Below, piece after piece: positions 1 to 64,000 of a stretch of 64,000 nt of DNA. A model generated the notes under the pieces. That model was not told the origin of the DNA. It did not search any database and saw nothing but the letters and a program-made list of their open reading frames with translations. The stretch lies in the IMG/VR virus record IMGVR_UViG_2537561979_000003; one strand, given 5' to 3'. Source of the stretch: a virus. Lineage: Duplodnaviria; Heunggongvirae; Uroviricota; Caudoviricetes. The position numbers and the translations under genes are program-made. Numbering within the stretch: position 1 is the stretch's first letter; every line of letters starts with the position of its first letter.

Positions 1-970
1 ACCCCGCGTTGATGTACTGCTGGAACGGCACATTTTTACGTCCACCGGACGCTATCAGGATGCCGTTCTCCCGTAACCAGACAAACAGCGCGTTTTGCTT
101 AAGTCCAACAACCTTTGCAAAATTCCCAATCAGGATCCCTTTAGCTACTGATACCCGGTCGGCAAAATCGACTTTAGGAGCGGCGGCCACCAGCTGCTGA
201 TTTAGCTGGTGGGCTTTCTGTTCCAGAAGCTGCTTTTGTTCAGCCAGTTCGGCAGCTAGGCGCAGAGCTTCTGGAAGCGTCTGGGGGATTGCAACCGGTT
301 GCTGTTCTTTTTGCCGGAAGTAGCTGTCTTCCAGTTTTTCAAAGAATGCCCATGCTTCATTTGTGTCCACGATCTTAGACATGCGTGCAGCGCCGCGCTC
401 TGTCCAGAGTGTAAGGCTTCTGGCGTTCTTACCAACAGAGTAACTTCCGGTTACTCTGTTCTTAAATTCTCTTAATTTTAAACCAGTTAGAAGAAAGTAA
501 TGCTTACCTTCTTCAAAGCGGTCAAGGTTGCGAGACAAATTGTTGCGAATATTGGCTTCATCGACCCCATACCCTCTAGCAAGAGTTTCGGTTGTCACGA
601 CACGTACTCCCTGCCATTCCAGAACGGGAATTTCATCCGGCTGATTCTGAACAACCACCAGTTCCGATTCCTGAACTGAAGGTGCATAAATTTTTTCTGA
701 TTTAACGTTAGTTGCTTTCATTCTGTGTGCCTCCTTGCGTGCTTCGGCTGCGACGGTTGCGTAATTCAGATGCCCCTGTTCGAGCAGGTATTCGCGGATA
801 TCAGACAGCAGGATACGGTGAACCGCGTTCTTGTCCTTTCTCCGGTAAAGTTGTTTGGTGATCATGAAGTAGTTGGCAATAACGCCAGGTATATCCCTGG
901 TACTGATACAGGCAGTGTGCTGTTCAATTGCCTCGATCATCTCTTCACGGGTAACTAACGATGTTCTCAT
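1..970 (-). CDS. Antirepressor-like protein (KilA-C-type C-terminal domain), 3' end beyond window start
   Basis: Minus-strand ORF from ATG at 970 running off position 1 (absent from ORF track because incomplete); its C-terminal half is clearly similar to the 347-aa ORF 48917..49960; ATGA overlap with upstream small gene. Confidence 0.6.
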   Translation of the reverse strand, partial: MRTSLVTREEMIEAIEQHTACISTRDIPGVIANYFMITKQLYRRKDKNAVHRILLSDIREYLLEQGHLNYATVAAEARKEAHRMKATNVKSEKIYAPSVQESELVVVQNQPDEIPVLEWQGVRVVTTETLARGYGVDEANIRNNLSRNLDRFEEGKHYFLLTGLKLREFKNRVTGSYSVGKNARSLTLWTERGAARMSKIVDTNEAWAFFEKLEDSYFRQKEQQPVAIPQTLPEALRLAAELAEQKQLLEQKAHQLNQQLVAAAPKVDFADRVSVAKGILIGNFAKVVGLKQNALFVWLRENGILIASGGRKNVPFQQYINAG

Positions 971-1188
971 AGTCCCTCCTGAGCAGAAGCGTTAACAGGG
1001 AGGCACCAGTAACTGAGAGAATTGCGTGAATCAGTGGAAAAACGGGCAGAGAAAATACATGGGGCGTCAGGAAGCTGAGAACGTGCCTCATCTTCTGTCG
1101 GTGCAATAACGAAGTGATAGTGACGTTTTTGGCAGGAGTAAAAGCGCCAGATAAATTCAGGATGAGCAGGGGTAGGGATAGTAGCCAC
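967..1188 (-). CDS. Icd-like small protein (73 aa), paralog of 49957..50178
   Basis: Shares FIWRFYSC..HYHFVIA.TEDEARSQLPD..CIF.ARFST.SRNSLSYW with the ORF preceding the second antirepressor gene; same gene order. Confidence 0.45.
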   Translation of the reverse strand: MATIPTPAHPEFIWRFYSCQKRHYHFVIAPTEDEARSQLPDAPCIFSARFSTDSRNSLSYWCLPVNASAQEGL

Positions 1189-1527
1189 AATGGCAGCCTC
1201 CTTTTGCTAATTTAAGGAGCTACCGCGTGAGGTCTCAATCTCAATGGCGGTAGCACTGACTGGGTTGAGACTACCGGCGCAAAAGGGAACCGGCCTGCCT
1301 TTCGGCAGCCCAGCCAGCACTACCATTGATCTCTGAGCTAAACGCTACGTATGGCTGTGCGATGGCATGACACAAAAAAAGACGCTTTTGGCGTCTGTGT
1401 CGCCTTTTGCATTATCCGGGGTCTCAATCCCGGCACCCGTTTTAATGAGGTGCCTGATAAGCATAAACCGAAAATGCCTCAAGGCGCAAGAGGTCAGGTT
1501 CAATGTAACATCGGCAGTTAAAAAACA

Positions 1528-1544
1528 CAATTTATTAGAGCAAA
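1528..1544 (-). promoter_or_regulatory. C1-repressor-operator-like 17-mer (15/17 to ATTGCTCTAATAAATTT)
   Basis: Sits 3 nt after pacB stop and upstream of the icd/ant-like leader. Confidence 0.5.
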
Positions 1545-1547
1545 TAT

Positions 1548-3032
1548 TCATTCATTAAGCCATGCCAGAGCTTCATCAACCTGCGCTTCGTCTTCGACGC
1601 TAAGCACTTCATCCTGGGGAACATAATCCGCCAGCATAGCGAAACAATATGTATCCCAATGGTCTGGTGAGTGCAGGTTGAGTTTTTTCTTCATATCCTC
1701 CTTACTCATCACCTTCCATTGACCTGCGGAGTTAATCCCTACAGGGATTTTCGACGCTTCCTCAATAGTTTCATTACCCTTATCCAGTCTCATACGACCA
1801 GATTTTACGGCCTCTGCGGCTTGAACGTTGGCATAAGCACGTTTATCAAAGTACAGGCTCTTATCTTCACGGCTATGCATCTTTTTACCCCAGCGTATAC
1901 GCTGTACGGTAATACCATAATACTCGTACATCAGATCCGCCGTTGCTTTACCCAGGCCATCGCCGTCTATCGCTATGGTGATATTGGGGAATCGCTCAGG
2001 ATTACATTCTGCGAAAATTTTGGCGGCAAGCTGCGTTTCTGTAACGTCTGTGTATTCCAGCATTCGATAGTTGATTACACGGCGTTTATTTCTCTGGCCG
2101 GACACCATCATGATATTGATAACGGACTTATCCCTTCCCGTGCCACCAGCAACGTCCACACATGCAAGCCAGCCCCATCCTTTGGCAATCTTGACTTTCC
2201 GCCGCGTTGCGCGTTCAACCTCATCACGTCCAAGAAGGAAGCCATCCTGTGATTTAGGGAATAGGCCGCGTACCTTAATCATGTACATAGGGTTATCACG
2301 CCCACCGTACTCCGCCAGCTTCATTTTGATAAATGCTGGCGTTACCAACGGTGATTCCTCACTGTTAAGCGTGATCGCCGTATAAACGCCATCAGGGTTA
2401 CCAGGACGCTTGGCCAGTTTATGGTGTGTATCGTAGAAATAGCCGCTTGGGCGTGTAGGCTGTGACAGCAATAAGATGCGGTTATCCTGTCCGGTAAGAG
2501 CACCGGTGATGATACCGAAAGCTCTATCACTGACACCGGAGGCTTCATCGATAATATACAGAAGATGATCTGCGTGTTCACCGGCGAGAGCTTCTTCACT
2601 TCCCAGACGAAAGCCCTTCGGTACTACAGTCCATACACCTTTACCAGTAACCTCATAGAAAGCGGTTTCTGTCAGAACAAAATAATCAGCAAGCCATGGA
2701 AAACGGCTGGTGGCAGTAGCCCAGTTTATCTTGATGTACTTGAATATACCGGTCATTACCTGCTGAATTTTGTTCGCAACGATAATGGCTCGGGCACCGG
2801 GATACATGATTATGAACAACATGATCATGATAGAAGTCATGTCTGATTTCCCGGTACCATGACCAGACGAAACAGATGTCTTGCTACCCTGTTCCTGCAC
2901 AGACTCAATAATCAGATCCTGCTGCCAGGTAGGTGTTTTGCCGAACAAAACATCAGCGGCCGCAATCCAGTCATAACGATATAGCGCCACCAGCTCGCGC
3001 CAACGTGGATCCGTTACGCAACTTCTGGCCAT
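1548..3032 (-). CDS. pacB: Terminase large subunit (P1 PacB-like, 494 aa)
   Basis: 494-aa ORF with GHGTGKS P-loop, start overlaps stop of upstream terminase-small gene; size and context match P1 PacB. Confidence 0.85.
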
Positions 3033-4225
3033 TAATCATCATCCCCGTATAGCTTGCGGGTAACTTCTTCGTCTTCCTCCTCGTCTTCGTCCAGGTCTTG
3101 TTCCAGCCATGGGTCGTTTGATACACCTTCAGTATCAACATCTCCATAACCGCCTGTATCAACGATATCGGCGATTTCTTCCCTACGCTGCTCAATCCAC
3201 AATGCGGCATCGGCGCGGCGGTTGGCGGCCCGTTCTCGCGCAACTTTGTCCAGATCTTCAAGAGAAGGGCCACCGACGGCTGTTTGCCTTTCCTCATCAT
3301 CGGTATTGGTCTTAGGAGCACGCAGATCGGCTTTGATTTGCTCCAGCATCAGGGGCGGAACTTTCCCGCCATGCGCCTCGATGAATTCAGCTGCTTCCAG
3401 CACTGACCAGTTATTTTCACGCTTTCGTTCGTATGCCAGTTTAACAATGCCAGCTTGCCCCATAGACAAAGCGTGCTTTTCCGCCTCCCGGCTTTCTTTT
3501 CGATAGTTATTCCGGATGCTGTAAATGGTGTTGATCAGGCTGCTTATCTGCGCGGAACAGCTGTTTAGCATGCTCGCGATACGGTATTCAGGCGGAGTTC
3601 CTTCATCATCGTCTTTTTGCTGATCGCGCATTTCCTGAACCAAGCGAATACACGTATCCCTGGCGTTCTCCAGCATAAGGAGATGAGAGAGAGACTTTTC
3701 CAGAAGAGTGGTTTCCAGAACATCAGCCCCGGACCGACGCAACATAGCGCGCGCGGCCTTCCGCGCTTCAACGTTATCTATCAGGTAATCGCCAGCTTCG
3801 AATTCAAAGCGTTCACCATCATCATCCAGGGTGTCGCGTTCCAGGCGATCACGTAAGGTCCGGTGGGCGCGGGTGATCACGTCATGATCATCAGAACGAT
3901 CATTTATGCGCTTATTCTGGCGCTTCGCGTTCTCGACTGCGGCACTGACAACAGCATTAACTCTTTGTTTTTCAGCCATTTCAGCCACAACGTGATCACC
4001 TGCACGTTGATCATTAGCGTGATCAATGATCATGCTTTTTAGTGGTTTTCTGACAGGCTTATTTGGCTTACGGCTGTCCGCTGTTCCGGTGTCTTCTTTG
4101 AATGCACGGAGATAACGACGTGCGGTGTTTGGGTTGAGATTAAACTCGGCGGCATATTGTGCGATGGTGTAACCACCATCTCGCGCCAGGCGAGCAAAAT
4201 TCTTCTTGTGATCGTCCCAGGTCAC
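3032..4225 (-). CDS. pacA: Terminase small/pac-recognition subunit (P1 PacA-like, 397 aa)
   Basis: 397-aa ORF, N-terminal HTH-like region, acidic C-terminus, contains the hexamer-repeat pac site, translationally coupled to pacB. Confidence 0.75.
3873..4033. other. pac packaging site: two clusters of TGATCA/G hexamers (3 + 4) containing GATC sites
   Basis: tgatca at 3873, 3884, (c)gatca 3897 and tgatca at 3993, 4009, 4019, 4028, inside the 5' part of pacA. Confidence 0.6.
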
Positions 4226-4311
4226 TTATGCTTCCTTTCGTATAAAACTCTTTTTGACGCGAGGGTAACGAAAGTCACATGTCAAAAGGCCCGGAACGGG
4301 CAAGCAATCAA

Positions 4312-4764
4312 TCAGATACGTGCGGATGTGGCATTACCGTAATGACGGTGCTGACGGGCCACCTTATTGAAAAGTTGACGCGCCATTACCCAAGGCTGGT
4401 GCTCCCGGCGTTCCTTTTCGTCCTGCGTCATATAGAGTTCGTTCTGGAGTTTTTCATCAAACCGGCGCGGAGCGCGACTGCGGCGAAAGAATTCAGGATT
4501 CAGAGAGTGGATCTGAAATCTACGTGGGCGTGTACTGTCATCAATCAAAACAGACGAATACTTAGACACAGCGATAGCCTTTAAGCGCAGATAAACATCG
4601 CGCTTATCGACATCCAGATGCGGGTATTCCTTTTCAAGAATTGCTGCGAGTTCTTTCGCTGATAGAAGAGATTTAGTGCGGATCATGTAATCCGCAATCT
4701 CGTACGATGTTATTCGTGAGTGATTTATTTCCATGAAGTGGCGTCCCTGCCAGTTAAGTAACAT
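4312..4764 (-). CDS. Late-promoter-activator-like protein (Lpa/gp10 position), 150 aa
   Basis: Assigned by position directly upstream of pacA and by an operator-like site upstream; no motif evidence. Confidence 0.35.
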   Translation of the reverse strand: MLLNWQGRHFMEINHSRITSYEIADYMIRTKSLLSAKELAAILEKEYPHLDVDKRDVYLRLKAIAVSKYSSVLIDDSTRPRRFQIHSLNPEFFRRSRAPRRFDEKLQNELYMTQDEKERREHQPWVMARQLFNKVARQHRHYGNATSARI

Positions 4765-4834
4765 CCTGTCACCTACTGATTAGCCCATGTCAACTAATCA
4801 ACGTCGAATATAATACCCTAAATTAAAGAAATAG

Positions 4835-4851
4835 CAATACATTAGAGCAAT
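4835..4851 (-). promoter_or_regulatory. C1-operator-like 17-mer (14/17)
   Basis: ATTGCTCTAATGTATTG on minus strand, between 347-aa gene stop and the Lpa-like gene. Confidence 0.4.
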
Positions 4852-4852
4852 T

Positions 4853-5896
4853 TTATCTAACACTCGACGAATGACTTGTGATAGCGCCGACTCCAAGCGC
4901 GTAATCAAAGAACAATCGTTGATGCATCGCCAGCCTACCGTGCGTCTTCTCCCAATTATCGCGGTCACGCTCAATATCACGCTGGCATGACTGGCACAGA
5001 GGAATAGCATAAATGTCATGCGCGCATAATCGACTATGACGAACGATATAAGGCGTAATGTGAGCGCCAGCTCCCGCAGCTCCACAGCCACAGCATGGAC
5101 GGGAAGCCACAAAGTCCATGTACTCGGGCAATTTTAGCGATTGAAGTTTTGGTATCTTGAAATGCGCCATACCTGGGTCGGAGTCAACATCCACAGGGCA
5201 TACTTTTGCACGCATCGGCGCGGCGCGTTCTTCCATCATCTGAACATATGCTGTAGCGCGATCGTCATACGGGCGAATATCCGCCTCTTTCAGAGGTCCG
5301 CTATCCTGCGGAGTAGCCTTCATCTTATTTATTGATATGCGGCAGACTTCTTCCGGCATCAGGTGCATCATGTTGCGCATGAAAGCCCACCAGCACAGCT
5401 CCTGAATACTTAAATCATGGCTATTTGAAAGGCCCATTTCCTGACGGGCGACATCCAGTATCCAGTTAACGCGATTATTGTGCAGCGTTTCTTTCAGCTC
5501 ATTAAAACCACGCATCCGGTAATGGTTATCGTGATGCCAGCACAACAACACCGCGCTATTGTCTCGTTCAGCGTGGACAATATGGTTGTCACACCAACTA
5601 CGATCTGCGGCCTGGCATTGACCCTCTTTCCTACGCAACCACGCCACCAGCGCGTCAATTCCACCAATACGGCGAAACAGTTCATCGCTGTTAAAAAACG
5701 GCTGCAACGCCTCATTTGTTGCCATGGTTTGCTCGGTAACAACTAGGCCGTCTTCCATGTGCTCGATTAACTCACGCGGCACCGGCTCCATAATAAATTT
5801 ACGGCCAGCCTCCACCAGCTTTCTGACCTCCTGATCCACTTTGAACGTGGCGAGGCCAAGCTCTTTCTGTACAAAGGGAGTAATTACGGCTTTCAC
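4853..5896 (-). CDS. Hypothetical protein, 347 aa, Cys-rich C-terminus (CCGCG..C..C..C)
   Basis: Long ORF, possible Zn-binding cluster near C-terminus. Confidence 0.5.
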
Positions 5897-5923
5897 ATCA
5901 CACCTTTAATCACTGATTGGGCT

Positions 5924-6124
5924 TTATCTGCTGCCCGACATTATCTGTTTAAGCACAACCATTTCCTGACGGCATAACACAGCAATAGCGGTCCTGGCAC
6001 CAATTTGCTTACTAACCAGGTATTGCTTTATCTTGCGGCGACTCACGCCATCAAGAAGCATCTTTAACGCTTCACGGGACAATTTGTTGTATTTGCGTGC
6101 CATTAATCTACTCCGCAGAACCAT
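5924..6124 (-). CDS. Small basic protein (about 57-66 aa)
   Basis: ORF overlapping doc 3' end by 17 nt; weak. Confidence 0.3.
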
Positions 6125-6488
6125 ACAATCTACGTAACGTGGCGGCGACAGAAGATACAGATATCTCGCCAGTCGCAGCGCCTACAGTAAGGTCTGCCAG
6201 TTCAGGTGAATCAAATACCTGCACCCCGTTACGGCGTAGAAATAGCAGCGCACTGTTTAGCGCGGTACGCTTATTGGCATCATTGAATATATGCCCTCTC
6301 GCTGTAGCCACCAGGTAGGTGGCGGAGACTTCGAAAAGGTCGGTGATCTCTTCGTAGGCAACTCTGGCCTGAACTCTCCCGATAATGGCCTCTGCCCTAC
6401 CCGGATCTGACATTCCCGGCAGGCCGCCGTAGCGGTTTATATTCGCATCATGAAGCGCAATAAGTTCTTCCGGTGATATATGCCTCAT
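6108..6488 (-). CDS. doc: Doc toxin (Fic-fold kinase, death-on-curing), 126 aa
   Basis: Fic motif [11 protein letters not shown]; 126 aa; start overlaps phd stop. Confidence 0.9.
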
Positions 6489-6709
6489 TATCGGTTAACC
6501 AGTTCCTTGTTGGTGGAGTCCAGGGTGTCAAACAGGGATGCAAATTCAGCATCCAGCGCCGCTTTTTTGTAGGCTTCGAAAGTAGCCTTGCTGACAATTA
6601 CTGCTGGCTCACGGCCTCTGCGGGTGATTTCAACCTCTTCCCCGGCTTCAACATTGTTGAGCACTTCAGAAAGGTTGCCGCGCGCGGTACGGAAGTTAAT
6701 GGATTGCAT
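6488..6709 (-). CDS. phd: Phd antitoxin, 73 aa (ORF-track start at 6715 is probably 2 codons too long)
   Basis: [49 protein letters not shown].. matches the P1 Phd sequence as I recall it; upstream of doc. Confidence 0.9.
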
Positions 6710-6717
6710 AAACACCT

Positions 6718-6742
6718 CGTGTACTCGTTATGTGTACACAAT
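6718..6742 (-). promoter_or_regulatory. phd-doc operator: two GTGTAC(AC) palindromic repeats
   Basis: cGTGTACtcgttatGTGTACACaat immediately upstream of phd. Confidence 0.5.
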
Positions 6743-6781
6743 TATAAACTTCACAGGCATAAAGCACCAGCACTTTGCAGC

Positions 6782-7171
6782 TTAAATCACCGGACAATCA
6801 TCAAATTCCCCACTTCGGGCATCATTAATGACATGAGTGATCACACCAAACACAGCATTACTCCCCGTGCATCCATCGTCATCCACTGGTAACGCCTCTT
6901 TCTTCCCGGTGCTTAAATCCTCCAGGTGCTGGCGCGGATACTTTCGGTATCTCTTTATGCGATATTCACCCTCCATAGCGCACACAAGCAGCGAACCATC
7001 AACTGGAGTAAGCGAAGAATCAACCACCAGCAAAGCACCCTGCAATATTCCCTCACGGTGATGGCTATCAGCTGCCCGCATGAAGTAGGTTGCTGATGGA
7101 TGTCTAATTATCTGCTGATCAAGAGAAATTCGGCTTTCAACATAATCCGCCGCAGGAGAAGGGAAACCCAT
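6782..7171 (-). CDS. humD: UmuD'-like S24 peptidase-fold protein (P1 HumD-like), 129 aa
   Basis: Starts MGFPSPAADYVE.., i.e. at the residues following the UmuD self-cleavage site; Ser and Lys of the dyad present; no umuC nearby. Confidence 0.8.
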   Translation of the reverse strand: MGFPSPAADYVESRISLDQQIIRHPSATYFMRAADSHHREGILQGALLVVDSSLTPVDGSLLVCAMEGEYRIKRYRKYPRQHLEDLSTGKKEALPVDDDGCTGSNAVFGVITHVINDARSGEFDDCPVI

Positions 7172-7201
7172 AGCGTTTTACCTCAAAAATACTGTTTATC
7201 T

Positions 7202-7217
7202 ATACAGCATACATTAA
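7202..7217. promoter_or_regulatory. LexA (SOS) box CTGTTTATCTATACAG
   Basis: CTG-N10-CAG palindrome 31 bp upstream of the humD start, in a divergent intergenic region. Confidence 0.6.
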
Positions 7218-7522
7218 AGAAGCACCTTTGGTGCAAACGCGTTATGTACATCAACCACCGCTGATGATTTTTGTGCGCTTTGCTACTATTCATCACCGCG
7301 GGGTCAGCGTAACCTCGTTGCCAATCAGTTAATAAGGAATTAGCTATGCCTAATCGCATTCCTCTCGATCCTGTATTGCCCAAAAATTTTGACTGCACTC
7401 CTAACGAGAAACGCTCTAAAGCTCAGCTGGACGCCTAGTGGGACCATCCATATGGGGTTACACAACCTGACGGGAAAATTGTAGTTTATTGTCTGAATGG
7501 TGGGGCGTGGGACCGTCCATCC

Positions 7523-7930
7523 GTGCTTTGTTTGGCAGATAACTATGATGAAGCCTGTGAACTTGCCGAAAGACAGCAGGCAAGCTGGGTAAAAACACGG
7601 TCTGAACCGACATTCATGTTTTCAAAAGAACCGCCATTTATACTGGCGAGGATGCCGCAGCGACCGGATCATCAACAAGAAATTGTTGCTGAATTTTCCT
7701 CAAGGGATGAGATGAATCTCTTCTCATTAAAGCAGGAAGAAAGGGATCGCGTCGAAGTGTCTCCAACTCTCGACCACAACCGGATGAACCTGGCCCAGCT
7801 CGCCTGGTACAGCAAAGAATTAGAGATGTCTATTGCCCGGCTTGAAAACGAAAAAGCCGCTATCCAAGTCCAGCACGAAGTAGTTCTGAACCGGATTAGA
7901 GAAATGCAAAACGATAACAGGGGATTTTGA
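7523..7930 (+). CDS. Hypothetical protein (start uncertain; GTG at 7523 or internal ATG)
   Basis: ORF in AT-rich island divergent from humD; stop abuts start of next gene (TGAATG). Confidence 0.4.
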   Translation: MLCLADNYDEACELAERQQASWVKTRSEPTFMFSKEPPFILARMPQRPDHQQEIVAEFSSRDEMNLFSLKQEERDRVEVSPTLDHNRMNLAQLAWYSKELEMSIARLENEKAAIQVQHEVVLNRIREMQNDNRGF

Positions 7931-8287
7931 ATGGCTAAAATCGAGTACCATCGCGATCGCGGTAATTACCTGGAAATATACGATCATGAATCTCTTAACG
8001 ATATCAACGATGCGTTATATGAATACTGTGAAAAAACGAGCATCACAGATGCACCTGATGCATTTGTCGAGCTGCCGGTATATCTCCGCGACATCTATGC
8101 AATACGAACACCGCCCGTATCGGTGATTCACATTGGCTATGTCCGCCTGTCCATCGAAGAAGATGAAGATCGTTATATCGTGCGCCACTATACATTGGAC
8201 AGAAAAGAACTTCCTAATGAATGGAACATGAGTAATTTCTACAACGGTGAATATGGCTTAAAATCCGCTAATAATTTACGGTCATAA
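7931..8287 (+). CDS. Hypothetical protein, 118 aa
   Basis: Translationally coupled to 7523..7930; AT-rich codon usage. Confidence 0.45.
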   Translation: MAKIEYHRDRGNYLEIYDHESLNDINDALYEYCEKTSITDAPDAFVELPVYLRDIYAIRTPPVSVIHIGYVRLSIEEDEDRYIVRHYTLDRKELPNEWNMSNFYNGEYGLKSANNLRS

Positions 8288-8413
8288 TCTATACAGGCAT
8301 GTATAACAACAACGAGTCTATTAGCTGTCAACAACGTTATTTCCTCAAATAAGAAAAAGCAGAAAACAAATTATTTAAGGTCACAAATTGTGGCCTTGAT
8401 GGAGGAGGGAGGC

Positions 8414-8644
8414 TTATTGGCTATGGCTAAAAATCAAATTAGACACTTCATGTTGCTGTAGCTCATCAAGATCCGAGGCCACAAAACCTTTTCCGAAAAA
8501 CTTCACAAGTAACTCACTAGCCGCATCATTGTCACCTATTACACGAAAGTCATACGGCAACGTCGCAAGTTGACGATGTAATCCTGCTGAGAAAGTCGAA
8601 TCTAACAGCGCCCAGAATTCCCACCGCAGGATAATACTCGCCTC
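8414..8644 (-). pseudogene. Start-less gene relic (76 in-frame codons ending ..FFGKGFVASDLDELQQHEVSNLIFSHSQ*)
   Basis: Protein-like open frame with no ATG/GTG/TTG near its 5' end, bounded upstream by TAA; in AT-rich spacer. Confidence 0.3.
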
Positions 8645-9132
8645 TTAATACTGTATATATGTTGTTACGATATGTTTTTCTGTCTCTAAAAAAAGATGTT
8701 TGAAGGGGATAAAAATATACAATTCCAACAAACGTTATTTTTAACAATTTTTTTCTTTGCGTTGACTTTCCCGGACACCTTGTCTGACCGAAGGTGCGCG
8801 AAAGCCACTTTTTCCTTCCTGAGTTATCCACAAAGTTATGCACTTGCAAGAGGGCCATTTTCTACATATTGTGGTGGCTAACAGATGAAATGAATGTAGA
8901 TTAATTGAAGATAAGGAGAAAATTTGAGATGCAATCATGACGTTAATAGATAGGGTCTGCATTACAGACCCCACCCGCATCAAGGAATTAGCCGTTCCCT
9001 GATGTTTTTCCGAAAACATGTGCCGTAAGCTCACGTTAACGACTTTCATTCACCGAATCCAACTATATAGGGGTTGGGTTTCTACGTCAACGTGAGCAAG
9101 TGCACCTTTACATTTGACAAGGAACCACCTGA

Positions 9133-9270
9133 ATGAACGCTTTTTTTCAGTTCCTGAGTGCATTTTTAGATGCGCCTATTATTAGCCAGATTCTGGCTAT
9201 TATCCTCATCATCGTTTTGATTTTGCTTTTAAGGTCAGTAAAAAATGGAATTATGCACTGGCTTACTTAA
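9133..9270 (+). CDS. 45-aa hydrophobic peptide (single TM helix)
   Basis: AAGGA RBS 8 nt upstream of ATG; MNAFFQFLSAFLDAPIISQILAIILIIVLILLLRSVKNGIMHWLT. Confidence 0.3.
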   Translation: MNAFFQFLSAFLDAPIISQILAIILIIVLILLLRSVKNGIMHWLT

Positions 9271-9345
9271 TGTTTCAGTGAAACATTAAAATCTCCTTGA
9301 TGTGGAAACAATCATTTTCTGTATGTGCTGGTGGGCACCTGTAGT

Positions 9346-9708
9346 TCAGCTTTCGTTGGCATTTAACTTCGTCTTTGCTTTCTCCACCAGCAACTTCCAG
9401 ATGCCTATTTCATTAGCAGCCGCCTTGATGGCGGCATAAAAAGCATCTTGCTGATCGTAACGCTGGATCTGTTTTTTCAGTTTTGCCTCCACCAATTTAA
9501 TTTCATTACGTGCTTTCTGAAGCCGCATCACCGCCCGGTTACGTCTGTTCTTGTATAGCGTGTTAATCTCTGACAATTGCTTTAATTTACCAGCCTGACT
9601 GCGGATTATCGCCTCCCTGGCTTCTGCCGTGCGTCTCATCTGATCTCTTAAGAGTTCACCGTTTTCGATAATTCTTTCAAGGTGTTTGATGTGATCTGCA
9701 ACTCTCAT
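9346..9708 (-). CDS. Hypothetical coiled-coil protein, 120 aa
   Basis: ORF overlaps next gene by 4 nt. Confidence 0.5.
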   Translation of the reverse strand: MRVADHIKHLERIIENGELLRDQMRRTAEAREAIIRSQAGKLKQLSEINTLYKNRRNRAVMRLQKARNEIKLVEAKLKKQIQRYDQQDAFYAAIKAAANEIGIWKLLVEKAKTKLNANES

Positions 9709-10586
9709 ACTTCACCCTCGCTTGTATCACCAGCGTCCACCAACGACAATAAAGCCCTGGCCATCTTATGAACCAACAGTGCATCAATAATGCCAAGCGT
9801 ATGCCCCGGCTTAATGTTTAATGCTGCCTCAAGATGACACCTTTCCAGACCGCTTTTCTCGGCTTGTTTATGATGATATGGCGTAATAACGTCGCCCAAA
9901 ACACGGCTAATTCTTTCTCGTAATTGCTGGGTGCCAGCACACTTGATCGCTGTATCGTGGAGACGGTTAACCAGTTCGCGATAAACATGCGGCTTAATGC
10001 GGATACGTTCACCGGTGACGCCCTTTCCTGGCGTAGGCACCGAACTATCCGGAATATCCGGATAGTTGCCAGCCAGTCTACGCAAAACAGCCTTAATTGC
10101 ATCAATACGGTCATCATCAACTTTTTCTACAATATTGGAATTTAAATACTTCGAAGCCTTGCTATGCCAATCGCTGGTTTTAGGGTCTTGTCCATCCATC
10201 AAACGCCAAGCTTCAGCGATTAACTCATAGCCAGTAACAGTGGCTTCCTGCGCATCACCAATCAGTTGTGTGATCTCTCTTTCAAGCATGCTTAGAGCGT
10301 TAGGCATTGGTTTTTCTTCCGGTACTACTGGAACGGGGGGAGCGGCGTAGACCTCAATAATTCCATTATCAATAGGCCATTCTCCATCCTTGAGGTAGTC
10401 ACTTGTGCCGTCAACTTGCTGTTCTGCAATGTGGAATGCACCTATTGGTTTTGCTTCCAGTGATGCCAGAGCAATTCGTGCCAGTTCTTCCGCTTCTTCT
10501 GCTGGCAGTACAACGTTGCTACCAGGTCCGTATGTTTCGCGCCACTGCTTGATTGTCAGTAGTCGCTCTTTGGTAATAGTGATCAT
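9705..10586 (-). CDS. Hypothetical protein, 293 aa
   Basis: Long ORF in tightly coupled minus-strand operon. Confidence 0.55.
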   Translation of the reverse strand: MITITKERLLTIKQWRETYGPGSNVVLPAEEAEELARIALASLEAKPIGAFHIAEQQVDGTSDYLKDGEWPIDNGIIEVYAAPPVPVVPEEKPMPNALSMLEREITQLIGDAQEATVTGYELIAEAWRLMDGQDPKTSDWHSKASKYLNSNIVEKVDDDRIDAIKAVLRRLAGNYPDIPDSSVPTPGKGVTGERIRIKPHVYRELVNRLHDTAIKCAGTQQLRERISRVLGDVITPYHHKQAEKSGLERCHLEAALNIKPGHTLGIIDALLVHKMARALLSLVDAGDTSEGEV

Positions 10587-11098
10587 GCCGCGTTTCCTTC
10601 TTTCTTATTAACAATTACACCGTCATATATTTCATTAAGGTGCCCTCTTAACTCCATGCGCCTTAATGCAGATAACATGTAATCGCATTCAACCTGCTTA
10701 TTTCCAGTAAATGGCTTATCGTCAGGATTACCCCAACAGCAATTACCCTTGGGCCACCCATGTACTTTCCGTACTCTTCCGTTAACAACGTGAAGTAATC
10801 CCCAGCCAGGAGGTAAATCCTCAATTGAAATAATTCCCGGCTCACTAATAAAGAATCGCCAGTCGCCCATGCCAAGTGAGGGATTTTTACGGAAACGCTT
10901 TTTTCTATCTGCCAACAAATCAGCACGAGAACACTTCGCCTCTATCAGGCATGATGCTGAATTTCTGAATCCCATAGCATCTGGCTGTTCTCCGGTACTG
11001 GTTACAGCTATAAAGCGGTCATGAAAACAAACCTTGAACCCGTTGCGCTTAAGGAACTTGTACGCAATCTGACAGAGTTCGCGGTGTGTTAACGCCAT
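10583..11098 (-). CDS. Hypothetical protein, possible PD-(D/E)xK nuclease fold (start refined to MALTHREL)
   Basis: QPD ... IEAK motif spacing; ATG at 11098 follows upstream stop. Confidence 0.4.
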   Translation of the reverse strand: MALTHRELCQIAYKFLKRNGFKVCFHDRFIAVTSTGEQPDAMGFRNSASCLIEAKCSRADLLADRKKRFRKNPSLGMGDWRFFISEPGIISIEDLPPGWGLLHVVNGRVRKVHGWPKGNCCWGNPDDKPFTGNKQVECDYMLSALRRMELRGHLNEIYDGVIVNKKEGNAA

Positions 11099-11099
11099 A

Positions 11100-11732
11100 T
11101 CACTCTCCTTTGATGCGAATGCCAGCGGCGCGGGGCACATTAACTTCCACGATGCGCACAGTTGGTTTGTACATCTCAATCGCAGTCAGCCAGTCAGCGC
11201 CAGTCATGCGCTTTTCTGCATCGCCATTAGTCCACTTAACCGGTACACCAATAGCCTTCATCGCGATTTCTATTTCCCCGGCAATGGCGCTTTTTCCGCA
11301 ACCAGTAAAACCAGATACAACGACCAGAACTTCACCTTTGGCTGGTTTTATTTCCCGCGCTTCCAGTTCTGCTATGCGCTTACTTCCATCCGAGATAACA
11401 CCTTCGTAATACTCACGCTGCTCGTTGAGTTTTGATTTTGCTTCCTCAAGCTCAACTCTCAGCTTCCCTACCGTTAGAGCAATATCCTCGTTCTCCTGGT
11501 CACGGCGTTTGATGTATTGCTGGTTTCTTTCCCGTTCATCCAGTAGTGCCAGCACGGTTTCTGGTCCGGCCAGAAATTTGAAGGCGTTGAGCGCATCAAT
11601 ATCCACACCGTAATCTTTAAGTTCCTGTTCACTTAACAAATCATCATCAGCTGGCAACATTAACAGGCGTTCCATTGCTGGAATTGCACGTTCCGCCGCC
11701 TCACGCAGTGCCTGGTAATTAATTTCGCTCAC
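11100..11732 (-). CDS. Ea22-like family protein (coiled-coil middle, conserved termini)
   Basis: N-terminus MSEINYQALREAAE..; paralogous ends shared with neighbours. Confidence 0.5.
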   Translation of the reverse strand: MSEINYQALREAAERAIPAMERLLMLPADDDLLSEQELKDYGVDIDALNAFKFLAGPETVLALLDERERNQQYIKRRDQENEDIALTVGKLRVELEEAKSKLNEQREYYEGVISDGSKRIAELEAREIKPAKGEVLVVVSGFTGCGKSAIAGEIEIAMKAIGVPVKWTNGDAEKRMTGADWLTAIEMYKPTVRIVEVNVPRAAGIRIKGE

Positions 11733-12400
11733 TGGTTGCCTCCTTTGCGAAGCTGTTCAGCAATACTTACGCATATCTCTGCGCCTCTAATCAGCCCCGG
11801 AACGTTCTTGTTTGGCCCAACTTCACCATCAACAAAATCAATCATCGCGTTACGAGCCATATCCACCCCCTGCGCCCGAACTTCAGCCAGGAAAGCGTCG
11901 GTGGCTGGAATTTGCGGCATCCCTCCGTCTGTTGCGCAGATATACGCATCAGATATTTCATCCTGCTGGCCATCAAACACGTAGCAACAGCCCCTGATAA
12001 ACAGCTTCATTGAGGCATTCTCCACTGCCAGCGCCGTGCGATTACCATCCAGCTCTGCAATACGCTGTTTTGCGGCATCCAGTTCAATCGACAATTTTTC
12101 CAACTGCTCTTGATGCTTCTTGTATTCCTGATATGCGTGCCAAGACTGACCTTTGCGCACACTATCAGTGATATCAGTAATCTGTTCTGGTGTTAGCGTG
12201 GCCAGTGGCTGTGATGGGAAAATAAGCACTTTCCCGGAATCCCAATCAAAACCAGCGTGAATTGACTGAACCTCAACTGAAGGTGTTGAACCAATGCTGC
12301 CAGGCGAATGAACAACGATCGTTACATCCATATCGCGACGATGGCTGTGGTTGTTGGACAAAATACGATTCACCAACTCAGAAAATTTGGAAAATTTCAT
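11729..12400 (-). CDS. Ea22-like family protein paralog
   Basis: C-terminal PATDAFLAEVRA motif shared with 12684..13502. Confidence 0.5.
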   Translation of the reverse strand: MKFSKFSELVNRILSNNHSHRRDMDVTIVVHSPGSIGSTPSVEVQSIHAGFDWDSGKVLIFPSQPLATLTPEQITDITDSVRKGQSWHAYQEYKKHQEQLEKLSIELDAAKQRIAELDGNRTALAVENASMKLFIRGCCYVFDGQQDEISDAYICATDGGMPQIPATDAFLAEVRAQGVDMARNAMIDFVDGEVGPNKNVPGLIRGAEICVSIAEQLRKGGNQ

Positions 12401-12687
12401 GCTGATTCCCCTTTCTCTGCTCTCTCCTGTCGGAACATCACTATCATCAGGTCGCCTTTTGTCGCTATCCTGGCTGTTGTACCTGGTTCAATGCGGCTAA
12501 GCTCAAATGCGTCATAGAACGCTTCTAATGCCTTCTGGCGTAGTTCCTGTTTGCGCCGTTTTTTCCACTGTTTTAGGAAAATGGAACCCAGCCATCGCCA
12601 TGTACGGGACATGATGTAAAGCCAACCGAGAAGTGCCAGACCGGTATTTAGGAGCGTATCGATCGTTATTGTCGTGTCGATATTCAC
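12397..12687 (-). CDS. Small membrane protein (GTG start overlapping upstream stop)
   Basis: AAGGAAG RBS then GTG; one predicted TM helix. Confidence 0.4.
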   Translation of the reverse strand: MNIDTTITIDTLLNTGLALLGWLYIMSRTWRWLGSIFLKQWKKRRKQELRQKALEAFYDAFELSRIEPGTTARIATKGDLMIVMFRQERAEKGESA

Positions 12688-13502
12688 TGGCTGCTTCCTT
12701 TGCGAATCTGTTCCGCCCATTCTTCAAGGGATTTCTCCGCATATTCACCAGACAGGCCATCAATCGGATGCGCTTCATTAGCCAACTCTTCTTTCGCTGA
12801 CAAAATCATGCGTGTAACGTCGAAAACTTCACGCAAAGACTTATTGATAAATCCGTGATTGAACGCAGCAGCAAGACGGCTGGCGGTATAGTTAATCCCC
12901 TCGTTGCGTGCTTCCGCACGTACTTCAGCAAGGAAAGCATCGGTGGCTGGGGTTTCGACATTAGGTCGAAGCTCATAATCACAAACTCTTTCAATCCATG
13001 GTGATACTCTGTCGCATTTCCTCTTCTTGCGTTCACCGACCTTGGTTGCCTGCTGAATAATTACCCCCCAGCAAATGCTTTCGACCTCTTCGCTCCATCC
13101 ATCGCAAGCATCGCCTCTATAGTCGTCAATTGCAGCCTCAGCAGCAGCGATAGCCTCCTCAGCAGTTTTGTGACACTCGAAACTAAATTCAGAGCCATAT
13201 GAGAAATACATAGCCCCGGCCTTCAGTCTTGCATTCTCCGCTGCCAGCGCCGCGCACTTGGCCTCAAGAGCGGCAACCACTTCCTGATGGTCTTTGTACT
13301 TAACGTATGAGCCGGAGATGTCATCACCTTCGGTGTTTAGCCATGCGTCATTGCAATTCACTGCGTAGGTTCTGATGCTCATGCTGATGCTCTCCCGCCC
13401 CTGACAGACGCCAGGCCAGTCAATAAAGTATCCGCAATGCCTACCCTCAGACGTGCGCGCAGGATAAATGCCGTTATGACCGGCAAAATATATGCTACCC
13501 AT
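12684..13502 (-). CDS. Ea22-like family protein paralog (start uncertain, possibly ATG at 13382)
   Basis: Coiled-coil plus PATDAFLAEVRA C-terminal motif. Confidence 0.45.
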   Translation of the reverse strand: MGSIYFAGHNGIYPARTSEGRHCGYFIDWPGVCQGRESISMSIRTYAVNCNDAWLNTEGDDISGSYVKYKDHQEVVAALEAKCAALAAENARLKAGAMYFSYGSEFSFECHKTAEEAIAAAEAAIDDYRGDACDGWSEEVESICWGVIIQQATKVGERKKRKCDRVSPWIERVCDYELRPNVETPATDAFLAEVRAEARNEGINYTASRLAAAFNHGFINKSLREVFDVTRMILSAKEELANEAHPIDGLSGEYAEKSLEEWAEQIRKGSSQ

Positions 13503-13561
13503 TCATCTTGCGTTGCCTGTTCCGCCGCCTCGCGCAGTTCTTGATAGTTAATTTTGCTCAC
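13379..13561 (-). pseudogene. Ea22-like N-terminal fragment (MSKINYQELREAAEQATQ then out-of-family sequence)
   Basis: First ~20 residues match the Ea22-like N-terminus, remainder does not; likely recombination relic. Confidence 0.3.
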
Positions 13562-14135
13562 TGGTTGCCCCCTGAATACGCTTAAACTCGATTACCCACA
13601 CCCAAGGATTAGCGTTCCAACTATCTTCGCCATAAATTGATTTCCATAGGCTACGGAAACCTGGGTAATGCTTATCGCCAATGAGGGTCGATTCTGTTGG
13701 TGCGCCCTCAGCCCTTGCATCGCATTCGCTGATATCGTTCAACCGCTCAACGCGCACGTTGGTAATTTCCAGAAGAATGCGCGATGCCCAGCGCGGCATG
13801 TGAATTGATGGCGTCCACTTTTCTGATACTGGTTTATTACAAACCTCGACCGGAACCCGGTGCGTTTGTTCTGTCCAGGAGTTACGCACGCTTGCGCGAT
13901 AAACCAGCGTTGCGACGTCCGTCGCTTTGCCATGTACCCGGTAGGTTTCGCGAACCCAAATACGATCGCCCGGTTGACCATATGGACAATGCTTGGCAAG
14001 CAACTCTGCGGCCACTGCCCGTCCATAGAATTTTTCTTCAACAATCCTGCGAGTCTGTGTTTTATTCCCGCCAAGAATTGCCCGGACCATCTCATCGTTA
14101 AAAATCATGCCGCGCTCTTTCACTTCGCCTTTCAT
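13548..14135 (-). CDS. ASCH-like domain protein, 195 aa
   Basis: N-terminal MIFNDEMVRAILGGNKTQTRR resembles ASCH/PUA-like fold signature; tentative. Confidence 0.45.
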   Translation of the reverse strand: MKGEVKERGMIFNDEMVRAILGGNKTQTRRIVEEKFYGRAVAAELLAKHCPYGQPGDRIWVRETYRVHGKATDVATLVYRASVRNSWTEQTHRVPVEVCNKPVSEKWTPSIHMPRWASRILLEITNVRVERLNDISECDARAEGAPTESTLIGDKHYPGFRSLWKSIYGEDSWNANPWVWVIEFKRIQGATSEQN

Positions 14136-14144
14136 GCATCCCCC

Positions 14145-14231
14145 TTACCCATGTGCGACGATGCCGCCAAAAGTGATAGAGAACAGCCAGAAATAGATCG
14201 CGGCCATAATGATTTTGAATGCCGTGTTCAT
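14145..14231 (-). CDS. 28-aa hydrophobic peptide (MNTAFKIIMAAIYFWLFSITFGGIVAHG)
   Basis: GGAG RBS 8 nt upstream of ATG; first gene after an operator-like site. Confidence 0.3.
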   Translation of the reverse strand: MNTAFKIIMAAIYFWLFSITFGGIVAHG

Positions 14232-14313
14232 ATTTTCAGCTCCTGTGATTGATTGGATACATGCCGCGCCTTGCGGCATGTTTTTATTTTCACTTTCCCT
14301 GTTTTAAAAATCA

Positions 14314-14330
14314 AGATTTATTAGAGCAAT
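14314..14330 (-). promoter_or_regulatory. C1-operator-like 17-mer (16/17)
   Basis: ATTGCTCTAATAAATCT on minus strand, abutting stop of HAD gene. Confidence 0.55.
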
Positions 14331-14836
14331 TACTGTTGATGGAGAAGCGCGTTTTCATACTCCCTGACCATTAACGTAAGTACGCCGTGACTCCTGAAAA
14401 CACGCGCCACTTCAATCTTATCTTCCAGCGCGAACGCGATTTTACTTAGACCAATTTTCTTAAGGAGAGCAATCTTTGCTGGGCCGTCATTTCTGTCATC
14501 GGTGGCAGGACGCATAGATAGCAAAGGCTCAGCCCCGTTTGTTACGTGCTTACGCAACCAGGCTCGTGTTTTATCCCTGGCTATCTCACAGCGCCCGGTT
14601 ACAAACCAGACCGTGTAAACGTTAAATAACTGGCGCACCATATCAATAACTGGAGTGATGGGAGCATCAGTGTCACAGGCGAGATTAAACTCGTTCCAGT
14701 CCTTTGTTAATGCACCTTTACCTGGTGGCGGAAGCAAATGCAGTCTGTCTTCAGTTGCCTCTGATATTGTTCCATCAATATCAACTATGACGATATACGG
14801 ACGTTCCTGGTGTGCGTGTTTATTGAAAATACTCAA
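14330..14836 (-). CDS. HAD-superfamily phosphatase (P1 pap position)
   Basis: DxDGT motif (VIVDIDGTISE) near N-terminus. Confidence 0.6.
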   Translation of the reverse strand: MSIFNKHAHQERPYIVIVDIDGTISEATEDRLHLLPPPGKGALTKDWNEFNLACDTDAPITPVIDMVRQLFNVYTVWFVTGRCEIARDKTRAWLRKHVTNGAEPLLSMRPATDDRNDGPAKIALLKKIGLSKIAFALEDKIEVARVFRSHGVLTLMVREYENALLHQQ

Positions 14837-14908
14837 ATGCCCTCCTCATTGGACGAAAAAAATGCTGGTGGGCGCACTCCACCAGCATTAAAAGTGACAC
14901 TGTAACTG

Positions 14909-16171
14909 TCAGCGAACGTAAATAGTGCCGCCGTTCTCTTTTTCCCATGCATCGCTACGTGCATAGCAAACATCGAGAAGTCTTCTTGCCGCTGTTTCCT
15001 CTAAACCCAATTCGACAACCAACTGCTCATGACGGCGGGTAACCACATCAAACAGGGTATGCAGCCCTTTAGCTGCCAGATCATCAATAAATTCCGGTTC
15101 GAACGGCAGCTCTGCATCTGCCAACATAACCTCTTGCGCCCACTCGACACGGCGGACCAGTTCCGGGCGGCGGCTTTCCATCTCTTTACAGATCAATTCA
15201 TGGAAGAACTCTACCCAACCTTCCGGCTGGAACTCGCGGAAAATGGCCAGCGGCTGGAAGTTTGGCATCAACCATTCGTTGATTCGGATATCAATGGCAT
15301 AGCCCATGTCGCAGCAGAACTGATAAGCAAAGTCCAGCTTAGAAACGATATAAGGACGCTCGTTATTGAACTCTTTAGGCGATGAGATCCCATAAGCCAG
15401 GAGGCGCGGGAAGAAGGAGATTTGCCCTAACGTCGGATGAAGTTTGCTTGCAGGGAAACGGCGCTCAGTAATGCCATACATTTCCTTCTTGAGCGTCGCA
15501 AATTTGGCATTCTCATTAACCAGCGCGGTAACCTCTGCTTTTTTATTAGCAAATGCCACGCGCGCCTCGCTTGCATCTTTAATAGTTTTTTTGAGCTGTT
15601 GGTTAAGGTCGGCGACCTGCTTACGCAGTTCCTGTCGCTCGCTTTTAGCTTTGTTATAGCGTTTCTCAAGGTTAAAAGGATCAAGTTTCATGATCTCTTT
15701 ATATTGAGATTTTAGCGTTGAAATCTGTGAGTTCCGCAGTTCAACCATCGCGGTCATTTCATTGAGTTTTGTTTCCAGCTCAATGCTTATACGTTCGGCA
15801 TTATCAGCACGCTGGTTGGCGTCATGCGTCGCATCGTCGATCGCGTCCTGTTGCTGGCGTTTCAAATGTTCAATTTCCAGCTGAAGCTCTTCAATTTCTT
15901 TACCCTTCAGACCGAGATCCAACTGCATATTTTCAGCTGCATCTACCAGGGAGTTATGGCTATCAGCTTCTGCGTTATAAACATCAATAAGCTGTGCGTG
16001 AAGCATCTCCGCTGACTGAACCGCATTATCAAAAAAACGTGCTGTGAGGTCATCACAACTAACGCGGCGTTGCGCGGCCCGGATGTTCTGGATAATGGCC
16101 GGGATACCGGCATTCAGGACATCAGGGATACATACATTTTCGATTGATTGGTTTTGTGCTGAAGTGCTCAT
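14909..16171 (-). CDS. Hypothetical protein, 420 aa, long coiled-coil plus C-terminal globular domain
   Basis: Long ORF; heptad-rich middle region. Confidence 0.55.
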   Translation of the reverse strand: MSTSAQNQSIENVCIPDVLNAGIPAIIQNIRAAQRRVSCDDLTARFFDNAVQSAEMLHAQLIDVYNAEADSHNSLVDAAENMQLDLGLKGKEIEELQLEIEHLKRQQQDAIDDATHDANQRADNAERISIELETKLNEMTAMVELRNSQISTLKSQYKEIMKLDPFNLEKRYNKAKSERQELRKQVADLNQQLKKTIKDASEARVAFANKKAEVTALVNENAKFATLKKEMYGITERRFPASKLHPTLGQISFFPRLLAYGISSPKEFNNERPYIVSKLDFAYQFCCDMGYAIDIRINEWLMPNFQPLAIFREFQPEGWVEFFHELICKEMESRRPELVRRVEWAQEVMLADAELPFEPEFIDDLAAKGLHTLFDVVTRRHEQLVVELGLEETAARRLLDVCYARSDAWEKENGGTIYVR

Positions 16172-16172
16172 T

Positions 16173-16391
16173 TCAAAGTTCCGTATTAGCTTGTGCTTCG
16201 GTCATTTTTCCTAAGTATGAAGGAGGAAGGACTACGCAATTTGTATCCAGTCCCTCACCTATGGCAGCCTGTAAAATTCTGGCTAAGGTGAGTCTCTTGT
16301 TGCGATACCTGGTGATGACATGCCTGATACCGCCGGTCGGCGTAACAAAGGCGATCAGCCAGTAGTGATATTTCCGTCGGAATGGCCACAT
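16173..16391 (-). CDS. Small hypothetical protein, 72 aa
   Basis: ORF immediately upstream of the 420-aa gene. Confidence 0.4.
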   Translation of the reverse strand: MWPFRRKYHYWLIAFVTPTGGIRHVITRYRNKRLTLARILQAAIGEGLDTNCVVLPPSYLGKMTEAQANTEL

Positions 16392-16405
16392 AGTGCACCT
16401 TGTAG

Positions 16406-16422
16406 ATTGCTCTAATAAAAAA
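16406..16422 (+). promoter_or_regulatory. C1-operator-like 17-mer (15/17), plus orientation
   Basis: ATTGCTCTAATAAAAAA; inverted relative to site at 16455..16471. Confidence 0.5.
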
Positions 16423-16446
16423 CGTGATGAGTGTACATCACGTTTT
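16422..16446 (-). terminator. Bidirectional intrinsic terminator hairpin
   Basis: acgtgatg-agtgtac-atcacgt stem-loop flanked by A-run and T-run. Confidence 0.5.
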
Positions 16447-16454
16447 AAAAATAT

Positions 16455-16471
16455 GGAATTATTAGAGCAAT
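16455..16471 (-). promoter_or_regulatory. C1-operator-like 17-mer (14/17), minus orientation
   Basis: ATTGCTCTAATAATTCC on minus strand abutting stop of 16473..17174. Confidence 0.45.
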
Positions 16472-16472
16472 A

Positions 16473-17174
16473 TTATTCTGATTCTCGCTCAAAAAATGAG
16501 CTGATAAGGGGAAGCCAATCCTCTGACACTTCGCGAGGTCGCGGTTTGCCGTGGAAAAAGATTATTCGGCAGTCTTTTGGTAATGCCCCATTCCCCCTGG
16601 AGTAACGCGCGCTCGCATATTTTGAACCAGGTTCCACAACATCGGCCTTGTAACTTACAAACCATCCTGGATACAGATCCTGAAATGCTGGTGTATCATC
16701 GCCCATAACCTTTCGTAAGAACCCCTGGTCACCCCAGCACTCAGTAGTGACACAACGAGAAATCCAACCTTCCGGATCTTGCCAGAATGAACTCCAGATA
16801 TGCGCTTTAACACTATTTGGTATCCACAGGGCACCGCTGCCACGATATTGTGGATGGTAAAAATCCCTAAGCATGGTGAAGCTGGTTGGTGGATGCTCTA
16901 GGATTGGGCGTATATCACCGGCAATAACCGTGTCCAAATCCAGATAGAACAGATCATCGGTTATATCCGGTCGGAACAACTCGATTTTCGCCCACCAGCC
17001 ACGGCACTTTTGCCACTGGTTGATCAATGGGATAACTTTGACGCCAGGTACATGTAAACACTTCAGGTCTGTCAGGCAAATAATTTCATAGTCTTTTGGC
17101 AGTTGATTAACCAGCCACTGCACATCGGAAGCGTTATAGTCACCACCAGAGCGAAAAACTAAAGCAATCTTCAT
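16473..17174 (-). CDS. Putative nucleotide-sugar (GT-A-like) glycosyltransferase, 233 aa
   Basis: DLD (DxD-like) motif in YLDLDTV; tentative fold assignment. Confidence 0.4.
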
Positions 17175-17863
17175 GCTGCACCATCACCTTTCACTTTCAT
17201 CAATGTCAGGTTTCCGCAAAATACGGCACCAGTGTCGATATACTGCTGATTCCAGAATGTCTTCGGGCTTTTCACCGGAGTGTGACCAAAGATAAAACGA
17301 TCTGCGCCCGAAATTTCGCCACCAATATCATCCATCGAATCACTGATACGCTCGCGCGCCCAGACAACGTTGAAAAGCGGCACCTCCTTACCGAATTGGT
17401 ATTCATTATCCGGATAGTCGGCATGGGCTATAACGATAGTTTCTTGCCCCGTGTTCAACTCAATGATATAGGGCAGACGCTTTACCAGCTCCACCAGCGC
17501 CCAGGCTAATATTTCCTGATCAGTGTCCAGCATGAAGAACCATTGTCCGCCATTCATTAGCCAGTTATTCACGTTGCCATCTGGACTTAACGCATCAATC
17601 ATCAGCCGCTCATGGTTCCCCATCACTGCCCTGAACCAGGGCATCTGCAATAGTTCCAGACATTCGACATTTTCAGTACCGCGATCGATAAGGTCGCCGA
17701 CCGATATCAGTAAATCCTGCGCCGGGTCAAAATCCACACGATGGAGTTCGGACATCAGTCTGGTGTAGCAACCATGCAGATCACCAACAACCCAGACATT
17801 CCTGTATTTGGTACCGTCGATACGGTGATAAATTGTGGGTGCCATCATGTATTCTTCAGCCAT
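17171..17863 (-). CDS. ppp: Ser/Thr protein phosphatase (calcineurin-like metallophosphatase)
   Basis: GDLHG, GDLIDRG and GNHE motifs in order. Confidence 0.85.
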
Positions 17864-18471
17864 TCTTTAAGAGTCATCTGCGGAATACCTCCCATTTTCC
17901 CGCATGAAACAACGTCAATCTGTTCACGCGCAGACTGGAATAACAAAGGCAGGTGACTTAGATTTTTTGGCGTGCCGCCGGAGTGAACGCGTAGTTCTTG
18001 CGTAGCGTCAACGCCCACCAGAGCTACATGTTTGAATCCGATATGGAAAGCCAGGTTCAGAGCACCATATGCACTATTGCCGCTGGCAATTTCATTCTCA
18101 TCTTCGCAAAGGCCGAAATGTGCGGACCAGCGCCACGCCCACCACTCGGGAGAATTCGTATTTTTTGGCTCCATGCCGCGTTCAGCCACACGACGGAAGC
18201 ACAGAACGCCATCTCTGACTTCACGTTCTTTAACATCGGGTAGTGCCATGCAATAACAAACACCACGGCGACGGCGGCCACGACCAACGCGCCGCATATT
18301 GTCTGGGGATGGATCAAGGGTGAAAAAATAAGAAGCGCGGTTAAGCCAGTCGATGGCCCCATTGACCGCTATAATCGGCACTCCGCGCGGCGCAACAAAG
18401 TTTGCGGCGCTTGGGCCACTGCCGACGATAATAACGCGATCACTGCCTCTAAATTTATTCTTGGGAAACAT
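17845..18471 (-). CDS. GSGPS-motif protein (DUF115/sialyltransferase-like N-terminus?), 208 aa
   Basis: [18 protein letters not shown] near N-terminus; paralog of next gene. Confidence 0.45.
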
Positions 18472-18998
18472 TGAATTGCACTGCTCCTACTTGCATTCAA
18501 AATATGTAAATCTGCGTGTTTTTTGCGGGTATCCAGGAACTGCTGTTGCCATTTTGAAATAGACACCTGCGTTGGATTCCGTAGTGCTTGAGGGTGCGCG
18601 CCATGCCAATGAAGGCCGTTTTGCAGAGAACAGTCATAGCCGACTAATACCACTACTTCAGCCCCTGATTCAGCAGCCAGACTGATAGCCTGCGCGCCGC
18701 TATTTACCCCTTCCGCCGGTCCACAATATCGCCTGTACTCCAACGAAAATGATTTCGCCGCCGCCAGGTTGGCTGTCACTTTGCGGAATCTCCCTCCCGG
18801 TATGGTGGATCCGTATTGCTTCCACCATGACAAATCACCGGCGTATAAGGCATAAATGTCATCGAACATCTGCCAGGAATTGTTAACCGCGATGATTGAA
18901 CAGCCAGTTTTTTCTATAGCAGCACAGTCCTCACGAGTGAGTGACGGACCGCTACCGACACAAAAAACAGTCCTAGTCGCCCTGGGTGGTATGTTCAT
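18369..18998 (-). CDS. GSGPS-motif protein paralog (start refined to MNIPPRAT)
   Basis: TVFCVGSGPSL..IIAVNNS; 3' end overlaps next gene by 103 nt. Confidence 0.45.
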   Translation of the reverse strand: MNIPPRATRTVFCVGSGPSLTREDCAAIEKTGCSIIAVNNSWQMFDDIYALYAGDLSWWKQYGSTIPGGRFRKVTANLAAAKSFSLEYRRYCGPAEGVNSGAQAISLAAESGAEVVVLVGYDCSLQNGLHWHGAHPQALRNPTQVSISKWQQQFLDTRKKHADLHILNASRSSAIQCFPRINLEAVIALLSSAVAQAPQTLLRRAECRL

Positions 18999-19128
18999 TC
19001 TCAGCTGCAAATTCAGCCTCCAGGCGAGCATTCATTTCAGCGATTACAGGGTCCACTACAGCATCTGTTTCCTGTTCATTACGCGGCATGACCGATGCCA
19101 GCGACTCATAATTAACCTTGGTTGACAC
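18973..19128 (-). CDS. Small acidic protein (about 51 aa, GTG start)
   Basis: GGAG RBS then GTG; overlaps start of downstream gene. Confidence 0.3.
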   Translation of the reverse strand: MSTKVNYESLASVMPRNEQETDAVVDPVIAEMNARLEAEFAAENEHTTQGD

Positions 19129-19194
19129 GATTATTCTCCCGATGTTAAAGTGCACTACCACAAAGAGCGTACATGCACTAATTAATTTATTATT

Positions 19195-41641: not shown

Positions 41642-43231
41642 ATGTCTCAATATTCAATTCAACAGTCATTAGGTAATGCATCCGGCGTCGCGGTTAGCCC
41701 GATCAATGCCGATGCGACGTTATCTACCGGTGTTGCATTAAATAGCAGCTTGTGGGCTGGTATTGGCGTATTTGCGCGTGGCAAGCCGTTTACTGTTCTT
41801 GCGGTTACTGAGTCCAATTACGAAGATGTTCTCGGCGAACCGCTGAAGCCGTCTTCCGGCTCACAGTTCGAACCAATTCGCCATGTATACGAAGCTATTC
41901 AGCAAACATCTGGTTATGTTGTTCGCGCTGTTCCGGATGATGCGAAGTTCCCGATTATTATGTTCGATGAATCAGGCGAACCGGCTTACAGTGCGTTGCC
42001 ATACGGTTCTGAAATTGAACTTGATAGTGGCGAAGCCTTTGCTATCTACGTTGATGATGGTGATCCGTGTATTTCACCTACCCGTGAGTTAACCATCGAA
42101 ACGGCAACAGCGGACAGCGCGGGTAATGAACGCTTCCTCTTAAAACTGACCCAGACGACTTCGCTCGGCGTGGTAACGACCCTGGAGACACACACTGTGT
42201 CTTTGGCGGAAGAAGCGAAAGATGACATGGGCCGCTTGTGTTATCTGCCTACGGCTCTGGAAGCCCGTTCTAAATATCTGCGCGCGGTTGTTAATGAAGA
42301 GCTGATTTCGACAGCGAAAGTAACAAACAAAAAATCGTTGGCGTTCACTGGCGGTACCAACGGCGATCAGTCGAAAATCTCAACCGCTGCGTACCTGCGT
42401 GCGGTGAAAGTGCTGAACAATGCGCCGTACATGTACACCGCTGTTCTCGGCCTGGGTTGCTATGACAATGCGGCGATCACTGCGTTAGGTAATATCTGTT
42501 CTGATCGCTTGATTGATGGCTTCTTTGATGTCAAACCGACATTGACGTACACGGAAGCGATCTCTGCTGTTGAAGATACCGGTTTACTTGGTACCGATTA
42601 TGTAAGCTGTGCTGTCTATCATTTCCCGTTCTCCTGCAAAGACAAATGGACCCAATCCCGCGTGGTCTTCGGTCTGTCTGGCGCGGCGTATGCAGCGAAA
42701 GCTCGTGGCGTCAAGAAAAACTCCGATGTCGGCGGTTGGCATTACTCACCGGCTGGTGAAGAACGTGCCGTCATTGCTCGTGCATCACTTCAACCGCTGT
42801 ATCCGGAAGACACCCCGGACGAAGAAGCTATGGTCAAGGGCCGACTCAATAAAGTATCTGTAGGTACTTCTGGCCAGATGATCATCGACGATGCTTTAAC
42901 TTGCTGCACGCAGGATAACTATCTGCACTTCCAGCACGTCCCATCCCTGATGAATGCAATCAGCCGTTTCTTTGTCCAGTTAGCCCGACAGATGAAGCAT
43001 AGCCCGGACGGTATTACTGCGGCTGGCCTGACTAAAGGGATGACCAAACTTTTAGATCGCTTTGTCGCCTCCGGCGCTCTGGTGGCTCCTCGTGATCCTG
43101 ATGCTGACGGTACAGAACCGTATGTGCTGAAAGTTACGCAGGCGGAATTCGATAAATGGGAAGTAGTCTGGGCCTGCTGCCCGACTGGCGTAGCCCGTCG
43201 TATCCAGGGCGTACCGCTGCTTATTAAGTAA
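41642..43231 (+). CDS. Late structural protein, 529 aa (tail-sheath-size candidate)
   Basis: Long ORF in late operon. Confidence 0.45.
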   Translation: MSQYSIQQSLGNASGVAVSPINADATLSTGVALNSSLWAGIGVFARGKPFTVLAVTESNYEDVLGEPLKPSSGSQFEPIRHVYEAIQQTSGYVVRAVPDDAKFPIIMFDESGEPAYSALPYGSEIELDSGEAFAIYVDDGDPCISPTRELTIETATADSAGNERFLLKLTQTTSLGVVTTLETHTVSLAEEAKDDMGRLCYLPTALEARSKYLRAVVNEELISTAKVTNKKSLAFTGGTNGDQSKISTAAYLRAVKVLNNAPYMYTAVLGLGCYDNAAITALGNICSDRLIDGFFDVKPTLTYTEAISAVEDTGLLGTDYVSCAVYHFPFSCKDKWTQSRVVFGLSGAAYAAKARGVKKNSDVGGWHYSPAGEERAVIARASLQPLYPEDTPDEEAMVKGRLNKVSVGTSGQMIIDDALTCCTQDNYLHFQHVPSLMNAISRFFVQLARQMKHSPDGITAAGLTKGMTKLLDRFVASGALVAPRDPDADGTEPYVLKVTQAEFDKWEVVWACCPTGVARRIQGVPLLIK

Positions 43232-43240
43232 GGGAATACA

Positions 43241-44056
43241 ATGAGCAAAAACTTTTTTCAATCCGGGGCATTTTTGGGGAATGGACTGTCTCGTTTCGCT
43301 TTGAACTCTGATCCTGTGCAGCTGATGGAGTCTGCCCGAGCAAGCGCCGAACCGCCAACAGATCCGGTTATTAATAATAATCCGGAACCGGCGGCACAGA
43401 CTTACGAAAACGTTCCATCTGCCCCGGCTCCTGAGCAAATCCTGGAAGGGAAAGACGGTAAAGAATGGACCGTCGAACAGGCGCACCAGATGATTCTGGA
43501 AGCCGCAAATCGAAGTGCTATGCAGAATGCGTTGAGTGATGCGGCCGACGCCGTTTTCGCCTGGGCTGATAGCGGTGATCTGACTTTCGACTCCCTTGAT
43601 GGTTTCGTTCAGGCTATCGCTGGTATCTCTGATGACGACGACTCCGAAGTTACAGAAGAACAGGACGATGCCTATAACGAAGCATGGGCAAATGTTGCTG
43701 ACTTCCTCGCAGCATGCGGTGTAGATGATGACCTGATCGAAGCACTGGCTGACGATGAAGACGACGACGCAGCTGCTGATGTTGGTGCCTCTATCGCTGG
43801 TTTAGATAGCGACGACCGCGACGAACTGGAAGCGGCGTTTGTTGTTGCTGGCACTTCTGATGAAATGCTGACTGAAGCATTTAAGAAGGTTGTTCGTAAC
43901 GGTGAGATCAAACTCATCCGTAAACGCCTGCGTAAAAAACGTCTGACTGCGGCTCAAAAATCGGCGCTGAAAAAAGCGCGTCGAAAAGCCCAGACCGGCG
44001 CGGCAAAACTTGCCCGCAAAAAGTCAATGAAACTGCGCCGTAAGCGCCTTGGCTAA
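43241..44056 (+). CDS. Acidic protein with basic C-terminal tail, 271 aa
   Basis: D/E-rich middle, K/R-rich C-terminus. Confidence 0.5.
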   Translation: MSKNFFQSGAFLGNGLSRFALNSDPVQLMESARASAEPPTDPVINNNPEPAAQTYENVPSAPAPEQILEGKDGKEWTVEQAHQMILEAANRSAMQNALSDAADAVFAWADSGDLTFDSLDGFVQAIAGISDDDDSEVTEEQDDAYNEAWANVADFLAACGVDDDLIEALADDEDDDAAADVGASIAGLDSDDRDELEAAFVVAGTSDEMLTEAFKKVVRNGEIKLIRKRLRKKRLTAAQKSALKKARRKAQTGAAKLARKKSMKLRRKRLG

Positions 44057-44091
44057 AGGAGGAGGCCGGAGAACTCCGGCCTTTAACTTGA

Positions 44092-44673
44092 ATGGCACCT
44101 ATTCCTTATGGGGTTTACAGCCAGGCTGACGGTGTATCGCCATTTCTGAAAGTTACTTTAACGAACTCTCAGTACCAGGTTACCGGATATATCAGCCAGG
44201 GGGCGGCAATGAACATGGCCCAGAATTGGGAAGCGCCGTTTACCGGTATGTCCATGGGATCTGTTGCTGGTGCCTTCAGTGGTTTTGCGCAGGTTGGTAC
44301 TGAAACAACGTCGGTTGCCCGTTGGAACAGCTTAATGGTTTGGGAAGGGGGAACACCGCCGACTTTCACGCTGCCAGTAACTTTCATCGCTTTGTTTGAC
44401 CCATTCACGGAGGTTTCAGGAGCTATCGCCGCATTGTCAGCGATGATTAGTCCGGAACTTAAAGATGCCAGTATTGGTGGTCGAATCCCGGAGCGCGTGA
44501 CGCTAAACATTGGTCGCCGGATCAACATCATTGATGTCGCTATCCAGGACATAAGTTTCGATCTCGATGCGCCCAGGGACAGCAATGGGCATTTCCTGAA
44601 AAACACCGTCAACCTCCAGTTGACCGGTTCTTCGATATATAACAGCTCCGATATTGTTCGGGCGTTCCAGTAA
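44092..44673 (+). CDS. Late structural protein, 193 aa
   Basis: ORF in late operon. Confidence 0.5.
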   Translation: MAPIPYGVYSQADGVSPFLKVTLTNSQYQVTGYISQGAAMNMAQNWEAPFTGMSMGSVAGAFSGFAQVGTETTSVARWNSLMVWEGGTPPTFTLPVTFIALFDPFTEVSGAIAALSAMISPELKDASIGGRIPERVTLNIGRRINIIDVAIQDISFDLDAPRDSNGHFLKNTVNLQLTGSSIYNSSDIVRAFQ

Positions 44674-44684
44674 AAGGATTTTAT

Positions 44685-45194
44685 ATGGGGCACAATAACA
44701 CTAAGGGAAACCGTAAATTTATTAAGGGCCGCTATACTGCCAACGCGGCCAAAGGCGAACGACTGGTATCTTCTGAATTCCAGCTCACTTTTGCAGGCCA
44801 TGAAGATATCAGCGTACTGGTTCGCACGTCGCAAATTCCTGAAATGACCCGCGAGGATGTGGAGGACTATGGTCCGAATGGTGTGAAGTTCAACCAGCAC
44901 GGTCCAATTCGAAACTCTGGGGAAATCCAGGTCCAGTGCGTGGAGACTATCGAAGGCGATATTCTTCAGTTCATTAAAGATCGCATTGCGGCGAAGGACT
45001 ATGTTGATATCACGATGGCTGCGACCCCTGAATCCAAATCTTCCGGGGTTAATGCTGTGACAAAAGCTGCTACAACAATTGAAATGTTGGACTGCAAAAT
45101 CTACAGTGATGCAATCGACTTTAGTACCGAAGATGTGACTGCCGCTGTGCGCCCGTCACTTCGTATCGTTTACAACTGGATTGAGTGGGATTAA
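44685..45194 (+). CDS. Late structural protein, 169 aa (tail-tube-size)
   Basis: ORF followed by strong terminator. Confidence 0.5.
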   Translation: MGHNNTKGNRKFIKGRYTANAAKGERLVSSEFQLTFAGHEDISVLVRTSQIPEMTREDVEDYGPNGVKFNQHGPIRNSGEIQVQCVETIEGDILQFIKDRIAAKDYVDITMAATPESKSSGVNAVTKAATTIEMLDCKIYSDAIDFSTEDVTAAVRPSLRIVYNWIEWD

Positions 45195-45213
45195 GAGTCA
45201 TCCCTTGTATTTT

Positions 45214-45237
45214 AAAGCTCCTTCGGGAGCTTTTTTG
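45214..45237 (+). terminator. Intrinsic terminator
   Basis: aaagctcc-ttcg-ggagcttt followed by TTTTTT. Confidence 0.7.
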
Positions 45238-45277
45238 TGCTTAAATTATGCCGGTATAGATAGATTTTGAGCATGTT

Positions 45278-45574
45278 ATGGAAATTGATTTTTCATACTC
45301 TCCTGAGACGATAGAAAGAAGATTCGAAATAATTGGATGCATAACTATTTCAGATGAGCATTATTGGGTTCTCTATGATGCCAATACATGGTTATGTGCC
45401 TTAGCAGAATGTCAGCCATCGTTATGTGTAGGGGAGGGGGCTTTTCGACATAAGGTGCTGGCTACACTTGAAGTGAACACGTTACGATATTGGTGTGTAG
45501 AAATACTTAGTGATAACAAAGAATTGCATTTATTATTGCTGAATAAGTGTGCTTCTCTGCGCAGAAACGCATGA
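45278..45574 (+). CDS. Hypothetical Cys-containing protein, 98 aa, in AT-rich island
   Basis: ATG with own promoter-like AT-rich leader; convergent with next two genes. Confidence 0.45.
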   Translation: MEIDFSYSPETIERRFEIIGCITISDEHYWVLYDANTWLCALAECQPSLCVGEGAFRHKVLATLEVNTLRYWCVEILSDNKELHLLLLNKCASLRRNA

Positions 45575-45701
45575 GAAAACCCAACCGCTCTCCAGGAATT
45601 ATCAGAAGAATATATGCGGAAAGTTATAGCTAGCTATTGAAAAGCTAAAGTAGATCGGTTAGATTTGCCTTACTCATCTACCATGTGTAGAAAGAGCGAT
45701 C

Positions 45702-45742
45702 GAACCCGATACATAGCAATATGTGTCGGGTTCAGCTTTTTT
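45702..45742. terminator. Bidirectional terminator between convergent genes
   Basis: gaacccga-N16-tcgggttc stem followed by TTTTTT. Confidence 0.55.
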
Positions 45743-46205
45743 ATGTCCCAAGTGCTCTTTTTCTGCTTTGTTTGAGTGTTCTGATTTTACTGTCATAGGT
45801 TACAACATAGGCTGTTTTGAGAAGCCAATAGTCTCTACGTGCGGATAGCACAACAACGTAGTTTTCACACTCATTCCAGATTACCCACTCTTCAGTTGGT
45901 CCTCGTCTTTCAGACCAACATGATATATCGCAATGGTTATAATTCCTTATCATATGCGCGATCCAGCGAATTCGCTTGCACCGTTCAAGATCGGGTATAC
46001 GTTCTTCTTCTTTTTTTCCCTCTGATACTAAATGCCAAAATCCGAACTCTTTCCCATCATATTCCGGTGAATAACGTAATCGAACAGGGAGACCCTTAAA
46101 CGTTATATTAGAGATTAAAATGTCTTCTCTGACAACATCATATACATCGTCTATATACTCTTGCCAACTTCCATTGAAGTACAATAAATCTGGCATTTGA
46201 AGCAT
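45741..46205 (-). CDS. Hypothetical protein, about 154 aa, partner of DUF3800-like gene
   Basis: Start (MLQMPDLLYF) overlaps stop of upstream gene; AT-rich. Confidence 0.5.
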   Translation of the reverse strand: MLQMPDLLYFNGSWQEYIDDVYDVVREDILISNITFKGLPVRLRYSPEYDGKEFGFWHLVSEGKKEEERIPDLERCKRIRWIAHMIRNYNHCDISCWSERRGPTEEWVIWNECENYVVVLSARRDYWLLKTAYVVTYDSKIRTLKQSRKRALGT

Positions 46206-46909
46206 CAGCGAGCCTCCCACACGAAAATATTAAATTTACTTTCTGTTGGAAGAGTGCTTTTTAGTAACTCCCTGTTTGTATGTGATTTTATCCTGTTTAT
46301 GACTTGGATTTTTCCCGCGTTGCTATTCATTCCTCGATGAACGTAGCCTAACGCACCAATGAAAAGATCCGTTAGCTGCAATTGTTGCACTTCATGAGAT
46401 CGTATATGTTGAATTCTGTTTATCGACTCATGATTGTAATCATAGCGATCATTGTGAAGAACCCCTCTTAATTTCTCAATTTTTTCAATACCTAAAGTAT
46501 CTTTTATATCTAGGTAGATATTGTATGTGTTGTTACTTTCTATTATGTTTTTTAAGACATAAAAAAACATCTTATAATAGAAAGTATTATGATCTTGATG
46601 GAATCGAGCATGGTCCAGTTGCTCTTTATCAGGAACAACAACACCTCTAAAGCGCAATGCTGGGTTGCTGAAGAAGTAATCTACGACATCTAAGTAAAAT
46701 TCAACTTTGGACGCAGATACTTTAGTCCACTTGATTTCGAAATCAGGTTTTAGATTGTGTTTTAATTTTAATTCCTTGATGTCTCTAGCAATTTTTTTTG
46801 TGATAGAGCCAGGACACCAAAGTGCACCCAATACCATGACTTTATTATGATCATTTAGTAGGTGACAGGATTCATCGCAGAATACATTAAATGTTCTTCG
46901 GTTCAACAT
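46205..46909 (-). CDS. DUF3800-like protein, 234 aa
   Basis: N-terminal ..FNVFCDESCHL.. resembles the DES motif of DUF3800; tentative. Confidence 0.45.
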   Translation of the reverse strand: MLNRRTFNVFCDESCHLLNDHNKVMVLGALWCPGSITKKIARDIKELKLKHNLKPDFEIKWTKVSASKVEFYLDVVDYFFSNPALRFRGVVVPDKEQLDHARFHQDHNTFYYKMFFYVLKNIIESNNTYNIYLDIKDTLGIEKIEKLRGVLHNDRYDYNHESINRIQHIRSHEVQQLQLTDLFIGALGYVHRGMNSNAGKIQVINRIKSHTNRELLKSTLPTESKFNIFVWEAR

Positions 46910-47057
46910 GTTAACTCCACTTATTGTTAGGTAGAATTGTCCGTTAGTTGTTTATTAATTGCAATAAAGGGACGTCCAGATTTGACAACTATGTCCTCTT
47001 ACCAGGACACCTATGAGTTTGCCTCATGGCAAACTAGAGGTGTTGAAAGTATGCATG

Positions 47058-47074
47058 GTTATAATTAGAGCAAT
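47058..47074 (-). promoter_or_regulatory. Weak C1-operator-like site (12/17)
   Basis: ATTGCTCTAATTATAAC on minus strand. Confidence 0.3.
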
Positions 47075-47077
47075 TCA

Positions 47078-47347
47078 TTACCCTCTGAATCCTGCCGGTA
47101 TACCCCATTGTTCGTTATCTTTATTTTTGGCTAAAACCGCATTAAGAGCTTCGTTTACCGTCATGCAATGCGGCAGATTATCGAAGTTTGATATCCCGCC
47201 AATATCAGGAGAACGCTTGTTCTTCAGGAAAGCATATTTCCGCGAAGCCGCCTCTACTTTCTGCTTGAACTCATGTTTTTGAGCGCGTTTTTTGGATAAC
47301 CGCAGATTGTCTGCCTTTGCTTTTGCCTCAGCGATCCAGGAAGTCAA
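47078..47347 (-). CDS. Small basic protein, 89 aa
   Basis: ATGA overlap with upstream HTH gene. Confidence 0.4.
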   Translation of the reverse strand: MTSWIAEAKAKADNLRLSKKRAQKHEFKQKVEAASRKYAFLKNKRSPDIGGISNFDNLPHCMTVNEALNAVLAKNKDNEQWGIPAGFRG

Positions 47348-47922
47348 ATTTTTGAGCCTGGTCGTTCCGGCACCGCCGGAAACTGATCTTTTTGTTTTTT
47401 AATTTGTGACTTCTTATTCTTTATTGCCACGTCATCCTGACAGGGGGAGGGGGTATCATTTTGACATGGGGGTGTGGATAAAAAATTAAATAAAGCCAAT
47501 GTCTTAGCGAGAACAGCTTTAACCTTGGTTGCCGCTGAAGAGATCTTTAATTTGCTTTCAATCAGCGCATTTTTGGCTTGTTGTGCGAAGGCCAAAAAGG
47601 ATGGTGTAAACCGGTACAGGTTAGCGCGACGTTCATGGTGATCGCCGATAACAATCTCTACAGACAGAATTCCTTTGTTTACAGCTTCACGGAATGCACG
47701 AACGACGGTTGATTGGCTATAACCAGTTTCTGCCGCGATCAGGCGGTGAGGCTTGTGAATGAAGTATTCACTGGTTGTTGCCGCGAGATTTGCACATTGC
47801 GACAGGATATGCCCGGCGCTACGGGATAGACCGGAGTGTGTTACAAAGCAGGCCAATTCATAGCCAGAAAAAGTAAAATCGCTCATCGTTATACAGCTCA
47901 GGAAAGTGACTTTAGCCAGCAT
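47344..47922 (-). CDS. HTH protein, possible RepL-type lytic-replication protein (start may be ATG at 47886)
   Basis: HTH-like TGYSQSTVVRAFREAVNKGIL; position directly downstream of kilA-like gene. Confidence 0.4.
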   Translation of the reverse strand: MLAKVTFLSCITMSDFTFSGYELACFVTHSGLSRSAGHILSQCANLAATTSEYFIHKPHRLIAAETGYSQSTVVRAFREAVNKGILSVEIVIGDHHERRANLYRFTPSFLAFAQQAKNALIESKLKISSAATKVKAVLAKTLALFNFLSTPPCQNDTPSPCQDDVAIKNKKSQIKKQKDQFPAVPERPGSKI

Positions 47923-47951
47923 TACAATGCTGGTGGTTCTTACTACGTTTG

Positions 47952-48752
47952 TTAGCGCGTTGCCGCGACAGGTACCAGCACACCAGCATCAAGCAATCGC
48001 TTCATAAGCCACTGCTGACCTTTGCCGGTTATACGAGTCGTGAAAGAAATCCTGCTTCCATTGCTTGTATCGATCACGGTTTCTTTGAGGGTGAAGTACC
48101 CACGGGATATGTATTCTTGTTTTGGGACGTTCCTGCGCTCACCGGTTGCGATCAGAATTCCGTTATCACGCAACCAGGTGAAGAGATAGTTTTGGCCCAG
48201 GCCGAGCACTTTGGCATAGTTGCCGATTAGAACCCCGCTGGCGGTAGCAACGCGTTCGGCAAATTCGACTTTAGGGGCATCCAGAAGCATTTTTTGCTCC
48301 AGCCGTTGCTTTTGCTCTGCCAGGTCGGCAGCCAAACGGAGAGCTTCAGGGAGACTCTGCGGAATAGCAGGTTGTAATCTTCCGGCTCGATAGTCGATAA
48401 ATGTCTGGTTTACCTTCAGCCGAAACGCGGGAGAAATCCAGCCTGCGTACTCCACTGCGAGCAATTCATGGGCAAAAGTGCCGCCGCCACGGCCTTCGAA
48501 CGAAACTATGCAATTCTGCATAGTTTCTTTTTCAAGCTCTTCGATGAGCTGTTTAGCTGACAGCGTTCTTAGCCATTGAGCTGGCGCTTTATGGGCACCG
48601 AGTCCGCTCGCTCTGTGTAGAGCATTAAGGTTGTAACGGCCAACGCGGTCGGTCGTAATTTCAACACCACAAATAACGGGCAGAGTGGTTGAAGGATCGA
48701 CATTTTGATGAAGGTTTGATATATTCATATCCGCATTGAATGTTTGTTGCAT
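47952..48752 (-). CDS. kilA: KilA-N + KilA-C domain protein, 266 aa
   Basis: C-terminal domain shared with both antirepressor-like genes; sits behind an operator-like site. Confidence 0.65.
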   Translation of the reverse strand: MQQTFNADMNISNLHQNVDPSTTLPVICGVEITTDRVGRYNLNALHRASGLGAHKAPAQWLRTLSAKQLIEELEKETMQNCIVSFEGRGGGTFAHELLAVEYAGWISPAFRLKVNQTFIDYRAGRLQPAIPQSLPEALRLAADLAEQKQRLEQKMLLDAPKVEFAERVATASGVLIGNYAKVLGLGQNYLFTWLRDNGILIATGERRNVPKQEYISRGYFTLKETVIDTSNGSRISFTTRITGKGQQWLMKRLLDAGVLVPVAATR

Positions 48753-48821
48753 TTTTTCTCCAAATTTGCATCAACCTTCAATCACCAGCTCGAAATGGTG
48801 ATTCTTTGCACTTAGAAAACG

Positions 48822-48838
48822 AAATTTATTAGAGCAAA
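48822..48838 (-). promoter_or_regulatory. C1-operator-like 17-mer (16/17)
   Basis: TTTGCTCTAATAAATTT on minus strand upstream of kilA-like gene. Confidence 0.5.
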
Positions 48839-48916
48839 TTTTTCTAACTCGATCCAGATCGGGTTGGATGATCTGCTCAGAAACCTGCCAGTTTGCTGGC
48901 AGGTTTTTTTCTTTTG

Positions 48917-49960
48917 TTAACCTATTGCTACTGGTTTTAACAAACCAGCATCAAGTAGCTTGCGAGTTAACCACTGCTGGCCTTTACCCGTTAATTGGGG
49001 CGTCAGCCGTATCTGGTAGCCATTTTCATCATCCAGCACCACTTCTTTCACCGTGAAATACCCCGCGTTGATGTACTGTTGGCGCGGTACGTTTTTGCGC
49101 GCTCCAAAAGCCATGAGAATGCCATTCTGGCGCAACCATGAGAAAAGGGCGTTTTGCTTAAGTCCAACAACCTTTGCAAAGTTCCCGATCAGGATTCCAT
49201 TGGCCACTGATACCCGGTCGGCAAAATCGACTTTAGGGGCTGCGGCCACCAGCTGTTGTTCCAACTGCATTTTCTGTTCTGCTAACTCGGCAGCCAGGCG
49301 TAGGGCTTCTGGTAATGTCTGGGGGATCGATGGGGTAGGGGAGTTTGCCTGCTGTAATTCTTCCAGTTTGTCGATCAGCGAACGGCGGACCGCTTTTGAC
49401 TCGCGCGCGGCGACTCGCAGGGCTTGTTTGTAGGTCATGGTTATGACAACCATAGGCGTACCGCCACCTGGCGGCACGGTTGCACTTTTTGTGTAACCGT
49501 CCTCACCTTCTAATTCGTCGAGTATTTTTTCGATGAATTTGTTGTTCCGAACCTCTGGTTCCCCACATAACTTACGCGCTTCATTGACCATCTTTAACAG
49601 TGTCTGGCTGTCGATTGTGTCTCCAGTGTTGGAGATAACATTCACAGCTGGTGATGGCGTAGCTGAAGCAACAGGTGCTGGTTTTTCAGCATTCAAATTA
49701 TTACCGGTCATTCTGCGTGCCTCCTTTCTCATTTCTGCTGCCACCGTTGCGTAACGTAGACGTCCTTGTTCAATCAAATAATCCCTGATCTCGGCTATCA
49801 GTAGCCTGTTGATCACAGCCTTATCTGTTCGGGTATAAAAACGTCTGGTTATCATGAAATAGTTGGCAATTGCGCCGGGGATCTCCCGTGTCGGCATACA
49901 GGTTGTATGCAGGGCGATCGCTTCGGCTATTTCATTACGGGTGACGAGAGGTTTTTTCAT
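48917..49960 (-). CDS. Antirepressor (Ant-like; N-terminal domain + KilA-C), 347 aa
   Basis: Coupled to icd-like gene (ATGA overlap); C-terminal KilA-C domain. Confidence 0.7.
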   Translation of the reverse strand: MKKPLVTRNEIAEAIALHTTCMPTREIPGAIANYFMITRRFYTRTDKAVINRLLIAEIRDYLIEQGRLRYATVAAEMRKEARRMTGNNLNAEKPAPVASATPSPAVNVISNTGDTIDSQTLLKMVNEARKLCGEPEVRNNKFIEKILDELEGEDGYTKSATVPPGGGTPMVVITMTYKQALRVAARESKAVRRSLIDKLEELQQANSPTPSIPQTLPEALRLAAELAEQKMQLEQQLVAAAPKVDFADRVSVANGILIGNFAKVVGLKQNALFSWLRQNGILMAFGARKNVPRQQYINAGYFTVKEVVLDDENGYQIRLTPQLTGKGQQWLTRKLLDAGLLKPVAIG

Positions 49961-50178
49961 AAATCCCCCTGAACGTCGGCAGAGAAGGGGAGGTTCCAGT
50001 AACTAAGTGAATTGCGCGAGTTAGTTGAAAAACGGGCAGTAAAAATGCAGGGGCCATCAGGCAATTGAGAGCGTGCTTCGTCTTCTGTTGCTGCGATGAC
50101 GAAGTGATAGTGGTGTTTTTTACAGGAATAGAAACGCCAGATGAATTCTTGGCGTGCGCAAGGATTGGCATTAACCAT
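49957..50178 (-). CDS. Icd-like small protein, 73 aa
   Basis: Paralog of 967..1188; precedes ant. Confidence 0.45.
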   Translation of the reverse strand: MVNANPCARQEFIWRFYSCKKHHYHFVIAATEDEARSQLPDGPCIFTARFSTNSRNSLSYWNLPFSADVQGDL

Positions 50179-50179
50179 A

Positions 50180-50490
50180 GTTACGGCCTCACAATCAGGT
50201 TTAACAACCTGCTACCCGCTGCTAAACAGGTGGCAGGACGTGACGGGGTTAGCAGACTGGCGATTGTGAAACCAGCAGGCCGAAGCCTCCCCATCACGCC
50301 CCACCATAATTTGGGCGTAACGCGGTTTTACGGACACAAAAATACCGCAATATCGGATATCTGCGGCTGTCCGCACAATCATTCAGGCTGCTAAACCCGG
50401 TCGCAGAATTTGCTACGACGGCGAAACTATAAGCCTGAACGATTAAAAGGTCAATATGATGCGAAAAGATAGCATTCGCGACTTAAAAAT
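50180..50490 (-). ncRNA. Candidate c4-type antisense-RNA leader of the icd-ant operon
   Basis: 310-nt untranslated leader between operator-like site and icd; assignment by P1 analogy only. Confidence 0.25.
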
Positions 50491-50493
50491 ACA

Positions 50494-50510
50494 AATTTAT
50501 TAGAGCAGGT
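50494..50510 (-). promoter_or_regulatory. C1-operator-like 17-mer (15/17)
   Basis: CCTGCTCTAATAAATTT on minus strand upstream of leader. Confidence 0.5.
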
Positions 50511-50799
50511 GAGTGTCGTGCAATAGATGTATTATTTGTGATGAAAAATAATGCAGAGGGATATTGTTACTTTAAGATGGATATCAATAGTCGATACATA
50601 AATTAAGTTAGCAATAAACTATTAACTTAAGAAATAATGCAGATGGTGAACTTATCTCTGACTTTTCAGCTATACACAATAAGTTAGGGATAGCTTATAA
50701 AAAGTTGATTATTTGATATAAGTCAATGGGAGTATTCTTGTTTACTTTCCGTTCTCGTGGTAACTTCTCGCCGGTTTTTGTTTTTCTGGGATGATTCTT

Positions 50800-51312
50800 A
50801 TGTCTAAAAAGTATACTTTATGCGCTCTTGTTGTATCTGCAATTCTTCTTTCTGGGTGTCAATCTAGCGGTGCTGATTATGCTGCCGATGTTTATGATAC
50901 CGCTCAATTGAATTCGAAGCAGGAAACAAAGACAGTCAATATTATCTCTGTGCTTCCTGCTAAAGTGAAAGTTGATAATAAAGCTAATAAAGAAGCGGCA
51001 CAGACATTTGGTGCGGTACTGGGAGCTGTTGCTGGGGGCGTTGCCGGTTATAATGTTAAAGGCACATCGACACTGGGTGCTGTAGCTGGCGGTACTGGTG
51101 GTGCGGCTCTTGGTGCAGCGGCTGGTTCTTTGGTTAGTGATAAAACAATTGTTGAAGGTGTTTCACTGACTTATAAAGAAGGAACTAAGGTGTTCACTTC
51201 AACTCAAGTTGGTAAAGCATGCCAGTTTACAACGGGGCTTGCTGTGCTTATTTCAACTAAAGATAATGAAACTCGAATTCAGCCAAATGCTACTTGTCCA
51301 GAAAAGAAATAA
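50800..51312 (+). CDS. Lipoprotein with glycine-zipper region
   Basis: Signal peptide + lipobox LLSGC; GAVLGAVAGGVAGY..GAVAGGTGGAALGAAAG. Confidence 0.6.
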   Translation: MSKKYTLCALVVSAILLSGCQSSGADYAADVYDTAQLNSKQETKTVNIISVLPAKVKVDNKANKEAAQTFGAVLGAVAGGVAGYNVKGTSTLGAVAGGTGGAALGAAAGSLVSDKTIVEGVSLTYKEGTKVFTSTQVGKACQFTTGLAVLISTKDNETRIQPNATCPEKK

Positions 51313-51315
51313 TTT

Positions 51316-51855
51316 ATGAATAAAATTATTTTATTTCTAATCTTTTCTACGTTTAGTGTAGGCACTGCCTTGGCTAACTCGTTGCAAAGTCAAATTGCTG
51401 CTATTGCTCAGGCGGAAAATGAAGGGCGAGCTAAAGAGCAGCAAGCTGAGGATGCCAGAAAAGAACTTATTCGCCAACAAGCACAAGCTGAACGTATTAG
51501 AAGAGAAAAAGCAGCATCTGCCGCTGCTGCACGCGAAAAACAGCGTGTTGCTGCAGAAAATGAACGTAGAGCGAAACGAGAAGCCGAGCTAGCAAATGAC
51601 AAGAAGCGAGATCAAGCTTATGAGGATGAGCTTCGCAAGCTGCAACTCGAAAGCATGAAACTCGAACTGCAAGCAAAAGCGGCTCGTGTCCAGCGAGAAA
51701 ACGATTTTATAGAGCAGGAGTTGAAGGAGAGAGCAGCTAAGACAGATGTAATTCAGTCTGAGGCTGATGCAAATAGAAATATTTCTACAGGAAGTAAAGA
51801 TTTACTGCAAAGCGAAGGAAAAGCTAGAGAGAAGAAAGCTAGCAGTTGGTGGTAG
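51316..51855 (+). CDS. Secreted charged coiled-coil protein
   Basis: Signal peptide ..FSVGTALANS then E/K/R/A-rich helix. Confidence 0.55.
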   Translation: MNKIILFLIFSTFSVGTALANSLQSQIAAIAQAENEGRAKEQQAEDARKELIRQQAQAERIRREKAASAAAAREKQRVAAENERRAKREAELANDKKRDQAYEDELRKLQLESMKLELQAKAARVQRENDFIEQELKERAAKTDVIQSEADANRNISTGSKDLLQSEGKAREKKASSWW

Positions 51856-51879
51856 TAATCACTACGATTGCGAGCATAC

Positions 51880-51904
51880 TGTCACAAATGACAACTCGTA
51901 GAAT
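51880..51904 (+). promoter_or_regulatory. Putative Lpa-dependent late promoter (TGTCACAAATGACA + TAGAAT)
   Basis: Matches element at 39797 and 20113. Confidence 0.4.
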
Positions 51905-51911
51905 CTGTTAA

Positions 51912-52502
<591 letters not shown>

Positions 52503-52512
52503 GGGGGCTGAT

Positions 52513-53124
52513 ATGGGGCTTAATGTTGCTTCAGTAAAGTCTTATGTATCTTCGGCATTAACGACGACATTATTTGGCTCCGGCGTTGGTGAGCGGGAAG
52601 TTGGTAAGCTGACGTCAATCATCATGAACAAAATGCTGTTCGCGCAAGGATGGCAGTTCTCTGTCGAAGTTGATGGACTGGAGGGGGCAGACTTCTTTGC
52701 CAAAGACATTACCTACCACGATTACAGCATCGAATATGAAACGATTAAAATCGGCGGAGGGAATATCCTTCAGCCAACGGAGCGTTCGCCTGGGCAGATA
52801 ACCATGATGGTCAGGGATACCGTTGATGGCCTCGTTTTGGACTGGTTTAAGACGGCAAAAAGTCGGGTGATCAATCCGGACGGTACCGGGAATATACCGT
52901 CTAAATATTTGCTCAATGTGCGTATTTATCGGTTGCTGTCCTCCGGTTTAACCAAACTGGAAAATGAGATGACGGTATTCCCGGTCACTACCGGCGATGT
53001 CACCTATGCGCGGGATCAGGTTACGGAATTTAAGTCATTCCCAATGACCTTCGCATTGCACAGCACGTTTAACCAATCCTCAAGTTCTTTGGCTTCCCTT
53101 CTGGGCTTTAGTTTTTCTCTTTGA
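52513..53124 (+). CDS. Late structural protein, 203 aa (tail-tube candidate)
   Basis: ORF in tail operon upstream of sit. Confidence 0.5.
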   Translation: MGLNVASVKSYVSSALTTTLFGSGVGEREVGKLTSIIMNKMLFAQGWQFSVEVDGLEGADFFAKDITYHDYSIEYETIKIGGGNILQPTERSPGQITMMVRDTVDGLVLDWFKTAKSRVINPDGTGNIPSKYLLNVRIYRLLSSGLTKLENEMTVFPVTTGDVTYARDQVTEFKSFPMTFALHSTFNQSSSSLASLLGFSFSL

Positions 53125-53138
53125 ATTAAGGAGCAAGG

Positions 53139-54020
53139 ATGCTTTTACCCCTTTTCCCGCTACCATCGCGGCCAACTGAATTGATCCAGTTCCGTCAGCC
53201 AAATATTGCTGATGCGATGCGTTTCAACTCGATAACACCGGAGGAACAAGAACAACAGACAACGGCATATTTAAAAGCCTTGCTGGTTGAACCCGCGAAA
53301 CATGATCCCCTGACATGGACGGCGCAGGACCGGATTACCGCGTTATGGTGGATATTTACCGGCTCCCGTGAAACACCGGTCGAGACATTCACCTACACCT
53401 GTAAACATTGCGGTAAAGAGCATTATTACGATTGCGATATGAATGCTCTGGCTGAAGATATCCAGGTCCTGGAAGTGGAACCGTTCATTGACGATATTGA
53501 GGTGTCTGTAGAGGGAGTGCCTTATCAATGGCGTATCGTGCCGCTTGATGGTTGGGCAATGGAAATGCTGGAGATGCGCCGTGCAGCATTGCCACCTGAA
53601 GACGACGCGGAATTCAAAGAAGCGATCGTTGATTTGCGTTTTTGGGAATTCGCTTATCAGTGTGAGCTTTATAACGATGTTAGCGGTACTCGTGAAGATC
53701 AGGCTGAGCGTCGTTATGAAACGATTAAACGGATGGCCATTGATACTGAATTTATGAAGCTGGCGGCACACATCCGACTGGCTCATGAAAAGCTCGAACA
53801 TGGTTTACCGTGCTACATCGATAAAGGTGAAATGCGTCTTCGTCTCCCGCCGCATAAATGCCCAAATCAGGATAAAAAGGAGTCCACAGAGGGTGCGTAT
53901 ACCCGTCTGTGGGTGCCCTTTCGGGCTACCGACTTCATTCCACAGGTGGGGATTGAAAAGCTATCAGACCTTAGTGTCCAACCTGGTTTTGTATGGGGGT
54001 ATACCGATTCAGGACGCTGA
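53139..54020 (+). CDS. Late protein, 293 aa
   Basis: ORF in tail operon. Confidence 0.5.
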   Translation: MLLPLFPLPSRPTELIQFRQPNIADAMRFNSITPEEQEQQTTAYLKALLVEPAKHDPLTWTAQDRITALWWIFTGSRETPVETFTYTCKHCGKEHYYDCDMNALAEDIQVLEVEPFIDDIEVSVEGVPYQWRIVPLDGWAMEMLEMRRAALPPEDDAEFKEAIVDLRFWEFAYQCELYNDVSGTREDQAERRYETIKRMAIDTEFMKLAAHIRLAHEKLEHGLPCYIDKGEMRLRLPPHKCPNQDKKESTEGAYTRLWVPFRATDFIPQVGIEKLSDLSVQPGFVWGYTDSGR

Positions 54021-54101
54021 AAGGCTTACTGAATCCTATGCGTTTTTCCTGTTGGAGAAACTGGAAGAAAAACTTAAACCGAAACGGTAGGCGATAAGAT
54101 C

Positions 54102-57100
54102 ATGGAAAGAAAAAACGCCAACATTGACGATGTTATAAGGACAGTTGAAACCGCCAGCGCAAAAGAGCTGGAAGAGCTTGCAGGTATTCGGGAAGCCGTT
54201 GAAGATTTGAAAGGGGGGCGAGTTGCTACAGTTGATCCTGTCTCTCGCAGTGTGTCGGCATTAAATCGCACAATCGAAAATTCCCGGCCAGACTTTGTGG
54301 CCAATGCGCCATCAGTGGACCCTATTGTTGAGGCAATGAAACGGCTTAATTTAGGGGACGTTTCTCGTGTAGTTCAGGAGGATGTTGCTCTACAGGAACC
54401 GCAGGCCAAATCAACTACGCGAAAGGGTAAAAAACGACGCAAGAAGGCTATAACAGAAGATGTAAAGGCGCAACGTACCGAAGCAGCCGAACACGCTCGC
54501 GAAATGTTCGGTCAAAAAGGCGGTGCGCAAAAAAGCCAAAACCAACGCGATGCGCGTGGTCGTTTTATTGGAAAGTCAGGGAGTAAGGCCGCAGCGGAAG
54601 ATGCCCGTGCTGAACGTGCTGAAAAGGCCAGGCGCAAAGAGGATGATGAGCGTCTAAATGCTGAATCAGGTTTATTAAAAAAACTGTCAAAAGTAGCTGA
54701 AGGCATAGGTAACCCTTCAGAGACTCGTGCCGTCGATGCGTTAGGTTATGCCGTTGCTGGTCCATTGTGGGCCGCAGGGAAGGAGCTTGGCGGGATATCA
54801 AAAGAAGTTGGTGGATCGCTTAATGGTGCCAGAAAGTCTATTGCCGATGTGATTCGTGGCAATGACGATAACAGCCGTAGAAAAGGTTTTTTTAGGCGTA
54901 AATCGCAAAATAGTGCCGATGTCGTTCAGGTTAACACCCAAAAACGGACGGTTCAGGAACTTCAGGATCAGACCAGCGAAATTAAAGAGGGCAATGACAA
55001 GATTCTCAGCGCCCTTGATCAGATAGCCAAAAACACCGGGAAAAAGAAGGGCGGCTTGCTGTCCAAATTATTTAGCCTGTTAGGGAAGGGGGCCGGTGGC
55101 GTCGCGTCGTTGTTAATGGGGCGTGGCATGCTGAAAAAAGCTGGAGCACTCGCTTTTGGCGCTCTGGGGGCAAAGAAACTTGTAGGAATGCTACGCGGTG
55201 GTGGCAAGAAGACTCTCGCCCATGAAGGCGGAGATTTGGCTGCCCGGGCAGCAGGTAAACTTGGATTAAAGGCAGTTGGTAAAGGGGCGTTACGCGCAAT
55301 TCCCCTAGTCGGCACAGTGGCTGGAGGTATTTATGATGCGGTAACCGGTTGGAATGATACAGAAGCGCAACGTCGAGCGTTTGGGCTTAAATCAGGACAA
55401 GATCCATCATTCCAGCAAAAAGCCGCTTATACGTTAGCTAATGTTCTTGATATGGGGGGACTGGTATCTGGTATTAGCAGCGCCATTGGTGAGGTTCTCA
55501 AATCACTTGGATTTGAGGATATCGGCAATATGTTGCAATCATTTTCGACGGAAAGTATTGCCCAGGCCATTGATAGCGGGGTTACCAACTTAGAAACATA
55601 TATTTCTAACCTTGGCGACACCATTTCTACCAAGTTCGATGATTACACAGCAAAGATTGGTGATGCTGTTTCAGCATGGTTTAGCGATACATCTAATAAG
55701 TTGCTTGAAAAGCTGGATGCCATAAAAGACTTCTTTACTGTCGATAACCTGAAACAGGTTTTCAGTGATGCAATTGATAGTGCAATTGACTTCATTAAGA
55801 ACCCAGGGAAACACATTAAAGAGGCGGCTGGTAATATTTGGGATGGGGTTAAAAATTTACCCGGTAAAGCATTAGATGCAGCGGTTGATGCCGTTAAAAA
55901 TACCCCTGCGGCAATGATTGTATCAAAAATACCCAATCCGATCGGCGAGGCTAATGCAAAAGAAATCACTCCAGAGTTAAAAGCTCCGGTTAATAGCCAC
56001 CAGGAGACATCTGATTCTAAAACTGAATCCGATGCTAAACAGACTAATATTGCTACCCGCGTGATAAATGCGGCACTGGACACGGCGAAAGATAGCAATA
56101 AAACAGTTAAAGAAACTGCTAATCAGATTATCAATGCAAATGCCGTAGAAACGGGCAATAGCGCGTTGCAGAAAATTGATAATGCTATTGGACAAAATAG
56201 CTCGTCATCATCGTCGCTTAATACCACTGGCACCAGGAATGACATTCAGAAAGCAGCGGATACCTACAACAATGGCAACTTGGATGTAAAAGTCGGAAAT
56301 CTTGGTGCTGAAGGTAAGGCAAATCTAGATAAGTTGGCACCGTATTTTGCTGAACTAGAGAATAAATATGGCCTTCCAGAAGGCACTCTTTACTCGATTG
56401 CTGCAACTGAATCAGGAGGGGATCCTAACGCAAAGTCTCCGCTTACAAGATCACCAGATGGAAAGTTAAGTGGTGGCGCACTCGGGATGTTCCAGTTCAC
56501 GAGTATTGCTCGTAAAGAGACTGGGATATCGGAACCGGATGCATTTGATCCTGTGAAATCGGCAGAAGCTGCGGCTCTTCTCATGAGCAAGTATCTGAAG
56601 CAAGCCAATGGAGATTTAAACGAGGCCATAACTGCATATAACGCTGGGTTTGGCACTATTAATAAGTGGAAAAAAGGCACCGGTGACTTATCGAAAGAAA
56701 ACCGTGAGTACGCGATCAAGGTCAATACTCATCGTGCTCGCTATTTAGGTGGTGAAATCTATACACCTGGGGCAGGAGCACAGGGTGGGGCGCAATATGG
56801 AGTGAGGGAACCACTACCTGATAACGCCGTTATCGATCAGTCTACTGGTCTGGCGTTTACCCCTGGTGATAGCCCGTTTGAGAAAGGCGGTCTGGTAGAC
56901 AAAATTGGCAATGCTGTTGGTGTTAACGATCTGGTCAACAAATTCATGAATGGCCGGGGTATGCGTCGGGAAGTCGTTCAGGGAACGCTCGAAGAACGTG
57001 CACGAGGGAAGGGGACCGCAACAGCAGCTGGCAATGTGTATGTTGATACTCCGATGCCAGTTGAAGAGGCGCGTCCGGTGGCCAGCAACTCAAGTTACTT

Positions 57101-57524
57101 TGACCAACTCGGCGCACAAATGGGGATTGATGGACTATTCGATAAACTCCGCAACTCGCCGGGGATGCGGAAAAATAATGCGCCTGAACCAGCCTCCACG
57201 TCCCTGGTGACGACTGCCGCCAACGATTTGCAGCAACCAACCGGTCGTATGCAGATAGACGGACAGGTTATTAGTGACCTTGGCGGCTCCGGTGCCAAGC
57301 CGACAATGCAGTTGGCTGATAATACCGTTTCACTTGATGGTGAAACGAAGCGGCTGTTTGCGCAGATGACCTCATTGCTTGCCAGGATTGAAGAGCACAC
57401 TAAAGACTCGGCGAAAGGCCAGGGAACTGTCGTAAAGGTCAGCACGCCTCAACCGGGCGTTATGCGCACGGTGCCACTGTCAATTGATGATCCGTTGATG
57501 AATGACTACGCGAGAGTTGATTGA
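54102..57524 (+). CDS. sit: Tape-measure-like structural protein with soluble lytic transglycosylase domain, 1140 aa
   Basis: SLT motifs ..AATESGG.., ..GMFQF.., ..AYNAG..; size matches P1 Sit. Confidence 0.85.
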   Translation: MERKNANIDDVIRTVETASAKELEELAGIREAVEDLKGGRVATVDPVSRSVSALNRTIENSRPDFVANAPSVDPIVEAMKRLNLGDVSRVVQEDVALQEPQAKSTTRKGKKRRKKAITEDVKAQRTEAAEHAREMFGQKGGAQKSQNQRDARGRFIGKSGSKAAAEDARAERAEKARRKEDDERLNAESGLLKKLSKVAEGIGNPSETRAVDALGYAVAGPLWAAGKELGGISKEVGGSLNGARKSIADVIRGNDDNSRRKGFFRRKSQNSADVVQVNTQKRTVQELQDQTSEIKEGNDKILSALDQIAKNTGKKKGGLLSKLFSLLGKGAGGVASLLMGRGMLKKAGALAFGALGAKKLVGMLRGGGKKTLAHEGGDLAARAAGKLGLKAVGKGALRAIPLVGTVAGGIYDAVTGWNDTEAQRRAFGLKSGQDPSFQQKAAYTLANVLDMGGLVSGISSAIGEVLKSLGFEDIGNMLQSFSTESIAQAIDSGVTNLETYISNLGDTISTKFDDYTAKIGDAVSAWFSDTSNKLLEKLDAIKDFFTVDNLKQVFSDAIDSAIDFIKNPGKHIKEAAGNIWDGVKNLPGKALDAAVDAVKNTPAAMIVSKIPNPIGEANAKEITPELKAPVNSHQETSDSKTESDAKQTNIATRVINAALDTAKDSNKTVKETANQIINANAVETGNSALQKIDNAIGQNSSSSSSLNTTGTRNDIQKAADTYNNGNLDVKVGNLGAEGKANLDKLAPYFAELENKYGLPEGTLYSIAATESGGDPNAKSPLTRSPDGKLSGGALGMFQFTSIARKETGISEPDAFDPVKSAEAAALLMSKYLKQANGDLNEAITAYNAGFGTINKWKKGTGDLSKENREYAIKVNTHRARYLGGEIYTPGAGAQGGAQYGVREPLPDNAVIDQSTGLAFTPGDSPFEKGGLVDKIGNAVGVNDLVNKFMNGRGMRREVVQGTLEERARGKGTATAAGNVYVDTPMPVEEARPVASNSSYFDQLGAQMGIDGLFDKLRNSPGMRKNNAPEPASTSLVTTAANDLQQPTGRMQIDGQVISDLGGSGAKPTMQLADNTVSLDGETKRLFAQMTSLLARIEEHTKDSAKGQGTVVKVSTPQPGVMRTVPLSIDDPLMNDYARVD

Positions 57525-57880
57525 TGGCCAACAATAATGAAATTGATCCTTTACTGACGCTGGAGTTATCCGGCGTAAAAACGTATGAGTCCCAGGAGGA
57601 GGCCTGGGGCGCTCGTTTATATGAGTGGCTAAACACTTATCAGGGTGAGGTATACGGGGATCCGTCATGGGGCAATGTTTTACCGCAGTTTAAACACGAA
57701 CCGACCAACTTGTCGCATGTTCAAATTGCGGTTGAGGCAATGCTGTTGCAAAAACTGACGGTAGATTTACCTGACATACCGATTTCTGGCTTGTCAGTAG
57801 CCGAGGGAGATGCTTTTGATAAGTTGAAAATATCCATTCGTATCAGGGATATAACTATCACACAGGACGTGGTGCTATGA
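57521..57880 (+). CDS. Late tail/baseplate protein, 119 aa
   Basis: Coupled ORF. Confidence 0.5.
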   Translation: MMANNNEIDPLLTLELSGVKTYESQEEAWGARLYEWLNTYQGEVYGDPSWGNVLPQFKHEPTNLSHVQIAVEAMLLQKLTVDLPDIPISGLSVAEGDAFDKLKISIRIRDITITQDVVL

Positions 57881-59310
57881 GTAAAACAACACCGACTAAA
57901 GACAGTATTCGTGCAGAGTTTGAAGAGCTTGTCGAGAAAGATTCATTCTGGTCGAAGTTTGTCGGCTCTCAATTTGTCTCGATGCTGACATTGTTTATTA
58001 CCCAGATTGTCTACAGGTGCTTTCAGTATGCCGATGCGGCGCTGGCTGAAGGCTTTATATCGACCGCGACGCGGCGTTCCTCTATCCTGGCAGCGGCAGA
58101 AACGAATAGTTACGTTGGTACCAAGCCAACACCGTCATCCGGGATGGTTGAGATCACAGCCACAAGTGAAGATGCTCCAGCGGTAATCCCCAAAAACACG
58201 CCTTTAATATCTGACGACCAGTACCCTTACATGACTATGGATGTATGCAGGTTGGTTGACGGCACCGGTACGGTAGAAGTGGCACAGTTGGAAATCCAGG
58301 AGGTGACATATACCGTTACGGCAGCCAAAGAATTTCTGGAAGTCGTGTTATCAAAGGCTCTCACTGCTGTCTGCTATAAGCTGGAAGTATTCGTGACGAC
58401 CGATGGTAAGACCACGCAGTGGTCTTCCAGCACTATGTTCCGGTTAGCCGGTAGTAAAAGCCAGGTCTACGTTGAGTTTTATAAGCCATCCGAGCAGTTG
58501 GGGGTTCGATTCGGTGATGGGCTAATTGGGCAAATACCGCCAGAAGGCTCGACCATTACACTTAAGGTATGGTGCACCAACGGGGATATAACCCTGGTTG
58601 CTGGCCAAAACCTGACTCCTGTCGATTCTGCGGCTAATTTAGCTAATTTGATTTCAGTTAAGACAACGACACCCATAACCGCAGGTACCGATGCCGAAAC
58701 AACGGAGATCACACGTAATCGTGCACAATATTACCTTGCCTATGATGATCAGGTCGTATGGGGCGGGGACTATACGTATTTTCTGGTGCGTAACATCCCG
58801 GGACTGTCCTGGGTAAAGGCATGGGGCGAAGGCCAGCAAGAGAAATTAGATGGTGCTTATAATGTTCGGAATATCAATAAGATATTTATTTCAGGATGGC
58901 ATCCAAACAAAAGCCAGTCAGAGCTTGAAGAAATGATCCTGGCTGCCTTTAAGAAGGTGCCGAATGAGTTGAACAAGAAATTCTCGTATAAAGAGGTCAG
59001 AAAACTACCCTTTAAGATCACCATCACTGGGCGGATATCGGCAAGCCTGACCATTGAGAACGTGACTGATGAGCTGAAGTCGGCACTGGAAACAAAATTT
59101 GGGCGTGACTCAACTTTCTTTGATCCGAACCGTGTCGGCAAGTACATCCTAATCAAGAAAAAAGACGTTTGGGCATTTATCGAAACGCTGGGTTATTTCC
59201 GCGACTTTTATCTGGAATTTGTCGAGTGGAATGAGTCCAACGGCTTTTACGATTTCGTTTATCTGGATACAGAAAACTCCACCTTTAATATTTCGTATGA
59301 GGAGGAGTGA
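57877..59310 (+). CDS. Baseplate-like protein, 477 aa
   Basis: Coupled ORF. Confidence 0.5.
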   Translation: MSKTTPTKDSIRAEFEELVEKDSFWSKFVGSQFVSMLTLFITQIVYRCFQYADAALAEGFISTATRRSSILAAAETNSYVGTKPTPSSGMVEITATSEDAPAVIPKNTPLISDDQYPYMTMDVCRLVDGTGTVEVAQLEIQEVTYTVTAAKEFLEVVLSKALTAVCYKLEVFVTTDGKTTQWSSSTMFRLAGSKSQVYVEFYKPSEQLGVRFGDGLIGQIPPEGSTITLKVWCTNGDITLVAGQNLTPVDSAANLANLISVKTTTPITAGTDAETTEITRNRAQYYLAYDDQVVWGGDYTYFLVRNIPGLSWVKAWGEGQQEKLDGAYNVRNINKIFISGWHPNKSQSELEEMILAAFKKVPNELNKKFSYKEVRKLPFKITITGRISASLTIENVTDELKSALETKFGRDSTFFDPNRVGKYILIKKKDVWAFIETLGYFRDFYLEFVEWNESNGFYDFVYLDTENSTFNISYEEE

Positions 59311-60146
59311 TGCAACGTTCCTGGTTTAATAACCGGCTTACATCAGCTAAGCAAAAGTCATTACTTTATAAATCATTGGCTGATTTGGTTCAGTCAATGA
59401 TGGACACCTTTGTTGACCCATGGTTGGAGCGAATTACCAACCGGAAGTCTATTTTCTCCATGAGCAAGGAGGATCTGGAGACTAGGACAAATGAACTTGG
59501 CCAGTTTTTTACTATCAGAACGTCGAATTCATCTTCCGTTCCGATGTTGTTACAACAGCGGTTTGATGAGATCCATTTTAAGGGTACTGAACGCCCTATA
59601 AACCAGACAATTTATCGCGAATTTAACGGTATATCGGTTTTATGGGATCCCATATATGCTCCGGTGGACTTTGAACGTCATCCCTATGGCACGGTCCTGA
59701 TTCCAGAAAGCACACTGGAAACCACCGGCGGCACATTCGGCGAGATGTTTCTGACTTCCAGAGGAATGATCAGTATTCCCATAAACGACCTGGCCCGGAC
59801 AATGGGTATTACTGGAACGATAGATCAGTCCGCAATTACAGAAGAAATTCTCAGAAAGTTTAATCAGTTCGTAAAGCCTCTACTGCCACTGCATATAGTG
59901 TTTGATGGGCTTACGCTCTATTTGTCGGTTGTTGTAAATGAACAGGCCGACATGATCACTTTGAATGAGATTTCTGATACCGAAAAAGCATTCTGCTGGT
60001 TTGAAACTTCGGATACAACTTCGCTTACTGAAGTTACGTCGATTAACGCCCCGATCACTGCAACGCCGGGCGGCACTATTGTGAAAGCAACGCCTACGTT
60101 TGATCGCACCCGCGCAGATGATTTGCTGTTGGATAGCGATGCGTGA
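59307..60146 (+). CDS. Tail/baseplate protein, 279 aa
   Basis: Coupled ORF. Confidence 0.5.
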   Translation: MMQRSWFNNRLTSAKQKSLLYKSLADLVQSMMDTFVDPWLERITNRKSIFSMSKEDLETRTNELGQFFTIRTSNSSSVPMLLQQRFDEIHFKGTERPINQTIYREFNGISVLWDPIYAPVDFERHPYGTVLIPESTLETTGGTFGEMFLTSRGMISIPINDLARTMGITGTIDQSAITEEILRKFNQFVKPLLPLHIVFDGLTLYLSVVVNEQADMITLNEISDTEKAFCWFETSDTTSLTEVTSINAPITATPGGTIVKATPTFDRTRADDLLLDSDA

Positions 60147-60224
60147 CAATCACCCCGTCCGCAGGGCGGGGTGACAAGTTACTTATCTTACAATGAGGCT
60201 TCACAACATTGATTAGGGAAAATC

Positions 60225-60659
60225 ATGTCTGACGTCTCAACAAACCTCTATAAGAGTCAGTTGTTGGACTATTACTATCAGCGGCGCGCTGAATCGTCCA
60301 TTAACAAAGGCTCTCGATTTTTAATCAGCAAGGCCGTTTTCGGTACCAGTTCACTGGTTACTAAGAAAGGAGATGGCACTTATGAGATTGGAGAACTGCC
60401 AAAGGCTTTCGATCTGGCAGAACTGACCAGTCAATTTTGCACCATCAACCTCGTCCCAACCTACTCAGGCGGGATAATTACTGTCCGAATGGACCTTGAT
60501 CAAAGTCAGTTGCAGGAAGGGAAAAACTACCCATTCAACACTCTGGTTGTTCTGGATAACGAGAATAAGCCAATCGCCATTATTTGTGTCCAAGAAGACT
60601 CGCTGTATGTGGGCAAAACATATACCGCAGTTATGGCCATAAACTCGACTACAGCATAA
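60225..60659 (+). CDS. Tail-fibre-associated protein, 144 aa
   Basis: ORF directly upstream of tail-fibre gene. Confidence 0.5.
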   Translation: MSDVSTNLYKSQLLDYYYQRRAESSINKGSRFLISKAVFGTSSLVTKKGDGTYEIGELPKAFDLAELTSQFCTINLVPTYSGGIITVRMDLDQSQLQEGKNYPFNTLVVLDNENKPIAIICVQEDSLYVGKTYTAVMAINSTTA

Positions 60660-60670
60660 GGATATGCTTG

Positions 60671-62545
60671 ATGAATGACGTTACAGTTGTTACATCGGTT
60701 ACTTACCCATCACCCGAGTCGTTGGCTCTGGTGGCTGATGTGCAATACCACGAACCATATCTGTCAGCCGCTCTAAACCGAAAATTCAGGGGAATTGTTG
60801 ACCCGGGATTTTATGCTGGTTTCTTGCCTAAGCCTGGCGGTGGAATGAACCTGTTAATCACCTCAGTGGATGGAGATAAAACCGCTGGCGCGGCGTCAGT
60901 GGATATTGGTGAATTCTACCAGGTAACTATTCAGCATCGTAAGGATATCTCTCTTGCACTTAACGCAGGCAAGAAATATGCAATTGTGCTGAAGGGAAGA
61001 TACCTTCTTGGAGAAGATACCTATCAGGTGAATACCGCGTCACATATTCATGCAGCTGAATTTGTTGCCAGAACCTATACCGATTCATATCAGTTAGGTG
61101 ATGGGGAACTGCTGGTTTGTACGGTGAATATCCCTGCTGGCGTATCTACCATTACTCAAGAGATGATTGATACATCCGAGCGTATCAACCGCACGATCGG
61201 CATTGATATTTCAGACTCTGTAACCAGTACCAGAAGTGATGTTGCTGCGAGTTCGCTGGCAGTTAAAAAAGCCTACGATCTGGCGAAAAGCAAGTATACG
61301 GCGCAGGATGCAAGCACAACGCAAAAGGGATTAGTTCAGCTCAGTAGTGCCACTAACAGTACGTCCGAAGTGCTGGCCGCCACACCGAAAGCTGTCAAGG
61401 CTGCATATGACCTGGCTAACGGGAAGTATACAGCCCAGGATGCAACCACGACACAAAAAGGGATAGTTCAGCTCAGTAGCGACACCAACAGCACTTCTGA
61501 AACATTAGCTGCAACTCCAAAAGCGGTTAAAGCTGCATACGATCTAGCAGCCGGAAAGGCACCATCCAGTCATACACATCCCTGGAATCAGATCACTGGT
61601 GTGCCAACAGCTTCATTGACAGCGAAAGGCATCACTCAGCTCAGTAGTGCCACTAACAGCACGTCTGAAGTGCTGGCCGCCACACCGAAAGCTGTCAAGG
61701 CTGCATATGACCTGGCTAACGGGAAGTATACAGCCCAGGATGCAACCACGGCTCAAAAAGGGATAGTCCAACTCAGCAGTGCTACCAATAGCACTTCTGA
61801 AACATTAGCTGCAACTCCAAAAGCGGTTAAAGCTGCATACGATCTAGCAGCCGGAAAGGCACCATCCAGTCATACACATCCCTGGAATCAGATCACTGGT
61901 GTGCCAACAGCTTCATTGACAGCGAAAGGCATCACTCAGCTCAGTAGTGCCACTAACAGCACGTCTGAAGTGCTGGCCGCCACACCGAAAGCTGTCAAGG
62001 CTGCATATGATTTGGCTAATGGAAAGCAAGCGGCAGACGCTACGCTCACTGCTCTAGCGGCACTAGCTACAGCAGCAGATAAACTCCCTTATTTCACAGG
62101 TGTTGATCGTGCCGCGTTAACTGCATTGACAAGTGTTGGACGCGCCATTCTTGGTAAGACCAGTATTCAGAGCGTTCTTGATTACCTTGGTTTGGGAGAA
62201 GCGGCAAAACGGAATGTGGGCACAGGAGATAATCAGATACCGGATATGGGAGCATTCGCTTCTGGTTCGGGATGGTTCAGGCTACCAGGTGGATATATTG
62301 TTCAGTTTGGCACTTTTTCAGGAAACACGACCCGCTTTATCAGTGGACACTTCCCTATACCATTCCCTAATCAGCCGATGGTTTCAGTCAGTGTTATGTC
62401 TGATGCCGTTCAGTCAGACCCGTCGAATCCTGCCCCGCAGGTTTTGTCTGTAAATTTTGAACATATCAGTAATTCAGCGTGGCGTGTGGCAACCAGTGAT
62501 ATCTCACAGCAATACAGATTCAGTTATATTTCGATAGGACGGTAG
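60671..62545 (+). CDS. Tail fibre (S-like) with five phage-tail-fibre repeats (start refined to MNDVTVV)
   Basis: Repeats ..TQKGIVQLSSATNSTSE.LAATPKAVKAAYDLA..; near-identical ~300-bp tandem duplication. Confidence 0.7.
   Translation: MNDVTVVTSVTYPSPESLALVADVQYHEPYLSAALNRKFRGIVDPGFYAGFLPKPGGGMNLLITSVDGDKTAGAASVDIGEFYQVTIQHRKDISLALNAGKKYAIVLKGRYLLGEDTYQVNTASHIHAAEFVARTYTDSYQLGDGELLVCTVNIPAGVSTITQEMIDTSERINRTIGIDISDSVTSTRSDVAASSLAVKKAYDLAKSKYTAQDASTTQKGLVQLSSATNSTSEVLAATPKAVKAAYDLANGKYTAQDATTTQKGIVQLSSDTNSTSETLAATPKAVKAAYDLAAGKAPSSHTHPWNQITGVPTASLTAKGITQLSSATNSTSEVLAATPKAVKAAYDLANGKYTAQDATTAQKGIVQLSSATNSTSETLAATPKAVKAAYDLAAGKAPSSHTHPWNQITGVPTASLTAKGITQLSSATNSTSEVLAATPKAVKAAYDLANGKQAADATLTALAALATAADKLPYFTGVDRAALTALTSVGRAILGKTSIQSVLDYLGLGEAAKRNVGTGDNQIPDMGAFASGSGWFRLPGGYIVQFGTFSGNTTRFISGHFPIPFPNQPMVSVSVMSDAVQSDPSNPAPQVLSVNFEHISNSAWRVATSDISQQYRFSYISIGR
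62175..62200. other. Possible cix/hix-type inversion crossover site inside the tail-fibre gene
   Basis: TTCTTGATTACCTTGGTTTGGGAGAA resembles the 26-bp Din-family inversion site; tentative. Confidence 0.3.
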
Positions 62546-62547
62546 AA

Positions 62548-62988
62548 ATGCAGAAATATATTTTCAGTGCCGATAAAAATGCGTTTTTCCCTGTGGAGCT
62601 TAAAATCGCTTATCAGGAATCCGGTGAATGGCCCGATGATGGAATCGAAATTGACGACACTGTTGCCGCCGAATTTATGAAGGAAGCACCAGAAGGAAAA
62701 TACAGAGGTGTCATCGACGGAATGCCTGCATGGATTGATATTCCACCGCCAACTCATGAGGAACAAATTGCCGCAGCCGAACTGGAAAAGCAGCAATTGA
62801 TTAATCAGGTCAACGAATACATAAACAGTAAGCAATGGCCTGGTAAAGCGGCGATTGGTCGCCTGAAAGGTGAGGAACTGGCGCAATATAATTTGTGGCT
62901 GGATTATCTGGACGCACTGGAACTGGTCGATACTTCCGGTGCGCCAGATATTGAATGGCCTACGCCTCCGGCAGTTCAGGCCAGATGA
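62548..62988 (+). CDS. Tail-fibre assembly protein (U-like)
   Basis: C-terminal ..APDIEWPTPP.. typical of Tfa proteins; follows S. Confidence 0.65.
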   Translation: MQKYIFSADKNAFFPVELKIAYQESGEWPDDGIEIDDTVAAEFMKEAPEGKYRGVIDGMPAWIDIPPPTHEEQIAAAELEKQQLINQVNEYINSKQWPGKAAIGRLKGEELAQYNLWLDYLDALELVDTSGAPDIEWPTPPAVQAR

Positions 62989-63343
62989 CATCCGGCGCTG
63001 TACTGGTATTTGTTGCCGTCACCGCGTCAATGTAATCCAGCACAGCGTTAAGCCGGGTTGTTTCTGCCTGCATCAACTTCCGTCCGGCCTGTAATTTCAG
63101 TTGAATCAGACTGATGGAAGCCATTGCAGTATCAATCAGCGACTGGCGCTGTGCTTCTGCTGCATCTACTGCGGCGCCATGCTGTGCCTCGGTATCCGTC
63201 ACCCATTTCTCACCATCCCATTCATCGTATGGCGTTAACGGGGCGATAGTGGTTGTATTTTCAGGATAATCACCCGGAGCTGTGATTTCTTTCGATTCTC
63301 CTGTTTCGGTGCTATAGATGATTTCACCGCGATGGTCTGGCAC
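62960..63343 (-). CDS. Alternative tail-fibre assembly protein (U'-like), inverted orientation
   Basis: C-terminal ..APDVIWPELPEA; 3' end overlaps U by 29 nt. Confidence 0.55.
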   Translation of the reverse strand: MPDHRGEIIYSTETGESKEITAPGDYPENTTTIAPLTPYDEWDGEKWVTDTEAQHGAAVDAAEAQRQSLIDTAMASISLIQLKLQAGRKLMQAETTRLNAVLDYIDAVTATNTSTAPDVIWPELPEA

Positions 63344-63442
63344 ATATTCCCATGAGTTAAAATCTGCAGAACGGCAGATTGCATAACCAGCTTTATGTGT
63401 AACTGGTGCATCTAAACAAGAACATGCCGGGATACCGACGCC

Positions 63443-64000
63443 GGTGATGCTGCCAACTTACTGATTTAGTGTATGATGGTGTTTTTGAGGTGCTCCAGTG
63501 GCTTCTGTTTCTATCAGCTGTCCCTCCTGTTCAGCTACTGACGGAGTGGTGCGTAACGGCAAAAGCACCGCCGGACATCAGCGCTATCTCTGCTCTCATT
63601 GCCGTAAAACATGGCAACTGCAGTTCACTTACACCGCTTCTCAACCCGGTACGCACCAGAAAATCATTGATATGGCCATGAATGGCGTTGGATGCCGGGC
63701 AACCGCCCGCATTATGGGCGTTGGCCTCAACACGATTTTCCGCCATTTAAAAAACTCAGGCCGCAGTCGGTAACCTCGCGCATACAGCCGGGCAGTGACG
63801 TCATCGTCTGCGCGGAAATGGACGAACAGTGGGGATACGTCGGGGCTAAATCGCGCCAGCGCTGGCTGTTTTACGCGTATGACAGGCTCCGGAAGACGGT
63901 TGTTGCGCACGTATTCGGTGAACGCACTATGGCGACGCTGGGGCGTCTTATGAGCCTGCTGTCACCCTTTGACGTGGTGATATGGATGACGGATGGCTGG
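63443..64000 (+). mobile_element. IS1 (left end and insA; element continues beyond window)
   Basis: GGTGATGCTGCCAACTTACTGATTTAGTGTATGATGG terminal repeat at 63443; insA then insB' reading frame. Confidence 0.9.
63498..63773 (+). CDS. insA: IS1 InsA
   Basis: 91-aa [43 protein letters not shown].. Confidence 0.9.

Follow-up and report, generated by a model that had tools for sequence, protein, structure and literature searches.

A second C4-icd-antirepressor operon between pacB and c1

The window analyzed here, a stretch of 64,000 nt from a P1-like phage-plasmid, opens with the second C4 antisense RNA-icd-antirepressor operon of this element, which lies on the minus strand at positions 2-1544, between pacB and c1. 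We refer to the pacB-c1 spacer as the slot and to the operon at 2-1544 as the slot module; at this place P1 itself has a spacer of 24 bp. The preliminary description had reported an operator-like site, a leader, an Icd-like ORF and an antirepressor-like gene at the start of the window, and we find all of them, all on the minus strand. The features are listed below, with pacB given for context only.

1548-3032, minus strand: pacB (terminase subunit), upstream neighbor
1528-1544, minus strand: C1-operator-like site TTTGCTCTAATAAATTG, starting 4 nt past the pacB stop codon; 15/17 positions agree with the consensus ATTGCTCTAATAAATTT
1502-1530, minus strand: promoter-like site, homolog of P1 P2c4 (formerly P51a); -35 TTGTGT at 1525-1530, 17-nt spacer, -10 TACATT at 1502-1507
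1460-1489, minus strand: promoter-like site, homolog of P1 P1c4 (formerly P51b); -35 TTGCGC at 1484-1489, 18-nt spacer, -10 TATGCT at 1460-1465
1375-1453, minus strand: leader RNA of IsrK/c4-a1b1 type; Rfam isrK (RF01394), 59 bits, gathering score 50
1421-1427, minus strand: a1 target UUGAGAC, in the loop of the second leader hairpin
1403-1410, minus strand: b1 target GCAAAAGG, single-stranded in the leader
1380-1396, minus strand: stem of an intrinsic terminator, followed by a U tract; hairpin of -12.1 kcal/mol, from a terminator scan independent of Rfam
1243-1330, minus strand: C4 antisense RNA gene; Rfam RF01695, 75 bits against a gathering score of 45, model covered from end to end (1-87 of 87)
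1279-1286, minus strand: C4 b' hairpin loop CCUUUUGC (predicted fold)
1265-1271, minus strand: C4 a' single strand GUCUCAA (predicted fold)
1232-1238, minus strand: a2 target UUGAGAC, downstream C4 target
1200-1207, minus strand: b2 target GCAAAAGG, overlapping the icd Shine-Dalgarno sequence GGAGG at 1197-1201
967-1188, minus strand: icd-like ORF of 73 aa, opening with GTG and ending in an ATGA (967-970) that overlaps the start of ant
2-970, minus strand: ant, Ant1-type antirepressor, ATG at 970; 323 of 370 codons, cut by the window edge
719-721, minus strand: ATG of an Ant2-type internal start, codon 84, corresponding to ant2 in the P1 record; Shine-Dalgarno AAGGAGG at 730-736

Beyond the window edge, near-identical records continue into c1 and then coi, and phages JL22 and RCS47 have matching junctions, with c1-coi next after the slot module. 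Extending the sequence in this way, as the preliminary description had advised, also yields the full ant gene of 370 aa (near-identical records, among them a plasmid that is 99.8% identical). The neighboring c1 encodes wild-type P1 C1, and ant and c1 stand tail-to-tail in every copy when genomic context is classified by tblastn, a regex-based assignment having misplaced some loci, including RCS47. ORFs of 39 aa ("ash family"), 68 aa and 81 aa called over the leader and icd are probable mis-calls, from conserved RNA or a wrong frame.

The Icd-like ORF, correctly given as 73 aa in the preliminary description, encodes a protein 77% identical to the P7-type Icd of the paralogous module near 49 kb and matches NCBIfam NF033153 (phage_ICD_like; 49.8 bits, cutoff 25) and PHROG 1426. 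Its start codon is GTG here and ATG in many relatives, and a dN/dS of 0.11 indicates purifying selection. In P1, Icd is a reversible inhibitor of host cell division whose translation is required for ant expression (P1 GenBank record annotation).

That paralogous module is the element's own canonical immI operon. In both C4 and target sites it is identical to phage P7, and its parts are placed as follows.

48917-50509, minus strand: canonical immI operon, P7 specificity
50493-50509, minus strand: Op51-type operator
50380-50432, minus strand: a1b1 leader
50226-50311, minus strand: C4
49957-50178, minus strand: icd
48917-49960, minus strand: ant1

At the DNA level the two modules align over two segments at 70-76% identity, and nothing else aligns. 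Slot-module junctions occur in 307 PLSDB plasmids; the module sits in about half of the P1-like plasmids in that database and in 302/5,426 complete E. coli genomes. It is annotated by PGAP and briefly mentioned in the literature (Venturini, 2019). The slot module is a real, intact second immI-type operon. It adds an uncharacterized member to a well-known system and does not represent a new kind; the arrangement is common in databases and had been noticed before. P1-like phage-plasmids often carry resistance genes in E. coli and Salmonella.

Operator, leader and C4 RNA

The operator-like site differs from the consensus of the asymmetric, 17-bp P1 C1 operator by 2 mismatches with the core TGCTCTAATAAAT intact, which bears out its identification in the preliminary description, and it aligns with P1 Oc4/Op51. 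It is one of 11 C1-operator-like sites in the window, where 0.36 are expected, and is kept (≤3 mismatches) in 28/28 pacB-slot copies that have enough upstream sequence. The site overlaps the -35 of the P2c4-like promoter site, which aligns position for position with the annotated P1 promoter. The P1c4-like site also aligns with the P1 record and, with a weak consensus match (8/12), has a predicted start near 1453, where the match to Rfam isrK begins. Neither site exceeded the threshold in a simple promoter-consensus scan; from the alignments with P1, both are probably used as promoters.

From the operator to the icd start, the leader measures ~340-355 nt, in keeping with the ~350 nt first estimated. 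Its part at 1375-1453 exceeds the gathering score of isrK only, the match to Rfam c4-a1b1 (RF03163) being 22.3 bits, below the gathering score of 46.7. The predicted layout comprises a 5' hairpin, a second hairpin with a1 in its loop, the single-stranded b1 and the intrinsic terminator. Mature C4 probably spans ~1246-1324, by homology to the 77-nt P1 C4; a tRNA-like 3' end (...GCCA) and an acceptor-like stem are visible in the sequence.

Within C4, a' (GUCUCAA) is complementary to a1/a2 (UUGAGAC) and b' (CCUUUUGC) to b1/b2 (GCAAAAGG). The preliminary description had already noticed a repeated motif and a near-complement and read them as antisense-target pairs, which is what they are: the repeat is a1/a2 and the near-complement, GTTGAGAC at 1264-1271, is C4 a', in agreement with the Rfam C4 and isrK matches. 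The motif GGTCTCAATC does occur exactly twice (0.10 expected by chance), at 1231-1240 and 1420-1429 and not at 1239 and 1427, as had been stated, a shift of ~8 nt. The b1/b2 pair, which is complementary to the C4 loop, had been overlooked. Taken as a unit, the a+b target pair has exactly two occurrences in the 64-kb window, one on either side of C4, with 0 expected by chance. On the covariance match, the complementarity of a'/b' to a2/b2 and the upstream a1/b1 duplicate, this RNA is a member of the C4 family. Cognate loop-target duplexes reach -12 to -15 kcal/mol versus -7 to -10.5 kcal/mol with the sites of the other module; these are loop-only energies, whole-RNA duplex folding having been rejected because it ignores intramolecular structure. 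The slot C4 and the P7-type C4 are predicted not to cross-react.

Comparison of 78 copies shows the a and b sites each in two forms (2 x 2 variants), with all four a/b combinations occurring in the pacB-c1 slot; the same four specificity types also circulate in D6-like elements. The three a sequences (a1/a'/a2) match one another in 76/78 copies and the three b sequences (b1/b'/b2) in 78/78. In the remaining 2/78 copies it is a1 that mismatches C4, which suggests that a1 is less constrained than a2. Among 36 distinct leaders, six recognition dinucleotides are almost the only variable columns. Across these 36 sequences C4 is paired in 99.8% of cells with the upstream a1/b1 and in 100% with the downstream a2/b2, against 29-57% in slid controls. 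Double changes affect 4 pairs in each structure, 0/500 shuffles reach the observed score, and compensatory changes are seen at all three positions: upstream targets, C4 and downstream targets. Outside the P1-like group, ORF6N antirepressors from GTDB genomes were generally not preceded by a C4 in an Rfam scan, with the exception of one Methylobacter MAG, and so this set of distant Ant relatives added no covariation.

The antirepressor and its likely role

The reading frame of the slot ant is open over all 323 codons to base 2, and its product matches PHROG 63 "anti-repressor Ant" (454 bits) as well as Pfam ORF6N and ANT. By family, the antirepressor-like gene of the preliminary description is of the Ant1 type. 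Residues 1-93 form the Ant1 N-terminal extension, which aligns without gaps to P1-type Ant1 at ~60% identity; ORF6N (PF10543, E = 2.5e-18) occupies ~aa 94-228, and KilAC (PF03374, E = 1.5e-31), ~88% identical to the 49-kb Ant1 there, begins at ~aa 229. The P1-type central domain (~aa 94-215 of Ant1) was not found in the slot Ant, where ORF6N stands instead and no meaningful alignment is obtained. The two proteins are 56% identical overall with the central domain swapped; the domain difference announced earlier therefore exists, but it is central and not N-terminal. Also as announced, PF03374 occurs in three paralogs in the window: the slot Ant, the 49-kb Ant1 and KilA. The annotation of JL22 calls the slot gene product "Roi DNA binding protein".

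Both icd and ant are intact in 35/35 complete copies of the slot module, and the Ant2 internal start, which would yield a 287-aa form, is conserved among copies. For ant, dN/dS is 0.27 overall and 0.07, 0.33 and 0.03 for the N-terminal, central and C-terminal regions. The ORF6N domain falls into at least five classes of alleles with 65-83% identity, next to a C1 that does not vary; across the copies these alleles track neither C1 alleles nor C4 type. To judge from these sequences, the central domain, at least, is not co-evolving with C1, because at least five classes stand beside one C1. Natural chimeras hold both central domains in one Ant and thereby suggest that ORF6N is an add-on to the Ant scaffold.

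We consider it probable that window 2-1544 works as a second operon of the immI type, placed between pacB and c1. The sequences themselves establish how the parts are arranged, which families they match, that C4 and its targets are complementary and covary three ways, that purifying selection acts on the genes and how widespread the module is. Our working model is built by homology to P1/P7 immI and the Gifsy-1 isrK locus, with the P1 template taken from the P1 GenBank record annotation, PMC8546580 and general knowledge; promoter use, termination, processing, translational repression and Ant-C1 binding in the slot module would all follow these precedents. Transcription would start from two tandem promoters, the upstream one shut in the lysogen through its overlap with the C1 operator, the downstream one weaker and without operator overlap. 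Many transcripts would end at the intrinsic terminator, yielding a ~79-nt IsrK-like RNA with sites a1 and b1, a presumed decoy for C4. Read-through transcripts would carry C4 RNA, which would then be excised (by RNase P in P1). The C4 loop CCUUUUGC and the single strand GUCUCAA would pair with b2 and a2 just 5' of icd, covering the icd ribosome-binding site. Blocking icd would also keep Ant1/Ant2 off, because ant would be translationally coupled to icd through the ATGA overlap. In the absence of C1, or once targets outnumber C4, Icd and Ant would be made, and Ant, which in P1 acts as an Ant1/Ant2 complex, would bind and inactivate C1. Each of the element's two antirepressors would thus have an RNA "lock" of its own in addition to control by C1, because the D6-type recognition sequences of the slot are predicted not to cross-react with its own P7-type C4. 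The two modules had been proposed to be independently controlled; this applies at the RNA level only, since a C1-operator-like site lies upstream of both. Control of lysogeny by the two modules may be two-layered or hetero-immune, as the preliminary description had envisaged and as P1/P7 biology makes reasonable. If they work in this way, lysogeny is guarded by two non-cross-reacting antisense RNAs, and the particular mix of RNA specificities, more than the classical P1/P7 dichotomy, would define the immunity groups of P1-like and D6-like plasmids, with effects on which elements coexist, induce each other or spread.

Other readings were weighed against this model. One, that the slot module is decaying or arose in assembly when a duplicate of the 49-kb immI was wrongly joined here, has a negligible probability and was rejected: the position of the module at the window edge, where ant is truncated, and the presence of a paralog in the same window could raise this suspicion, but identical junctions in the 307 PLSDB plasmids, the 302 complete E. 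coli genomes, JL22 and RCS47, a DNA identity of only 70-76% confined to two segments, the c1 that follows in near-identical records, intact ORFs with dN/dS well below 1 and RNA pairing kept by compensatory change all speak against it. The preliminary description had itself named misassembly and a pseudogene with stops beyond the window as possible objections; the latter is answered by the 35/35 copies in which the gene is intact past that edge. It is less far-fetched, though still improbable, that RNA control operates as described while the ORF6N-type Ant targets a non-C1 repressor, of a D6-like plasmid or lambdoid prophage, or binds DNA in a Roi- or Rha-like manner. The N-terminal 93 aa and C-terminal 145 aa common to P1/P7 Ant1, with their dN/dS of 0.07 and 0.03, argue for the P1 role, as do the conserved Ant2 start, the operator-like site in all 28 slot copies tested, the constant tail-to-tail arrangement with c1 and the chimeras that point to ORF6N as an addition. 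On the other side stand a central domain absent from P1 Ant and present in at least five classes beside an invariant C1, a leader, C4 and 5' icd that are D6-like (86-95% identical), the Roi label in JL22 and the homologous isrK locus of Gifsy-1, whose AnrP induces a lambdoid prophage (PMC4825925). Were the ORF6N Ant not directed at C1, the module would mediate cross-talk with other resident elements instead of acting as a second anti-C1 switch.

A further possibility, to which we give some limited credence, is that the trans-acting C4 is the main selected function, conferring extra immunity by silencing the antirepressor operons of superinfecting phages, D6-type or P1-like of the same type, with icd-ant kept mostly as cis context for producing and balancing C4. 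The identity of C4 and its targets to those of D6 and the concentration of variation in the recognition nucleotides of four matched types form the pattern that frequency-dependent selection on a determinant of immunity specificity should leave, as in P1/P7 heteroimmunity, reportedly the subject of work by Citron and Schuster in 1990. Intact icd and ant under purifying selection in 35/35 copies indicate, however, that these genes are not passengers. This emphasis on C4 is largely compatible with the operon model and differs from it mainly in emphasis.

In a wider and tentative reading, the slot may be a polymorphic RNA-immunity locus in which at least four orthogonal C4 specificities are exchanged with D6-like plasmids and which, together with immI (P1, P7 or other), forms a two-lock combinatorial heteroimmunity code; the leader decoy would titrate C4, and the diversifying ORF6N would be aimed at a variable, non-C1 target. 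If true, it depends on this code which phage-plasmids, whether co-infecting or resident, can induce or exclude each other. The type of mechanism is unchanged, and the value of the module lies in its cataloguing and in directly testable predictions.

Relation to P1/P7 immI, D6, Gifsy-1 and P4

The slot module shares with P1/P7 immI the order Op51 - P51a/b - a1 b1 - c4 - a2 b2 - icd - ant1/ant2, a C1-operator-like site over the upstream promoter, a C4 from one and the same Rfam family, the position of b2 over the ribosome-binding site of icd, an Icd of 73 aa, the ATGA-coupled ant, the Ant1 extension, the Ant2 internal start and the KilAC C-terminus. The leader had been described as different: its sequence is, but its architecture matches the P1/P7 leader, and the Rfam isrK and c4-a1b1 models both match both leaders of the element. 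The slot module differs from P1/P7 immI in its position in the pacB-c1 spacer and not between sim and kilA, in recognition sequences unrelated to those of P1 (UUGACAG/GUUAGUG) or P7 (UUAGCAG/GAUUGUG), in a stronger, more canonical leader terminator, and in the ORF6N central domain of its Ant.

The c4-icd-orf82 locus of phage D6 (MF356679) has an IsrK-type leader, a C4 and two target pairs whose recognition sequences are the same as in the slot, and D6 and D6-like plasmids such as pYU39_89 are 86-95% identical to it over a stretch that begins in the leader and reaches into the 5' portion of icd. The downstream gene of D6, in contrast, encodes a 313-aa Rha-type antirepressor, whereas that of the slot is of the Ant1/KilAC type; most D6-type copies also lack a P1-type C1-operator-like site upstream, and their neighborhood differs. 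As these loci read, the RNA cassette alone does not tell the protein's target, because the same leader precedes an unrelated Rha-type antirepressor in D6.

The Gifsy-1 isrK - orf45/STnc1160 - anrP locus of Salmonella resembles the slot in producing a terminated short RNA, with read-through giving a stable processed complementary RNA followed by a coupled antirepressor (PMC4825925), and the slot leader scores above the isrK gathering score. This link rests on the Rfam model and the text of PMC4825925. Salmonella IsrK accumulates as a short, Hfq-binding RNA that activates the downstream ORFs in trans at the level of translation, and the published model casts it as a translational trans-activator (Hershko-Shalev et al., 2016; PMC4825925). 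Unlike the slot module, Gifsy-1 has no icd, its coupling ORF orf45 overlaps the C4-like RNA, and its antirepressor acts on a lambdoid repressor circuit (PMC4825925). The likeness suggests that IsrK and the a1b1 leader of C4 operons share one mechanism. Satellite phage P4 likewise controls an operon through an antisense RNA that is processed from that operon's own leader, with complementary sites (seqA/seqC) on both sides (PMC4825925); its CI RNA acts by premature transcription termination of replication genes, involves no antirepressor and belongs to a different family of a related Rfam clan.

A second C4-icd-ant operon between pacB and c1

The preliminary description of this P1-like phage-plasmid had proposed a second icd-ant module at the window start. 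The module is real and the essentials of that interpretation are correct: a C4-icd-ant operon occupies 2-1544 (-), in the spacer position between pacB and c1 (the slot), in addition to the canonical P1/P7-type operon at 48917-50509 (-) (canonical immI). Its parts, with a1, b1, C4, a2 and b2 defined after the P1 GenBank record, all lie on the minus strand, as do pacA and pacB:

3032-4225 (-), pacA
1548-3032 (-), pacB
1544-1528 (-), C1-operator-like site TTTGCTCTAATAAATTG, matching the P1 C1-operator consensus at 15/17 positions
minus strand, two promoter-like elements aligning position for position with the annotated P1 promoters P2c4 and P1c4
1453-1375 (-), isrK-type leader, 79 nt (Rfam isrK, 59 bits; gathering score 50)
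1427-1421 and 1238-1232 (-), a1 and a2, UUGAGAC
1410-1403 and 1207-1200 (-), b1 and b2, GCAAAAGG
1330-1243 (-), C4 antisense RNA (Rfam, 75 bits; gathering score 45)
1188-967 (-), icd-like ORF, 73 aa, GTG start, 77% identical to Icd of the canonical module, matching NCBIfam phage_ICD_like
minus strand, to the window edge, antirepressor gene (ant), with an ATGA overlap with the icd stop

The ant frame is open through all 323 codons to the window edge and intact in 35/35 complete copies, which excludes the earlier worry about a pseudogene. Near-identical records reaching past the edge (pEF45-2 and pEC21Z048-103K, 99.8%; phage JL22, 97.8%; phage RCS47, 94%) give a complete ant of 370 aa, and in all four the question whether c1 follows has a clear answer: ant is followed by c1, tail-to-tail, and coi. 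Compared with P1, 1,727 bp replace the 24-bp pacB-c1 spacer, and homology restarts exactly at the c1 stop codon. The adjoining C1 is that of P1 apart from residue 193, the P1 reference used being labelled c1.100, a thermosensitive allele according to its record. The backbone around the slot is mosaic, pacA/pacB DNA of this lineage being ~82% identical to P1 versus 96.6% for c1-coi across the insert. The convergent ant and c1 are 32 bp apart, and between them an 8-bp GC-rich hairpin (ATGCCCGG...CCGGGCAT; 5246-5278 of comparison locus L003) may be a bidirectional terminator separating both genes.

Could the module be a duplicate of canonical immI, or a misassembly? Duplication is ruled out by the partial DNA identity between the two: blastn aligns only icd with the ant N-terminus (70%) and the KilAC part (76%), with no alignment of the leaders or of central ant. 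As for misassembly, the pacB-module-c1 junctions recur in 307 PLSDB plasmids, versus 314 with the empty P1-type junction, and in 302/5,426 complete E. coli genomes.

The slot operator-like site is one of 11 in the window, where 0.36 are expected by chance; the other ten (≤3 mismatches) lie at 4835, 14314, 16406, 16455, 20079, 30123, 30134, 33656, 48822 and 50493, a scatter as expected for a P1-type genome. The site at 30134-50 is a perfect consensus and overlaps its inverted partner at 30123-39. In the slot, the site overlaps the -35 of the first, P2c4-like promoter element and is kept in 28/28 checkable copies; most D6-type copies, relatives of the module in D6-like elements, lack one. Rfam also places three tRNA genes in the window (27613-27685, 29316-29388 and 29394-29466, all (-)).

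C4, its targets and their covariation

The 79-nt leader ends in a clean intrinsic terminator. The complements of the a and b sites in C4 are GUCUCAA, in a single-stranded stretch, and CCUUUUGC, in the loop of the second hairpin, and b2 extends into the Shine-Dalgarno of icd, GGAGG. Across the 64 kb of the window there are exactly two copies of the a+b pair, on either side of C4, with 0 expected by chance. The repeated decamer noticed earlier likewise has exactly two copies, 1231-1240 and 1420-1429, ~8 nt from where it had been placed. The leader had also been called different from that of the canonical module; its sequence is, but the design is the same, both the isrK and the c4-a1b1 Rfam models matching both leaders, although the c4-a1b1 match of the slot leader, 22.3 bits, stays below the gathering score of 46.7. 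It follows from these matches that the a1b1 leader and the family of IsrK sRNAs represent one structure.

The canonical module shows the same target/C4 pattern with its own sequences (50226-50432 (-)), identical to those of phage P7, not P1; the C4 and targets in the slot match phage D6 exactly. Near canonical immI, a lipoprotein-like ORF (50791-51312 (+)) matches P7 upf50.5 in position. Loop-only duplexes reach -12 to -15 kcal/mol for cognate versus -7 to -10.5 kcal/mol for non-cognate partners. Work by Citron and Schuster in 1990 reportedly found P1 and P7 heteroimmune with only two bases' difference per site; the window's two modules differ far more, and their RNAs therefore should not cross-react.

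A 23-nt anchor taken from the first C4 hairpin found 71 loci in IMG/VR, which together with the other comparison loci make 78 copies. Across these, the a site takes two forms (UUGAGAC or UUGGAAC), as does the b site (GCAAAAGG or GUCAAAGG), and all four combinations are present in the slot. Upstream site, C4 element and downstream site are concordant in 76/78 copies for a and 78/78 for b. Two loci (L072 and L078) join an a1 of one type to a C4 a' element and a2 of the other, and have the appearance of recombinants in which the decoy site is mismatched. When 36 distinct leaders are aligned, six recognition dinucleotides make up nearly all variable columns; 99.8% of cells are paired between C4 and a1/b1 and 100% between C4 and a2/b2, with both-sided changes at four pairs in each structure (56 cells each). 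The observed covariation score was reached in 0/500 shuffles, and sliding the partner by 1-3 columns lowered pairing to 29-57%, with no compensatory changes. These statistics are strong evidence for functional C4-target pairing and for several specificities at the locus, with the caveat that the sequences are closely related and the four types represent few evolutionary events sampled many times.

Several annotated ORFs overlap these RNAs. The 39-aa "ash family protein" called by PGAP (1207-1326 (-)) lies wholly within the C4 RNA gene. Its PHROG matches are confined to internal stretches of "transcriptional repressor/regulator" families, NCBIfam gives none, and conserved RNA has probably been called here as an ORF; the corresponding position in Gifsy-1 is that of orf45, for which translation is reported (PMC4825925). 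Two JL22 ORFs (4050-4256 and 4411-4656 of comparison locus L001) are likewise rejected as probable mis-calls: the 68-aa gp120 (window 1345-1551 (-)) covers operator, promoters and leader RNA, and the 81-aa gp121 (945-1190 (-)) is in the wrong frame over icd, whose true frame is 967-1188. Lambdoid phages, Stx2 phages among them (hits H60-H114), also carry an isrK-C4 leader, ~67-69% identical; in many Stx-converting phages it stands 5' of Rha/antirepressor-type genes, and several records annotate a "transcriptional regulator" CDS across it.

A variable central domain in the antirepressor

Both window Ants belong to PHROG 63 ("anti-repressor Ant") and, with KilA, form the three KilAC paralogs previously recognized. 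Slot Ant and the P7-type Ant1 are ~60% identical over aa 1-93 and ~88% over the last ~145 aa. A domain does differ between them, as had been described, but since aa 1-93 are common to both and ORF6N occupies the centre of slot Ant, "N-terminal" must be corrected to "central". An internal Shine-Dalgarno with ATG is conserved at codon 84, the equivalent of which yields Ant2 in P1.

For icd, dN/dS is 0.11; for ant it is 0.07 in the N-terminal part, 0.33 in ORF6N and 0.03 in KilAC. At least five allele classes of the ORF6N part (codons ~94-228 of ant, the gene at L003 4133-5245 and its relatives; dS 0.65, dN 0.22) exist, with 65-83% aa identity and shuffled relative to C4 type, while its flanks are nearly invariant and the adjacent C1 varies by ≤2 residues. 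Natural chimeras in two IMG/VR contigs (L047 and L068; Ants of 469 and 462 aa) carry a P1-type central domain and ORF6N in tandem between the common termini.

Proposed control and relation to known systems

By analogy with the P1 record, the P1 network as recently summarised (PMC8546580) and IsrK of Gifsy-1 (PMC4825925), C1 would shut the upstream promoter in a lysogen, and the downstream promoter would yield mainly terminated leader RNA with some read-through transcript, from which C4 would be cut. C4 pairing with a2/b2 would block icd translation and, via translational coupling, ant. Where C1 is absent, or target and decoy RNA exceed C4, Icd and Ant would be made and Ant would inactivate C1, an activity that we infer for slot Ant. 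A processed RNA complementary to IsrK lies downstream of it in Gifsy-1 (PMC4825925), and in our reading of the IsrK results the leader RNA may serve as a decoy for C4.

Parts of this locus have been noted before. Venturini et al. mention the module briefly, naming RCS47, and a second c4-icd region is reported in a paper on a D6-like plasmid. The Icd-like and Ant proteins already carry those names in PGAP annotation, and C4 and isrK RNAs are annotated side by side in some Stx-phage records. In the searchable literature we did not find described the slot's D6-type specificity, the four matched specificity types or the identity of IsrK with the a1b1 leader, part of which the D6 genome paper may cover. 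The comparative result reveals no new kind of mechanism and leads to a clear testable prediction, a two-lock, combinatorial RNA immunity. D6 itself has the same leader type, but there it drives icd and a Rha-type antirepressor. The new module is a widespread, already annotated and uncharacterised paralog within a textbook system.

What the first reader, a model, noticed from the sequence alone, without database searches (positions are those of the whole stretch)
7190..8300. SOS-box-controlled divergent cassette opposite humD
A canonical LexA box (7202..7217) lies between humD and a divergently oriented, AT-rich, translationally coupled two-gene cassette (7523..7930 and 7931..8287), with a possible 30-aa leader ORF at 7346..7438. 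The box could regulate both directions, so the cassette would be induced by DNA damage together with the UmuD'-like gene. Neither protein resembles the theta-subunit homolog I would expect at this position in P1.
Basis: partly seen in the sequence, partly recalled or inferred. Interest (0 to 1): 0.6.

Follow-up and report, generated by a model that had tools for sequence, protein, structure and literature searches.

The report
Known P1/P7 humD–lxr SOS region
This is the already annotated humD–lxr control region of a P7-type P1-family phage-plasmid: a real LexA operator sits next to humD, the "leader ORF plus gene 1" is the known gene lxr cut by a single amber codon, and gene 2 is P7's upf93.6, so the locus is ordinary although neither protein has a known function.

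Summary
The window is a P1-family phage-plasmid of the P7/SJ46 type (98% identity). A strong LexA box exists, but at 7190-7209 (core 7192-7207), 10 bp left of the reported position. It is the only match in 64 kb, with none expected by chance. It lies 20-21 nt upstream of humD in eight P1-like elements whatever gene lies beyond it, and it overlaps a conserved humD promoter -10, so it is primarily the humD operator.

The "30-aa leader ORF" (7346-7438) and "gene 1" (7523-7930) are one reading frame. Together they are lxr (P1) / upf94.2 (P7), interrupted by TGG->TAG at codon 31. Gene 2 (7931-8287) is P7 upf93.6, which abuts the lxr stop. The P1 GenBank record already annotates "LexA binding site in the regulatory region of lxr and humD".

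LexA control of lxr is not shown. The box is 136 nt from the lxr start, no good promoter overlaps it, and diverged lxr(-upf93.6) loci lack both humD and the box.

Both proteins are acidic orphans with no Pfam, NCBIfam, PADLOC, PDB or fold match. The amber allele circulates naturally: 30 PLSDB plasmids against 136 intact, and 310 contigs.

Verdict: real features, already known, low interest.

The parts
6108..6715 (-). doc (6108-6488) and phd (6488-6715), the P1-type addiction module downstream of humD. Context only.
   Evidence: ORFs. Positions correspond to phd and doc in the P7 and P1 records.
6782..7171 (-). humD, a UmuD'-like protein of 129 aa
   Evidence: Pfam Peptidase_S24, E 6.7e-9. Annotated humD in P7, P1 and SJ46.
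7190..7209 (.). LexA operator TACTGTTTATCTATACAGCA (core CTGT-N8-ACAG at 7192-7207)
   Evidence: unique in the window, 0 expected by chance. Conserved 20-21 nt from the humD ATG in 8 elements, with invariant CTGT/ACAG and a variable spacer. Annotated as a LexA protein_bind feature in the P1 and P7 records.
7206..7236 (-). Inferred humD promoter: -35 TTGCAC (7236-7231), -10 TATGCT (7211-7206; TATACT in most relatives). The -10 overlaps the right end of the LexA box.
   Evidence: In the humD-sense alignment of 8 elements, the -10 and a -35-like hexamer (TTCACA in D6 and RCS47) persist even where the sequence further upstream is unrelated. Weak by PWM score (4.7). Inference, not mapped.
7281..7289 (+). 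Best lxr-strand promoter-like element, an extended -10 TGcTACTAT, 72 nt to the right of the LexA box
   Evidence: PWM scan: score 8.0, against a mean best score of 7.55 (sd 1.77) for 320-bp stretches of the window, so not above background. Conserved in P1, P7, p28Eco12 and L030. Speculative.
7346..7930 (+). lxr (P1) / upf94.2 (P7), 194 codons, here a nonsense allele
   Evidence: Same frame throughout. Corresponds to P7 upf94.2 and P1 lxr. phrog_6164, E 3.5e-135. AGGA Shine-Dalgarno 8 nt before the ATG.
7436..7438 (+). Amber codon TAG replacing Trp31 (TGG) of lxr
   Evidence: Alignment with P7 and P1. W31 is at least 90% conserved in 93 homologs. Apart from this base the window's lxr is identical to the intact lxr of p28Eco12 (dN = dS = 0). 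The same truncated 135-aa gene call is annotated in pEC21Z048-103K.
7931..8287 (+). upf93.6 (P7), 118 aa, function unknown; its start codon abuts the lxr stop
   Evidence: phrog_5797, E 3.8e-77. The exact protein is seen on at least 1000 contigs.
8375..8399 (.). 11-bp hairpin between the lxr-upf93.6 unit and the convergent Toprim remnant; a possible bidirectional terminator
   Evidence: RNA fold and the sequence. It has no clear T-run on the + strand, so its role as a terminator is an inference.
8414..8617 (-). 3' remnant (last ~66 codons) of a Toprim-domain gene that is intact in p28Eco12 and PhiR41_1
   Evidence: BLASTP 88% identity to residues 109-174 of the 174-aa p28Eco12 protein. Annotations.

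Best explanation
This is the humD-lxr divergent control region of a P7-type P1-family phage-plasmid.

(1) Shown: one high-quality LexA operator lies at 7190-7209, 20 nt upstream of the humD start codon.

(2) Inferred: it overlaps the -10 (TATGCT, 7211-7206) and the start site of a conserved humD promoter. Host LexA would therefore occlude RNA polymerase, and humD, the UmuD'-like mutagenesis factor, would be derepressed when RecA* drives LexA self-cleavage.

(3) Shown: on the other strand, lxr (7346-7930) and upf93.6 (7931-8287) are a co-directional, abutting gene pair that ends before a hairpin at 8375-8399.

(4) Shown: in this window lxr carries TGG->TAG at codon 31, inside the most conserved motif (DAWWDHPYG) of its N-terminal domain.

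(5) Inferred: upf93.6 has lost upstream translation of lxr. It is therefore probably under-expressed, through loss of translational coupling and possibly Rho polarity.

(6) Not shown: that LexA also controls lxr-upf93.6. I rate this at about one in three.

(7) Lxr is a roughly 130-aa alpha/beta domain found widely on plasmids, plus a C-terminal long helix (likely a coiled coil) seen only in the enterobacterial full-length, P1-like-element forms. Lxr and Upf93.6 are both acidic proteins of unknown biochemical function. lxr was scored non-essential in a P1 genome-wide CRISPRi essentiality screen.
For: Identity of the locus:
- 98% DNA identity to SJ46 and P7 over 6700-8500.
- One-to-one correspondence with the annotated P7 genes humD, LexA site, upf94.2 and upf93.6, and with the P1 genes humD, LexA site and lxr.
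- PHROG matches with E 1e-77 to 1e-135.

Amber allele:
- Searches show the single-base change.
- W31 is conserved in at least 90% of 93 homologs.
- The rest of the gene is identical to the intact allele.
- The same truncated CDS is annotated in pEC21Z048-103K.
- 30 PLSDB plasmids carry TAG and 136 carry TGG.
- The exact 135-aa product is seen on 310 contigs.

The operator belongs to humD:
- Unique site, 0 expected by chance.
- Fixed 20-21 nt spacing to humD in the window, P7, P1, two plasmids, D6, RCS47 and PhiR41_1, while the far-side neighbour changes: lxr, hot, or a Toprim gene.
- Conserved -10 TATACT/TATGCT and a -35-like hexamer right next to the box.

The genes are real:
- lxr dN/dS is 0.08 between P7 and a 69%-identical homolog. 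For upf93.6, dN is 0.32 with dS saturated.
- The AF2 model of Lxr has pLDDT 88.9, with an N-terminal alpha/beta domain and a helix at 149-192.
- lxr was scored non-essential (NE) in the P1 genome-wide CRISPRi essentiality assay (PMC10695390).
Against: - No transcript or LexA-binding data exist for this element. The humD promoter I propose is weak by consensus: 3/6 and 4/6 hexamer matches, a 19-nt spacer, PWM score 4.7.
- My proposed promoter differs from the PhumD predicted by the P1 annotators, which lies about 480 bp upstream inside lxr.
- Reduced expression of upf93.6 is an inference only. It has its own GGGGA Shine-Dalgarno sequence.
- The wide spread of the amber allele could mean that a restart product or the downstream gene still matters.
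- The function of both proteins is unresolved. NCBI's name 'DNA-binding protein' for Lxr has no support here: pI 5.2 and no family or fold match.
Confidence: 0.85

Rival explanations
1. One reading: the single LexA box represses both divergent units. In that case lxr-upf93.6 is an SOS-induced operon co-induced with humD, as the single box shared by E. coli uvrA and ssb is (own knowledge).
For: - The box lies in the 174-bp humD-lxr intergenic region.
- The P1 record names lxr 'LexA regulated function' and places the site 'in the regulatory region of lxr and humD'.
- The whole intergenic region is 96% conserved even in an element whose Lxr is only 80% identical.
- A weak TTTACC-18-TATACA match overlaps the box on the lxr strand (score 6.4).
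Against: - The box is 136 nt from the lxr ATG.
- The overlapping -10 (TATACA) is not conserved in p28Eco12, which carries lxr and has CGTACA there.
- The best lxr-strand element lies 72 nt away from the box.
- The box stays with humD when lxr is absent (D6, RCS47, PhiR41_1).
- lxr homologs at 67-69% identity, with or without upf93.6, have a different upstream region with no humD and no LexA box.
- Distant N-domain homologs have no box either.
Confidence: 0.33
2. Lxr links SOS to the element's lifestyle, for example as an antirepressor-like or host-factor-binding protein analogous in logic to the LexA-controlled AntC of N15. Under this reading the common amber allele is an adaptive loss that stabilises plasmid carriage.
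For: - Position next to an SOS operator.
- Small acidic protein with a predicted long C-terminal helix that could mediate dimerisation.
- The nonsense allele is present in about 18% of lxr-bearing PLSDB plasmids across three genera.
- N15 provides a precedent for a LexA-regulated antirepressor in a phage-plasmid (PMC11652158).
Against: - No sequence relative of Lxr was found in N15-like phages.
- No fold similarity to any known antirepressor.
- LexA control is unproven.
- N-domain homologs sit in non-phage plasmids next to resolvase, repABC or trb genes.
- The spread of the amber allele may simply be hitch-hiking in a successful plasmid clone.
Confidence: 0.08
3. lxr-upf93.6 is a two-gene toxin-antitoxin or addiction-type module placed next to phd-doc.
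For: - Two small abutting genes on a plasmid.
- One distant Lxr-domain protein carries a PaaA2 antitoxin motif (E 6e-8).
Against: - lxr occurs without upf93.6 in P1, L030 and L033.
- upf93.6 occurs with an unrelated 320-aa partner in Salmonella plasmids.
- A nonsense mutation in the first gene is tolerated in 30 plasmids that keep upf93.6 intact.
- Both proteins are acidic.
- No PADLOC, Pfam or NCBIfam TA family match.
Confidence: 0.04
4. The 30-aa ORF 7346-7438 is a genuine regulatory leader peptide, and 7523-7930 is an independent gene.
For: It has a good Shine-Dalgarno sequence and an ATG. PGAP annotates the 135-aa CDS in pEC21Z048-103K.
Against: - Same frame as the downstream ORF; a single base separates it from the intact 194-aa gene.
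- The 30 residues are the conserved N-terminus of a family with 475 clusters.
- The GTG at 7523 has no ribosome-binding site. Its product would lack strands 1-3 of the domain.
Confidence: 0.02

Closest known systems
Bacteriophage P1 humD-lxr region (NC_005856: humD P1_gp103, LexA protein_bind site, lxr P1_gp102)
   Same: Same order and orientation: doc-phd-humD on one strand, then the LexA box 20-21 nt from humD, then divergent lxr. DNA is 95% identical over 7100-7880. The intergenic region is about 96% identical.
   Different: P1 has an intact lxr of 190 aa, followed by a convergent hot (theta homolog) with the late promoter LPhot. In the window, homology to P1 breaks inside the 3' end of lxr (about 7880) and resumes at 8794. 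The swapped segment carries upf93.6 and a Toprim-gene remnant instead of hot.
Phage P7 (AF503408) upf94.2-upf93.6 and Salmonella phage SJ46
   Same: Identical gene content and spacing: humD, LexA site, upf94.2 (= lxr, 194 aa), and upf93.6 (118 aa) abutting it. 98% DNA identity.
   Different: The window has the W31 amber in lxr and three base differences in the LexA box region. It lacks P7's IS903 insertion, so the target site at 8542-8550 is empty here.
IncY P1-like plasmids such as pEC21Z048-103K (NZ_CP101271)
   Same: 99.8% identical over 7172-8420, including the amber allele. PGAP calls the same 135-aa truncated CDS there.
   Different: That plasmid has an ISVsa5 insertion downstream.
E. 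coli SOS operators of umuDC type, and the divergent uvrA/ssb box (own knowledge of the LexA regulon)
   Same: A CTGT-N8-ACAG palindrome with an AT-rich spacer next to a UmuD-family gene and overlapping its promoter.
   Different: LexA binding, and control of the second (lxr) direction, have not been demonstrated for this element.

Membership tests
LexA (SOS) operator of Gammaproteobacteria | 16-bp palindrome CTGT-N8-ACAG with an AT-rich spacer, close to the 20-mer consensus TACTGTATATATATACAGTA | tested here: met
   17 of 20 matches at 7190-7209. Unique in the window, 0 expected by chance.
LexA (SOS) operator of Gammaproteobacteria | Position overlapping or adjacent to the promoter of the regulated gene | tested here: inconclusive
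   For humD: the box overlaps a conserved but weak -10/-35 pair. For lxr: no conserved promoter-like site overlaps the box. No transcription start data.
LexA (SOS) operator of Gammaproteobacteria | Half-sites conserved among relatives while the spacer varies | tested here: met
   CTGT and ACAG are invariant in 8 elements and there are 5 different spacers.
LexA (SOS) operator of Gammaproteobacteria | Binding by LexA and derepression on DNA damage | not testable with these tools
   Needs EMSA or footprinting and expression assays.
P1 Lxr / P7 Upf94.2 (phrog_6164) | Full-length sequence similarity to P1 Lxr and the same position, divergent from humD | tested here: met
   phrog_6164 E 3.5e-135. 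P7-type Lxr is 92.6% identical to P1 Lxr, and the window copy differs from an intact allele only by the stop codon. Syntenic.
P1 Lxr / P7 Upf94.2 (phrog_6164) | Intact open reading frame of 190-194 codons | tested here: not met
   TAG at codon 31. The window copy is a nonsense allele of the family gene.
P7 Upf93.6 (phrog_5797) | Sequence identity and position immediately downstream of upf94.2 | tested here: met
   99-100% identical to the P7, SJ46 and MH422554 proteins. phrog_5797 E 3.8e-77. Same abutting arrangement.
Hot / DNA polymerase III theta (PF06440) | Sequence similarity to P1 Hot or E. coli HolE | tested here: not met
   tblastn of P1 Hot against the whole window gives nothing below E 0.95. 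Pfam finds no theta domain in either ORF.
Type II toxin-antitoxin module | Obligate co-occurrence of the two genes and membership of known toxin or antitoxin families | tested here: not met
   The genes occur separately. No Pfam, NCBIfam or PADLOC hit. The first gene is knocked out in 30 plasmids.

The most novel reading that the evidence does not exclude
The Lxr N-terminal domain may define a new functional class of plasmid/phage-plasmid proteins. It has 475 clusters at 50% identity, no Pfam, PDB or fold relative, is acidic, and is under strong purifying selection. In P1-like elements this class would be wired to the SOS operator and would modulate the host DNA-damage response or the lysis-lysogeny decision. 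The W31-amber allele, found in about 18% of lxr-bearing PLSDB plasmids, would then be an adaptive inactivation that favours stable plasmid carriage.
Probability: 0.08. Interest if true: 0.5.

Novelty: already known. Interest (0 to 1): 0.15.

Why it matters
As found, it matters little. The LexA site, lxr/upf94.2 and upf93.6 have been in the P1 and P7 GenBank records since the genome papers, and this region is a recognised variable hot spot of P1-like phage-plasmids (PMC9603915, PMC6906374).

Three points have residual value:
- An annotation lesson: PGAP and a naive reader both turn an amber-interrupted lxr into a 135-aa 'hypothetical protein'.
- The name 'LexA regulated function' rests only on proximity. 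The comparative data here tie the operator to humD rather than to lxr.
- Lxr represents a sizeable orphan family on plasmids whose function is still open, and a natural knockout allele is available for testing it.

Tried and rejected
- Pfam, PHROGs, NCBIfam and PADLOC scans of Lxr and Upf93.6 gave only unnamed PHROGs and sub-threshold noise: PKK, DUF7491, DUF7588.
- PDB sequence and profile searches found nothing credible.
- The afdb50 library was unavailable.
- Rfam found nothing in 6400-9400.
- Consensus and PWM promoter scans found nothing above background in the intergenic region.
- Genomic context of distant Lxr-domain homologs showed no shared partner: a resolvase operon in Pseudomonas plasmids, a replication/recombination block in Klebsiella elements, repABC-trb in Bradyrhizobium. 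None had a LexA box.
- Pfam on fused family members gave only a weak Glyoxalase_8 N-terminal hit and one PaaA2 motif.
- The idea that Lxr is related to the LexA-controlled antirepressor of N15 found no support: no homolog in N15-like phages.
- Łobocka 2004 (P1 genome paper) and McLenigan 1999 (HumD paper) are not in the held library. Statements about what they say therefore rest on the GenBank annotation and on memory.

Full report
**What the window is**

Megablast of 6700-8500 against GenBank phages gives full-length matches at 98.0-98.1% to Salmonella phage SJ46 and phage P7. Three 'P1' records of the P7 type match at 97.7%. Classical P1 matches only the first 1181 bases, at 95.5%.

In the annotated P7 and P1 records the matching stretch reads: doc, phd and humD on one strand; a protein_bind feature 'LexA'; then, divergently, upf94.2 and upf93.6 in P7, or lxr followed by a convergent hot in P1. 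The P1 record labels the site 'LexA binding site in the regulatory region of lxr and humD' and labels lxr 'LexA regulated function'. The finding therefore re-discovers an annotated locus.

**Checking the observation**

- *LexA box.* It is real but lies at 7190-7209 (TACTGTTTATCTATACAGCA; core 7192-7207), ten bases left of the reported coordinates. It matches the 20-mer consensus at 17 of 20 positions. It is the only site in 64 kb within three mismatches, with none in 100 shuffles.
- *humD.* It occupies 6782-7171 on the minus strand and matches Peptidase_S24.
- *The two plus-strand ORFs.* They abut: TGA at 7928-7930, ATG at 7931.
- *The 'possible 30-aa leader ORF'.* 7346-7438 is in the same frame as 7523-7930 and is separated from it only by TAG at 7436-7438. 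P7 and P1 read TGG there. Leader plus 'gene 1' are one gene, lxr/upf94.2, with a Trp31 amber mutation. The GTG at 7523 is merely the first start codon after the stop and has no ribosome-binding site.
- *'AT-rich'.* This holds for upf93.6 (41.7% GC) and the downstream region (38.7%), but not for lxr (47.4% against a window mean of 47.9%).
- *hot.* It is absent from the whole window.

**The amber allele**

Trp31 lies in the motif DAWWDHPYG and is at least 90% conserved among 93 homologs. Apart from this one base, the window's lxr is identical to the intact lxr of plasmid p28Eco12 (dN = dS = 0). The mutation is therefore recent and the rest of the gene has not decayed.

It is not a sequencing oddity of this window:
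- Plasmid pEC21Z048-103K (99.8% identical) has the same allele, and PGAP annotates the same 135-aa 'hypothetical protein' there.
- An allele-specific 31-mer search finds 30 PLSDB plasmids with TAG (E. coli 17, Salmonella 11, Shigella 2) against 136 with TGG.
- The exact 135-aa product is recorded on 310 contigs.

A product restarting at 7523 would lack the first three strands of the predicted domain. Because lxr translation stops about 490 nt before upf93.6, coupling to upf93.6 is lost and polarity is possible. That is an inference.

**Whose operator is it?**

I compared eight P1-like elements: the window, P7, P1, two IncY plasmids, D6, RCS47 and PhiR41_1.

- The box keeps a 20-21 nt distance to the humD start.
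- CTGT and ACAG are invariant, while five different spacers occur.
- The gene on the far side changes: lxr; hot on the humD strand in D6 and RCS47; a Toprim gene in PhiR41_1.
- On the humD-sense strand, a -10 hexamer persists immediately upstream of and overlapping the box: TATACT in most elements, TATGCT in the window at 7211-7206. A -35-like hexamer also persists: TTGCAC at 7236-7231, or TTCACA in D6 and RCS47. Both persist even where the sequence further upstream is unrelated.

I therefore read box plus promoter as a humD-linked module, with LexA occluding the -10 and the start site. This promoter is weak by consensus and is not the distal PhumD predicted in the P1 record. It needs mapping.

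**Is lxr LexA-controlled?**

The only support is proximity and the published name. Evidence against:

- The box is 136 nt from the lxr ATG.
- Consensus and PWM scans find nothing above background. The best element is an extended -10, TGcTACTAT at 7281-7289, 72 nt from the box.
- The one weak candidate overlapping the box (TTTACC-18-TATACA) is not conserved in p28Eco12, which carries lxr.
- A divergent P1-like contig, L020, has the lxr (69% identity) and upf93.6 (58%) pair with no humD and no LexA box. It has a different upstream region carrying its own palindrome.
- Salmonella elements L033 and L034 have lxr (67% identity) without humD, and their lxr upstream region is the L020 type rather than the window's.

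I put dual control at about one in three.

**The proteins**

*Lxr.* AlphaFold2 models P7-type Lxr confidently (pLDDT 88.9). It has an N-terminal alpha/beta domain (strands 36-39, 45-50, 58-64; helix 67-86; strands 98-102, 112-117; helix 120-130), a linker, and a long helix at 149-192.

- The N-domain alone occurs as 130-143-aa proteins on plasmids of Klebsiella, Pseudomonas, Xanthomonas, Burkholderia and Bradyrhizobium.
- An exhaustive profile search finds 475 clusters at 50% identity. Many have a roughly 60-aa N-terminal helical extension.
- Contexts differ and show no common partner: an orf66-lxrN-resolvase operon in Pseudomonas plasmids, a replication/recombination block in Klebsiella elements, and repABC-trb in Bradyrhizobium. 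None has a LexA box.
- No Pfam, NCBIfam, PADLOC, PDB-sequence or fold match was obtained.
- NCBI's label 'DNA-binding protein' is unsupported, and the protein is acidic (pI 5.2).
- lxr is under purifying selection (dN/dS 0.08). It was scored non-essential in a P1 genome-wide CRISPRi essentiality screen (PMC10695390).

*Upf93.6.* It has only 18 homologs, all enterobacterial, and is acidic (pI 4.8). It could not be modelled reliably (pLDDT 58). In Salmonella plasmids it follows an unrelated 320-aa ORF. lxr also occurs without it. The pair is therefore not obligate, which, together with the tolerated lxr knockout, argues against a toxin-antitoxin module.

**Boundaries**

Relative to P1, homology runs 7100-7880 and resumes at 8794. 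The swapped segment carries the 3' end of lxr, upf93.6, a hairpin at 8375-8399 and the 3' third of a Toprim gene (8414-8617, minus strand), in place of P1's hot and LPhot. Relative to P7, the window lacks IS903. Published comparisons already list hot-lxr-humD as a variable hot spot (PMC9603915; PMC6906374).

**Verdict**

Novelty: already known. Interest: low. What remains of interest is a natural amber knockout of an orphan plasmid gene family, and the weak basis for the name 'LexA-regulated'.

Noticed in passing
window 7436-7438: The lxr W31-amber allele is common in nature. It is in 30 PLSDB plasmids (E. coli, Salmonella, Shigella) against 136 with TGG, and the truncated 135-aa product is on 310 contigs. 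PGAP annotates it as an ordinary 'hypothetical protein' rather than a pseudogene.
   Followed up: partly
window 8414-8617 (minus strand): 3' remnant (about 66 codons, 88% identical) of a 174-aa Toprim-domain gene that is intact in p28Eco12 and PhiR41_1. The 5' two-thirds are missing here.
   Followed up: partly
window 8542-8550: This is the empty target site of the IS903 copy present in phage P7. The window matches P7 on both sides of that insertion.
   Followed up: partly
window 8649-8668: TACTGTATATATGTTGTTAC: a perfect left half of the LexA consensus (12 of 12 bases) with no right half-site, in the AT-rich region downstream of the Toprim remnant.
   Followed up: no
window 30070-30085: Second exact CTGT-N8-ACAG match (CTGTCGCGGCTAACAG). 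It has a GC-rich spacer and sits just 3' of a 754-aa minus-strand ORF, about 80 nt upstream of a 119-aa plus-strand ORF. Probably chance (0.7 expected per window).
   Followed up: no
L003-L006 5790-7040 (Pseudomonas-type plasmids): The Lxr N-domain homolog (135 aa) sits in a tight orf66 - lxrN - serine resolvase operon (4-bp overlap with the resolvase gene), next to Fic/VbhA and RepA_C. The link to a multimer-resolution gene is unexplained.
   Followed up: partly
P0176, P0180, P0186, P0218 (residues 1-55); P0182 (residues 74-94): Many Lxr-domain proteins carry a conserved N-terminal helical module of about 55 aa (consensus ...AK..A....SH..ALe..Ar..GyaSW.eL), which gives a weak hit to the Glyoxalase_8 N-terminus. 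One protein has a PaaA2 antitoxin motif (E 6e-8) ahead of the domain.
   Followed up: partly
L020 3295-3320 and L033 (same sequence): In Salmonella-type P1-like elements the lxr upstream region is unrelated to the P1 one. It contains a perfect palindrome TTTGTTTGT-CAAC-ACAAACAAA that looks like an operator for a different regulator.
   Followed up: no
window 7172-7345 versus L030 2327-2500: The humD-lxr intergenic region is about 96% identical between the window and an element whose Lxr protein is only 80% identical. The regulatory region is thus more conserved than the coding sequence, either through mosaic recombination or through strong constraint.
   Followed up: no

What the first reader, a model, noticed from the sequence alone, without database searches (positions are those of the whole stretch)
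8290..9340. AT-rich spacer with a start-less gene relic and a 45-aa membrane peptide gene
About 1 kb at ~30% GC with no convincing long ORF. The minus strand carries a protein-like open frame (8414..8644) that lacks any start codon, suggesting a deletion scar. At 9133..9270 a 45-aa strongly hydrophobic peptide has a good RBS. Small hydrophobic peptides in AT-rich phage spacers are often type I toxins or membrane-acting effectors.
Basis: seen in the sequence. Interest (0 to 1): 0.5.

Follow-up and report, generated by a model that had tools for sequence, protein, structure and literature searches.

The report
Host-promoter-driven small membrane peptide gene
The "spacer" in this P1-like phage-plasmid is a patchwork of a dead primase gene fragment plus a conserved little gene unit: a copy of the host's nrdA (DNA-precursor) promoter, a long folded RNA leader and a 45-residue membrane peptide that may be a gated toxin, though its toxicity has not been tested.

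Summary
The window is a P1-like phage-plasmid of the P7/SJ46 type. The finding lies in a known variable region between the lxr-like/upf93.6 genes and pmgV.

- **Observation:** mostly confirmed. GC is 39%, not about 30%.
- **Relic:** 8414-8614(-) is real. It is the last 64 codons of a 174-aa DNA-primase-like (Toprim) gene that is intact in phage PhiR41_1, fused to a second, decayed copy of a humD upstream region.
- **Promoter:** 8733-8879 copies the E. coli nrdA promoter, with two DnaA boxes. GenBank already notes it for P1.
- **Leader:** the promoter should drive a roughly 250-nt leader. Its 190-nt core is three times better conserved than the ORF. It holds a perfect SD with mini-ORFs, conserved hairpins, a hairpin-U5 attenuator and a near-consensus convergent promoter.
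- **Peptide:** the 45-aa ORF is intact in all 61 fetched loci that carry the leader anchor, with 5 protein variants. The two deep alleles share 58% identity, have the same length and give dN/dS 0.41. It occurs only in P1-like plasmids, in 4% of complete E. coli genomes.
- **Family:** none known matches.

A gated, type-I-toxin-like membrane peptide is the best but unproven reading (about 0.35). A harmless small membrane protein is nearly as likely.

The parts
8350..8413 (-). 3' flank of the dead primase-like gene, including its hairpin (8377-8397) followed by a U-rich stretch on the minus strand
   Evidence: About 90% identical to the sequence downstream of the PhiR41_1 gene. The hairpin is read directly from the sequence. 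The fold is not significant.
8414..8614 (-). Relic: the last 64 codons and stop of a 174-aa DNA-primase-like (Toprim, DxD-containing) gene. It has no start codon.
   Evidence: Searches give the alignment to PhiR41_1 XSB42472.1. The intact parent hits PHROG 849 'DNA primase' at E 9.5e-54 and phrog_17952 at 1e-34. IS903 sits inside the relic in P7.
8631..8732 (.). Decayed second copy of a humD-upstream segment, with a degenerate LexA box (TACTGTATATATGTTGTTAC, 8649-8668). AT-rich (31.6% GC).
   Evidence: Aligns to the region immediately upstream of humD in D6-like IncFIB phage-plasmids L062 and L063, where the LexA box is perfect. The window's own humD and LexA box lie at 6782-7209.
8733..8879 (+). 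Copy of the E. coli nrdA promoter. DnaA boxes TTATCCACA at 8824-8832 and TTATGCACT at 8836-8844; -35 TTGCAA at 8844-8849; -10 TATTGT at 8867-8872. Predicted TSS about 8880.
   Evidence: Positions 8791-8862 are 72/72 identical to an E. coli chromosome just upstream of the NrdA ORF. GenBank M95666 annotates an 'nrdA-like promoter' and a dnaA box at the homologous P1 site. The P1 RefSeq note records two DnaA boxes there. The segment is conserved in all alleles and in D6-like plasmids.
8880..9132 (+). Predicted structured leader. The conserved core is 8910-9098: SD AAGGAG 8913-8918; mini-ORF1 8929-8940 (MQS*, M* or MHL*); 21-codon uORF2 8937-9002; hairpin 1 at 8953-8971; hairpin 2 at 8977-9005 with U5 at 9005-9009 (attenuator-like); long stem 9029-9041/9085-9097 enclosing hairpin 9055-9064/9072-9081.
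   Evidence: The core differs about 8.5% from the diverged allele, against 24% in the ORF, and is flanked by indel-rich stretches. Folds give z -2.8 to -3.6. Core helices are 95-100% paired across alleles, with one compensatory pair and four wobble-compatible changes; covariation is not statistically significant. Hairpin 2 has dG -11.5 and -7.2 kcal/mol in the two alleles.
9062..9090 (-). Convergent sigma-70 promoter TTGACG-17-TATAGT (the 'PupfN' of the P1 annotation). Predicted TSS about 9055. Its transcript is antisense to the leader.
   Evidence: It is one of only 6 matches of >=10/12 in 64 kb on both strands, where about 0.02 are expected in this block. Both hexamers are invariant in all alleles. 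The P1 RefSeq record predicts it independently.
9119..9124 (+). SD of the peptide gene (AAGGAA; GAGGA in the diverged allele)
   Evidence: It is kept although the surrounding 9099-9132 is strongly diverged.
9133..9270 (+). 45-aa hydrophobic single-pass peptide gene (MNAFFQFLSAFLDAPIISQILAIILIIVLILLLRSVKNGIMHWLT). Conserved internal hairpin at 9158-9175.
   Evidence: Intact in 61/61 fetched loci that carry the leader anchor, with 5 protein variants. The diverged allele is 58% identical, has the same length and no indels; dN/dS is 0.41. PGAP calls it WP_000123562.1 'hypothetical protein'. Present in 216 of 5426 complete E. coli genomes, with 222 of 223 places on plasmids.
9268..9345 (.). Convergent intergenic stretch before the pmgV stop: AT hairpin 9268-9288 and UCUCCUU at 9292-9298, which is complementary to the 5' SD. 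No canonical terminator.
   Evidence: The stretch is diverged and indel-rich in the other allele, and the 5'-3' pairing is only partly kept.

Best explanation
The right half of the 'spacer' is a conserved accessory transcription unit of P1-like phage-plasmids.

Shown by sequence homology: a captured copy of the host nrdA promoter sits at 8733-8879. It keeps both DnaA boxes and the -35 but lacks the downstream NrdR boxes.

Inferred: this promoter starts a + strand RNA near 8880. The RNA carries a roughly 250-nt structured leader and then the 45-aa single-pass membrane peptide gene. Expression is probably gated at two levels.
1. Hairpin 2 plus U5 (8977-9009) ends most transcripts early. A ribosome loaded at the perfect SD would run through the mini-ORFs to the uORF2 stop codon, which lies in the 3' arm of that hairpin. 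That would melt the hairpin and let RNA polymerase read on.
2. The strong convergent promoter at 9090-9062 produces an RNA fully complementary to the leader, and it also causes promoter collision. Together these keep peptide synthesis low.

There is no C1 operator in the region, so the unit should be active in the plasmid-prophage state and should follow host DnaA status. The peptide most likely inserts into the inner membrane and acts like a type I toxin, in addiction or abortive-infection style. Toxicity is the least secure step.

The left half of the finding (8350-8732) is inert debris: a truncated primase-like gene and a decayed humD-upstream copy left by mosaic recombination.
For: - Identity of the element and its context.
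- Host nrdA promoter copy: 72/72 identity to the chromosome next to the NrdA ORF, the GenBank 'nrdA-like promoter/dnaA box' annotation for P1, and DnaA control of nrdAB (PMC2500167).
- NrdR boxes 1+2 lie downstream of the -10 in E. coli (PMC12176259), beyond the point where homology to the phage copy ends.
- The leader is an island of conservation: 8.5% divergence against 24% in the ORF, with indel-rich flanks on both sides.
- Stable folds (z -2.8 to -3.6), with core helices kept by one compensatory and four wobble-compatible changes.
- Hairpin 2 plus U5 is present in both alleles, and the uORF2 frame and stop are kept in 61/61 loci while its amino acids change freely.
- The antisense promoter scores 10/12, is one of 6 such matches in 128 kb of strand, and is invariant across alleles.
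- Peptide coding signal: 61/61 intact, dN/dS 0.41, conservative substitutions, additional synonymous changes within the P1 clade, a conserved SD and an exceptional GRAVY.
- Leader and ORF always occur together: every one of the 218 matching E. coli records covers at least 80% of the query.
- No C1 operator in the region.
- The locus lies in a known accessory, variable hot spot of P1-like plasmids (PMC9603915).
Against: - No transcript data exist: both TSSs, the attenuator and the antisense RNA are predictions.
- Only three shallow allele classes exist, so covariation is not statistically significant. Uneven divergence could partly reflect mosaic recombination rather than selection.
- The antisense transcript has no canonical intrinsic terminator. 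In P1 and the diverged allele the same promoter points toward hot, so it may simply be a hot promoter.
- SD sequestration of the peptide start, typical of type I toxin mRNAs, is weak and not conserved.
- The peptide matches no toxin family and no other protein among 1.84 billion representatives.
- The +-strand -10 (TATTGT) is a weak match, 8/12 overall, below the scanner's threshold.
- dN/dS 0.41 on 45 codons is only a moderate signal.
- The P1 region was reported as non-essential (PMC10695390). That fits an accessory module but also fits junk.
Confidence: 0.35

Rival explanations
1. The transcription unit is the same, but the peptide is a harmless small inner-membrane protein. It would be an accessory 'moron', for example a modulator of a host membrane protein or an exclusion factor. 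The leader would be an ordinary regulatory 5' UTR. The minus-strand promoter would exist mainly to express hot, or whatever lies to the left, and would not act as an antitoxin.
For: - The coding signal and leader conservation are the same as for the best explanation.
- The peptide matches no toxin family.
- The SD is not stably sequestered.
- In P1 and the diverged allele the minus-strand promoter lies upstream of hot.
- IS1 insertion and C-terminal frameshift variants occur but are rare.
- Many enterobacterial small membrane proteins are non-toxic regulators (established knowledge).
Against: - An unusually elaborate and highly conserved leader with a convergent strong promoter is more than a simple moron usually has.
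- In the window-type allele hot is gone, yet the minus-strand promoter is unchanged.
Confidence: 0.3
2. The functional product is non-coding. Either a roughly 125-130-nt sRNA runs from the nrdA-like promoter and ends at hairpin 2 plus U5 (about 8880-9009), or the antisense RNA is the product, or both. The 45-aa ORF would be a by-product of read-through.
For: - The leader core is far better conserved than the ORF.
- Hairpin 2 plus U5 looks like an sRNA 3' end.
- In D6-like plasmids the same promoter is followed, after about 90 nt, by a very strong terminator (dG -20.6). Promoter-to-short-RNA is therefore a recurring layout.
- uORF2 amino acids are not conserved.
Against: - The ORF keeps its frame, length, SD and hydrophobic character across 24% nucleotide divergence, while its flanks accumulate indels.
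- Leader and ORF are never found apart.
- No Rfam family matches.
Confidence: 0.15
3. Nothing here is functional. The whole interval would be recombination debris in a variable region: host nrdA promoter DNA picked up by a transducing phage, plus relics. The ORF and hairpins would be preserved only because the copies are recent.
For: - The left half is demonstrably debris.
- The region is a hot spot for IS elements and cargo.
- Deletion and CRISPRi surveys call the P1 region non-essential.
- Most copies are at least 95% identical.
- Covariation is not significant.
Against: - The diverged allele shows a patterned divergence (promoter conserved, variable, 190-nt core conserved, variable, ORF open) that neutral decay does not produce.
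- dN/dS is below 1 and substitutions are conservative.
- A near-consensus promoter falls in the conserved core by chance only about 2% of the time.
- The nrdA-like promoter is retained next to humD in a different plasmid lineage.
Confidence: 0.12
4. The conserved block acts at the DNA level. It could be a DnaA-dependent single-strand initiation or primosome-loading site, or another replication or titration element, built from DnaA boxes plus hairpins.
For: - Two DnaA boxes lie next to stable inverted repeats.
- Replication genes are neighbours: hot in P1 and a primase relic here.
- Palindrome-preserving changes fit DNA hairpins as well as RNA ones.
Against: - The DnaA boxes are simply part of a copied nrdA promoter, about 100 nt away from the hairpins.
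- Wobble-type (G-U) changes favour RNA on the + strand.
- The region is dispensable for P1 growth.
Confidence: 0.05

Closest known systems
Type I toxin-antitoxin loci of enterobacterial plasmids and chromosomes (hok/sok, ldr/rdl, tisB/istR-1, zorO/orzO)
   Same: - A small (<60 aa) single-helix hydrophobic peptide with a basic tail.
- A long, structured 5' leader that is better conserved than the ORF.
- An upstream SD and mini-ORF in the leader, reminiscent of mok.
- A strong oppositely oriented promoter inside the leader, whose RNA would be perfectly complementary to it. In hok/sok the sok promoter also sits in the leader.
- A 5' SD with a complementary 3' UCUCCUU, reminiscent of fold-back inhibition.
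- Location on a plasmid prophage, in an accessory hot spot next to phd/doc.
   Different: - No sequence similarity to Hok, Ldr, TisB, Ibs, ShoB, DinQ, Zor or Fst (Pfam, NCBIfam and the exhaustive HMMER search).
- No Rfam hit for Sok-like or other antitoxin RNAs.
- uORF2 does not overlap the peptide ORF, whereas mok does overlap hok.
- The antisense RNA has no obvious terminator.
- SD sequestration is not conserved.
- Toxicity has not been tested.
E. coli nrdAB promoter (controlled by DnaA, Fis and NrdR)
   Same: About 130 bp are homologous to the chromosomal nrdA upstream region, and 72 bp are identical. This includes both DnaA boxes directly abutting the -35 TTGCAA. GenBank M95666 already calls it an 'nrdA-like promoter' for P1.
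   Different: Homology ends at the -10 (TATTGT here, TATCTT in E. coli). The functional NrdR boxes 1+2 and the nrdA 5' UTR are absent, so only the DnaA and upstream part of the regulation can have been inherited. The promoter drives a peptide gene, not ribonucleotide reductase.
Translation- or antisense-controlled transcription attenuators (pyrBI/pyrE leader type; pT181/pIP501 and pCF10 prgQ/Anti-Q countertranscript type)
   Same: - A leader ORF whose stop lies inside a hairpin plus U-tract upstream of the regulated gene.
- A convergent countertranscript covering that leader.
   Different: - No alternative (antiterminator or preemptor) pairing could be identified.
- The hairpin is weak (-7 to -11.5 kcal/mol).
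- Nothing has been tested experimentally.
- The regulated gene is a membrane peptide rather than a biosynthetic or replication gene.
P1 annotation upfM / upfN / upfO and P7 upf91.3-91.7 ('unknown protein function')
   Same: They occupy the same DNA. The predicted promoter PupfN is the antisense promoter described here.
   Different: Those minus-strand ORFs are not conserved: their frames are broken or their starts lost in other alleles. The conserved ORF is on the opposite strand and is absent from the P1 and P7 reference annotations. It is annotated only as 'hypothetical protein' in SJ46 and by PGAP.

Membership tests
Type I toxin-antitoxin system (generic definition) | A small toxic protein, usually a hydrophobic membrane peptide under 60 aa | tested here: inconclusive
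   The size (45 aa), the single TM segment (best 19-residue window KD 3.1) and the basic C-tail are met. Toxicity itself cannot be tested with these tools.
Type I toxin-antitoxin system (generic definition) | An antisense RNA antitoxin that base-pairs with the toxin mRNA | tested here: inconclusive
   A conserved near-consensus convergent promoter at 9090-9062 would give an RNA complementary to the leader. No terminator was found and there is no expression evidence. The same promoter may serve hot.
Type I toxin-antitoxin system (generic definition) | A toxin mRNA that is translationally inert by structure (SD sequestration or the need for processing) | tested here: not met
   Local folds of the peptide TIR are weak (z -1.5 and -0.2), and the SD pairing is not kept in the diverged allele. 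A long structured leader does exist.
Hok/Gef, Ldr, TisB, Ibs, ShoB, DinQ, Fst toxin families (Pfam/NCBIfam) | A significant match to the family HMM | tested here: not met
   No hit even at E <= 10, apart from an irrelevant ASFV_J13L match at 0.25. NCBIfam gave nothing. phmmer against 1.84 billion representatives found only its own alleles.
Known antitoxin, sRNA or leader RNA families (Rfam 15) | A covariance-model match | tested here: not met
   No match at E <= 1 over 7000-10500 on both strands.
E. coli nrdAB promoter | Two DnaA boxes immediately upstream of the -35, in sequence homologous to the nrdA upstream region | tested here: met
   Boxes at 8824-8832 and 8836-8844. Positions 8791-8862 are identical to the chromosomal sequence upstream of the NrdA ORF.
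E. coli nrdAB promoter | The NrdR box pair (boxes 1+2) downstream of the -10 | tested here: not met
   Homology ends at the -10. The box sequences given in PMC12176259 have no counterpart in the phage copy, whose homology to the chromosome ends at the -10.
E. coli nrdAB promoter | Promoter activity and DnaA-dependent regulation | not testable with these tools
   The -35/-10 match is 8/12 with 17-nt spacing (sequence). No transcript data are available.
Phage DNA primase (Toprim) — the parent of the relic | A match to primase profiles, with the gene intact | tested here: not met
   The parent PhiR41_1 protein hits PHROG 849 at E 9.5e-54. The window keeps only the last 64 codons and has no start, so it is a pseudogene fragment and not a member.
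Intrinsic terminator / attenuator | A GC-containing hairpin directly followed by a U-tract | tested here: inconclusive
   Hairpin 8977-9005 (dG -11.5; -7.2 in the other allele) is followed by U5. The simple scanner missed it because of two bulges. Termination efficiency is unknown.

The most novel reading that the evidence does not exclude
P1-family phage-plasmids carry a previously unrecognised third addiction or abortive module, besides phd/doc and res/mod. It would be a type-I-like membrane toxin of a new family. Its mRNA would be launched from a hijacked host nrdA/DnaA-box promoter and held in check by a uORF-dependent attenuator and a convergent antisense RNA. Toxin release would then be wired directly to the host's replication-initiation status (DnaA-ATP level).
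Probability: 0.2. Interest if true: 0.65.

Novelty: new member of a known kind. Interest (0 to 1): 0.4.

Why it matters
P1 is one of the best-studied phages, and P1-like phage-plasmids are common in clinical E. coli and Salmonella: this unit alone is in about 4% of complete E. coli genomes. They also spread resistance genes.

The reference annotations place three non-conserved ORFs on the wrong strand here and miss the conserved unit. If the peptide is a gated toxin or exclusion factor driven by a stolen DnaA-controlled host promoter, it would add a new stability or defence function to these plasmids. It would also be a clear example of a mobile element reading the host's replication state.

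If the peptide is only a benign small membrane protein, the result is still a useful correction of the annotation: a primase pseudogene, a host-promoter capture and a real small ORF. Biologically it would be modest.

Tried and rejected
- **Rfam:** a scan at E <= 1 found nothing.
- **Protein family libraries:** Pfam, NCBIfam and PADLOC on both peptide alleles, uORF2 and the neighbours gave nothing useful. The only peptide hit in PHROGs was phrog_1184 at E 0.058, which is not significant.
- **Wider homologue searches for the peptide:** the word-indexed search of 5.8 billion proteins and the exhaustive HMMER search of 1.84 billion returned only truncated or frameshifted copies of the same alleles.
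- **More diverged alleles for covariation:** IMG/VR, metagenomes, GTDB representatives with the peptide and with PmgV, and distant blastn against phages, plasmids and E. coli genomes all gave the same three allele classes.
- **Covariation test:** it therefore had no power. Shuffles reach the observed values.
- **SD sequestration of the peptide start:** not conserved.
- **An antisense promoter over the ORF itself (P1upfM, P2upfM):** destroyed in the diverged allele.
- **A nearer + strand promoter for the peptide:** none found by eye or by scan.
- **C1 operator in the region:** none.
- **A second NrdR box pair:** none.
- **The minus-strand ORFs upfM, upfN, upfO and upf91.x as real genes:** rejected, because their frames are not kept.
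- **uORF2 as a conserved peptide:** rejected, because nearly all its changes are non-synonymous and coincide with RNA stem or loop positions.
- **Literature:** nothing on this ORF, on an 'nrdA-like promoter' or on P1 transcripts here.
Full report
**What the window is.** The finding lies in a P1-like phage-plasmid. Upstream are Phd/Doc (6108-6715, minus strand) and HumD (6782-7171, minus strand). Megablast of 8200-9400 gives 98% identity to P7, SJ46 and several 'P1' isolates. Only the right half, 8794-9400, matches the P1 reference, at 96%. The annotated records place the interval between upf94.2/upf93.6 (the lxr side) and pmgV. In P1 this stretch holds hot, upfO, upfN and upfM, a late promoter, 'two predicted DnaA boxes' and several predicted sigma-70 promoters. 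A survey of P1-like plasmids lists it among the eight highly variable, low-GC regions (PMC9603915). Essentiality surveys list upfN and upfO as non-essential by CRISPRi, and upfM, which was not targeted for lack of a PAM site, as non-essential by an earlier deletion survey (PMC10695390).

**Checking the observation.** GC over 8290-9340 is 39.3%, against 47.9% for the window. The region is AT-richer than its surroundings, but not 30%. There is no long ORF. The minus-strand frame 8414-8644 is open and has no ATG. The 45-aa ORF at 9133-9270 has SD AAGGAA ending 8 nt before its ATG. Its GRAVY is 1.56, a value that only 2 of 343 small ATG-ORFs in the 64 kb reach.

**The relic.** Window 8350-8614 is about 90% identical to the 3' end and downstream hairpin of a 174-aa gene that is intact in phage PhiR41_1. 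Homology stops abruptly at about 8615. The intact protein hits PHROG 849 'DNA primase' (E 9.5e-54, profile positions 145-334) and phrog_17952 (E 1e-34). Its C-terminus carries the Toprim-type GDNDAAG motif, which the relic keeps. The relic is therefore the last 64 codons of a primase-like gene. P7 has IS903 inserted inside it, which fits dead DNA.

Immediately to the right, 8631-8848 aligns to the segment that lies directly upstream of humD in D6-like IncFIB phage-plasmids (L062, L063). Their perfect LexA box TACTGTATATACATACAGTA is degraded here to TACTGTATATATGTTGTTAC (8649-8668). The window's functional humD and LexA box are elsewhere, at 6782-7209. The left half of the finding is therefore a mosaic junction of two relics.

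**A copied host promoter.** From about 8733 to 8866 the sequence is homologous to the E. coli chromosome immediately upstream of the NrdA ORF, and 8791-8862 is 72/72 identical. It contains these elements:
- DnaA boxes TTATCCACA (8824-8832) and TTATGCACT (8836-8844);
- the -35 TTGCAA (8844-8849);
- after 17 nt, TATTGT (8867-8872), where E. coli has TATCTT.

GenBank M95666 already annotates an 'nrdA-like promoter' and a dnaA box at the homologous P1 position. nrdAB is a classical DnaA-regulated operon (PMC2500167). The NrdR operator now considered functional (boxes 1+2) lies downstream of the -10 in E. coli (PMC12176259) and is absent here, because homology ends at the -10. The same promoter segment is retained next to humD in D6-like plasmids. 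P1's own copy is only 94% identical to E. coli, so the window-type copy looks recently refreshed by the host sequence.

**The leader.** A diverged allele exists in about 30 plasmids (for example CP057418, L006), where the unit abuts a type I R-M system. Aligned to it, divergence follows a pattern:
- the promoter is conserved;
- 8873-8909 is variable and carries a 17-nt indel;
- the core 8910-9098 differs at about 16 of 187 positions (8.5%);
- 9099-9132 is variable;
- the ORF differs at 33 of 138 positions (24%), with no indel;
- the downstream stretch is variable, with indels.

The core contains the following features:
- a perfect SD (AAGGAG, 8913-8918);
- a mini-ORF starting at 8929 (MQS*, M* or MHL* in different alleles), whose stop overlaps the ATG at 8937 of a 21-codon uORF2 (8937-9002);
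- hairpin 1 at 8953-8971 (-11.8 kcal/mol), with a U-A to C-G compensatory change;
- hairpin 2 at 8977-9005 followed by U5 (-11.5 and -7.2 kcal/mol in the two alleles), with three loop changes;
- a long stem 9029-9041/9085-9097 enclosing hairpin 9055-9064/9072-9081.

Folding is significantly better than shuffles (z -2.8 to -3.6). Core helices are 95-100% paired across alleles, with one compensatory and four wobble-compatible single changes and no disruption between the two deep alleles within the core helices apart from terminal pairs. With only two deep clades, however, the covariation statistics are not significant. uORF2 stays open in 61/61 loci, yet almost all of its differences are non-synonymous and coincide with stem or loop positions. 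The RNA or DNA is therefore what is constrained, not the uORF2 peptide. The uORF2 stop codon (9000-9002) sits in the 3' arm of hairpin 2. This geometry would let a translating ribosome suppress termination. That step is inference.

**A convergent promoter.** On the minus strand, TTGACG-17-TATAGT (9090 to 9062) scores 10/12. Only six sites of that quality exist on both strands of the 64-kb window, so about 0.02 are expected inside the 190-nt core. Both hexamers are invariant in all alleles. It is the 'PupfN' predicted in the P1 record. Its transcript, starting near 9055, would be fully complementary to the leader. It folds well (z -3.6) but lacks a canonical terminator. In P1 and the diverged allele it points toward hot, about 360 nt away. 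In the window type hot has been replaced by the primase relic, yet the promoter is unchanged. The promoters annotated over the peptide ORF (P1upfM, P2upfM) are not conserved.

**The peptide.**
- The ORF is intact in all 61 fetched loci that carry the leader anchor, with five protein variants.
- The 19 metagenome loci belong to the same three allele classes; 17 match over all 45 residues.
- The diverged allele is 58% identical and has the same length and start and stop positions. Its substitutions are mostly conservative (I/V, L/F, R/K), and dN/dS is 0.41.
- Within the P1 clade there are three further synonymous changes against two replaced residues.
- The SD is kept (AAGGAA or GAGGA) although its surroundings diverged.
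- PGAP annotates the ORF as hypothetical protein WP_000123562.1, and SJ46 as J46_0085. The P1 and P7 reference records instead annotate minus-strand ORFs, which are broken in other alleles.
- The unit occurs in 216 of 5426 complete E. coli genomes. Of 223 places, 222 are on plasmids, and leader and ORF always occur together. It is also present in Salmonella and Shigella plasmids.
- Nothing related exists in GTDB representatives or among 1.84 billion protein representatives.
- No family library recognises it.
- There is no C1 operator in the interval, so expression in the prophage state is plausible.

**Interpretation.** The best-supported statement (about 0.7-0.75) is that 8733-9270 is a real, conserved accessory transcription unit encoding a small inner-membrane peptide under elaborate leader control. 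How it works is inferred. I favour a gated, type-I-toxin-like peptide (overall about 0.35), for three reasons:
- the combination of a hydrophobic mini-protein, a long conserved leader with an SD and uORF, and a strong convergent promoter inside the leader;
- the plasmid-prophage context;
- the location in an accessory hot spot.

Arguments against are the missing family similarity, the absent antisense terminator, the non-conserved SD sequestration and the lack of any expression or toxicity data. A benign small membrane protein (0.3), an sRNA-centred locus (0.15), pure debris (0.12) and a DNA-level replication element (0.05) remain open. The sRNA reading is supported by the D6-like layout, where the same promoter is followed after about 90 nt by a -20.6 kcal/mol terminator.

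**Novelty and score.** The promoter copy and the relic-rich variable region are already documented or ordinary. Three things appear to be undescribed in the searched literature: that the conserved gene is on the + strand, that it is coupled to a conserved structured leader and a convergent promoter, and that it is driven by a hijacked nrdA/DnaA-box promoter. At most this is a new member of a known kind, either a small membrane peptide or a type-I-like module. Interest is 0.4.

Noticed in passing
window 7346-7930 (+), position 7437: The lxr-like gene (P7 upf94.2 / SJ46 J46_0083, 194 aa) carries a nonsense change W31 to stop (TGG to TAG) in this window. Otherwise it differs from P7 and SJ46 at only one to two positions each. 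It is probably a fresh pseudogene or a sequencing error.
   Followed up: partly
L062 (NZ_CP028433.1) 1990-2170 and 2190-2600; also L063: In D6-like IncFIB phage-plasmids the same nrdA-like DnaA-box promoter sits about 200 bp upstream of humD. About 90 nt later comes a very strong terminator (2141-2168, dG -20.6), which suggests an sRNA gene. Further on there are two direct repeats of TAAGTATCTGGCGACT and a conserved 31-aa hydrophobic ORF (MRPVMVNLLFKIVPPMFAIIKAIIEYVNQRP, 2456-2551) with its own terminator. This may be an analogous small-peptide module. It shares the 10-mer GTGCCGTAAG with the P1 leader.
   Followed up: partly
window 8791-8862 vs L064 (E. coli chromosome, deposited in PLSDB as a 'plasmid'): The window-type nrdA promoter copy is 100% identical to the chromosomal sequence over 72 nt, whereas the P1 reference copy is only 94% identical over 56 nt. 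This suggests recent gene conversion or recombination between phage-plasmid and host chromosome at this short homology.
   Followed up: partly
L006 / L007 (CP057418.1, NZ_CP032074.1) 3177-5135: In the diverged allele class the peptide unit is followed not by pmgV but by a type I restriction-modification system (hsdM, hsdS). This matches the P1 record's notes on similarity to sequences flanking the EcoDXXI hsd locus.
   Followed up: no
P7 L002 2352-3408; NZ_CP139854.1 (H84/H110); P0001-P0004: Insertion sequences hit this interval repeatedly: IS903 inside the primase relic in P7, and IS1 close to the 3' end of the peptide ORF in one E. coli plasmid. A few database proteins are C-terminally frameshifted or IS-fused versions of the peptide.
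   Followed up: partly
window 27610-27685, 29313-29466 (-): Three tRNA genes are present: 'Met' with a CAT anticodon, Thr-TGT and Asn-GTT. They probably correspond to the tRNA genes known from P1. The CAT one may be a tRNA-Ile2; this is from memory and was not tested.
   Followed up: no
window 1528, 4835, 14314, 16406, 16455, 20079, 30123, 30134, 33656, 48822, 50493: Eleven matches (up to 3 mismatches) to the P1 C1 operator consensus ATTGCTCTAATAAATTT, against 0.36 expected. None lies in the finding. The strong minus-strand promoter match at 50454 sits next to the operator at 50493.
   Followed up: no
window 9705-10586 (-): The PmgT-like protein gives a weak PADLOC hit to PglZ (E 0.001, 15.5 bits). 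It is probably noise.
   Followed up: no

Follow-up and report, generated by a model that had tools for sequence, protein, structure and literature searches.

A conserved phage cassette encoding PmgO and PmgP, two anciently diverged enzymes that look like sugar transferases, in a P1-like phage

In phage P1 and its relatives, the products of the adjacent genes pmgO and pmgP are single-domain members of the PF01973 (MptE-like/DUF115) superfamily that diverged from each other long ago, and both look like sugar-transferring enzymes. Together with pmgQ, the two genes make up a conserved three-gene cassette that moves from one tailed phage or prophage of diderm hosts to another. The reading that we favor, and hold to be moderately probable, is that the three genes, joined in P1 by dbn, specify a dispensable cytoplasmic glycosylation pathway, which draws on host nucleotide sugars and attaches a short glycan to a protein.

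The pmg locus and its annotation

The window, by which we mean the whole 64,000-nucleotide stretch of DNA analyzed, is a P1-like phage: over positions 16000-20000, it shares 99.5% identity with phage P1 and 99.8% with the phage-plasmid JL22. Two adjacent minus-strand open reading frames (ORFs) had been picked out in it by the first-pass annotation, and both the ORF list and the GenBank annotation of P1 bear them out, the identical pair being annotated there as pmgO and pmgP with the overlap unchanged. The former (hdmB in P7; 18369..19031, minus strand) encodes 220 aa from its first ATG, or 209 aa from an alternative start at 18998; residues 1-16 are unconserved and of low pLDDT, and both 19031 and 18998 remain candidate starts. 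The conserved core of PmgO covers approximately residues 20-204 and is followed by an unconserved tail (residues 205-220). The latter, pmgP (hdmC in P7; 17845..18471, minus strand), begins with an ATG and encodes 208 aa. Upstream of the pair lies pmgN (18973..19128, minus strand), a 51-aa ORF and the first gene of the operon, whose P1 annotation was carried over by coordinates and which overlaps pmgO by 59 nt if 19031 is the pmgO start. Upstream of pmgN, in turn, is the C1 repressor operator Oppp (formerly Op83), a feature of the P1 GenBank record, whose sequence CATGCACTAATTAATTT is found in the window at 19172..19188 on the plus strand.

PmgO and PmgP are labeled 'putative morphogenetic' in P1 and 'head morphogenesis' in P7, and these annotations speak for a role in head assembly. 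Against it stand the enzymatic fold of both proteins, the non-essentiality of pmgO, pmgP, ppp, and pmgQ (PMC10695390), the function of the cassette being dispensable for laboratory plaque formation, and the main text and tables of a P1 virion-proteome paper, in which PmgO, PmgP, and PmgQ go unmentioned (PMC9024508). That the two are morphogenetic proteins therefore seems scarcely credible. Other labels in circulation are the typo-derived 'norphogenetic protein' and 'alpha-2,3-sialyltransferase', the latter of which is very probably wrong about the sugar.

Fold and family membership

A sialyltransferase-like/DUF115 fold had been suggested for both proteins from their N-terminal signature, and the fold check agrees with it. 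Confident AlphaFold models of PmgO and PmgP have the same three top structures, namely the Maf flagellin glycosyltransferase (PDB 5mu5, the top match), archaeal MptE (8sd5), and the sialyltransferase Cst-I, so that the fold is held in common with the solved PF01973 members Maf and MptE. A structure search of BFVD matched uncharacterised MptE-like phage proteins only. At the sequence level, PF01973 (MptE-like/DUF115/Maf_flag10) is matched by PmgP with 20.9 bits (E 3.4e-4) and by PmgO with 23.4 bits (E 5.7e-5), both below the gathering threshold of 34.6 bits; 33 of the 35 family members match it at E<=0.01, the lowest E being 5.1e-8, and P0171, a natural O-P fusion, clears the threshold with 44.6 bits.

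Searches of PDB sequences with separate PmgO and PmgP profiles returned nothing meaningful, and the best sequence matches of a merged O+P profile are to Cst-II, at a weak E of 0.027. In this alignment, vvivasGPSLtaeD falls on Cst-II residues 4-24 and NSGagAieLAahlGakrviLvGyD on residues 129-156. The GxGPS and NSG...G(Y/V)D motifs, invariant or nearly so in both families, line up with the two Cst-II motifs; in Cst-II, the GxGPS loop and the (S/T)SG...G-x-D motif contact CMP. Conserved histidines follow G-x-D in both proteins (H141, H143, and H146 in PmgO; H173 in PmgP), and could include a counterpart of the catalytic general base of Cst-II, His188, which acts in that enzyme beside phosphate-binding tyrosines. 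PmgO and PmgP have motifs in common with Cst-I and Cst-II of C. jejuni (CAZy GT42), to which the sequence link is marginal. To our knowledge, E. coli K-12 makes no CMP-sialic acid (CMP-Neu5Ac), which makes CMP-Neu5Ac an unlikely donor in the usual host of P1.

WaaZ, which transfers Kdo-III to the LPS inner core in E. coli K-12 and Salmonella (TIGR04437/NF007333/PF27901), itself matches PF01973 (E 6.9e-7 for the E. coli protein) and belongs to the same superfamily as PmgP. In profile-profile comparison, the PmgP family matches the WaaZ family over its full length (80.8%, E 1.3e-5, 190 columns), and PmgO matches it weakly (41.5%, E 2.7e-4, 84 columns). The NCBIfam models gave no match for either P1 protein, so that both fall short of an equivalog-level match, and the O-P fusion P0171 has a faint WaaZ_KDO_III match of 20.3 bits against a cut-off of 200. 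WaaZ is, moreover, longer by about 80 residues and sits in the waa cluster. Judging from these profiles, PmgP would fit a remote full-length homologue of WaaZ and not a member of its family. Maf proteins have three domains (N-terminal Rossmann-like, central Maf_flag10, and C-terminal helical) and about 600 residues (PMC11339370). PmgO and PmgP, in contrast, consist of the central domain only, approximately 200 residues long, and form a conserved heterologous pair that is linked to a GT8 gene and comes without flagellin.

The characterized members of this fold mostly transfer CMP-activated 2-keto-3-deoxy sugars: pseudaminic or legionaminic acid, and Kdo in E. coli, for Maf; sialic acid for Cst-I/II; and Kdo for WaaZ. 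CMP-Kdo, the WaaZ donor, can be had in all hosts that carry the cassette.

Ancient homology and the 103-nt overlap

The N-terminal signature that the two proteins had been said to share is recovered by pairwise BLASTP, which pairs PmgO and PmgP segments including TVFCVGSGPSLTRED..IIAVNNS at E 0.004, weak if taken alone. Comparison of the two family profiles, built from 20 sequences each, gives 97.9% probability (E 3.9e-13, 162 columns, 23% identity), and the PHROG families of PmgO and PmgP match each other. The two form separate orthologous families, found side by side in distant bacterial phyla, with a median length of 215 aa among 148 family representatives. The description of the pair as paralogous is consequently right only as ancient homology; at 23% identity, the two are not recent duplicates.

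The 103 nt at 18369..18471 (minus strand) are indeed common to both ORFs, pmgP being read in the -1 frame relative to pmgO, and the codons for PmgO residues 187-220 coincide with those for PmgP residues 1-34. A wrong pmgP start can be ruled out as the cause, because the overlap takes in PmgP residues 17-21, the conserved GSGPS motif, and a Shine-Dalgarno-like AGGAG (18486..18490, minus strand), within pmgO, precedes the ATG at 18471 by 12 nt. In relatives, the overlap measures 109, 94, 94, 49, 40, 37, and 13 nt, then gives way to a short gap and, finally, to an in-frame fusion; it is therefore longer than usual, as the first-pass annotation held, but not unique. In the overlap, the DNA for the conserved N-terminus of PmgP also encodes, in another frame, the unconserved tail of PmgO. 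This tail would run on until a chance stop codon, and the junction may serve translational coupling.

As a side variant of the head-assembly reading, and just as hard to credit, the overlap could produce an O-P fusion by -1 frameshifting. An AAATTTA heptamer in the pmgO frame within the overlap could move ribosomes to the pmgP frame, and a natural in-frame O-P fusion is known. However, the heptamer is missing from phiNP, as from the other relatives with long overlaps that were examined, and the RNA downstream of it is no more stably folded than shuffled sequence (z = 0.24); on these grounds, programmed frameshifting from O to P was rejected.

Annotators and gene callers often drop one of two overlapping genes. 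The phiNP annotation lacks a pmgO-like CDS and has a truncated pmgP-like one, that of EP_H11 lacks a pmgP-like CDS, and in locus L114 the pmgO-like ORF was missed by the gene caller; the cassette is therefore under-counted in databases.

A mobile three-gene cassette and its partners

Relatives were gathered by tblastn against annotated phages, a species-dereplicated genome scan, and per-protein contig look-ups; a viral-contig scan yielded 80 near-identical P1 copies with zero diversity. Loci with the whole O/P/Q trio were found in Enterobacterales, Pseudomonas, Zhongshania, Alloalcanivorax, a Gilvimarinus-like contig, Commensalibacter, Brevundimonas, and Sinomicrobium (Bacteroidota), and loci with P and Q only in Methylophilaceae and Longimicrobiales. 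Every named host is diderm, and pmgQ accompanies O and P in nearly all loci. The literature yielded no paper about the cassette, the function of pmgO/pmgP, or DUF115 in phages, the text matches to 'DUF115' being to DUF1156. PADLOC returned no matches, and a role in defense or anti-defense was rejected accordingly.

The third core gene, pmgQ (hdmD in P7; 16473..17174, minus strand), is the neighbor that had been noticed as GT-A-like, and its 233-aa product resembles GT8 (glycogenin-like) retaining GT-A glycosyltransferases. It falls into phrog_1962 ('glycosyltransferase'), and its profile (A5) matches glycogenin-1 (E 4.9e-6) and Skp1 alpha-GalT (E 2.2e-5), with three GT8 motifs, DxD, GDQ, and H..G..KPW, aligned to those of glycogenin-1; D79, D81, G148, D149, H208, P211, and P213 are invariant. 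Against Pfam PF01501, it scores E 0.31, short of formal membership. The GT-B-like gene at 24966..25964 (minus strand), likewise flagged at first pass, is P1 dbn of the ban operon. It encodes a GT-B/GT4-like protein of 332 aa that matches Glycos_transf_1 in its C-terminal residues 229-315 only (25.1 bits, E 1.5e-5), just under the Pfam cut-off of 26.4, and whose profile has weak PDB matches to MshA (E about 0.5). In phage EP_H11, a Dbn homologue (48% identity, E 4e-107) is encoded between the pmgP-like and pmgQ-like genes, which lends independent support to the earlier idea of a single pathway, and Dbn-like genes occur near the cassette in two further loci (L102 and L003). By this synteny, dbn appears to belong with the cassette, though encoded elsewhere in P1.

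The gene between pmgP and pmgQ, ppp (17171..17863, minus strand), encodes a lambda-PP-like Ser/Thr phosphatase (Metallophos at 9e-16). It occupies this position in P1-like elements only, and phage D6 has ppp without pmgO, pmgP, or pmgQ; it was therefore rejected as a pathway member and probably lies outside the cassette core.

Natural fusions join O to P (P0171), P to Q (P0179 and P0248), Q to P (P0260), and Q to P and a methyltransferase (P0228). Some versions of the cassette carry accessory genes, either an extra GT-A-like gene or a SAM methyltransferase or Sulfotransfer_2 gene, and such variable accessory genes are typical of glycan clusters. These features bear on the proposal that PmgO and PmgP are ATP-dependent pyrophosphokinases like MptE and thiamin pyrophosphokinase, or nucleotide-binding regulators like SteA, with a small-molecule substrate. 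The obligate linkage and physical fusions to a GT8-like glycosyltransferase argue against it, as do the accessory genes (GT4-like, extra GT-A-like, methyltransferase, and Sulfotransfer_2, a family named for carbohydrate sulfotransferases) and the fact that the top structure is Maf, the top PDB sequence matches are Cst-II, and WaaZ is the closest of the relatives compared by profile; we regard it as very unlikely.

With regard to genomic position, the cassette follows the capsid gene or sits in late operons in at least eight prophage lineages. In three prophages, it lies directly behind the major capsid gene or inside a group of head-completion genes, and in phiNP, L106, L110, L114, and L116, it stands between the terminase and either the Q antiterminator or lysis genes. 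In EP_H11, it is found among early or DNA-metabolism genes. Five Pseudescherichia-like species carry the trio on the chromosome, interspersed with genes for inverse-autotransporter Big_1 adhesins and without phage genes, and in Serratia, a pmgO-like gene shares an operon with two Big_1 proteins. A search of the phage loci for Big_1-like proteins, as a common acceptor, found none.

Probable protein glycosylation and competing targets

From the fold, the motifs, and the company of glycosyltransferase genes, we infer that the cassette transfers sugars, and its associations with adhesins and capsids suggest, by guilt by association, that the acceptors are probably proteins, in phages virion proteins. 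Expression of the soluble enzymes would fall in lytic growth; in P1, it would start from the C1-controlled pmgN promoter, probably with added read-through from the late promoter LPpmgL, and the C1 operator upstream of pmgN implies repression in the lysogen. The enzymes would act in the cytoplasm, sequentially or as an O-P complex. Host CMP-Kdo, the sole CMP-ulosonic acid in E. coli K-12, is possibly the donor for PmgO and PmgP, and PmgQ, an enzyme of the UDP-hexose type, and Dbn would take UDP-Glc or UDP-Gal. The resulting short glycan would sit on a protein, which in phages is most likely one at the virion surface. We know of no report of a glycosylated P1 virion protein. The EP_H11 cassette among early or DNA-metabolism genes counts against this explanation, and so do the scores of the P1 proteins under the PF01973 gathering score.

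There is precedent for such a reaction, as Maf of C. botulinum, when expressed in E. coli, O-glycosylates flagellin with CMP-Kdo (PMC11339370; bioRxiv 10.1101/2020.06.03.131540). The closest analogue in function and gene layout is found in mycobacteriophages, which encode glycosyltransferases and whose capsids are naturally glycosylated (Freeman et al. 2023, as cited in PMC12691614; PMC11256854). Virion glycosylation is demonstrated there and inferred here, and those systems belong to hosts in Actinobacteria, unlike the diderm hosts of the cassette. The chromosomal O/P/Q islands with Big_1 genes resemble in layout the dedicated adhesin glycosyltransferases, which come from other enzyme families (heptosyltransferases and GT41). 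In Aah/AIDA-I, TibC/TibA, and HMW1C/HMW1, cytoplasmic glycosyltransferases are encoded beside the large surface adhesin that they modify.

The first-pass annotation had proposed DNA, the virion, or the host surface as targets. Virion or other proteins fit best, DNA is least supported, and the LPS of lysogens is unlikely, because the P1 operon has a C1 operator and the cassettes of other prophages are in late operons. In more general form, the LPS proposal holds that the cassette remodels the host LPS core, with PmgO and PmgP adding Kdo like WaaZ and PmgQ and Dbn adding hexoses; the LPS receptor of infected cells would be altered or masked, which would lead to superinfection exclusion or spare progeny from adsorption to debris. 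Several facts favor it: PmgP looks like a distant homologue of WaaZ along its whole length, all named hosts are diderm, the P1 receptor is the LPS core, and the E. coli core enzymes include WaaO and WaaJ of GT8 and WaaG and WaaB of GT4. The LPS core is built by precisely these families, WaaZ, GT8, and GT4, which counts against a protein acceptor. Overexpression of waaZ, according to the title of one study, truncates the outer core (Frirdich et al. 2003, via PMC4690856). However, in most prophages, the cassette lies in a late operon or head-gene module and would act too late to replace the LPS already in the outer membrane, and in P1, it is C1-repressed and therefore not a lysogenic-conversion function. 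In addition, the chromosomal copies lie among adhesin genes, outside waa clusters, and PmgQ matches glycogenin and Skp1 GalT, which are protein-directed GT8 enzymes, with no LPS-core GT8 among its PDB matches. Remodeling of the LPS core is thus an unlikely alternative.

Phages such as the T-even group are known to glycosylate their DNA, and a post-replicative base modification that counters restriction would agree with the DNA ligase gene near the EP_H11 cassette. In P1 and in lambdoid and HK97-like prophages, however, no genes of a hydroxymethyl-pyrimidine pathway lie near the cassette, none of the characterized fold members compared (Maf, Cst-I/II, WaaZ, and MptE) acts on DNA, and the chromosomal copies stand beside adhesin genes. 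P1 knock-outs, furthermore, retain unchanged antirestriction activity (PMC9024508), and DNA glycosylation appears extremely improbable.

Implications for P1 and related phages

In P1, a phage heavily used in genetics, pmgO, pmgP, pmgQ, and dbn seem to make up a glycosylation pathway that has gone unrecognised. If virion proteins are glycosylated by it, phage glycosylation extends from mycobacteriophages to phages of Gram-negative bacteria, and would bear on antibody recognition and clearance in phage therapy, on adsorption, and on host range. If CMP-Kdo is the donor, the cassette would provide natural protein O-Kdo glycosylation, so far seen only with heterologous Maf, and, with enzymes of about 200 residues, a compact glyco-engineering toolkit for E. 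coli. The most far-reaching version is that P1 and hundreds of other phages of Gram-negative bacteria put a short Kdo-containing O-glycan on their own virion proteins, made from host CMP-Kdo and UDP-hexose by a portable PmgO-PmgP-PmgQ(-Dbn) module, and that the chromosomal copies do so on giant Big_1 adhesins. This version is quite unlikely; if it holds, no natural system for protein-Kdo glycosylation would have preceded it, nor any virion glycosylation system among phages that infect Gram-negative hosts.

Identity and annotation of the operon in P1

From base 16000 to 20000, the sequence shares 99.5% identity with phage P1 and 99.8% with the P1-like phage-plasmid JL22. The two overlapping ORFs of the first-pass annotation are annotated P1 genes on the minus strand, pmgO (18369..19031, 220 aa; hdmB in P7) and pmgP (17845..18471, 208 aa; hdmC in P7), long known and functionally unstudied. 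In the P1 annotation, they belong to an operon ordered pmgN-pmgO-pmgP-ppp-pmgQ, ahead of which lie the C1 repressor operator Oppp with a predicted sigma-70 promoter and, further upstream, the late promoter LPpmgL. CRISPRi and knock-outs show that pmgO, pmgP, ppp and pmgQ are not needed for plaque formation (PMC10695390; PMC9024508), and the main text and tables of the P1 virion proteome paper make no mention of PmgO, PmgP or PmgQ (PMC9024508); the two findings alike fit accessory enzymes rather than "morphogenetic" proteins.

The P1 GenBank note on pmgM (19195..19773) reads "putative norphogenetic function", a typo that has spread: in many genomes, NCBI/RefSeq now lists members of the PmgP and PmgO families under the product name "norphogenetic protein" (protein clusters P0001, P0005, P0122 and others). 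The pmgM product looks like a VRR-NUC or Holliday-junction-resolvase-like nuclease rather than a morphogenetic protein. Elsewhere in the annotation, pmgN and pmgO overlap on the same strand by 59 nt (18973..19031) if pmgO starts at 19031, an alternative start being 18998, and pmgT and pmgU overlap by 196 nt (207..402 of locus L001).

Homology and predicted enzymology

The N-terminal signature shared by PmgO and PmgP is genuine, being the sole region aligned by pairwise BLASTP (E = 0.004), and comparison of the family profiles gives a 162-column alignment (hhalign 97.9%, E = 3.9e-13, 23% identity), so the proteins are homologous. Their description as paralogous thus stands with a qualification: the duplication is ancient, each protein has its own orthologous family, and the two families are retained together in distant phyla. 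The sialyltransferase-like/DUF115 fold suggested for them agrees with the AlphaFold models, both of which match the Maf flagellin glycosyltransferase 5mu5 first (scores 12.8 and 14.0), then archaeal HPPK/MptE 8sd5 (11.9 and 11.8) and the sialyltransferase Cst-I 2p56 (10.7 and 10.9), followed by SteA, eukaryotic sialyltransferases and thiamin pyrophosphokinases. PmgO and PmgP both match PF01973 below threshold, 33 of 35 family members match it too (E<=0.01), and the best PDB sequence matches of a merged profile are to Cst-II, at the GxGPS and (S/T)SG...G-x-D motifs. Because a natural PmgO-PmgP fusion faintly matched WaaZ_KDO_III in precomputed data, the LPS Kdo-III transferase WaaZ of E. coli K-12 was included in the comparison; it matches PF01973 (E = 6.9e-7), and a WaaZ family profile aligns at full length with the PmgP family (190 columns, 80.8%, E = 1.3e-5) and more weakly with PmgO (41.5%).

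Among the characterised relatives, three of four (Maf, Cst and WaaZ) use CMP-activated 2-keto-3-deoxy sugars as donors, whereas MptE uses ATP. CMP-Kdo is a plausible candidate donor for the cassette, since no other CMP-ulosonic acid is known in E. coli K-12. The candidate also draws plausibility from the named cassette hosts, all of which are diderms, and from work demonstrating that a Maf enzyme accepts CMP-Kdo as donor in E. coli (PMC11339370).

In proteins P0287 (423 aa) and P0302 (395 aa), a PmgP-like domain is fused to a C-terminal domain of ~200 residues that starts with a separate G-rich stretch and contains a ...G(V/M)P(M/L)D motif; this domain has no match to the PmgO, PmgP or PmgQ profiles and may represent another branch of the fold, the third and a more divergent one.

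The assignments of two other genes as GT-A-like and GT-B-like are supported. pmgQ (16473..17174) is GT8-like: its profile matches glycogenin-1 (E = 4.9e-6), a GT8 enzyme of bacteria and the Skp1 alpha-galactosyltransferase, and the alignments include the DxD, GDQ and H..G..KPW motifs. dbn (24966..25964) matches Glycos_transf_1 (E = 1.5e-5); P1 Dbn shares 48% identity (E = 4e-107) with the product of a gene between the pmgP-like and pmgQ-like genes of E. coli phage EP_H11, and Buttiauxella and Serratia likewise carry dbn-like genes close to the cassette. ppp was rejected as a core part: it lies between pmgP and pmgQ solely in P1-like elements, and the P1 relative D6 carries it (L113 3490..4182, 89.6% DNA identity) among lambdoid nin-like small genes while lacking pmgO, pmgP and pmgQ, so that ppp is mobile independently of the cassette.

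Distribution and the pmgO/pmgP junction

In an HMM survey of loci from genomes, metagenomes and phage records, pmgO-, pmgP- and pmgQ-like genes (O, P and Q) co-occur almost everywhere, in the orders O-P-Q, P-Q-O and O-Q-P. The full trio is found in P1-like plasmids, Citrobacter rodentium phage phiNP, EP_H11, and prophages or contigs of Pseudomonas, Alloalcanivorax, a Gilvimarinus-like organism, Zhongshania, Commensalibacter, Brevundimonas and Sinomicrobium (Bacteroidota); in loci of Methylophilaceae and Longimicrobiales, only P and Q were seen. The PmgP family comprises 756 representatives at 50% identity (E<=1e-3; 1.84 billion proteins searched). Accessory genes differ by version and include an extra GT-A-like gene, a SAM methyltransferase, a Sulfotransfer_2 gene and, in EP_H11, the dbn homologue. 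Natural fusions physically link the enzymes, as O-P (P0171, confirmed as an ORF in a phage contig), P-Q (P0179, P0248), Q-P (P0260) and Q-P-methyltransferase (P0228).

The 103-nt overlap of pmgO and pmgP (18369..18471) is genuine and annotated as such in GenBank. An AGGAG lies 12 nt upstream of the pmgP ATG, within pmgO, and the conserved PmgP GSGPS motif (residues 17-21) falls inside the shared stretch, so that moving the start downstream cannot abolish the overlap. The conserved core of PmgO extends to about residue 204, followed by a tail variable in length and sequence, and PmgP likewise varies over its first 11 residues; the unconstrained end of each frame thus lies over a constrained part of the other. 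Across adjacent O-then-P pairs, the overlap is 109 nt in L114, 103 nt in P1, 94 nt in phiNP and a C. sedlakii prophage, 49 nt in a Pantoea P1-like element, 40 nt in Chimaeribacter, 37 nt in EP_H11, 13 nt in Zhongshania and the Gilvimarinus-like organism, 11 nt in Pseudomonas, about 10 nt in Brevundimonas, and 7 nt or none in Commensalibacter, while L109 has a 56-nt gap and L110 an in-frame fusion. The overlap, first called unusual, is indeed long in enterobacterial lineages, but this range makes it a variable translational-coupling junction rather than a device peculiar to P1.

Inside the overlap, an AAATTTA heptamer (18451..18457, minus strand) stands in X XXY YYZ register in the pmgO frame, where a -1 slip would give a product of PmgO residues 1-193 continuing into PmgP at residue 6, resembling P0171. 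As a frameshift signal in P1 it was rejected, being not conserved in relatives and followed by RNA no stabler than shuffled sequence. Gene callers and annotated records often miss one gene at this junction: phiNP (L086 5492..6094) has no annotated pmgO-like CDS and a pmgP-like CDS 30 codons short, EP_H11 (L087 6001..6603) lacks a pmgP-like CDS, and the pmgO-like ORF of L114 (8486..9109) is uncalled.

Genomic context and candidate acceptors

In three HK97-type prophages, the cassette directly follows the major capsid gene or lies among connector/head-completion genes, and in phiNP, L106, L110, L114 and L116 it occupies the late transcript, between Q antiterminator or lysis genes and terminase. 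It is flanked by tail/baseplate genes and pmgR/pmgS in P1, and lies among early-looking genes in EP_H11. In five Pseudescherichia-like species, the cassette is chromosomal, in a conserved island (Pseudescherichia and related MAGs; L112, L092-L096) with no phage genes nearby, where O, P and Q alternate with genes for an inverse autotransporter of 1166 aa (IAT_beta and Big_1 repeats) and three further Big_1/Invasin_D3 proteins; the Ser/Thr-rich proteins of the island measure 330, 690, 790 and 494 aa. In Serratia, a pmgO-like gene shares one operon with two Big_1 proteins.

An island of the Serratia plymuthica chromosome (L003 800..14600) holds pmgO-, pmgQ-, pmgP- and dbn-like genes with holin, phage-type lysozyme, lipase, lipoxygenase and two Big_1 proteins, and contains no virion genes. 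Possibly, this is a secretion locus dependent on holin and endolysin that carries dedicated glycosylation enzymes.

A protein is the favoured candidate acceptor, given the adhesin islands and the positions next to capsid genes or in late regions; in phages it would be a virion protein. Adhesin-dedicated glycosyltransferases are a demonstrated parallel for enzymes beside Big_1 adhesin genes. The serious rival, that the cassette acts on the LPS core, is suggested by the WaaZ analogy, by GT8 and GT4 being LPS-core enzyme families and by LPS being the P1 receptor; the late timing of expression and the adhesin setting speak against this rival, which is considered less likely than a protein acceptor. 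For the protein acceptor, a phage parallel also exists: virion glycosylation has been demonstrated in mycobacteriophages, according to PMC12691614, which cites that work.

Judged by the literature searched, three results appear to be new: recognition of the conserved, predicted PmgO-PmgP-PmgQ(-Dbn) glycosylation cassette, its predicted WaaZ/Maf-type enzymology and its link to adhesin islands. The original observation is confirmed and its interpretation as a glycosylation pathway largely supported, the most economical reading being that the cassette is a predicted cytoplasmic multi-enzyme glycosylation pathway operating on host nucleotide sugars.

What the first reader, a model, noticed from the sequence alone, without database searches (positions are those of the whole stretch)
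45241..46950. AT-rich three-gene cargo island (DUF3800-like protein + partner, plus convergent small gene) between the late operon and the kilA/repL region
GC drops to roughly 30-37% here against ~50-57% in the flanking late genes. It is bounded by strong terminators (45214..45237 and 45702..45742) and a weak operator-like site (47058..47074). It contains a tightly coupled two-gene operon (234-aa DUF3800-like protein with an N-terminal DES-type motif, then a ~154-aa protein whose start overlaps the upstream stop) and a convergent 98-aa Cys-containing gene with its own promoter. None of the three proteins shows a motif I can tie to phage morphogenesis or replication. This organisation is typical of horizontally acquired defence, abortive-infection or toxin-antitoxin cargo in phage-plasmids. 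It is my best candidate for an undescribed system in the window.
Basis: partly seen in the sequence, partly recalled or inferred. Interest (0 to 1): 0.75.

Follow-up and report, generated by a model that had tools for sequence, protein, structure and literature searches.

The report
P1 rlfAB module with hidden sRNA
The AT-rich island is the long-known but never characterised rlfA-rlfB-pmgF region of phage P1, and its two-gene core turns out always to carry a previously unannotated small RNA gene, which makes it look like a widespread RNA-controlled nuclease module of the toxin-antitoxin or anti-phage kind.

Summary
Window 45237-47063 is the lowest-GC stretch of the window and holds the three ORFs described. 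This region is also already published as a variable, low-GC hotspot of P1-like phage-plasmids.

No function has been shown for these genes. RlfA is a DUF3800 protein with an RNase H2-like fold, and RlfA plus RlfB match the PADLOC candidate system PDC-M04. The pair is conserved across six phyla. It often sits between hsdS and hsdR of type I R-M operons, or next to integrases. PmgF does not travel with it.

The new result is a ~70-nt small RNA gene, convergent with rlfB (window ~45672-45742, + strand). It has its own sigma70 promoter, a conserved covarying hairpin and a terminator hairpin.
- It follows rlfB in 21 of 21 loci found through the proteins.
- 74% of metagenomic hits to its core have RlfB next to them.
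- Rfam has no family for it.
- Stand-alone copies lie in phage tRNA arrays and on E. coli chromosomes.

My best reading is a three-part, type III-TA-like abortive-infection module. This is inferred, not shown.

The parts
46205..46909 (-). rlfA (P7 rapA): 234-aa DUF3800 protein with an RNase H2-like fold. Invariant residues include D12 E13 S14 C15 H16, E58, D134, D137, Q178 and D181.
45741..46205 (-). rlfB (P7 rapB): 154-aa partner protein. Its start codon shares one base with the rlfA stop (TGATG). No Pfam family. The fold is tentatively RelE/colicin-D-like (BECR).
45637..45665 (+). Predicted sigma70 promoter of the small RNA: -35 TTGAAA (45637-45642), 17-nt spacer, -10 TAGATT (45660-45665). 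The predicted start is at about 45672.
   Evidence: Consensus scan. An equivalent promoter is found at the same place in RlfAB loci of other phyla: mean 8.5 of 12 matches against 6.4 in shuffles and 6.0 on the opposite strand. The spacer is 17 nt in 22 of 24 loci, and the -10 ends 7-9 nt before the hairpin in 20 of 24.
45672..45742 (+). Predicted ~70-nt small RNA, convergent with rlfB. Conserved hairpin HP2' is at 45673-45696 (CUC-A-UCUAC-CAUGU-GUAGA-AA-GAG), the linker at 45697-45701, the variable terminator hairpin HP1' at 45702-45733 (GCAA loop), and the tail AGCUUUUUU at 45734-45742, which overlaps the rlfB stop codon.
   Evidence: Present right after rlfB in 21 of 21 loci found through the proteins, from 6 phyla. 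Covariation: 98.5% of cells paired, 9 of 15 pairs with compensatory changes, 0 of 500 shuffles as good. Covariance model R1 gives a single hit in the window, 45664-45742 (+), 86.5 bits, E = 3e-21. No Rfam family at threshold.
45278..45574 (+). pmgF: 98-aa P1 gene of unknown function. It lies inside the variable island but is not a conserved partner of rlfAB. Its transcripts would run into the sRNA and stop at HP1'.
   Evidence: 96-99% aa identity to P1 PmgF and P7 Upf52.1. Otherwise found only as a partial match in phage SJ46, and absent from all other RlfAB loci. Non-essential in the P1 CRISPRi map (PMC10695390). No Pfam, PADLOC or NCBIfam hit.
45214..45233 (+). Terminator hairpin after bplB. 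It marks the left edge of the variable island: homology with island-less P1-like phages ends at 45236.
47058..47074 (-). C1 repressor operator Orlf (former Op55), just downstream of repL. It marks the right edge of the variable island: homology with island-less phages resumes at 47064.
   Evidence: P1 and P7 annotation. Sequence read. Boundary.

Best explanation
The functional unit is three parts: rlfA, rlfB and a convergent ~70-nt small RNA. I read it as an RNA-controlled nuclease module of the toxin-antitoxin or abortive-infection kind, carried as accessory cargo by P1, other prophages, integrative elements and type I R-M operons. RlfA is a DUF3800 protein with an RNase H2-like fold and an intact set of acidic residues. 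RlfB is a small partner made by coupled translation, possibly with a RelE/colicin-D-like RNase fold. The two are proposed to form the effector. The small RNA is transcribed from its own constitutive promoter towards the 3' end of rlfB. Its invariant hairpin HP2' is proposed to bind the proteins and keep them inactive, as the antitoxin RNA does in type III TA systems. When infection or loss of the element stops its supply, the nuclease would be released. Stand-alone copies of the same RNA in phage tRNA arrays and on E. coli chromosomes would then act as decoy antidotes. Shown here: the identity of the genes, the RlfA fold, the strict three-way linkage, the RNA's structure, strand and promoter, and the genomic contexts. 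Inferred: nuclease activity, toxicity, RNA-protein binding, the direction of control and any anti-phage effect.
For: (1) Linkage. RlfA is immediately followed by RlfB, with overlapping stop and start codons, in every locus examined. The RNA element follows the rlfB stop in 21 of 21 loci found through the proteins, from Pseudomonadota, Nitrospirota, Bacteroidota, Verrucomicrobiota, Planctomycetota and Chloroflexota. In the reverse direction, 81 of 110 metagenome hits to the 20-nt core have RlfB on the same strand ending 27-112 nt upstream.

(2) The RNA is real and strand-specific. HP2' and HP1' covary. Thirteen G-U cells would be A-C on the other strand. HP1' has GNRA loops and a 3' U-run. A sigma70 promoter sits at a fixed distance in 20-22 of 24 loci. 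The element is co-oriented with tRNA genes in all 9 phage tRNA-array cases checked.

(4) Defence-type contexts. Both proteins match PADLOC candidate PDC-M04. The pair sits between hsdS and hsdR, on the same strand, in 19 of 49 loci with enough flank. It sits beside AbiP2 and pAgo in Algoriphagus and beside integrases at island edges. It occupies a variable hotspot that other P1-like phages fill with other cargo, such as a gene annotated MokW.

(5) It is dispensable for P1 growth (PMC10695390).

(6) Precedents. DUF3800 is the effector of type VII retrons and is already known to associate with 11 unrelated structured RNAs, several of them ending in terminators (PMC7736814; PMC5737381).
Against: No experiment on RlfA, RlfB or PDC-M04 was found, so toxicity, RNA binding and anti-phage activity are all untested. 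The RlfB fold assignment is weak: Foldseek gives nothing significant. In P1 a C1 operator (Orlf) lies upstream of rlfA, and rlfA/rlfB are reported as induced with the early lytic genes (bioRxiv 10.64898/2025.12.28.696737). That fits poorly with a system that is meant to guard the lysogen. The RNA is not a tandem-repeat array upstream of the toxin, as it is in known type III TA systems. The phage stand-alone copies could have a function of their own, unrelated to RlfAB.
Confidence: 0.5

Rival explanations
1. Lytic-replication helper, as the historical names imply ('replication-linked function' in P1, 'replication-associated protein' in P7). RlfA would act as an RNase H that processes the transcript or R-loop at oriL inside repL to prime RepL-dependent replication.
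For: The genes lie directly downstream of kilA-repL, behind a C1 operator. The fold is RNase H2-like. rlfA/rlfB are reported as co-induced with repL early in P1vir infection.
Against: rlfA and rlfB are non-essential, and repL itself is also scored non-essential, in the CRISPRi map. Many P1-like phages keep kilA-repL but lack rlfAB. The pair and its RNA occur in six phyla in R-M operons and integrative elements that have no repL. The name rests on position only (annotation notes).
Confidence: 0.07
2. Addiction module only. The three parts form a toxin-antitoxin system whose role is to stabilise the element that carries it (plasmid prophage, island or R-M operon) by killing cells that lose it, with no role in phage defence.
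For: The architecture evidence is the same as for the main explanation. P1 is a low-copy plasmid and already carries phd-doc. Orphan chromosomal copies of the RNA in E. coli look like anti-addiction antidotes: the element has 61 chromosomal places, against 5 for rlfAB.
Against: Embedding in type I R-M operons and next to AbiP2 and pAgo, and copies of the RNA in lytic-type phage tRNA arrays, point to a phage-host conflict. The two roles do not exclude each other.
Confidence: 0.2
3. RNA-scaffolded or RNA-guided nuclease. RlfA, with its RNase H/PIWI-like fold, uses the small RNA as a cofactor to find and cut nucleic acid. The RNA would be an activating subunit, not an inhibitor.
Against: The RNA has no variable single-stranded segment long enough to act as a guide. 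The 5' leader is 7-9 nt and the variable part (HP1') is a closed hairpin. The HP2' loop shows no complementarity to the rlfA translation start.
Confidence: 0.15
4. The 'RNA element' is only a transcription terminator or insulator that separates convergent units, with no specific link to RlfAB function.
For: HP1' followed by a U-run is a standard intrinsic terminator and ends pmgF transcripts in P1. The best Rfam hit is a sub-threshold match to a generic hairpin-plus-terminator antisense RNA (ctRNA_pGA1, 23.5 bits against a cut-off of 45).
Against: A terminator does not need a second hairpin that stays nearly sequence-invariant across six phyla while the adjacent proteins diverge to 30-50% identity. 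Nor does it need its own promoter at a fixed distance, or independent copies inside tRNA arrays.
Confidence: 0.05

Closest known systems
Phage P1 rlfA/rlfB/pmgF (P7 rapA/rapB/upf52.1)
   Same: These are the same genes: 97.8% (P1) and 98.6% (P7) DNA identity over 2.8 kb, in the same order, with the same composition and the same C1 operator Orlf.
   Different: Nothing differs at gene level. The reference annotation has no RNA gene, promoter or terminator feature between pmgF and rlfB, and its 'replication-linked' label is not supported by the distribution found here.
PADLOC candidate system PDC-M04 (PDC-M04A + PDC-M04B)
   Same: RlfA matches PDC-M04A (E = 7.8e-96), RlfB matches PDC-M04B (E = 1.1e-52), and the two genes are adjacent.
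   Different: PDC-M04 is a computational candidate defined by two proteins. I found no paper that names it. The RNA component described here is not part of that definition.
DUF3800-associated RNA motifs DUF3800-I to -XI (Weinberg et al. 2017, PMC5737381)
   Same: A structured RNA encoded next to a DUF3800 gene, ending in a Rho-independent terminator. Several of those motifs are found in more than one phylum, and for DUF3800-I the gene can lie on either strand and either side.
   Different: No Rfam 15 family reaches threshold on this element, even in a 96-nt scan. This motif is tied to the RlfA subfamily together with RlfB, has a defined promoter, and also occurs alone in phage tRNA arrays.
Type III toxin-antitoxin / abortive-infection systems (ToxIN, CptIN, TenpIN; from my own knowledge)
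   Same: The proposed logic is the same: a nuclease held in check by a small, constitutively made, structured RNA encoded beside it; carriage on mobile elements; and possible phage-encoded RNA mimics, as pseudo-ToxI is for ToxIN.
   Different: Here there are two proteins with unrelated folds (RNase H2-like plus a small partner). The RNA is a single copy, convergent and downstream, not a tandem-repeat array upstream. Binding and inhibition are untested.
PrrC anticodon nuclease in the prr type Ic R-M locus (from my own knowledge)
   Same: An accessory nuclease module inserted between hsdS and hsdR of a type I R-M operon, as in 19 of 49 RlfAB loci with enough flank.
   Different: No sequence relationship to PrrC was detected (no such Pfam or PADLOC hit). 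The P1 copy is not in an R-M operon. This module has an RNA component.
Type VII retrons (RT + msr/msd + DUF3800 effector; PMC7736814)
   Same: A DUF3800 RNase H2-like effector paired with a structured nucleic acid.
   Different: There is no reverse transcriptase in the island. RlfA keeps the C-terminal QxxD motif, whose conserved Q the retron-linked DUF3800 proteins lack. The partner is RlfB.

Membership tests
P1 rlfA/rlfB/pmgF locus | Near-identity to the reference P1 and P7 genes, in the same order, between bplB and repL | tested here: met
   97.8% (P1) and 98.6% (P7) identity over 2801 nt with 100% coverage. Annotations. Protein identities 96-99.6%.
Pfam DUF3800 (PF12686) | HMM score above the gathering cut-off | tested here: met
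   54.2 bits against a cut-off of 21, E = 3.5e-14, covering model positions 1-148 of 149.
Pfam DUF3800 (PF12686) | N-terminal DE motif and C-terminal QxxD motif (as described in PMC7736814) | tested here: met
   D12-E13 and Q178..D181 (QLTD) are invariant in 38 homologues. Motif description.
Pfam DUF3800 (PF12686) | RNase H-like (RNase H2-like) fold | tested here: met
PADLOC PDC-M04 | Both component HMMs (M04A and M04B) match adjacent genes | tested here: met
   E = 7.8e-96 and 1.1e-52. The genes overlap by one base.
PADLOC PDC-M04 | Demonstrated anti-phage activity | not testable with these tools
   No paper in the library names PDC-M04 or tests rlfA/rlfB.
Rfam DUF3800-I to -XI RNA motifs | Covariance-model match at or near the gathering score | tested here: not met
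   No DUF3800 motif appears at E <= 10 in a 3.5-kb scan or in a 96-nt scan, nor at gathering score in 15 loci that carry the element.
Type III toxin-antitoxin (ToxIN-like) | The antitoxin is an array of tandem RNA repeats upstream of the toxin gene, separated from it by a terminator | tested here: not met
   There is a single copy, downstream of rlfB and convergent with it.
Type III toxin-antitoxin (ToxIN-like) | The RNA binds the toxin protein directly and inhibits it | not testable with these tools
   This needs co-expression, pull-down and toxicity assays.
RelE/ParE-colicin D (BECR) RNase fold, for RlfB | Significant structural similarity to members of the fold | tested here: inconclusive
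R-M-embedded suicide nuclease (PrrC-like arrangement) | Gene(s) inserted between hsdS and hsdR of a type I R-M operon, on the same strand | tested here: inconclusive
   Met in many relatives: 19 of 49 loci with at least 3 kb of downstream flank, with a start overlapping the hsdS stop in L013 and L016. Not met for the copy in this window, which lies between bplB and repL.
Type VII retron | Reverse transcriptase and msr/msd adjacent to the DUF3800 gene | tested here: not met
   There is no RT ORF in the island. The only RT seen next to a relative is AbiP2, a separate defence gene.

The most novel reading that the evidence does not exclude
RlfA, RlfB and the small RNA form a new class of RNA-antitoxin (type III-like) abortive-infection system that is widespread across bacterial phyla and often guards type I R-M operons. 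Phages fight back by carrying decoy copies of the antitoxin RNA inside their tRNA gene arrays, which would be a natural, widespread RNA anti-defence. P1, a textbook phage, would have carried both an unannotated small RNA gene and this system unnoticed for decades.
Probability: 0.25. Interest if true: 0.85.

Novelty: new variant of a known kind. Interest (0 to 1): 0.66.

Why it matters
The genes themselves are old news: P1 rlfA/rlfB, annotated in the reference P1 record and still without a function. What matters is the following.
- The pair belongs to a very large family with no assigned function. RlfB has 1,782 cluster representatives. More than 5,000 proteins match RlfA at E <= 0.001, and the 120 best of them share 52-100% identity across phyla.
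- The pair always comes with a small RNA that no annotation or Rfam family covers.
- The same RNA is scattered through phage tRNA arrays.

Together these give a concrete, testable hypothesis for three open puzzles at once: what DUF3800 proteins and their many associated RNAs do, what P1's 'replication-linked' genes are for, and what some of the unexplained non-tRNA sequences in phage tRNA clusters might be. P1 and E. coli make all of the tests easy.

Tried and rejected
1. A known DUF3800 RNA motif in Rfam: none was found.
2. PmgF as a third protein component: rejected, because it is absent from every non-P1 RlfAB locus.
3. Antisense control of rlfA translation by the HP2' loop: no conserved complementarity at the rlfA start in 19 loci.
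4. A hidden DUF3800 or other common protein next to the stand-alone phage copies: a Pfam scan of 136 neighbouring ORFs found no shared family, and tblastn found no RlfA or RlfB.
5. The element as a tRNA-like structure, hammerhead or HDV-like ribozyme: considered by eye and dropped, because the conserved core does not fit. No tool result supports any of them.
6. The rlfAB strand as the RNA strand: rejected on G-U versus A-C counts, tRNA co-orientation, GNRA loops and promoter position.
7. Literature searches for rlfA/rlfB, PDC-M04, DUF3800 with defence, the motif sequence itself, and P1-like hotspots: no functional study turned up.
8. The afdb50 fold library was not available.
9. The chromosomal E. 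coli rlfAB type of L010 is absent from complete RefSeq E. coli genomes.
Full report
**1. What is at the coordinates.**
They are a 98-aa ORF at 45278-45574 (+), a 234-aa ORF at 46205-46909 (-), and a partner ORF at 45741-46205 (-), whose ATG shares one base with the upstream TGA. The interval is 37.2% GC against 47.9% for the window, and is the lowest of 623 sliding windows of the same length. Terminator-like hairpins sit at 45214-45233 and 45702-45733 on the + strand.

**2. Identity of the genes.**
Megablast against phage genomes gives 100% coverage at 97.8% identity to reference P1 and 98.6% to P7. The features under the match are pmgF, rlfB, rlfA and repL in P1, and upf52.1, rapB, rapA and repL in P7. 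The 'weak operator' at 47058-47074 is the annotated C1 operator Orlf, formerly Op55.

Other P1-like phages (MH422554, SJ46, phi456 and others) match only the flanks. Homology stops at 45236 and resumes at 47064-47111, and the gap holds other cargo, such as a gene annotated MokW or three unrelated ORFs. The interval is thus a variable hotspot. That is already published: 'region 5 (rlfA, rlfB, pmgF)' is one of eight variable, low-GC regions of P1-like phage-plasmids (PMC9603915), and IS-mediated replacements of it have been described (PMC6906374).

**3. What is known about function.**
Nothing experimental was found. The P1 notes say 'possibly associated with lytic replication', a label based on position. 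A genome-wide CRISPRi map scores rlfA, rlfB and pmgF as non-essential (PMC10695390). A preprint reports that rlfA/rlfB are induced with the early replication genes. No paper in the library names PDC-M04 or tests a DUF3800 defence system.

**4. The proteins.**
- **PmgF** has no informative match.

**5. Contexts of the pair elsewhere.**
In every locus fetched through RlfA or RlfB homologues, the two genes are adjacent with overlapping stop and start codons. PmgF is never there. Two contexts recur.
- **Between hsdS and hsdR of type I R-M operons, on the same strand.** Examples are Methylomonas, a Nitrospirota MAG and Algoriphagus, where the neighbours are AbiP2 and a pAgo. Overall this holds for 19 of 49 loci that have at least 3 kb of downstream flank.
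- **Directly beside the integrase at the edge of a prophage or integrative element.** Examples are Enterobacter, E. coli and Burkholderia.

These are the classic addresses of defence and abortive-infection cargo.

**6. The unexpected third component.**
Comparing the DNA downstream of rlfB across loci showed a ~70-nt stretch that stays conserved at nucleotide level while the proteins diverge to 30-50% identity. It follows the rlfB stop in 21 of 21 loci found through the proteins, from six phyla. It consists of a variable hairpin (HP1') and a nearly invariant hairpin (HP2'; on the window's + strand CUC-A-UCYAC-CAUGU-GURGA-AR-GAG).

Both helices covary. 98.5% of cells are paired, 9 of 15 pairs show compensatory changes, and none of 500 shuffles reaches the observed score.

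The transcribed strand is the one convergent with rlfAB, which is the window's + strand. Four observations support this.
- Thirteen G-U cells would be A-C on the other strand.
- HP1' carries GNRA loops and is followed by a U-run.
- A TTGACN-17-nt-TANNNT-type promoter ends 7-9 nt before HP2' in 20 of 24 loci. The mean is 8.5 of 12 matches, against 6.4 in shuffles and 6.0 on the opposite strand.
- In phage tRNA arrays the element has the same orientation as the tRNA genes in all nine cases checked.

In the window the -35 is at 45637-45642 and the -10 at 45660-45665. HP2' is at 45673-45696, HP1' at 45702-45733, and the U-run reaches 45742, overlapping the rlfB stop codon. A covariance model built from 22 sequences finds exactly one copy in the 64-kb window (45664-45742 +, 86.5 bits, E = 3e-21). 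It finds none in P1-like phages that lack rlfAB.

Rfam 15 has no family for the element. The best hit is a sub-threshold match to a generic antisense RNA, ctRNA_pGA1 (23.5 bits against a cut-off of 45). A full-text search for the sequence found nothing.

**7. Reciprocal test and orphan copies.**
The 20-nt core was searched as an exact pattern.
- **Metagenome contigs:** 81 of 110 hits with enough flank (74%) have an RlfB homologue on the same strand ending 27-112 nt upstream. Its identity to my query set is 26-81%.
- **IMG/VR viral contigs:** only 13 of 65 hits have RlfAB. The rest have the same two-hairpin architecture (33-69 bits with the model) but no common protein neighbour. About 15 of 37 distinct loci have a tRNA gene on the same strand within roughly 200 nt, by my reading of the coordinates. 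Several of these sit in arrays of 7-37 tRNAs.
- **Complete E. coli genomes:** the element occurs in 174 of 5,426 genomes, at 118 plasmid and 61 chromosomal places. P1-type rlfAB occurs in 121 genomes, at 123 plasmid and only 5 chromosomal places. The chromosomal copies are therefore mostly orphans. In the two copies I examined, the element lies about 400 nt upstream of dinD, and in one of them also downstream of a prophage Q gene.

**8. Interpretation.**
The strict three-way linkage, the RNA's own promoter, the near-invariance of one hairpin alongside a highly conserved protein, and the contexts all point to an RNA-protein module. Weinberg et al. had already noted that DUF3800 genes are accompanied by eleven unrelated structured RNAs, several ending in terminators, and could offer no hypothesis. 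Type VII retrons pair DUF3800 with msDNA.

The simplest unifying idea is that DUF3800 nucleases are effectors held or steered by a cognate structured nucleic acid. For RlfAB I favour a type III-TA-like arrangement, with the RNA as antidote, and an abortive-infection or R-M-guarding role like that of PrrC. The orphan RNA copies in phages and chromosomes would act as decoys or anti-addiction antidotes.

This reading is an inference. The main points against it are:
- There are no experimental data.
- The RlfB fold call is weak.
- P1 places a C1 operator upstream of rlfA, and the genes appear to be switched on with the early lytic genes.
- The architecture differs from known type III systems.

The rivals are a replication helper, a pure addiction module, an RNA-scaffolded nuclease, and a mere terminator. 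They are weighed in the structured fields.

**9. Verdict.**
What remains of interest is that the rlfAB pair is an uncharacterised and very widespread candidate conflict system. It also carries a conserved small RNA gene that is absent from the P1 annotation and from Rfam. The RNA's orphan copies in phage tRNA arrays suggest an RNA-level arms race.

Noticed in passing
L039, L049, L088, L090, L093 (IMG/VR contigs); for example L039:5222-5277, L049:3676-3747: Stand-alone copies of the two-hairpin RNA sit inside large phage tRNA arrays of 8-37 tRNAs, always on the tRNA strand. In four cases the next gene downstream is tRNA-Gly(GCC). No Rfam family covers them.
   Followed up: partly
L097:2993-3071 and L098:2993-3071 (E. 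coli chromosomes CP027587, CP025328): Orphan copy of the RNA with no rlfAB nearby, about 400 nt upstream of dinD. In one strain it also lies downstream of a prophage Q antiterminator gene. Comparing chromosomal places of the element (61) with those of rlfAB (5) suggests roughly 50 complete E. coli genomes carry such orphans.
   Followed up: partly
L046:5798-5865 and L046:6027-6094: One viral contig carries two copies of the RNA about 160 nt apart. The second is diverged and was found only by the covariance model.
   Followed up: no
L008:6183-17617 (Algoriphagus pacificus): A dense defence island: hsdM/S, AbiP2 reverse transcriptase, RlfA, RlfB plus the RNA, hsdR, an unknown 325-aa protein and a long pAgo, all on one strand and on an integrase-bearing element.
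   Followed up: partly
L003:2212-2367 and L004:2231-3869 (P1-like phages MH422554 and SJ46): The same bplB-repL hotspot holds other cargo: a gene annotated MokW in one phage, and three ORFs in SJ46. One of the SJ46 ORFs (210 aa) begins with a PmgF-like domain (47% identity over 64 aa).
   Followed up: partly
window 45741-46205 and RefSeq E. coli plasmids (hits H27-H30, H63-H65): NCBI names RlfB 'oxidoreductase' in many records, and PHROGs labels it 'replication protein'. Nothing in the sequence or model supports either name, so both look like propagated misannotations.
   Followed up: no
L015:9206-9292 (Burkholderia multivorans): In this copy the conserved HP2' loop carries a 13-nt insertion that can itself form a small hairpin, so the loop tolerates an extension.
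   Followed up: no
L012:8702-9155 (E. coli assembly DAFUPF01): Here rlfB is split by a frameshift, while rlfA and the RNA are intact. This may be a naturally inactivated copy.
   Followed up: no
window 45575-45745 (- strand): The pmgF-rlfB spacer folds much better than shuffled sequence (z = -4.7). Apart from the two hairpins, the predicted long-range pairing is not conserved in other loci, so I did not interpret it.
   Followed up: partly

Follow-up and report, generated by a model that had tools for sequence, protein, structure and literature searches.

The 3' end of the analysed stretch of DNA (hereafter the window; 64,000 nucleotides) carries, with a probability of about 0.88, a Din-family (Cin/Min/Gin-type) invertible tail-fibre segment of a P1-like plasmid prophage, into which IS1 and IS26 have been added by simple insertion and in which the switch is frozen. 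The window originates from scaffold GL872122.1 of Escherichia coli TA007, a circular P1-like plasmid of about 94.7-94.8 kb that was linearised within IS1, the window end and the scaffold end both lying inside this element. The same locus is present in the sister strain TA008 (ADKA01000031.1) and in assemblies of three read sets. Between positions 40000 and 63442, 91-94% of the window aligns with about 98% identity to many P1-like plasmids, and positions 1550-6000 match P1 pacA, pacB and lpa; the collinear P1 backbone places the replicon among the P1-like (Punavirus) plasmid prophages. Extension along the source contig by way of PacB, a ubiquitous protein, led only to unrelated contigs. The features of the locus within the window are as follows.

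60225..60659, plus strand: gene R, homologue of P1 tail-fibre protein R (PF26881 Phage_P1_tail_fiber_R in the gene table of the source contig; P1 R-S-U synteny)
60671..62545, plus strand: S, the currently expressed tail-fibre gene (Pfam Phage_fiber_2 and Gp53-like_C)
62175..62200, no strand: cixR, 26-bp crossover site TTCTTGATTACCTTGGTTTGGGAGAA (alignment to the sites of relatives L001 and L002; comparison with P1 cixL and cixR)
62189..62545, plus strand: Sv, variable C-terminal fibre cassette of 118 codons joined to Sc (about 97-98% identity to the silent cassette of relatives)
62548..62988, plus strand: U, tail-fibre assembly protein (chaperone) for Sv (Pfam Caudo_TAP)
62960..63442, minus strand: 3' fragment of U', chaperone of the alternative fibre, codons 41-200 and stop (open frame; homologue alignment)
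63434..63442, no strand: left copy of the 9-bp IS1 target-site duplication ACCGACGCC (U' codons 43-41 on the minus strand)
63443..64000, plus strand: IS1, nt 1-558 of 768 (exact IRL, InsA Pfam domains, IS1A-family annotation in matching records)

The expressed arm is intact. Downstream of R in the late tail-fibre operon, S encodes a protein of 624 aa (deposited as OSL77243.1, "putative phage tail fiber repeat") in which the constant part Sc is fused to the variable part Sv at the cix core; Pfam identified six Phage_fiber_2 repeats (E 7e-109) and Gp53-like_C at residues 537-624. The invertase-adjacent silent cassette of Salmonella phage MET_P1_103_31 and of Klebsiella P2-like phages is about 97-98% identical to Sv. 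U (146 aa) is matched by Caudo_TAP over its full length (E 1.2e-34) and has the same length as its annotated homologues in L001 and L002. The assignment of S and U to the plus strand and of U' to the minus strand in the preliminary description agrees with Pfam, which detected fibre repeats in S and Caudo_TAP in both U and the minus-strand frame. U and U' each lie directly downstream of a fibre tip, and the PF02413 match assigns both to the lambda Tfa/Mu U type of assembly protein.

The crossover site cixR is located inside S and consists of half-sites TTCTTGATTACC and GGTTTGGGAGAA on the two sides of a TT core at 62187-62188, the core pattern occurring once in the window against 0.03 expected. 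Its right half and core are identical in alignment to the invertase-adjacent sites of L001 and L002, its architecture matches that of P1 cixL and cixR, and the homology shared with segments of P2-like phages starts at 62184-62187. By the comparison with L001, L002 and P1, this 26-mer, recorded earlier as cix-like, is a genuine cix-type site. The second site, cixL (TTTTCTTAAACGTTGGTTTGGGAGAA; L019, 8026-8051), was found in the source scaffold and is inverted relative to cixR once the circle is closed. The locus thus contains two 26-bp sites (12-bp half-sites, 2-bp core) in inverted orientation, alternative C-terminal cassettes in opposite orientations each with its own assembly protein (Sv and U; Sv' and U'), and an adjacent serine-recombinase (resolvase/invertase) gene, though one split by IS26. 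The second inverted site, the invertase gene and the opposed cassettes confirm the Cin-type segment that had been proposed.

The left inverted repeat of IS1, GGTGATGCTGCCAACTTACTGAT, is exact at 63443-63465 and is its sole match in the window (0 expected by chance), in agreement with the junction first proposed. It is followed by insA (63498-63773), which matches both InsA Pfam domains, by the A6C frameshift motif near 63748 and by the beginning of insB'; from TA008 the element could be reassembled in its full length of 768 bp, insA and insB both being open. The 9-bp duplication predicted for the far end was also found, a second copy of ACCGACGCC directly abutting the IS1 right end at the TA007 scaffold start, in the TA008 contig and in Logan contigs L020 and L021. 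With inverted repeats of about 23 bp, insA/insB' with A6C, a length of 768 bp and a 9-bp duplication, the element is an IS1 (IS1A/IS1R type) in which nothing is unusual, and it lies between both cix sites, inside the segment as originally supposed. The first base of the scaffold corresponds to about nt 489 of IS1 and its last base to nt 558, both in forward orientation, so that the ends overlap by about 70 bp within the element; the closed circle would therefore carry a single IS1 copy, in keeping with the direct duplication and with synteny. The exact IS1 junction was not found in scans of the GTDB representatives and of IMG/VR, and a BLAST search with the junction gave no record of this insertion in collections of phages, plasmids and complete E. 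coli genomes. Chromosomal two-piece BLAST matches (H51, H52) were set aside, their arrangements being different from this insertion.

The gene hit by IS1 is U', at codons 41-43. On the minus strand, the frame stays open from the IS1 junction at 63442 to 62960; over residues 41-200, the fragment shares 95% identity with the 200-aa U' of L001 and 91% with that of L002, and the DNA alignment to intact homologues stops exactly at 63442/63443. The remnant keeps the conserved C-terminal part of Caudo_TAP (E 8e-30) and is devoid of the N-terminus, whereas the 5' fragment on the far side matches Caudo_TAP_N. The start codon and the first 43 codons are cut off from the rest, and removal of IS1 in silico restored the 200-aa open reading frame. 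Tail-fibre assembly proteins bind the fibre via a variable N-terminal domain (PMC9608196); U' function has probably been lost. Beyond IS1 come the ACCGACGCC duplication and U' codons 1-43, followed by a complete Sv', which runs for 168 codons between the cix core and its stop and has a tail-collar (Collar) domain and conserved N- and C-termini, and then by cixL and the 5' end of the invertase gene.

The Cin/Min-type invertase gene, which lies past cixL and outside the window, is split by IS26 at nt 54-61, this octamer forming the 8-bp direct duplication (CGTTACGC) of the element; darA, hdf, lydB and the holin genes come after it. IS26 itself (820 bp, 234-aa Tnp26, 14-bp inverted repeats, 8-bp duplication) is like the known element in all respects. 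The insertion separates the N-terminus with the catalytic serine from the other 170 residues, and the gene as it stands is predicted to be unable to encode active enzyme. Removal of IS26 in silico gave an invertase of 190 aa. It is 98.9% identical to the recombinase of plasmid NZ_CP069570, in which Resolvase and HTH_7 domains are recognised, and shares 75% identity with P1 Cin. The arrangement is read without gaps in Logan contigs (SRR024118, SRR024333), in the order hdf, lydB, holins, invertase 3' part, IS26, invertase 5' part, cixL, Sv', U' codons 1-43 and IS1 IRR. In P1, the annotation puts the enhancer at nt 19-90 of cin, and IS26, at nt 54-61 of the homologous gene, is within the interval equivalent to this Fis-dependent enhancer; judged by position, enhancer function may have been lost as well. 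When the far-side piece was compared by BLAST, the IS26-invertase junction was not matched in any closed plasmid. Next to IS26, the TA007 scaffold is interrupted by a gap of 265 N, and in 454 assemblies the final 195 bp of the element are present in additional, perhaps artefactual, copies.

In the intact layout, Sc, cixR, Sv and U would have been followed by U' and Sv' reading leftward and then by cixL, with the invertase gene reading away from the segment. We propose two simple insertions, that of IS1 (768 bp) in U' at codons 41-43 and that of IS26 in the invertase gene. Since removal of the two elements restores both open reading frames (200 aa and 190 aa), the switch is most likely dead, frozen in the S-U orientation. 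The segment would no longer be invertible by its own enzyme and would be fixed in the expression of intact S (Sc and Sv) and U, while the silent cassette would retain a complete Sv' devoid of a working chaperone. The sequence past IS1, where the preliminary description had placed the remainder of the locus, indeed contained the second cix site and a cin-like gene, Sv' being complete and the invertase gene split by IS26. Of the two outcomes then envisaged, a locked host range is the most likely, and a phase-variable defective state is unlikely because the invertase gene itself is split by IS26.

Such a state could still arise at low frequency if a Din-family invertase of the host or of a co-resident element, such as e14 Pin or the invertase of a P2-like prophage, acted in trans. 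Gin, Cin, Pin and Hin invertases complement one another; both cix sites here are intact and inverted, so that a host-encoded Din invertase could in principle act on them, and closely related segments are present in P2-like prophages. A rare inversion would then yield a phase-variable sub-population in which the particles have unassembled Sc-Sv' fibres. IS26, however, interrupts the counterpart of the cis-acting enhancer, and the De Bruijn contigs are unbranched through both cix sites: those of SRR024118 pass both sites, and those of two further read sets cross cixL, in the parental configuration only. Neither the hybrid Sc-Sv' junction (TTCTTGATTACCTTGGTTTGGGAGAAGGCTCTGCAT) nor any other recombinant junction was present in the fetched contigs and loci. 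Parental junctions alone were detected in the two strain assemblies and the contigs of three read sets, although assembled sequence is weak evidence on the presence of both orientations in the population. Flipping in trans is considered very improbable.

Marginally less probable still is an inversion mediated by IS1, in which two inverted copies of IS1 flank a flipped piece consisting of the invertase 5' end, cixL, Sv' and the U' N-terminus, the cix sites then being in direct orientation. Such inversions are known in P1-like plasmids (PMC6906374), and in TA008 record ADKA01000031.1 the 1.4-kb piece after IS1 is indeed opposite in orientation to TA007, which makes the 9-bp copies reverse complements of each other, the signature of intramolecular replicative transposition. 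The piece is, however, attached in TA008 only through a 20-N scaffold gap, and the IS1 parts of that record (nt 1-570 and 355-768) overlap identically. The TA007 scaffold and the gap-free Logan contigs show the piece in collinear order with the 3' part of the invertase gene and with the lyd genes, which lie on the other side of an IS26 that has a direct 8-bp duplication. Flipping of the piece by homologous recombination is impossible because IS1 and IS26 are different elements. The reading based on TA008, with an IS1-mediated inversion, a truncated invertase gene and a partial IS26, was dropped in view of the collinear order and direct duplications in TA007 and Logan, and the 1.4-kb piece is likely mis-oriented in the public TA008 record.

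The earlier model, in which IS1 truncates the alternative fibre, most of Sv' being deleted or displaced with about 100 bp left (63344..63442) and inversion giving a fibre-less phage, is favoured by the fact that the first start codon of the minus-strand frame is the GTG at 63343, 99 bp from IS1, and by a 127-aa product annotated in GenBank. It has practically no probability left, since these 99 bp continue the U' frame and are almost identical to what intact homologues have for U' residues 41-73, and since the full 168-codon Sv' lies past IS1. What IS1 splits is the chaperone gene, and the "start" at 63343 is merely the first GTG past the junction. The complete Sv' that was to overturn the earlier model together with an IS1 outside the segment does exist, but IS1 is not outside. 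GenBank labels the 127-aa U' stump a tail-fibre assembly protein.

The two-insertion locus resembles the P1 C-segment (NC_005856) in having R, S (constant and variable parts) and U facing U' and Sv' between 26-bp sites, a core TT and inner half-site GGTTT(A/G)(A/G)GAGAA common to both, a serine invertase (75% identical to Cin) and a P1-like backbone around it. It differs in several respects: with IS1 left out, the segment measures 1.9 kb, compared with 4.2 kb for that of P1; the cassettes, one with a gp53-like and the other with a Collar-domain tip, are unrelated to P1 Sv and Sv'; the 5' end of the invertase gene adjoins cixL and the gene reads away from the segment, while P1 cin ends at cixL; and one IS interrupts U' and another the invertase gene. 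Closer relatives are MET_P1_103_31 (OQ383618) and Klebsiella phages Kp48xx, with 97-98% DNA identity over cix, Sv, U and the U' 3' part in the window, and plasmid NZ_CP069570, with about 96% over the same interval. These copies in P2-like phages and P1-like plasmids share the homology from the cix core and an invertase reading away from the segment, but are intact, with U' of 200 aa and an invertase of 190-197 aa; the P2-like phage expresses the orientation opposite to that of the plasmid here.

Decay of the switch through IS elements has already been described for P1-like plasmids. In pSvP1 and pTZ20_1P, IS-truncated cin and degraded C-segments are known (Venturini et al. 2019, PMC6906374); both are E. 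coli P1-like plasmids with a truncated invertase gene and a tail-fibre switch judged non-functional, the damage in pTZ20_1P being IS26-mediated, and both have undergone large deletions and inversions and carry resistance or virulence cargo that they have acquired (PMC6906374). Here, in contrast, two clean simple insertions with target duplications have left all the pieces present. The locus is one more P1-like plasmid with a host-range switch decayed through IS elements, which bears on the spread of these plasmids as phages; it opens no new biology, and its value is mainly corrective in that an IS-truncated frame can be misread as a whole gene beside a "remnant".

Independent junctions of IS1 in this U'-type gene, at codons 40, 43 and 50 (three positions within about 30 bp), are found in P1-like plasmids, in chromosomal prophages of the P2/186-like kind and in one P2-like phage from a metagenome. 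It is an improbable but conceivable reading that the 5' 150 bp of the gene is a recurrent IS1 target, and the recurrence could reflect either a sequence hot spot or selection silencing one arm of the switch.

The final 3.8 kb of the window hold the tail-fibre end of the P1-like plasmid prophage. Positions 40000-63442 align with many E. coli P1-like plasmids over 91-94% of their length at ~98% identity, and positions 1550-6000 match P1 pacA, pacB and lpa. The features at this end are as follows.

60225-60659: R, upstream of S
60671-62545: tail-fibre gene S, 624 aa, six Phage_fiber_2 repeats and a Gp53-like C-terminus (Pfam)
62548-62988: U, 146 aa, a Caudo_TAP protein
63442 down to 62960, minus strand: second Caudo_TAP reading frame (part of U'), converging on U
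from 63443: IS1 left end, exact 23 bp (single match in the window, 0 expected by chance)
63498-63773: insA, with both InsA Pfam domains

Upon translation, the minus-strand U' frame was open right up to the IS1 junction, and its 160 residues in the window align gap-free to residues 41-200 of the 200-aa U' of the P2-like Salmonella phage OQ383618 (L001; 95% identity) and the intact P1-like plasmid NZ_CP069570 (L002; 91%). The DNA tracks both relatives through 63442 and diverges at 63443. The open frame, the alignment and this break together indicate that IS1 interrupts the chaperone gene U' at 120-129 bp from its start. The preliminary description had correctly identified IS1 as disrupting the locus, but the disrupted gene is U' and not the silent alternative fibre part Sv'; the 99 bp before IS1, read there as an Sv' stump with U' starting at the first GTG (63343), lie in the open frame and code for U' residues 41-73. 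In-silico deletion of IS1 and one repeat copy restored the 200-aa U'. Since tail-fibre assembly proteins bind the cognate fibre via a variable N-terminal domain and trimerise via conserved C-terminal helices (PMC9608196), the remaining U', devoid of its first 40 residues and translation start, should not support assembly of the Sc-Sv' fibre. In GenBank, the 127-aa GTG-initiated stump (62960-63343, minus strand) is recorded without a pseudogene flag as tail-fibre assembly protein EGB64575.1 and OSL77241.1.

The S protein is also encoded, as an exact match, on E. coli TA008 contig ADKA01000031.1 (94,595 bp), and the 127-aa U' stump on E. coli TA007 scaffold GL872122.1 (94,793 bp), of which the last base is the last of the window, so that the window represents its terminal 64 kb. 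Look-up of the Sv' ORF placed the missing half of the locus at the start of GL872122.1 and also on contigs of three read sets, of which two are free of gaps and the third, shorter, stops at the Sv' end. Scanning GTDB representatives and IMG/VR for the exact U'-IS1 junction gave no match, and no record with it turned up when phage, plasmid and complete E. coli collections were searched by BLAST. The far side reads as follows, in window orientation.

IS1 right end: GGTAATGACTCCAACTTATTGAT in reverse
second copy of the IS1 target repeat: ACCGACGCC
U' codons 43 to 1: minus strand
Sv': minus strand, 168 codons from cix core to stop, Collar domain, both ends conserved against a homologue
cixL: crossover site, inverted relative to cixR
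spacer: 95 bp, between cixL and the invertase gene
serine-invertase gene, first 61 nt: reading rightward
IS26: 820 bp, 234-aa Tnp26, direct repeat CGTTACGC on both sides
invertase gene: remaining 3' part
holin genes, lydB, hdf, darA: as in P1 and L002

The IS1 is a complete 768-bp element with insA and insB frames open, and the 9-bp duplication sought at its far end is present as the second ACCGACGCC copy adjoining the right end. The complete Sv' past IS1 overturns the earlier view that this part was reduced to about 100 bp.

The TA008 record shows a different layout, in which a 1.4-kb piece (invertase 5' end, cixL, Sv' and U' N-terminus; L003 13343-14753, or ADKA01000031.1 positions 1-1411) follows IS1 in flipped orientation, turning the two 9-bp repeats into reverse complements as in an IS1-mediated inversion. 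A real inversion in that strain is, however, highly improbable: the piece is joined through a 20-N gap only, IS1 is present in two parts, nt 1-570 and nt 355-768, that are identical where they overlap, and the TA007 scaffold begins at ~IS1 nt 489 forward and finishes at nt 558 forward, the signature of a circle cut inside one IS1. Furthermore, in the gap-free Logan contigs (L020, L021) the piece continues through IS26 into the invertase 3' part in collinear order, and there is no homology for flipping it because IS1 and IS26 are different elements. The inversion drawn in TA008 was therefore rejected, and the flipped layout that mimics it most likely arose from an error in scaffolding.

IS26 splits the invertase gene after codon 20, cutting off the 20-codon start of the gene (MLIGYVRVSTNDQ...), where the catalytic serine is expected from homology with other serine recombinases. 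In-silico deletion of IS26 and one repeat copy gave a 190-aa invertase with 98.9% identity to the L002 enzyme and 75% to P1 Cin. As the insertion (invertase nt 54-61) lies within the interval annotated as recombinational enhancer in P1 cin (nt 19-90), an invertase supplied in trans would probably work poorly on this segment. A 174-aa invertase fragment without the first 20 residues is also called as a gene. In the 454-based assemblies of TA007 and TA008 (L019 7287-7909, L003 13363-13575), the IS26 right end is followed by extra copies of its last 195 bp (junction GCAACAGTGCC|TTTAAATCC; in TA007 with a 265-N gap between copies), whereas the Logan contigs carry one 820-bp IS26; the extra copies may form a genuine tandem or be an artefact of the assemblies.

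The expressed arm, S (Sc and Sv) with U, is intact, while in the silent arm Sv' is complete and U' split. With its own invertase lost, the segment would be frozen and the host range fixed at the Sv/U specificity. A contig of SRR024118 crosses cixR, and contigs of three read sets, SRR024118 included, cross cixL; all are unbranched and in the parental configuration, consistent with a frozen switch. The locked host range proposed earlier is thus probably right, with an additional reason, the IS26-split invertase gene, outside the sequence then at hand.

The cix-like 26-mer noticed inside S at 62175-62200 (TTCTTGATTACC-TT-GGTTTGGGAGAA) was confirmed as cixR: its core and whole right half-site are shared with the invertase-abutting sites of L001 and L002, its architecture is that of P1 cixL and cixR (...ACC-TT-GGTTTAAGAGAA), and the window has a single occurrence of the motif against 0.03 expected. 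The Sv-U-U'(3' part) region, 62184-63442, shares 97-98% identity with invertible segments of Salmonella and Klebsiella P2-like phages, with P1-like flanks. This identity begins at or a few bases upstream of the cix core (62184-62187) and ends at 63442, the pattern expected of a mobile cassette bounded by a crossover site, and suggests that unrelated phage types have exchanged cassettes at that site. For the separate Sv'-U' piece, located beyond the window, the matches are to large Klebsiella, Citrobacter and Enterobacter plasmids.

The locus belongs with the Din-family fibre switches known from P1, Mu, p15B and P2-like phages, and its cassettes are present, intact, in many phages and plasmids. 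It differs from P1 in cassette content, in segment size (1.9 kb against 4.2 kb) and in invertase orientation, the 5' end here adjoining cixL. Decay of the region is known in P1-like plasmids, with cin cut by IS26-mediated truncation in pTZ20_1P and the invertase gene truncated in pSvP1 (PMC6906374); the TA007 locus is a clean two-hit example of this decay and mechanistically nothing new.

Chimeric ORFs in which the N-terminus of the same U'-type chaperone runs into the IS1 right end (proteins P0002, P0003 and P0004) were found elsewhere, including L023 4001-4204 (E. coli UGAV01000006.1) and L024 4001-4201 (a metagenome contig), by a search that picks up this IS1 orientation only. Their junctions follow codon 40 (two cases) and codon 50, compared with codon 43 here; in L023, 186-like early genes after IS1 imply an adjacent deletion. 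Within the one orientation covered, the start of U'-type genes may be a regional hot spot for IS1.

The constant part of S carries a 300-bp tandem repeat (61336-62026; 2.3 copies, 96% matches, Phage_fiber_2 units), at which similarity to other P1-like plasmids breaks, so that fibre length differs among relatives (624 aa here against 824 aa in NZ_CP069570). On the TA007 plasmid, an IS605-family OrfB/TnpB-like gene between the ddrB-like and darA genes (L019 284-1492; 402 aa, Cas12f1-like TNB domain) adds a further mobile-element insertion to the backbone.
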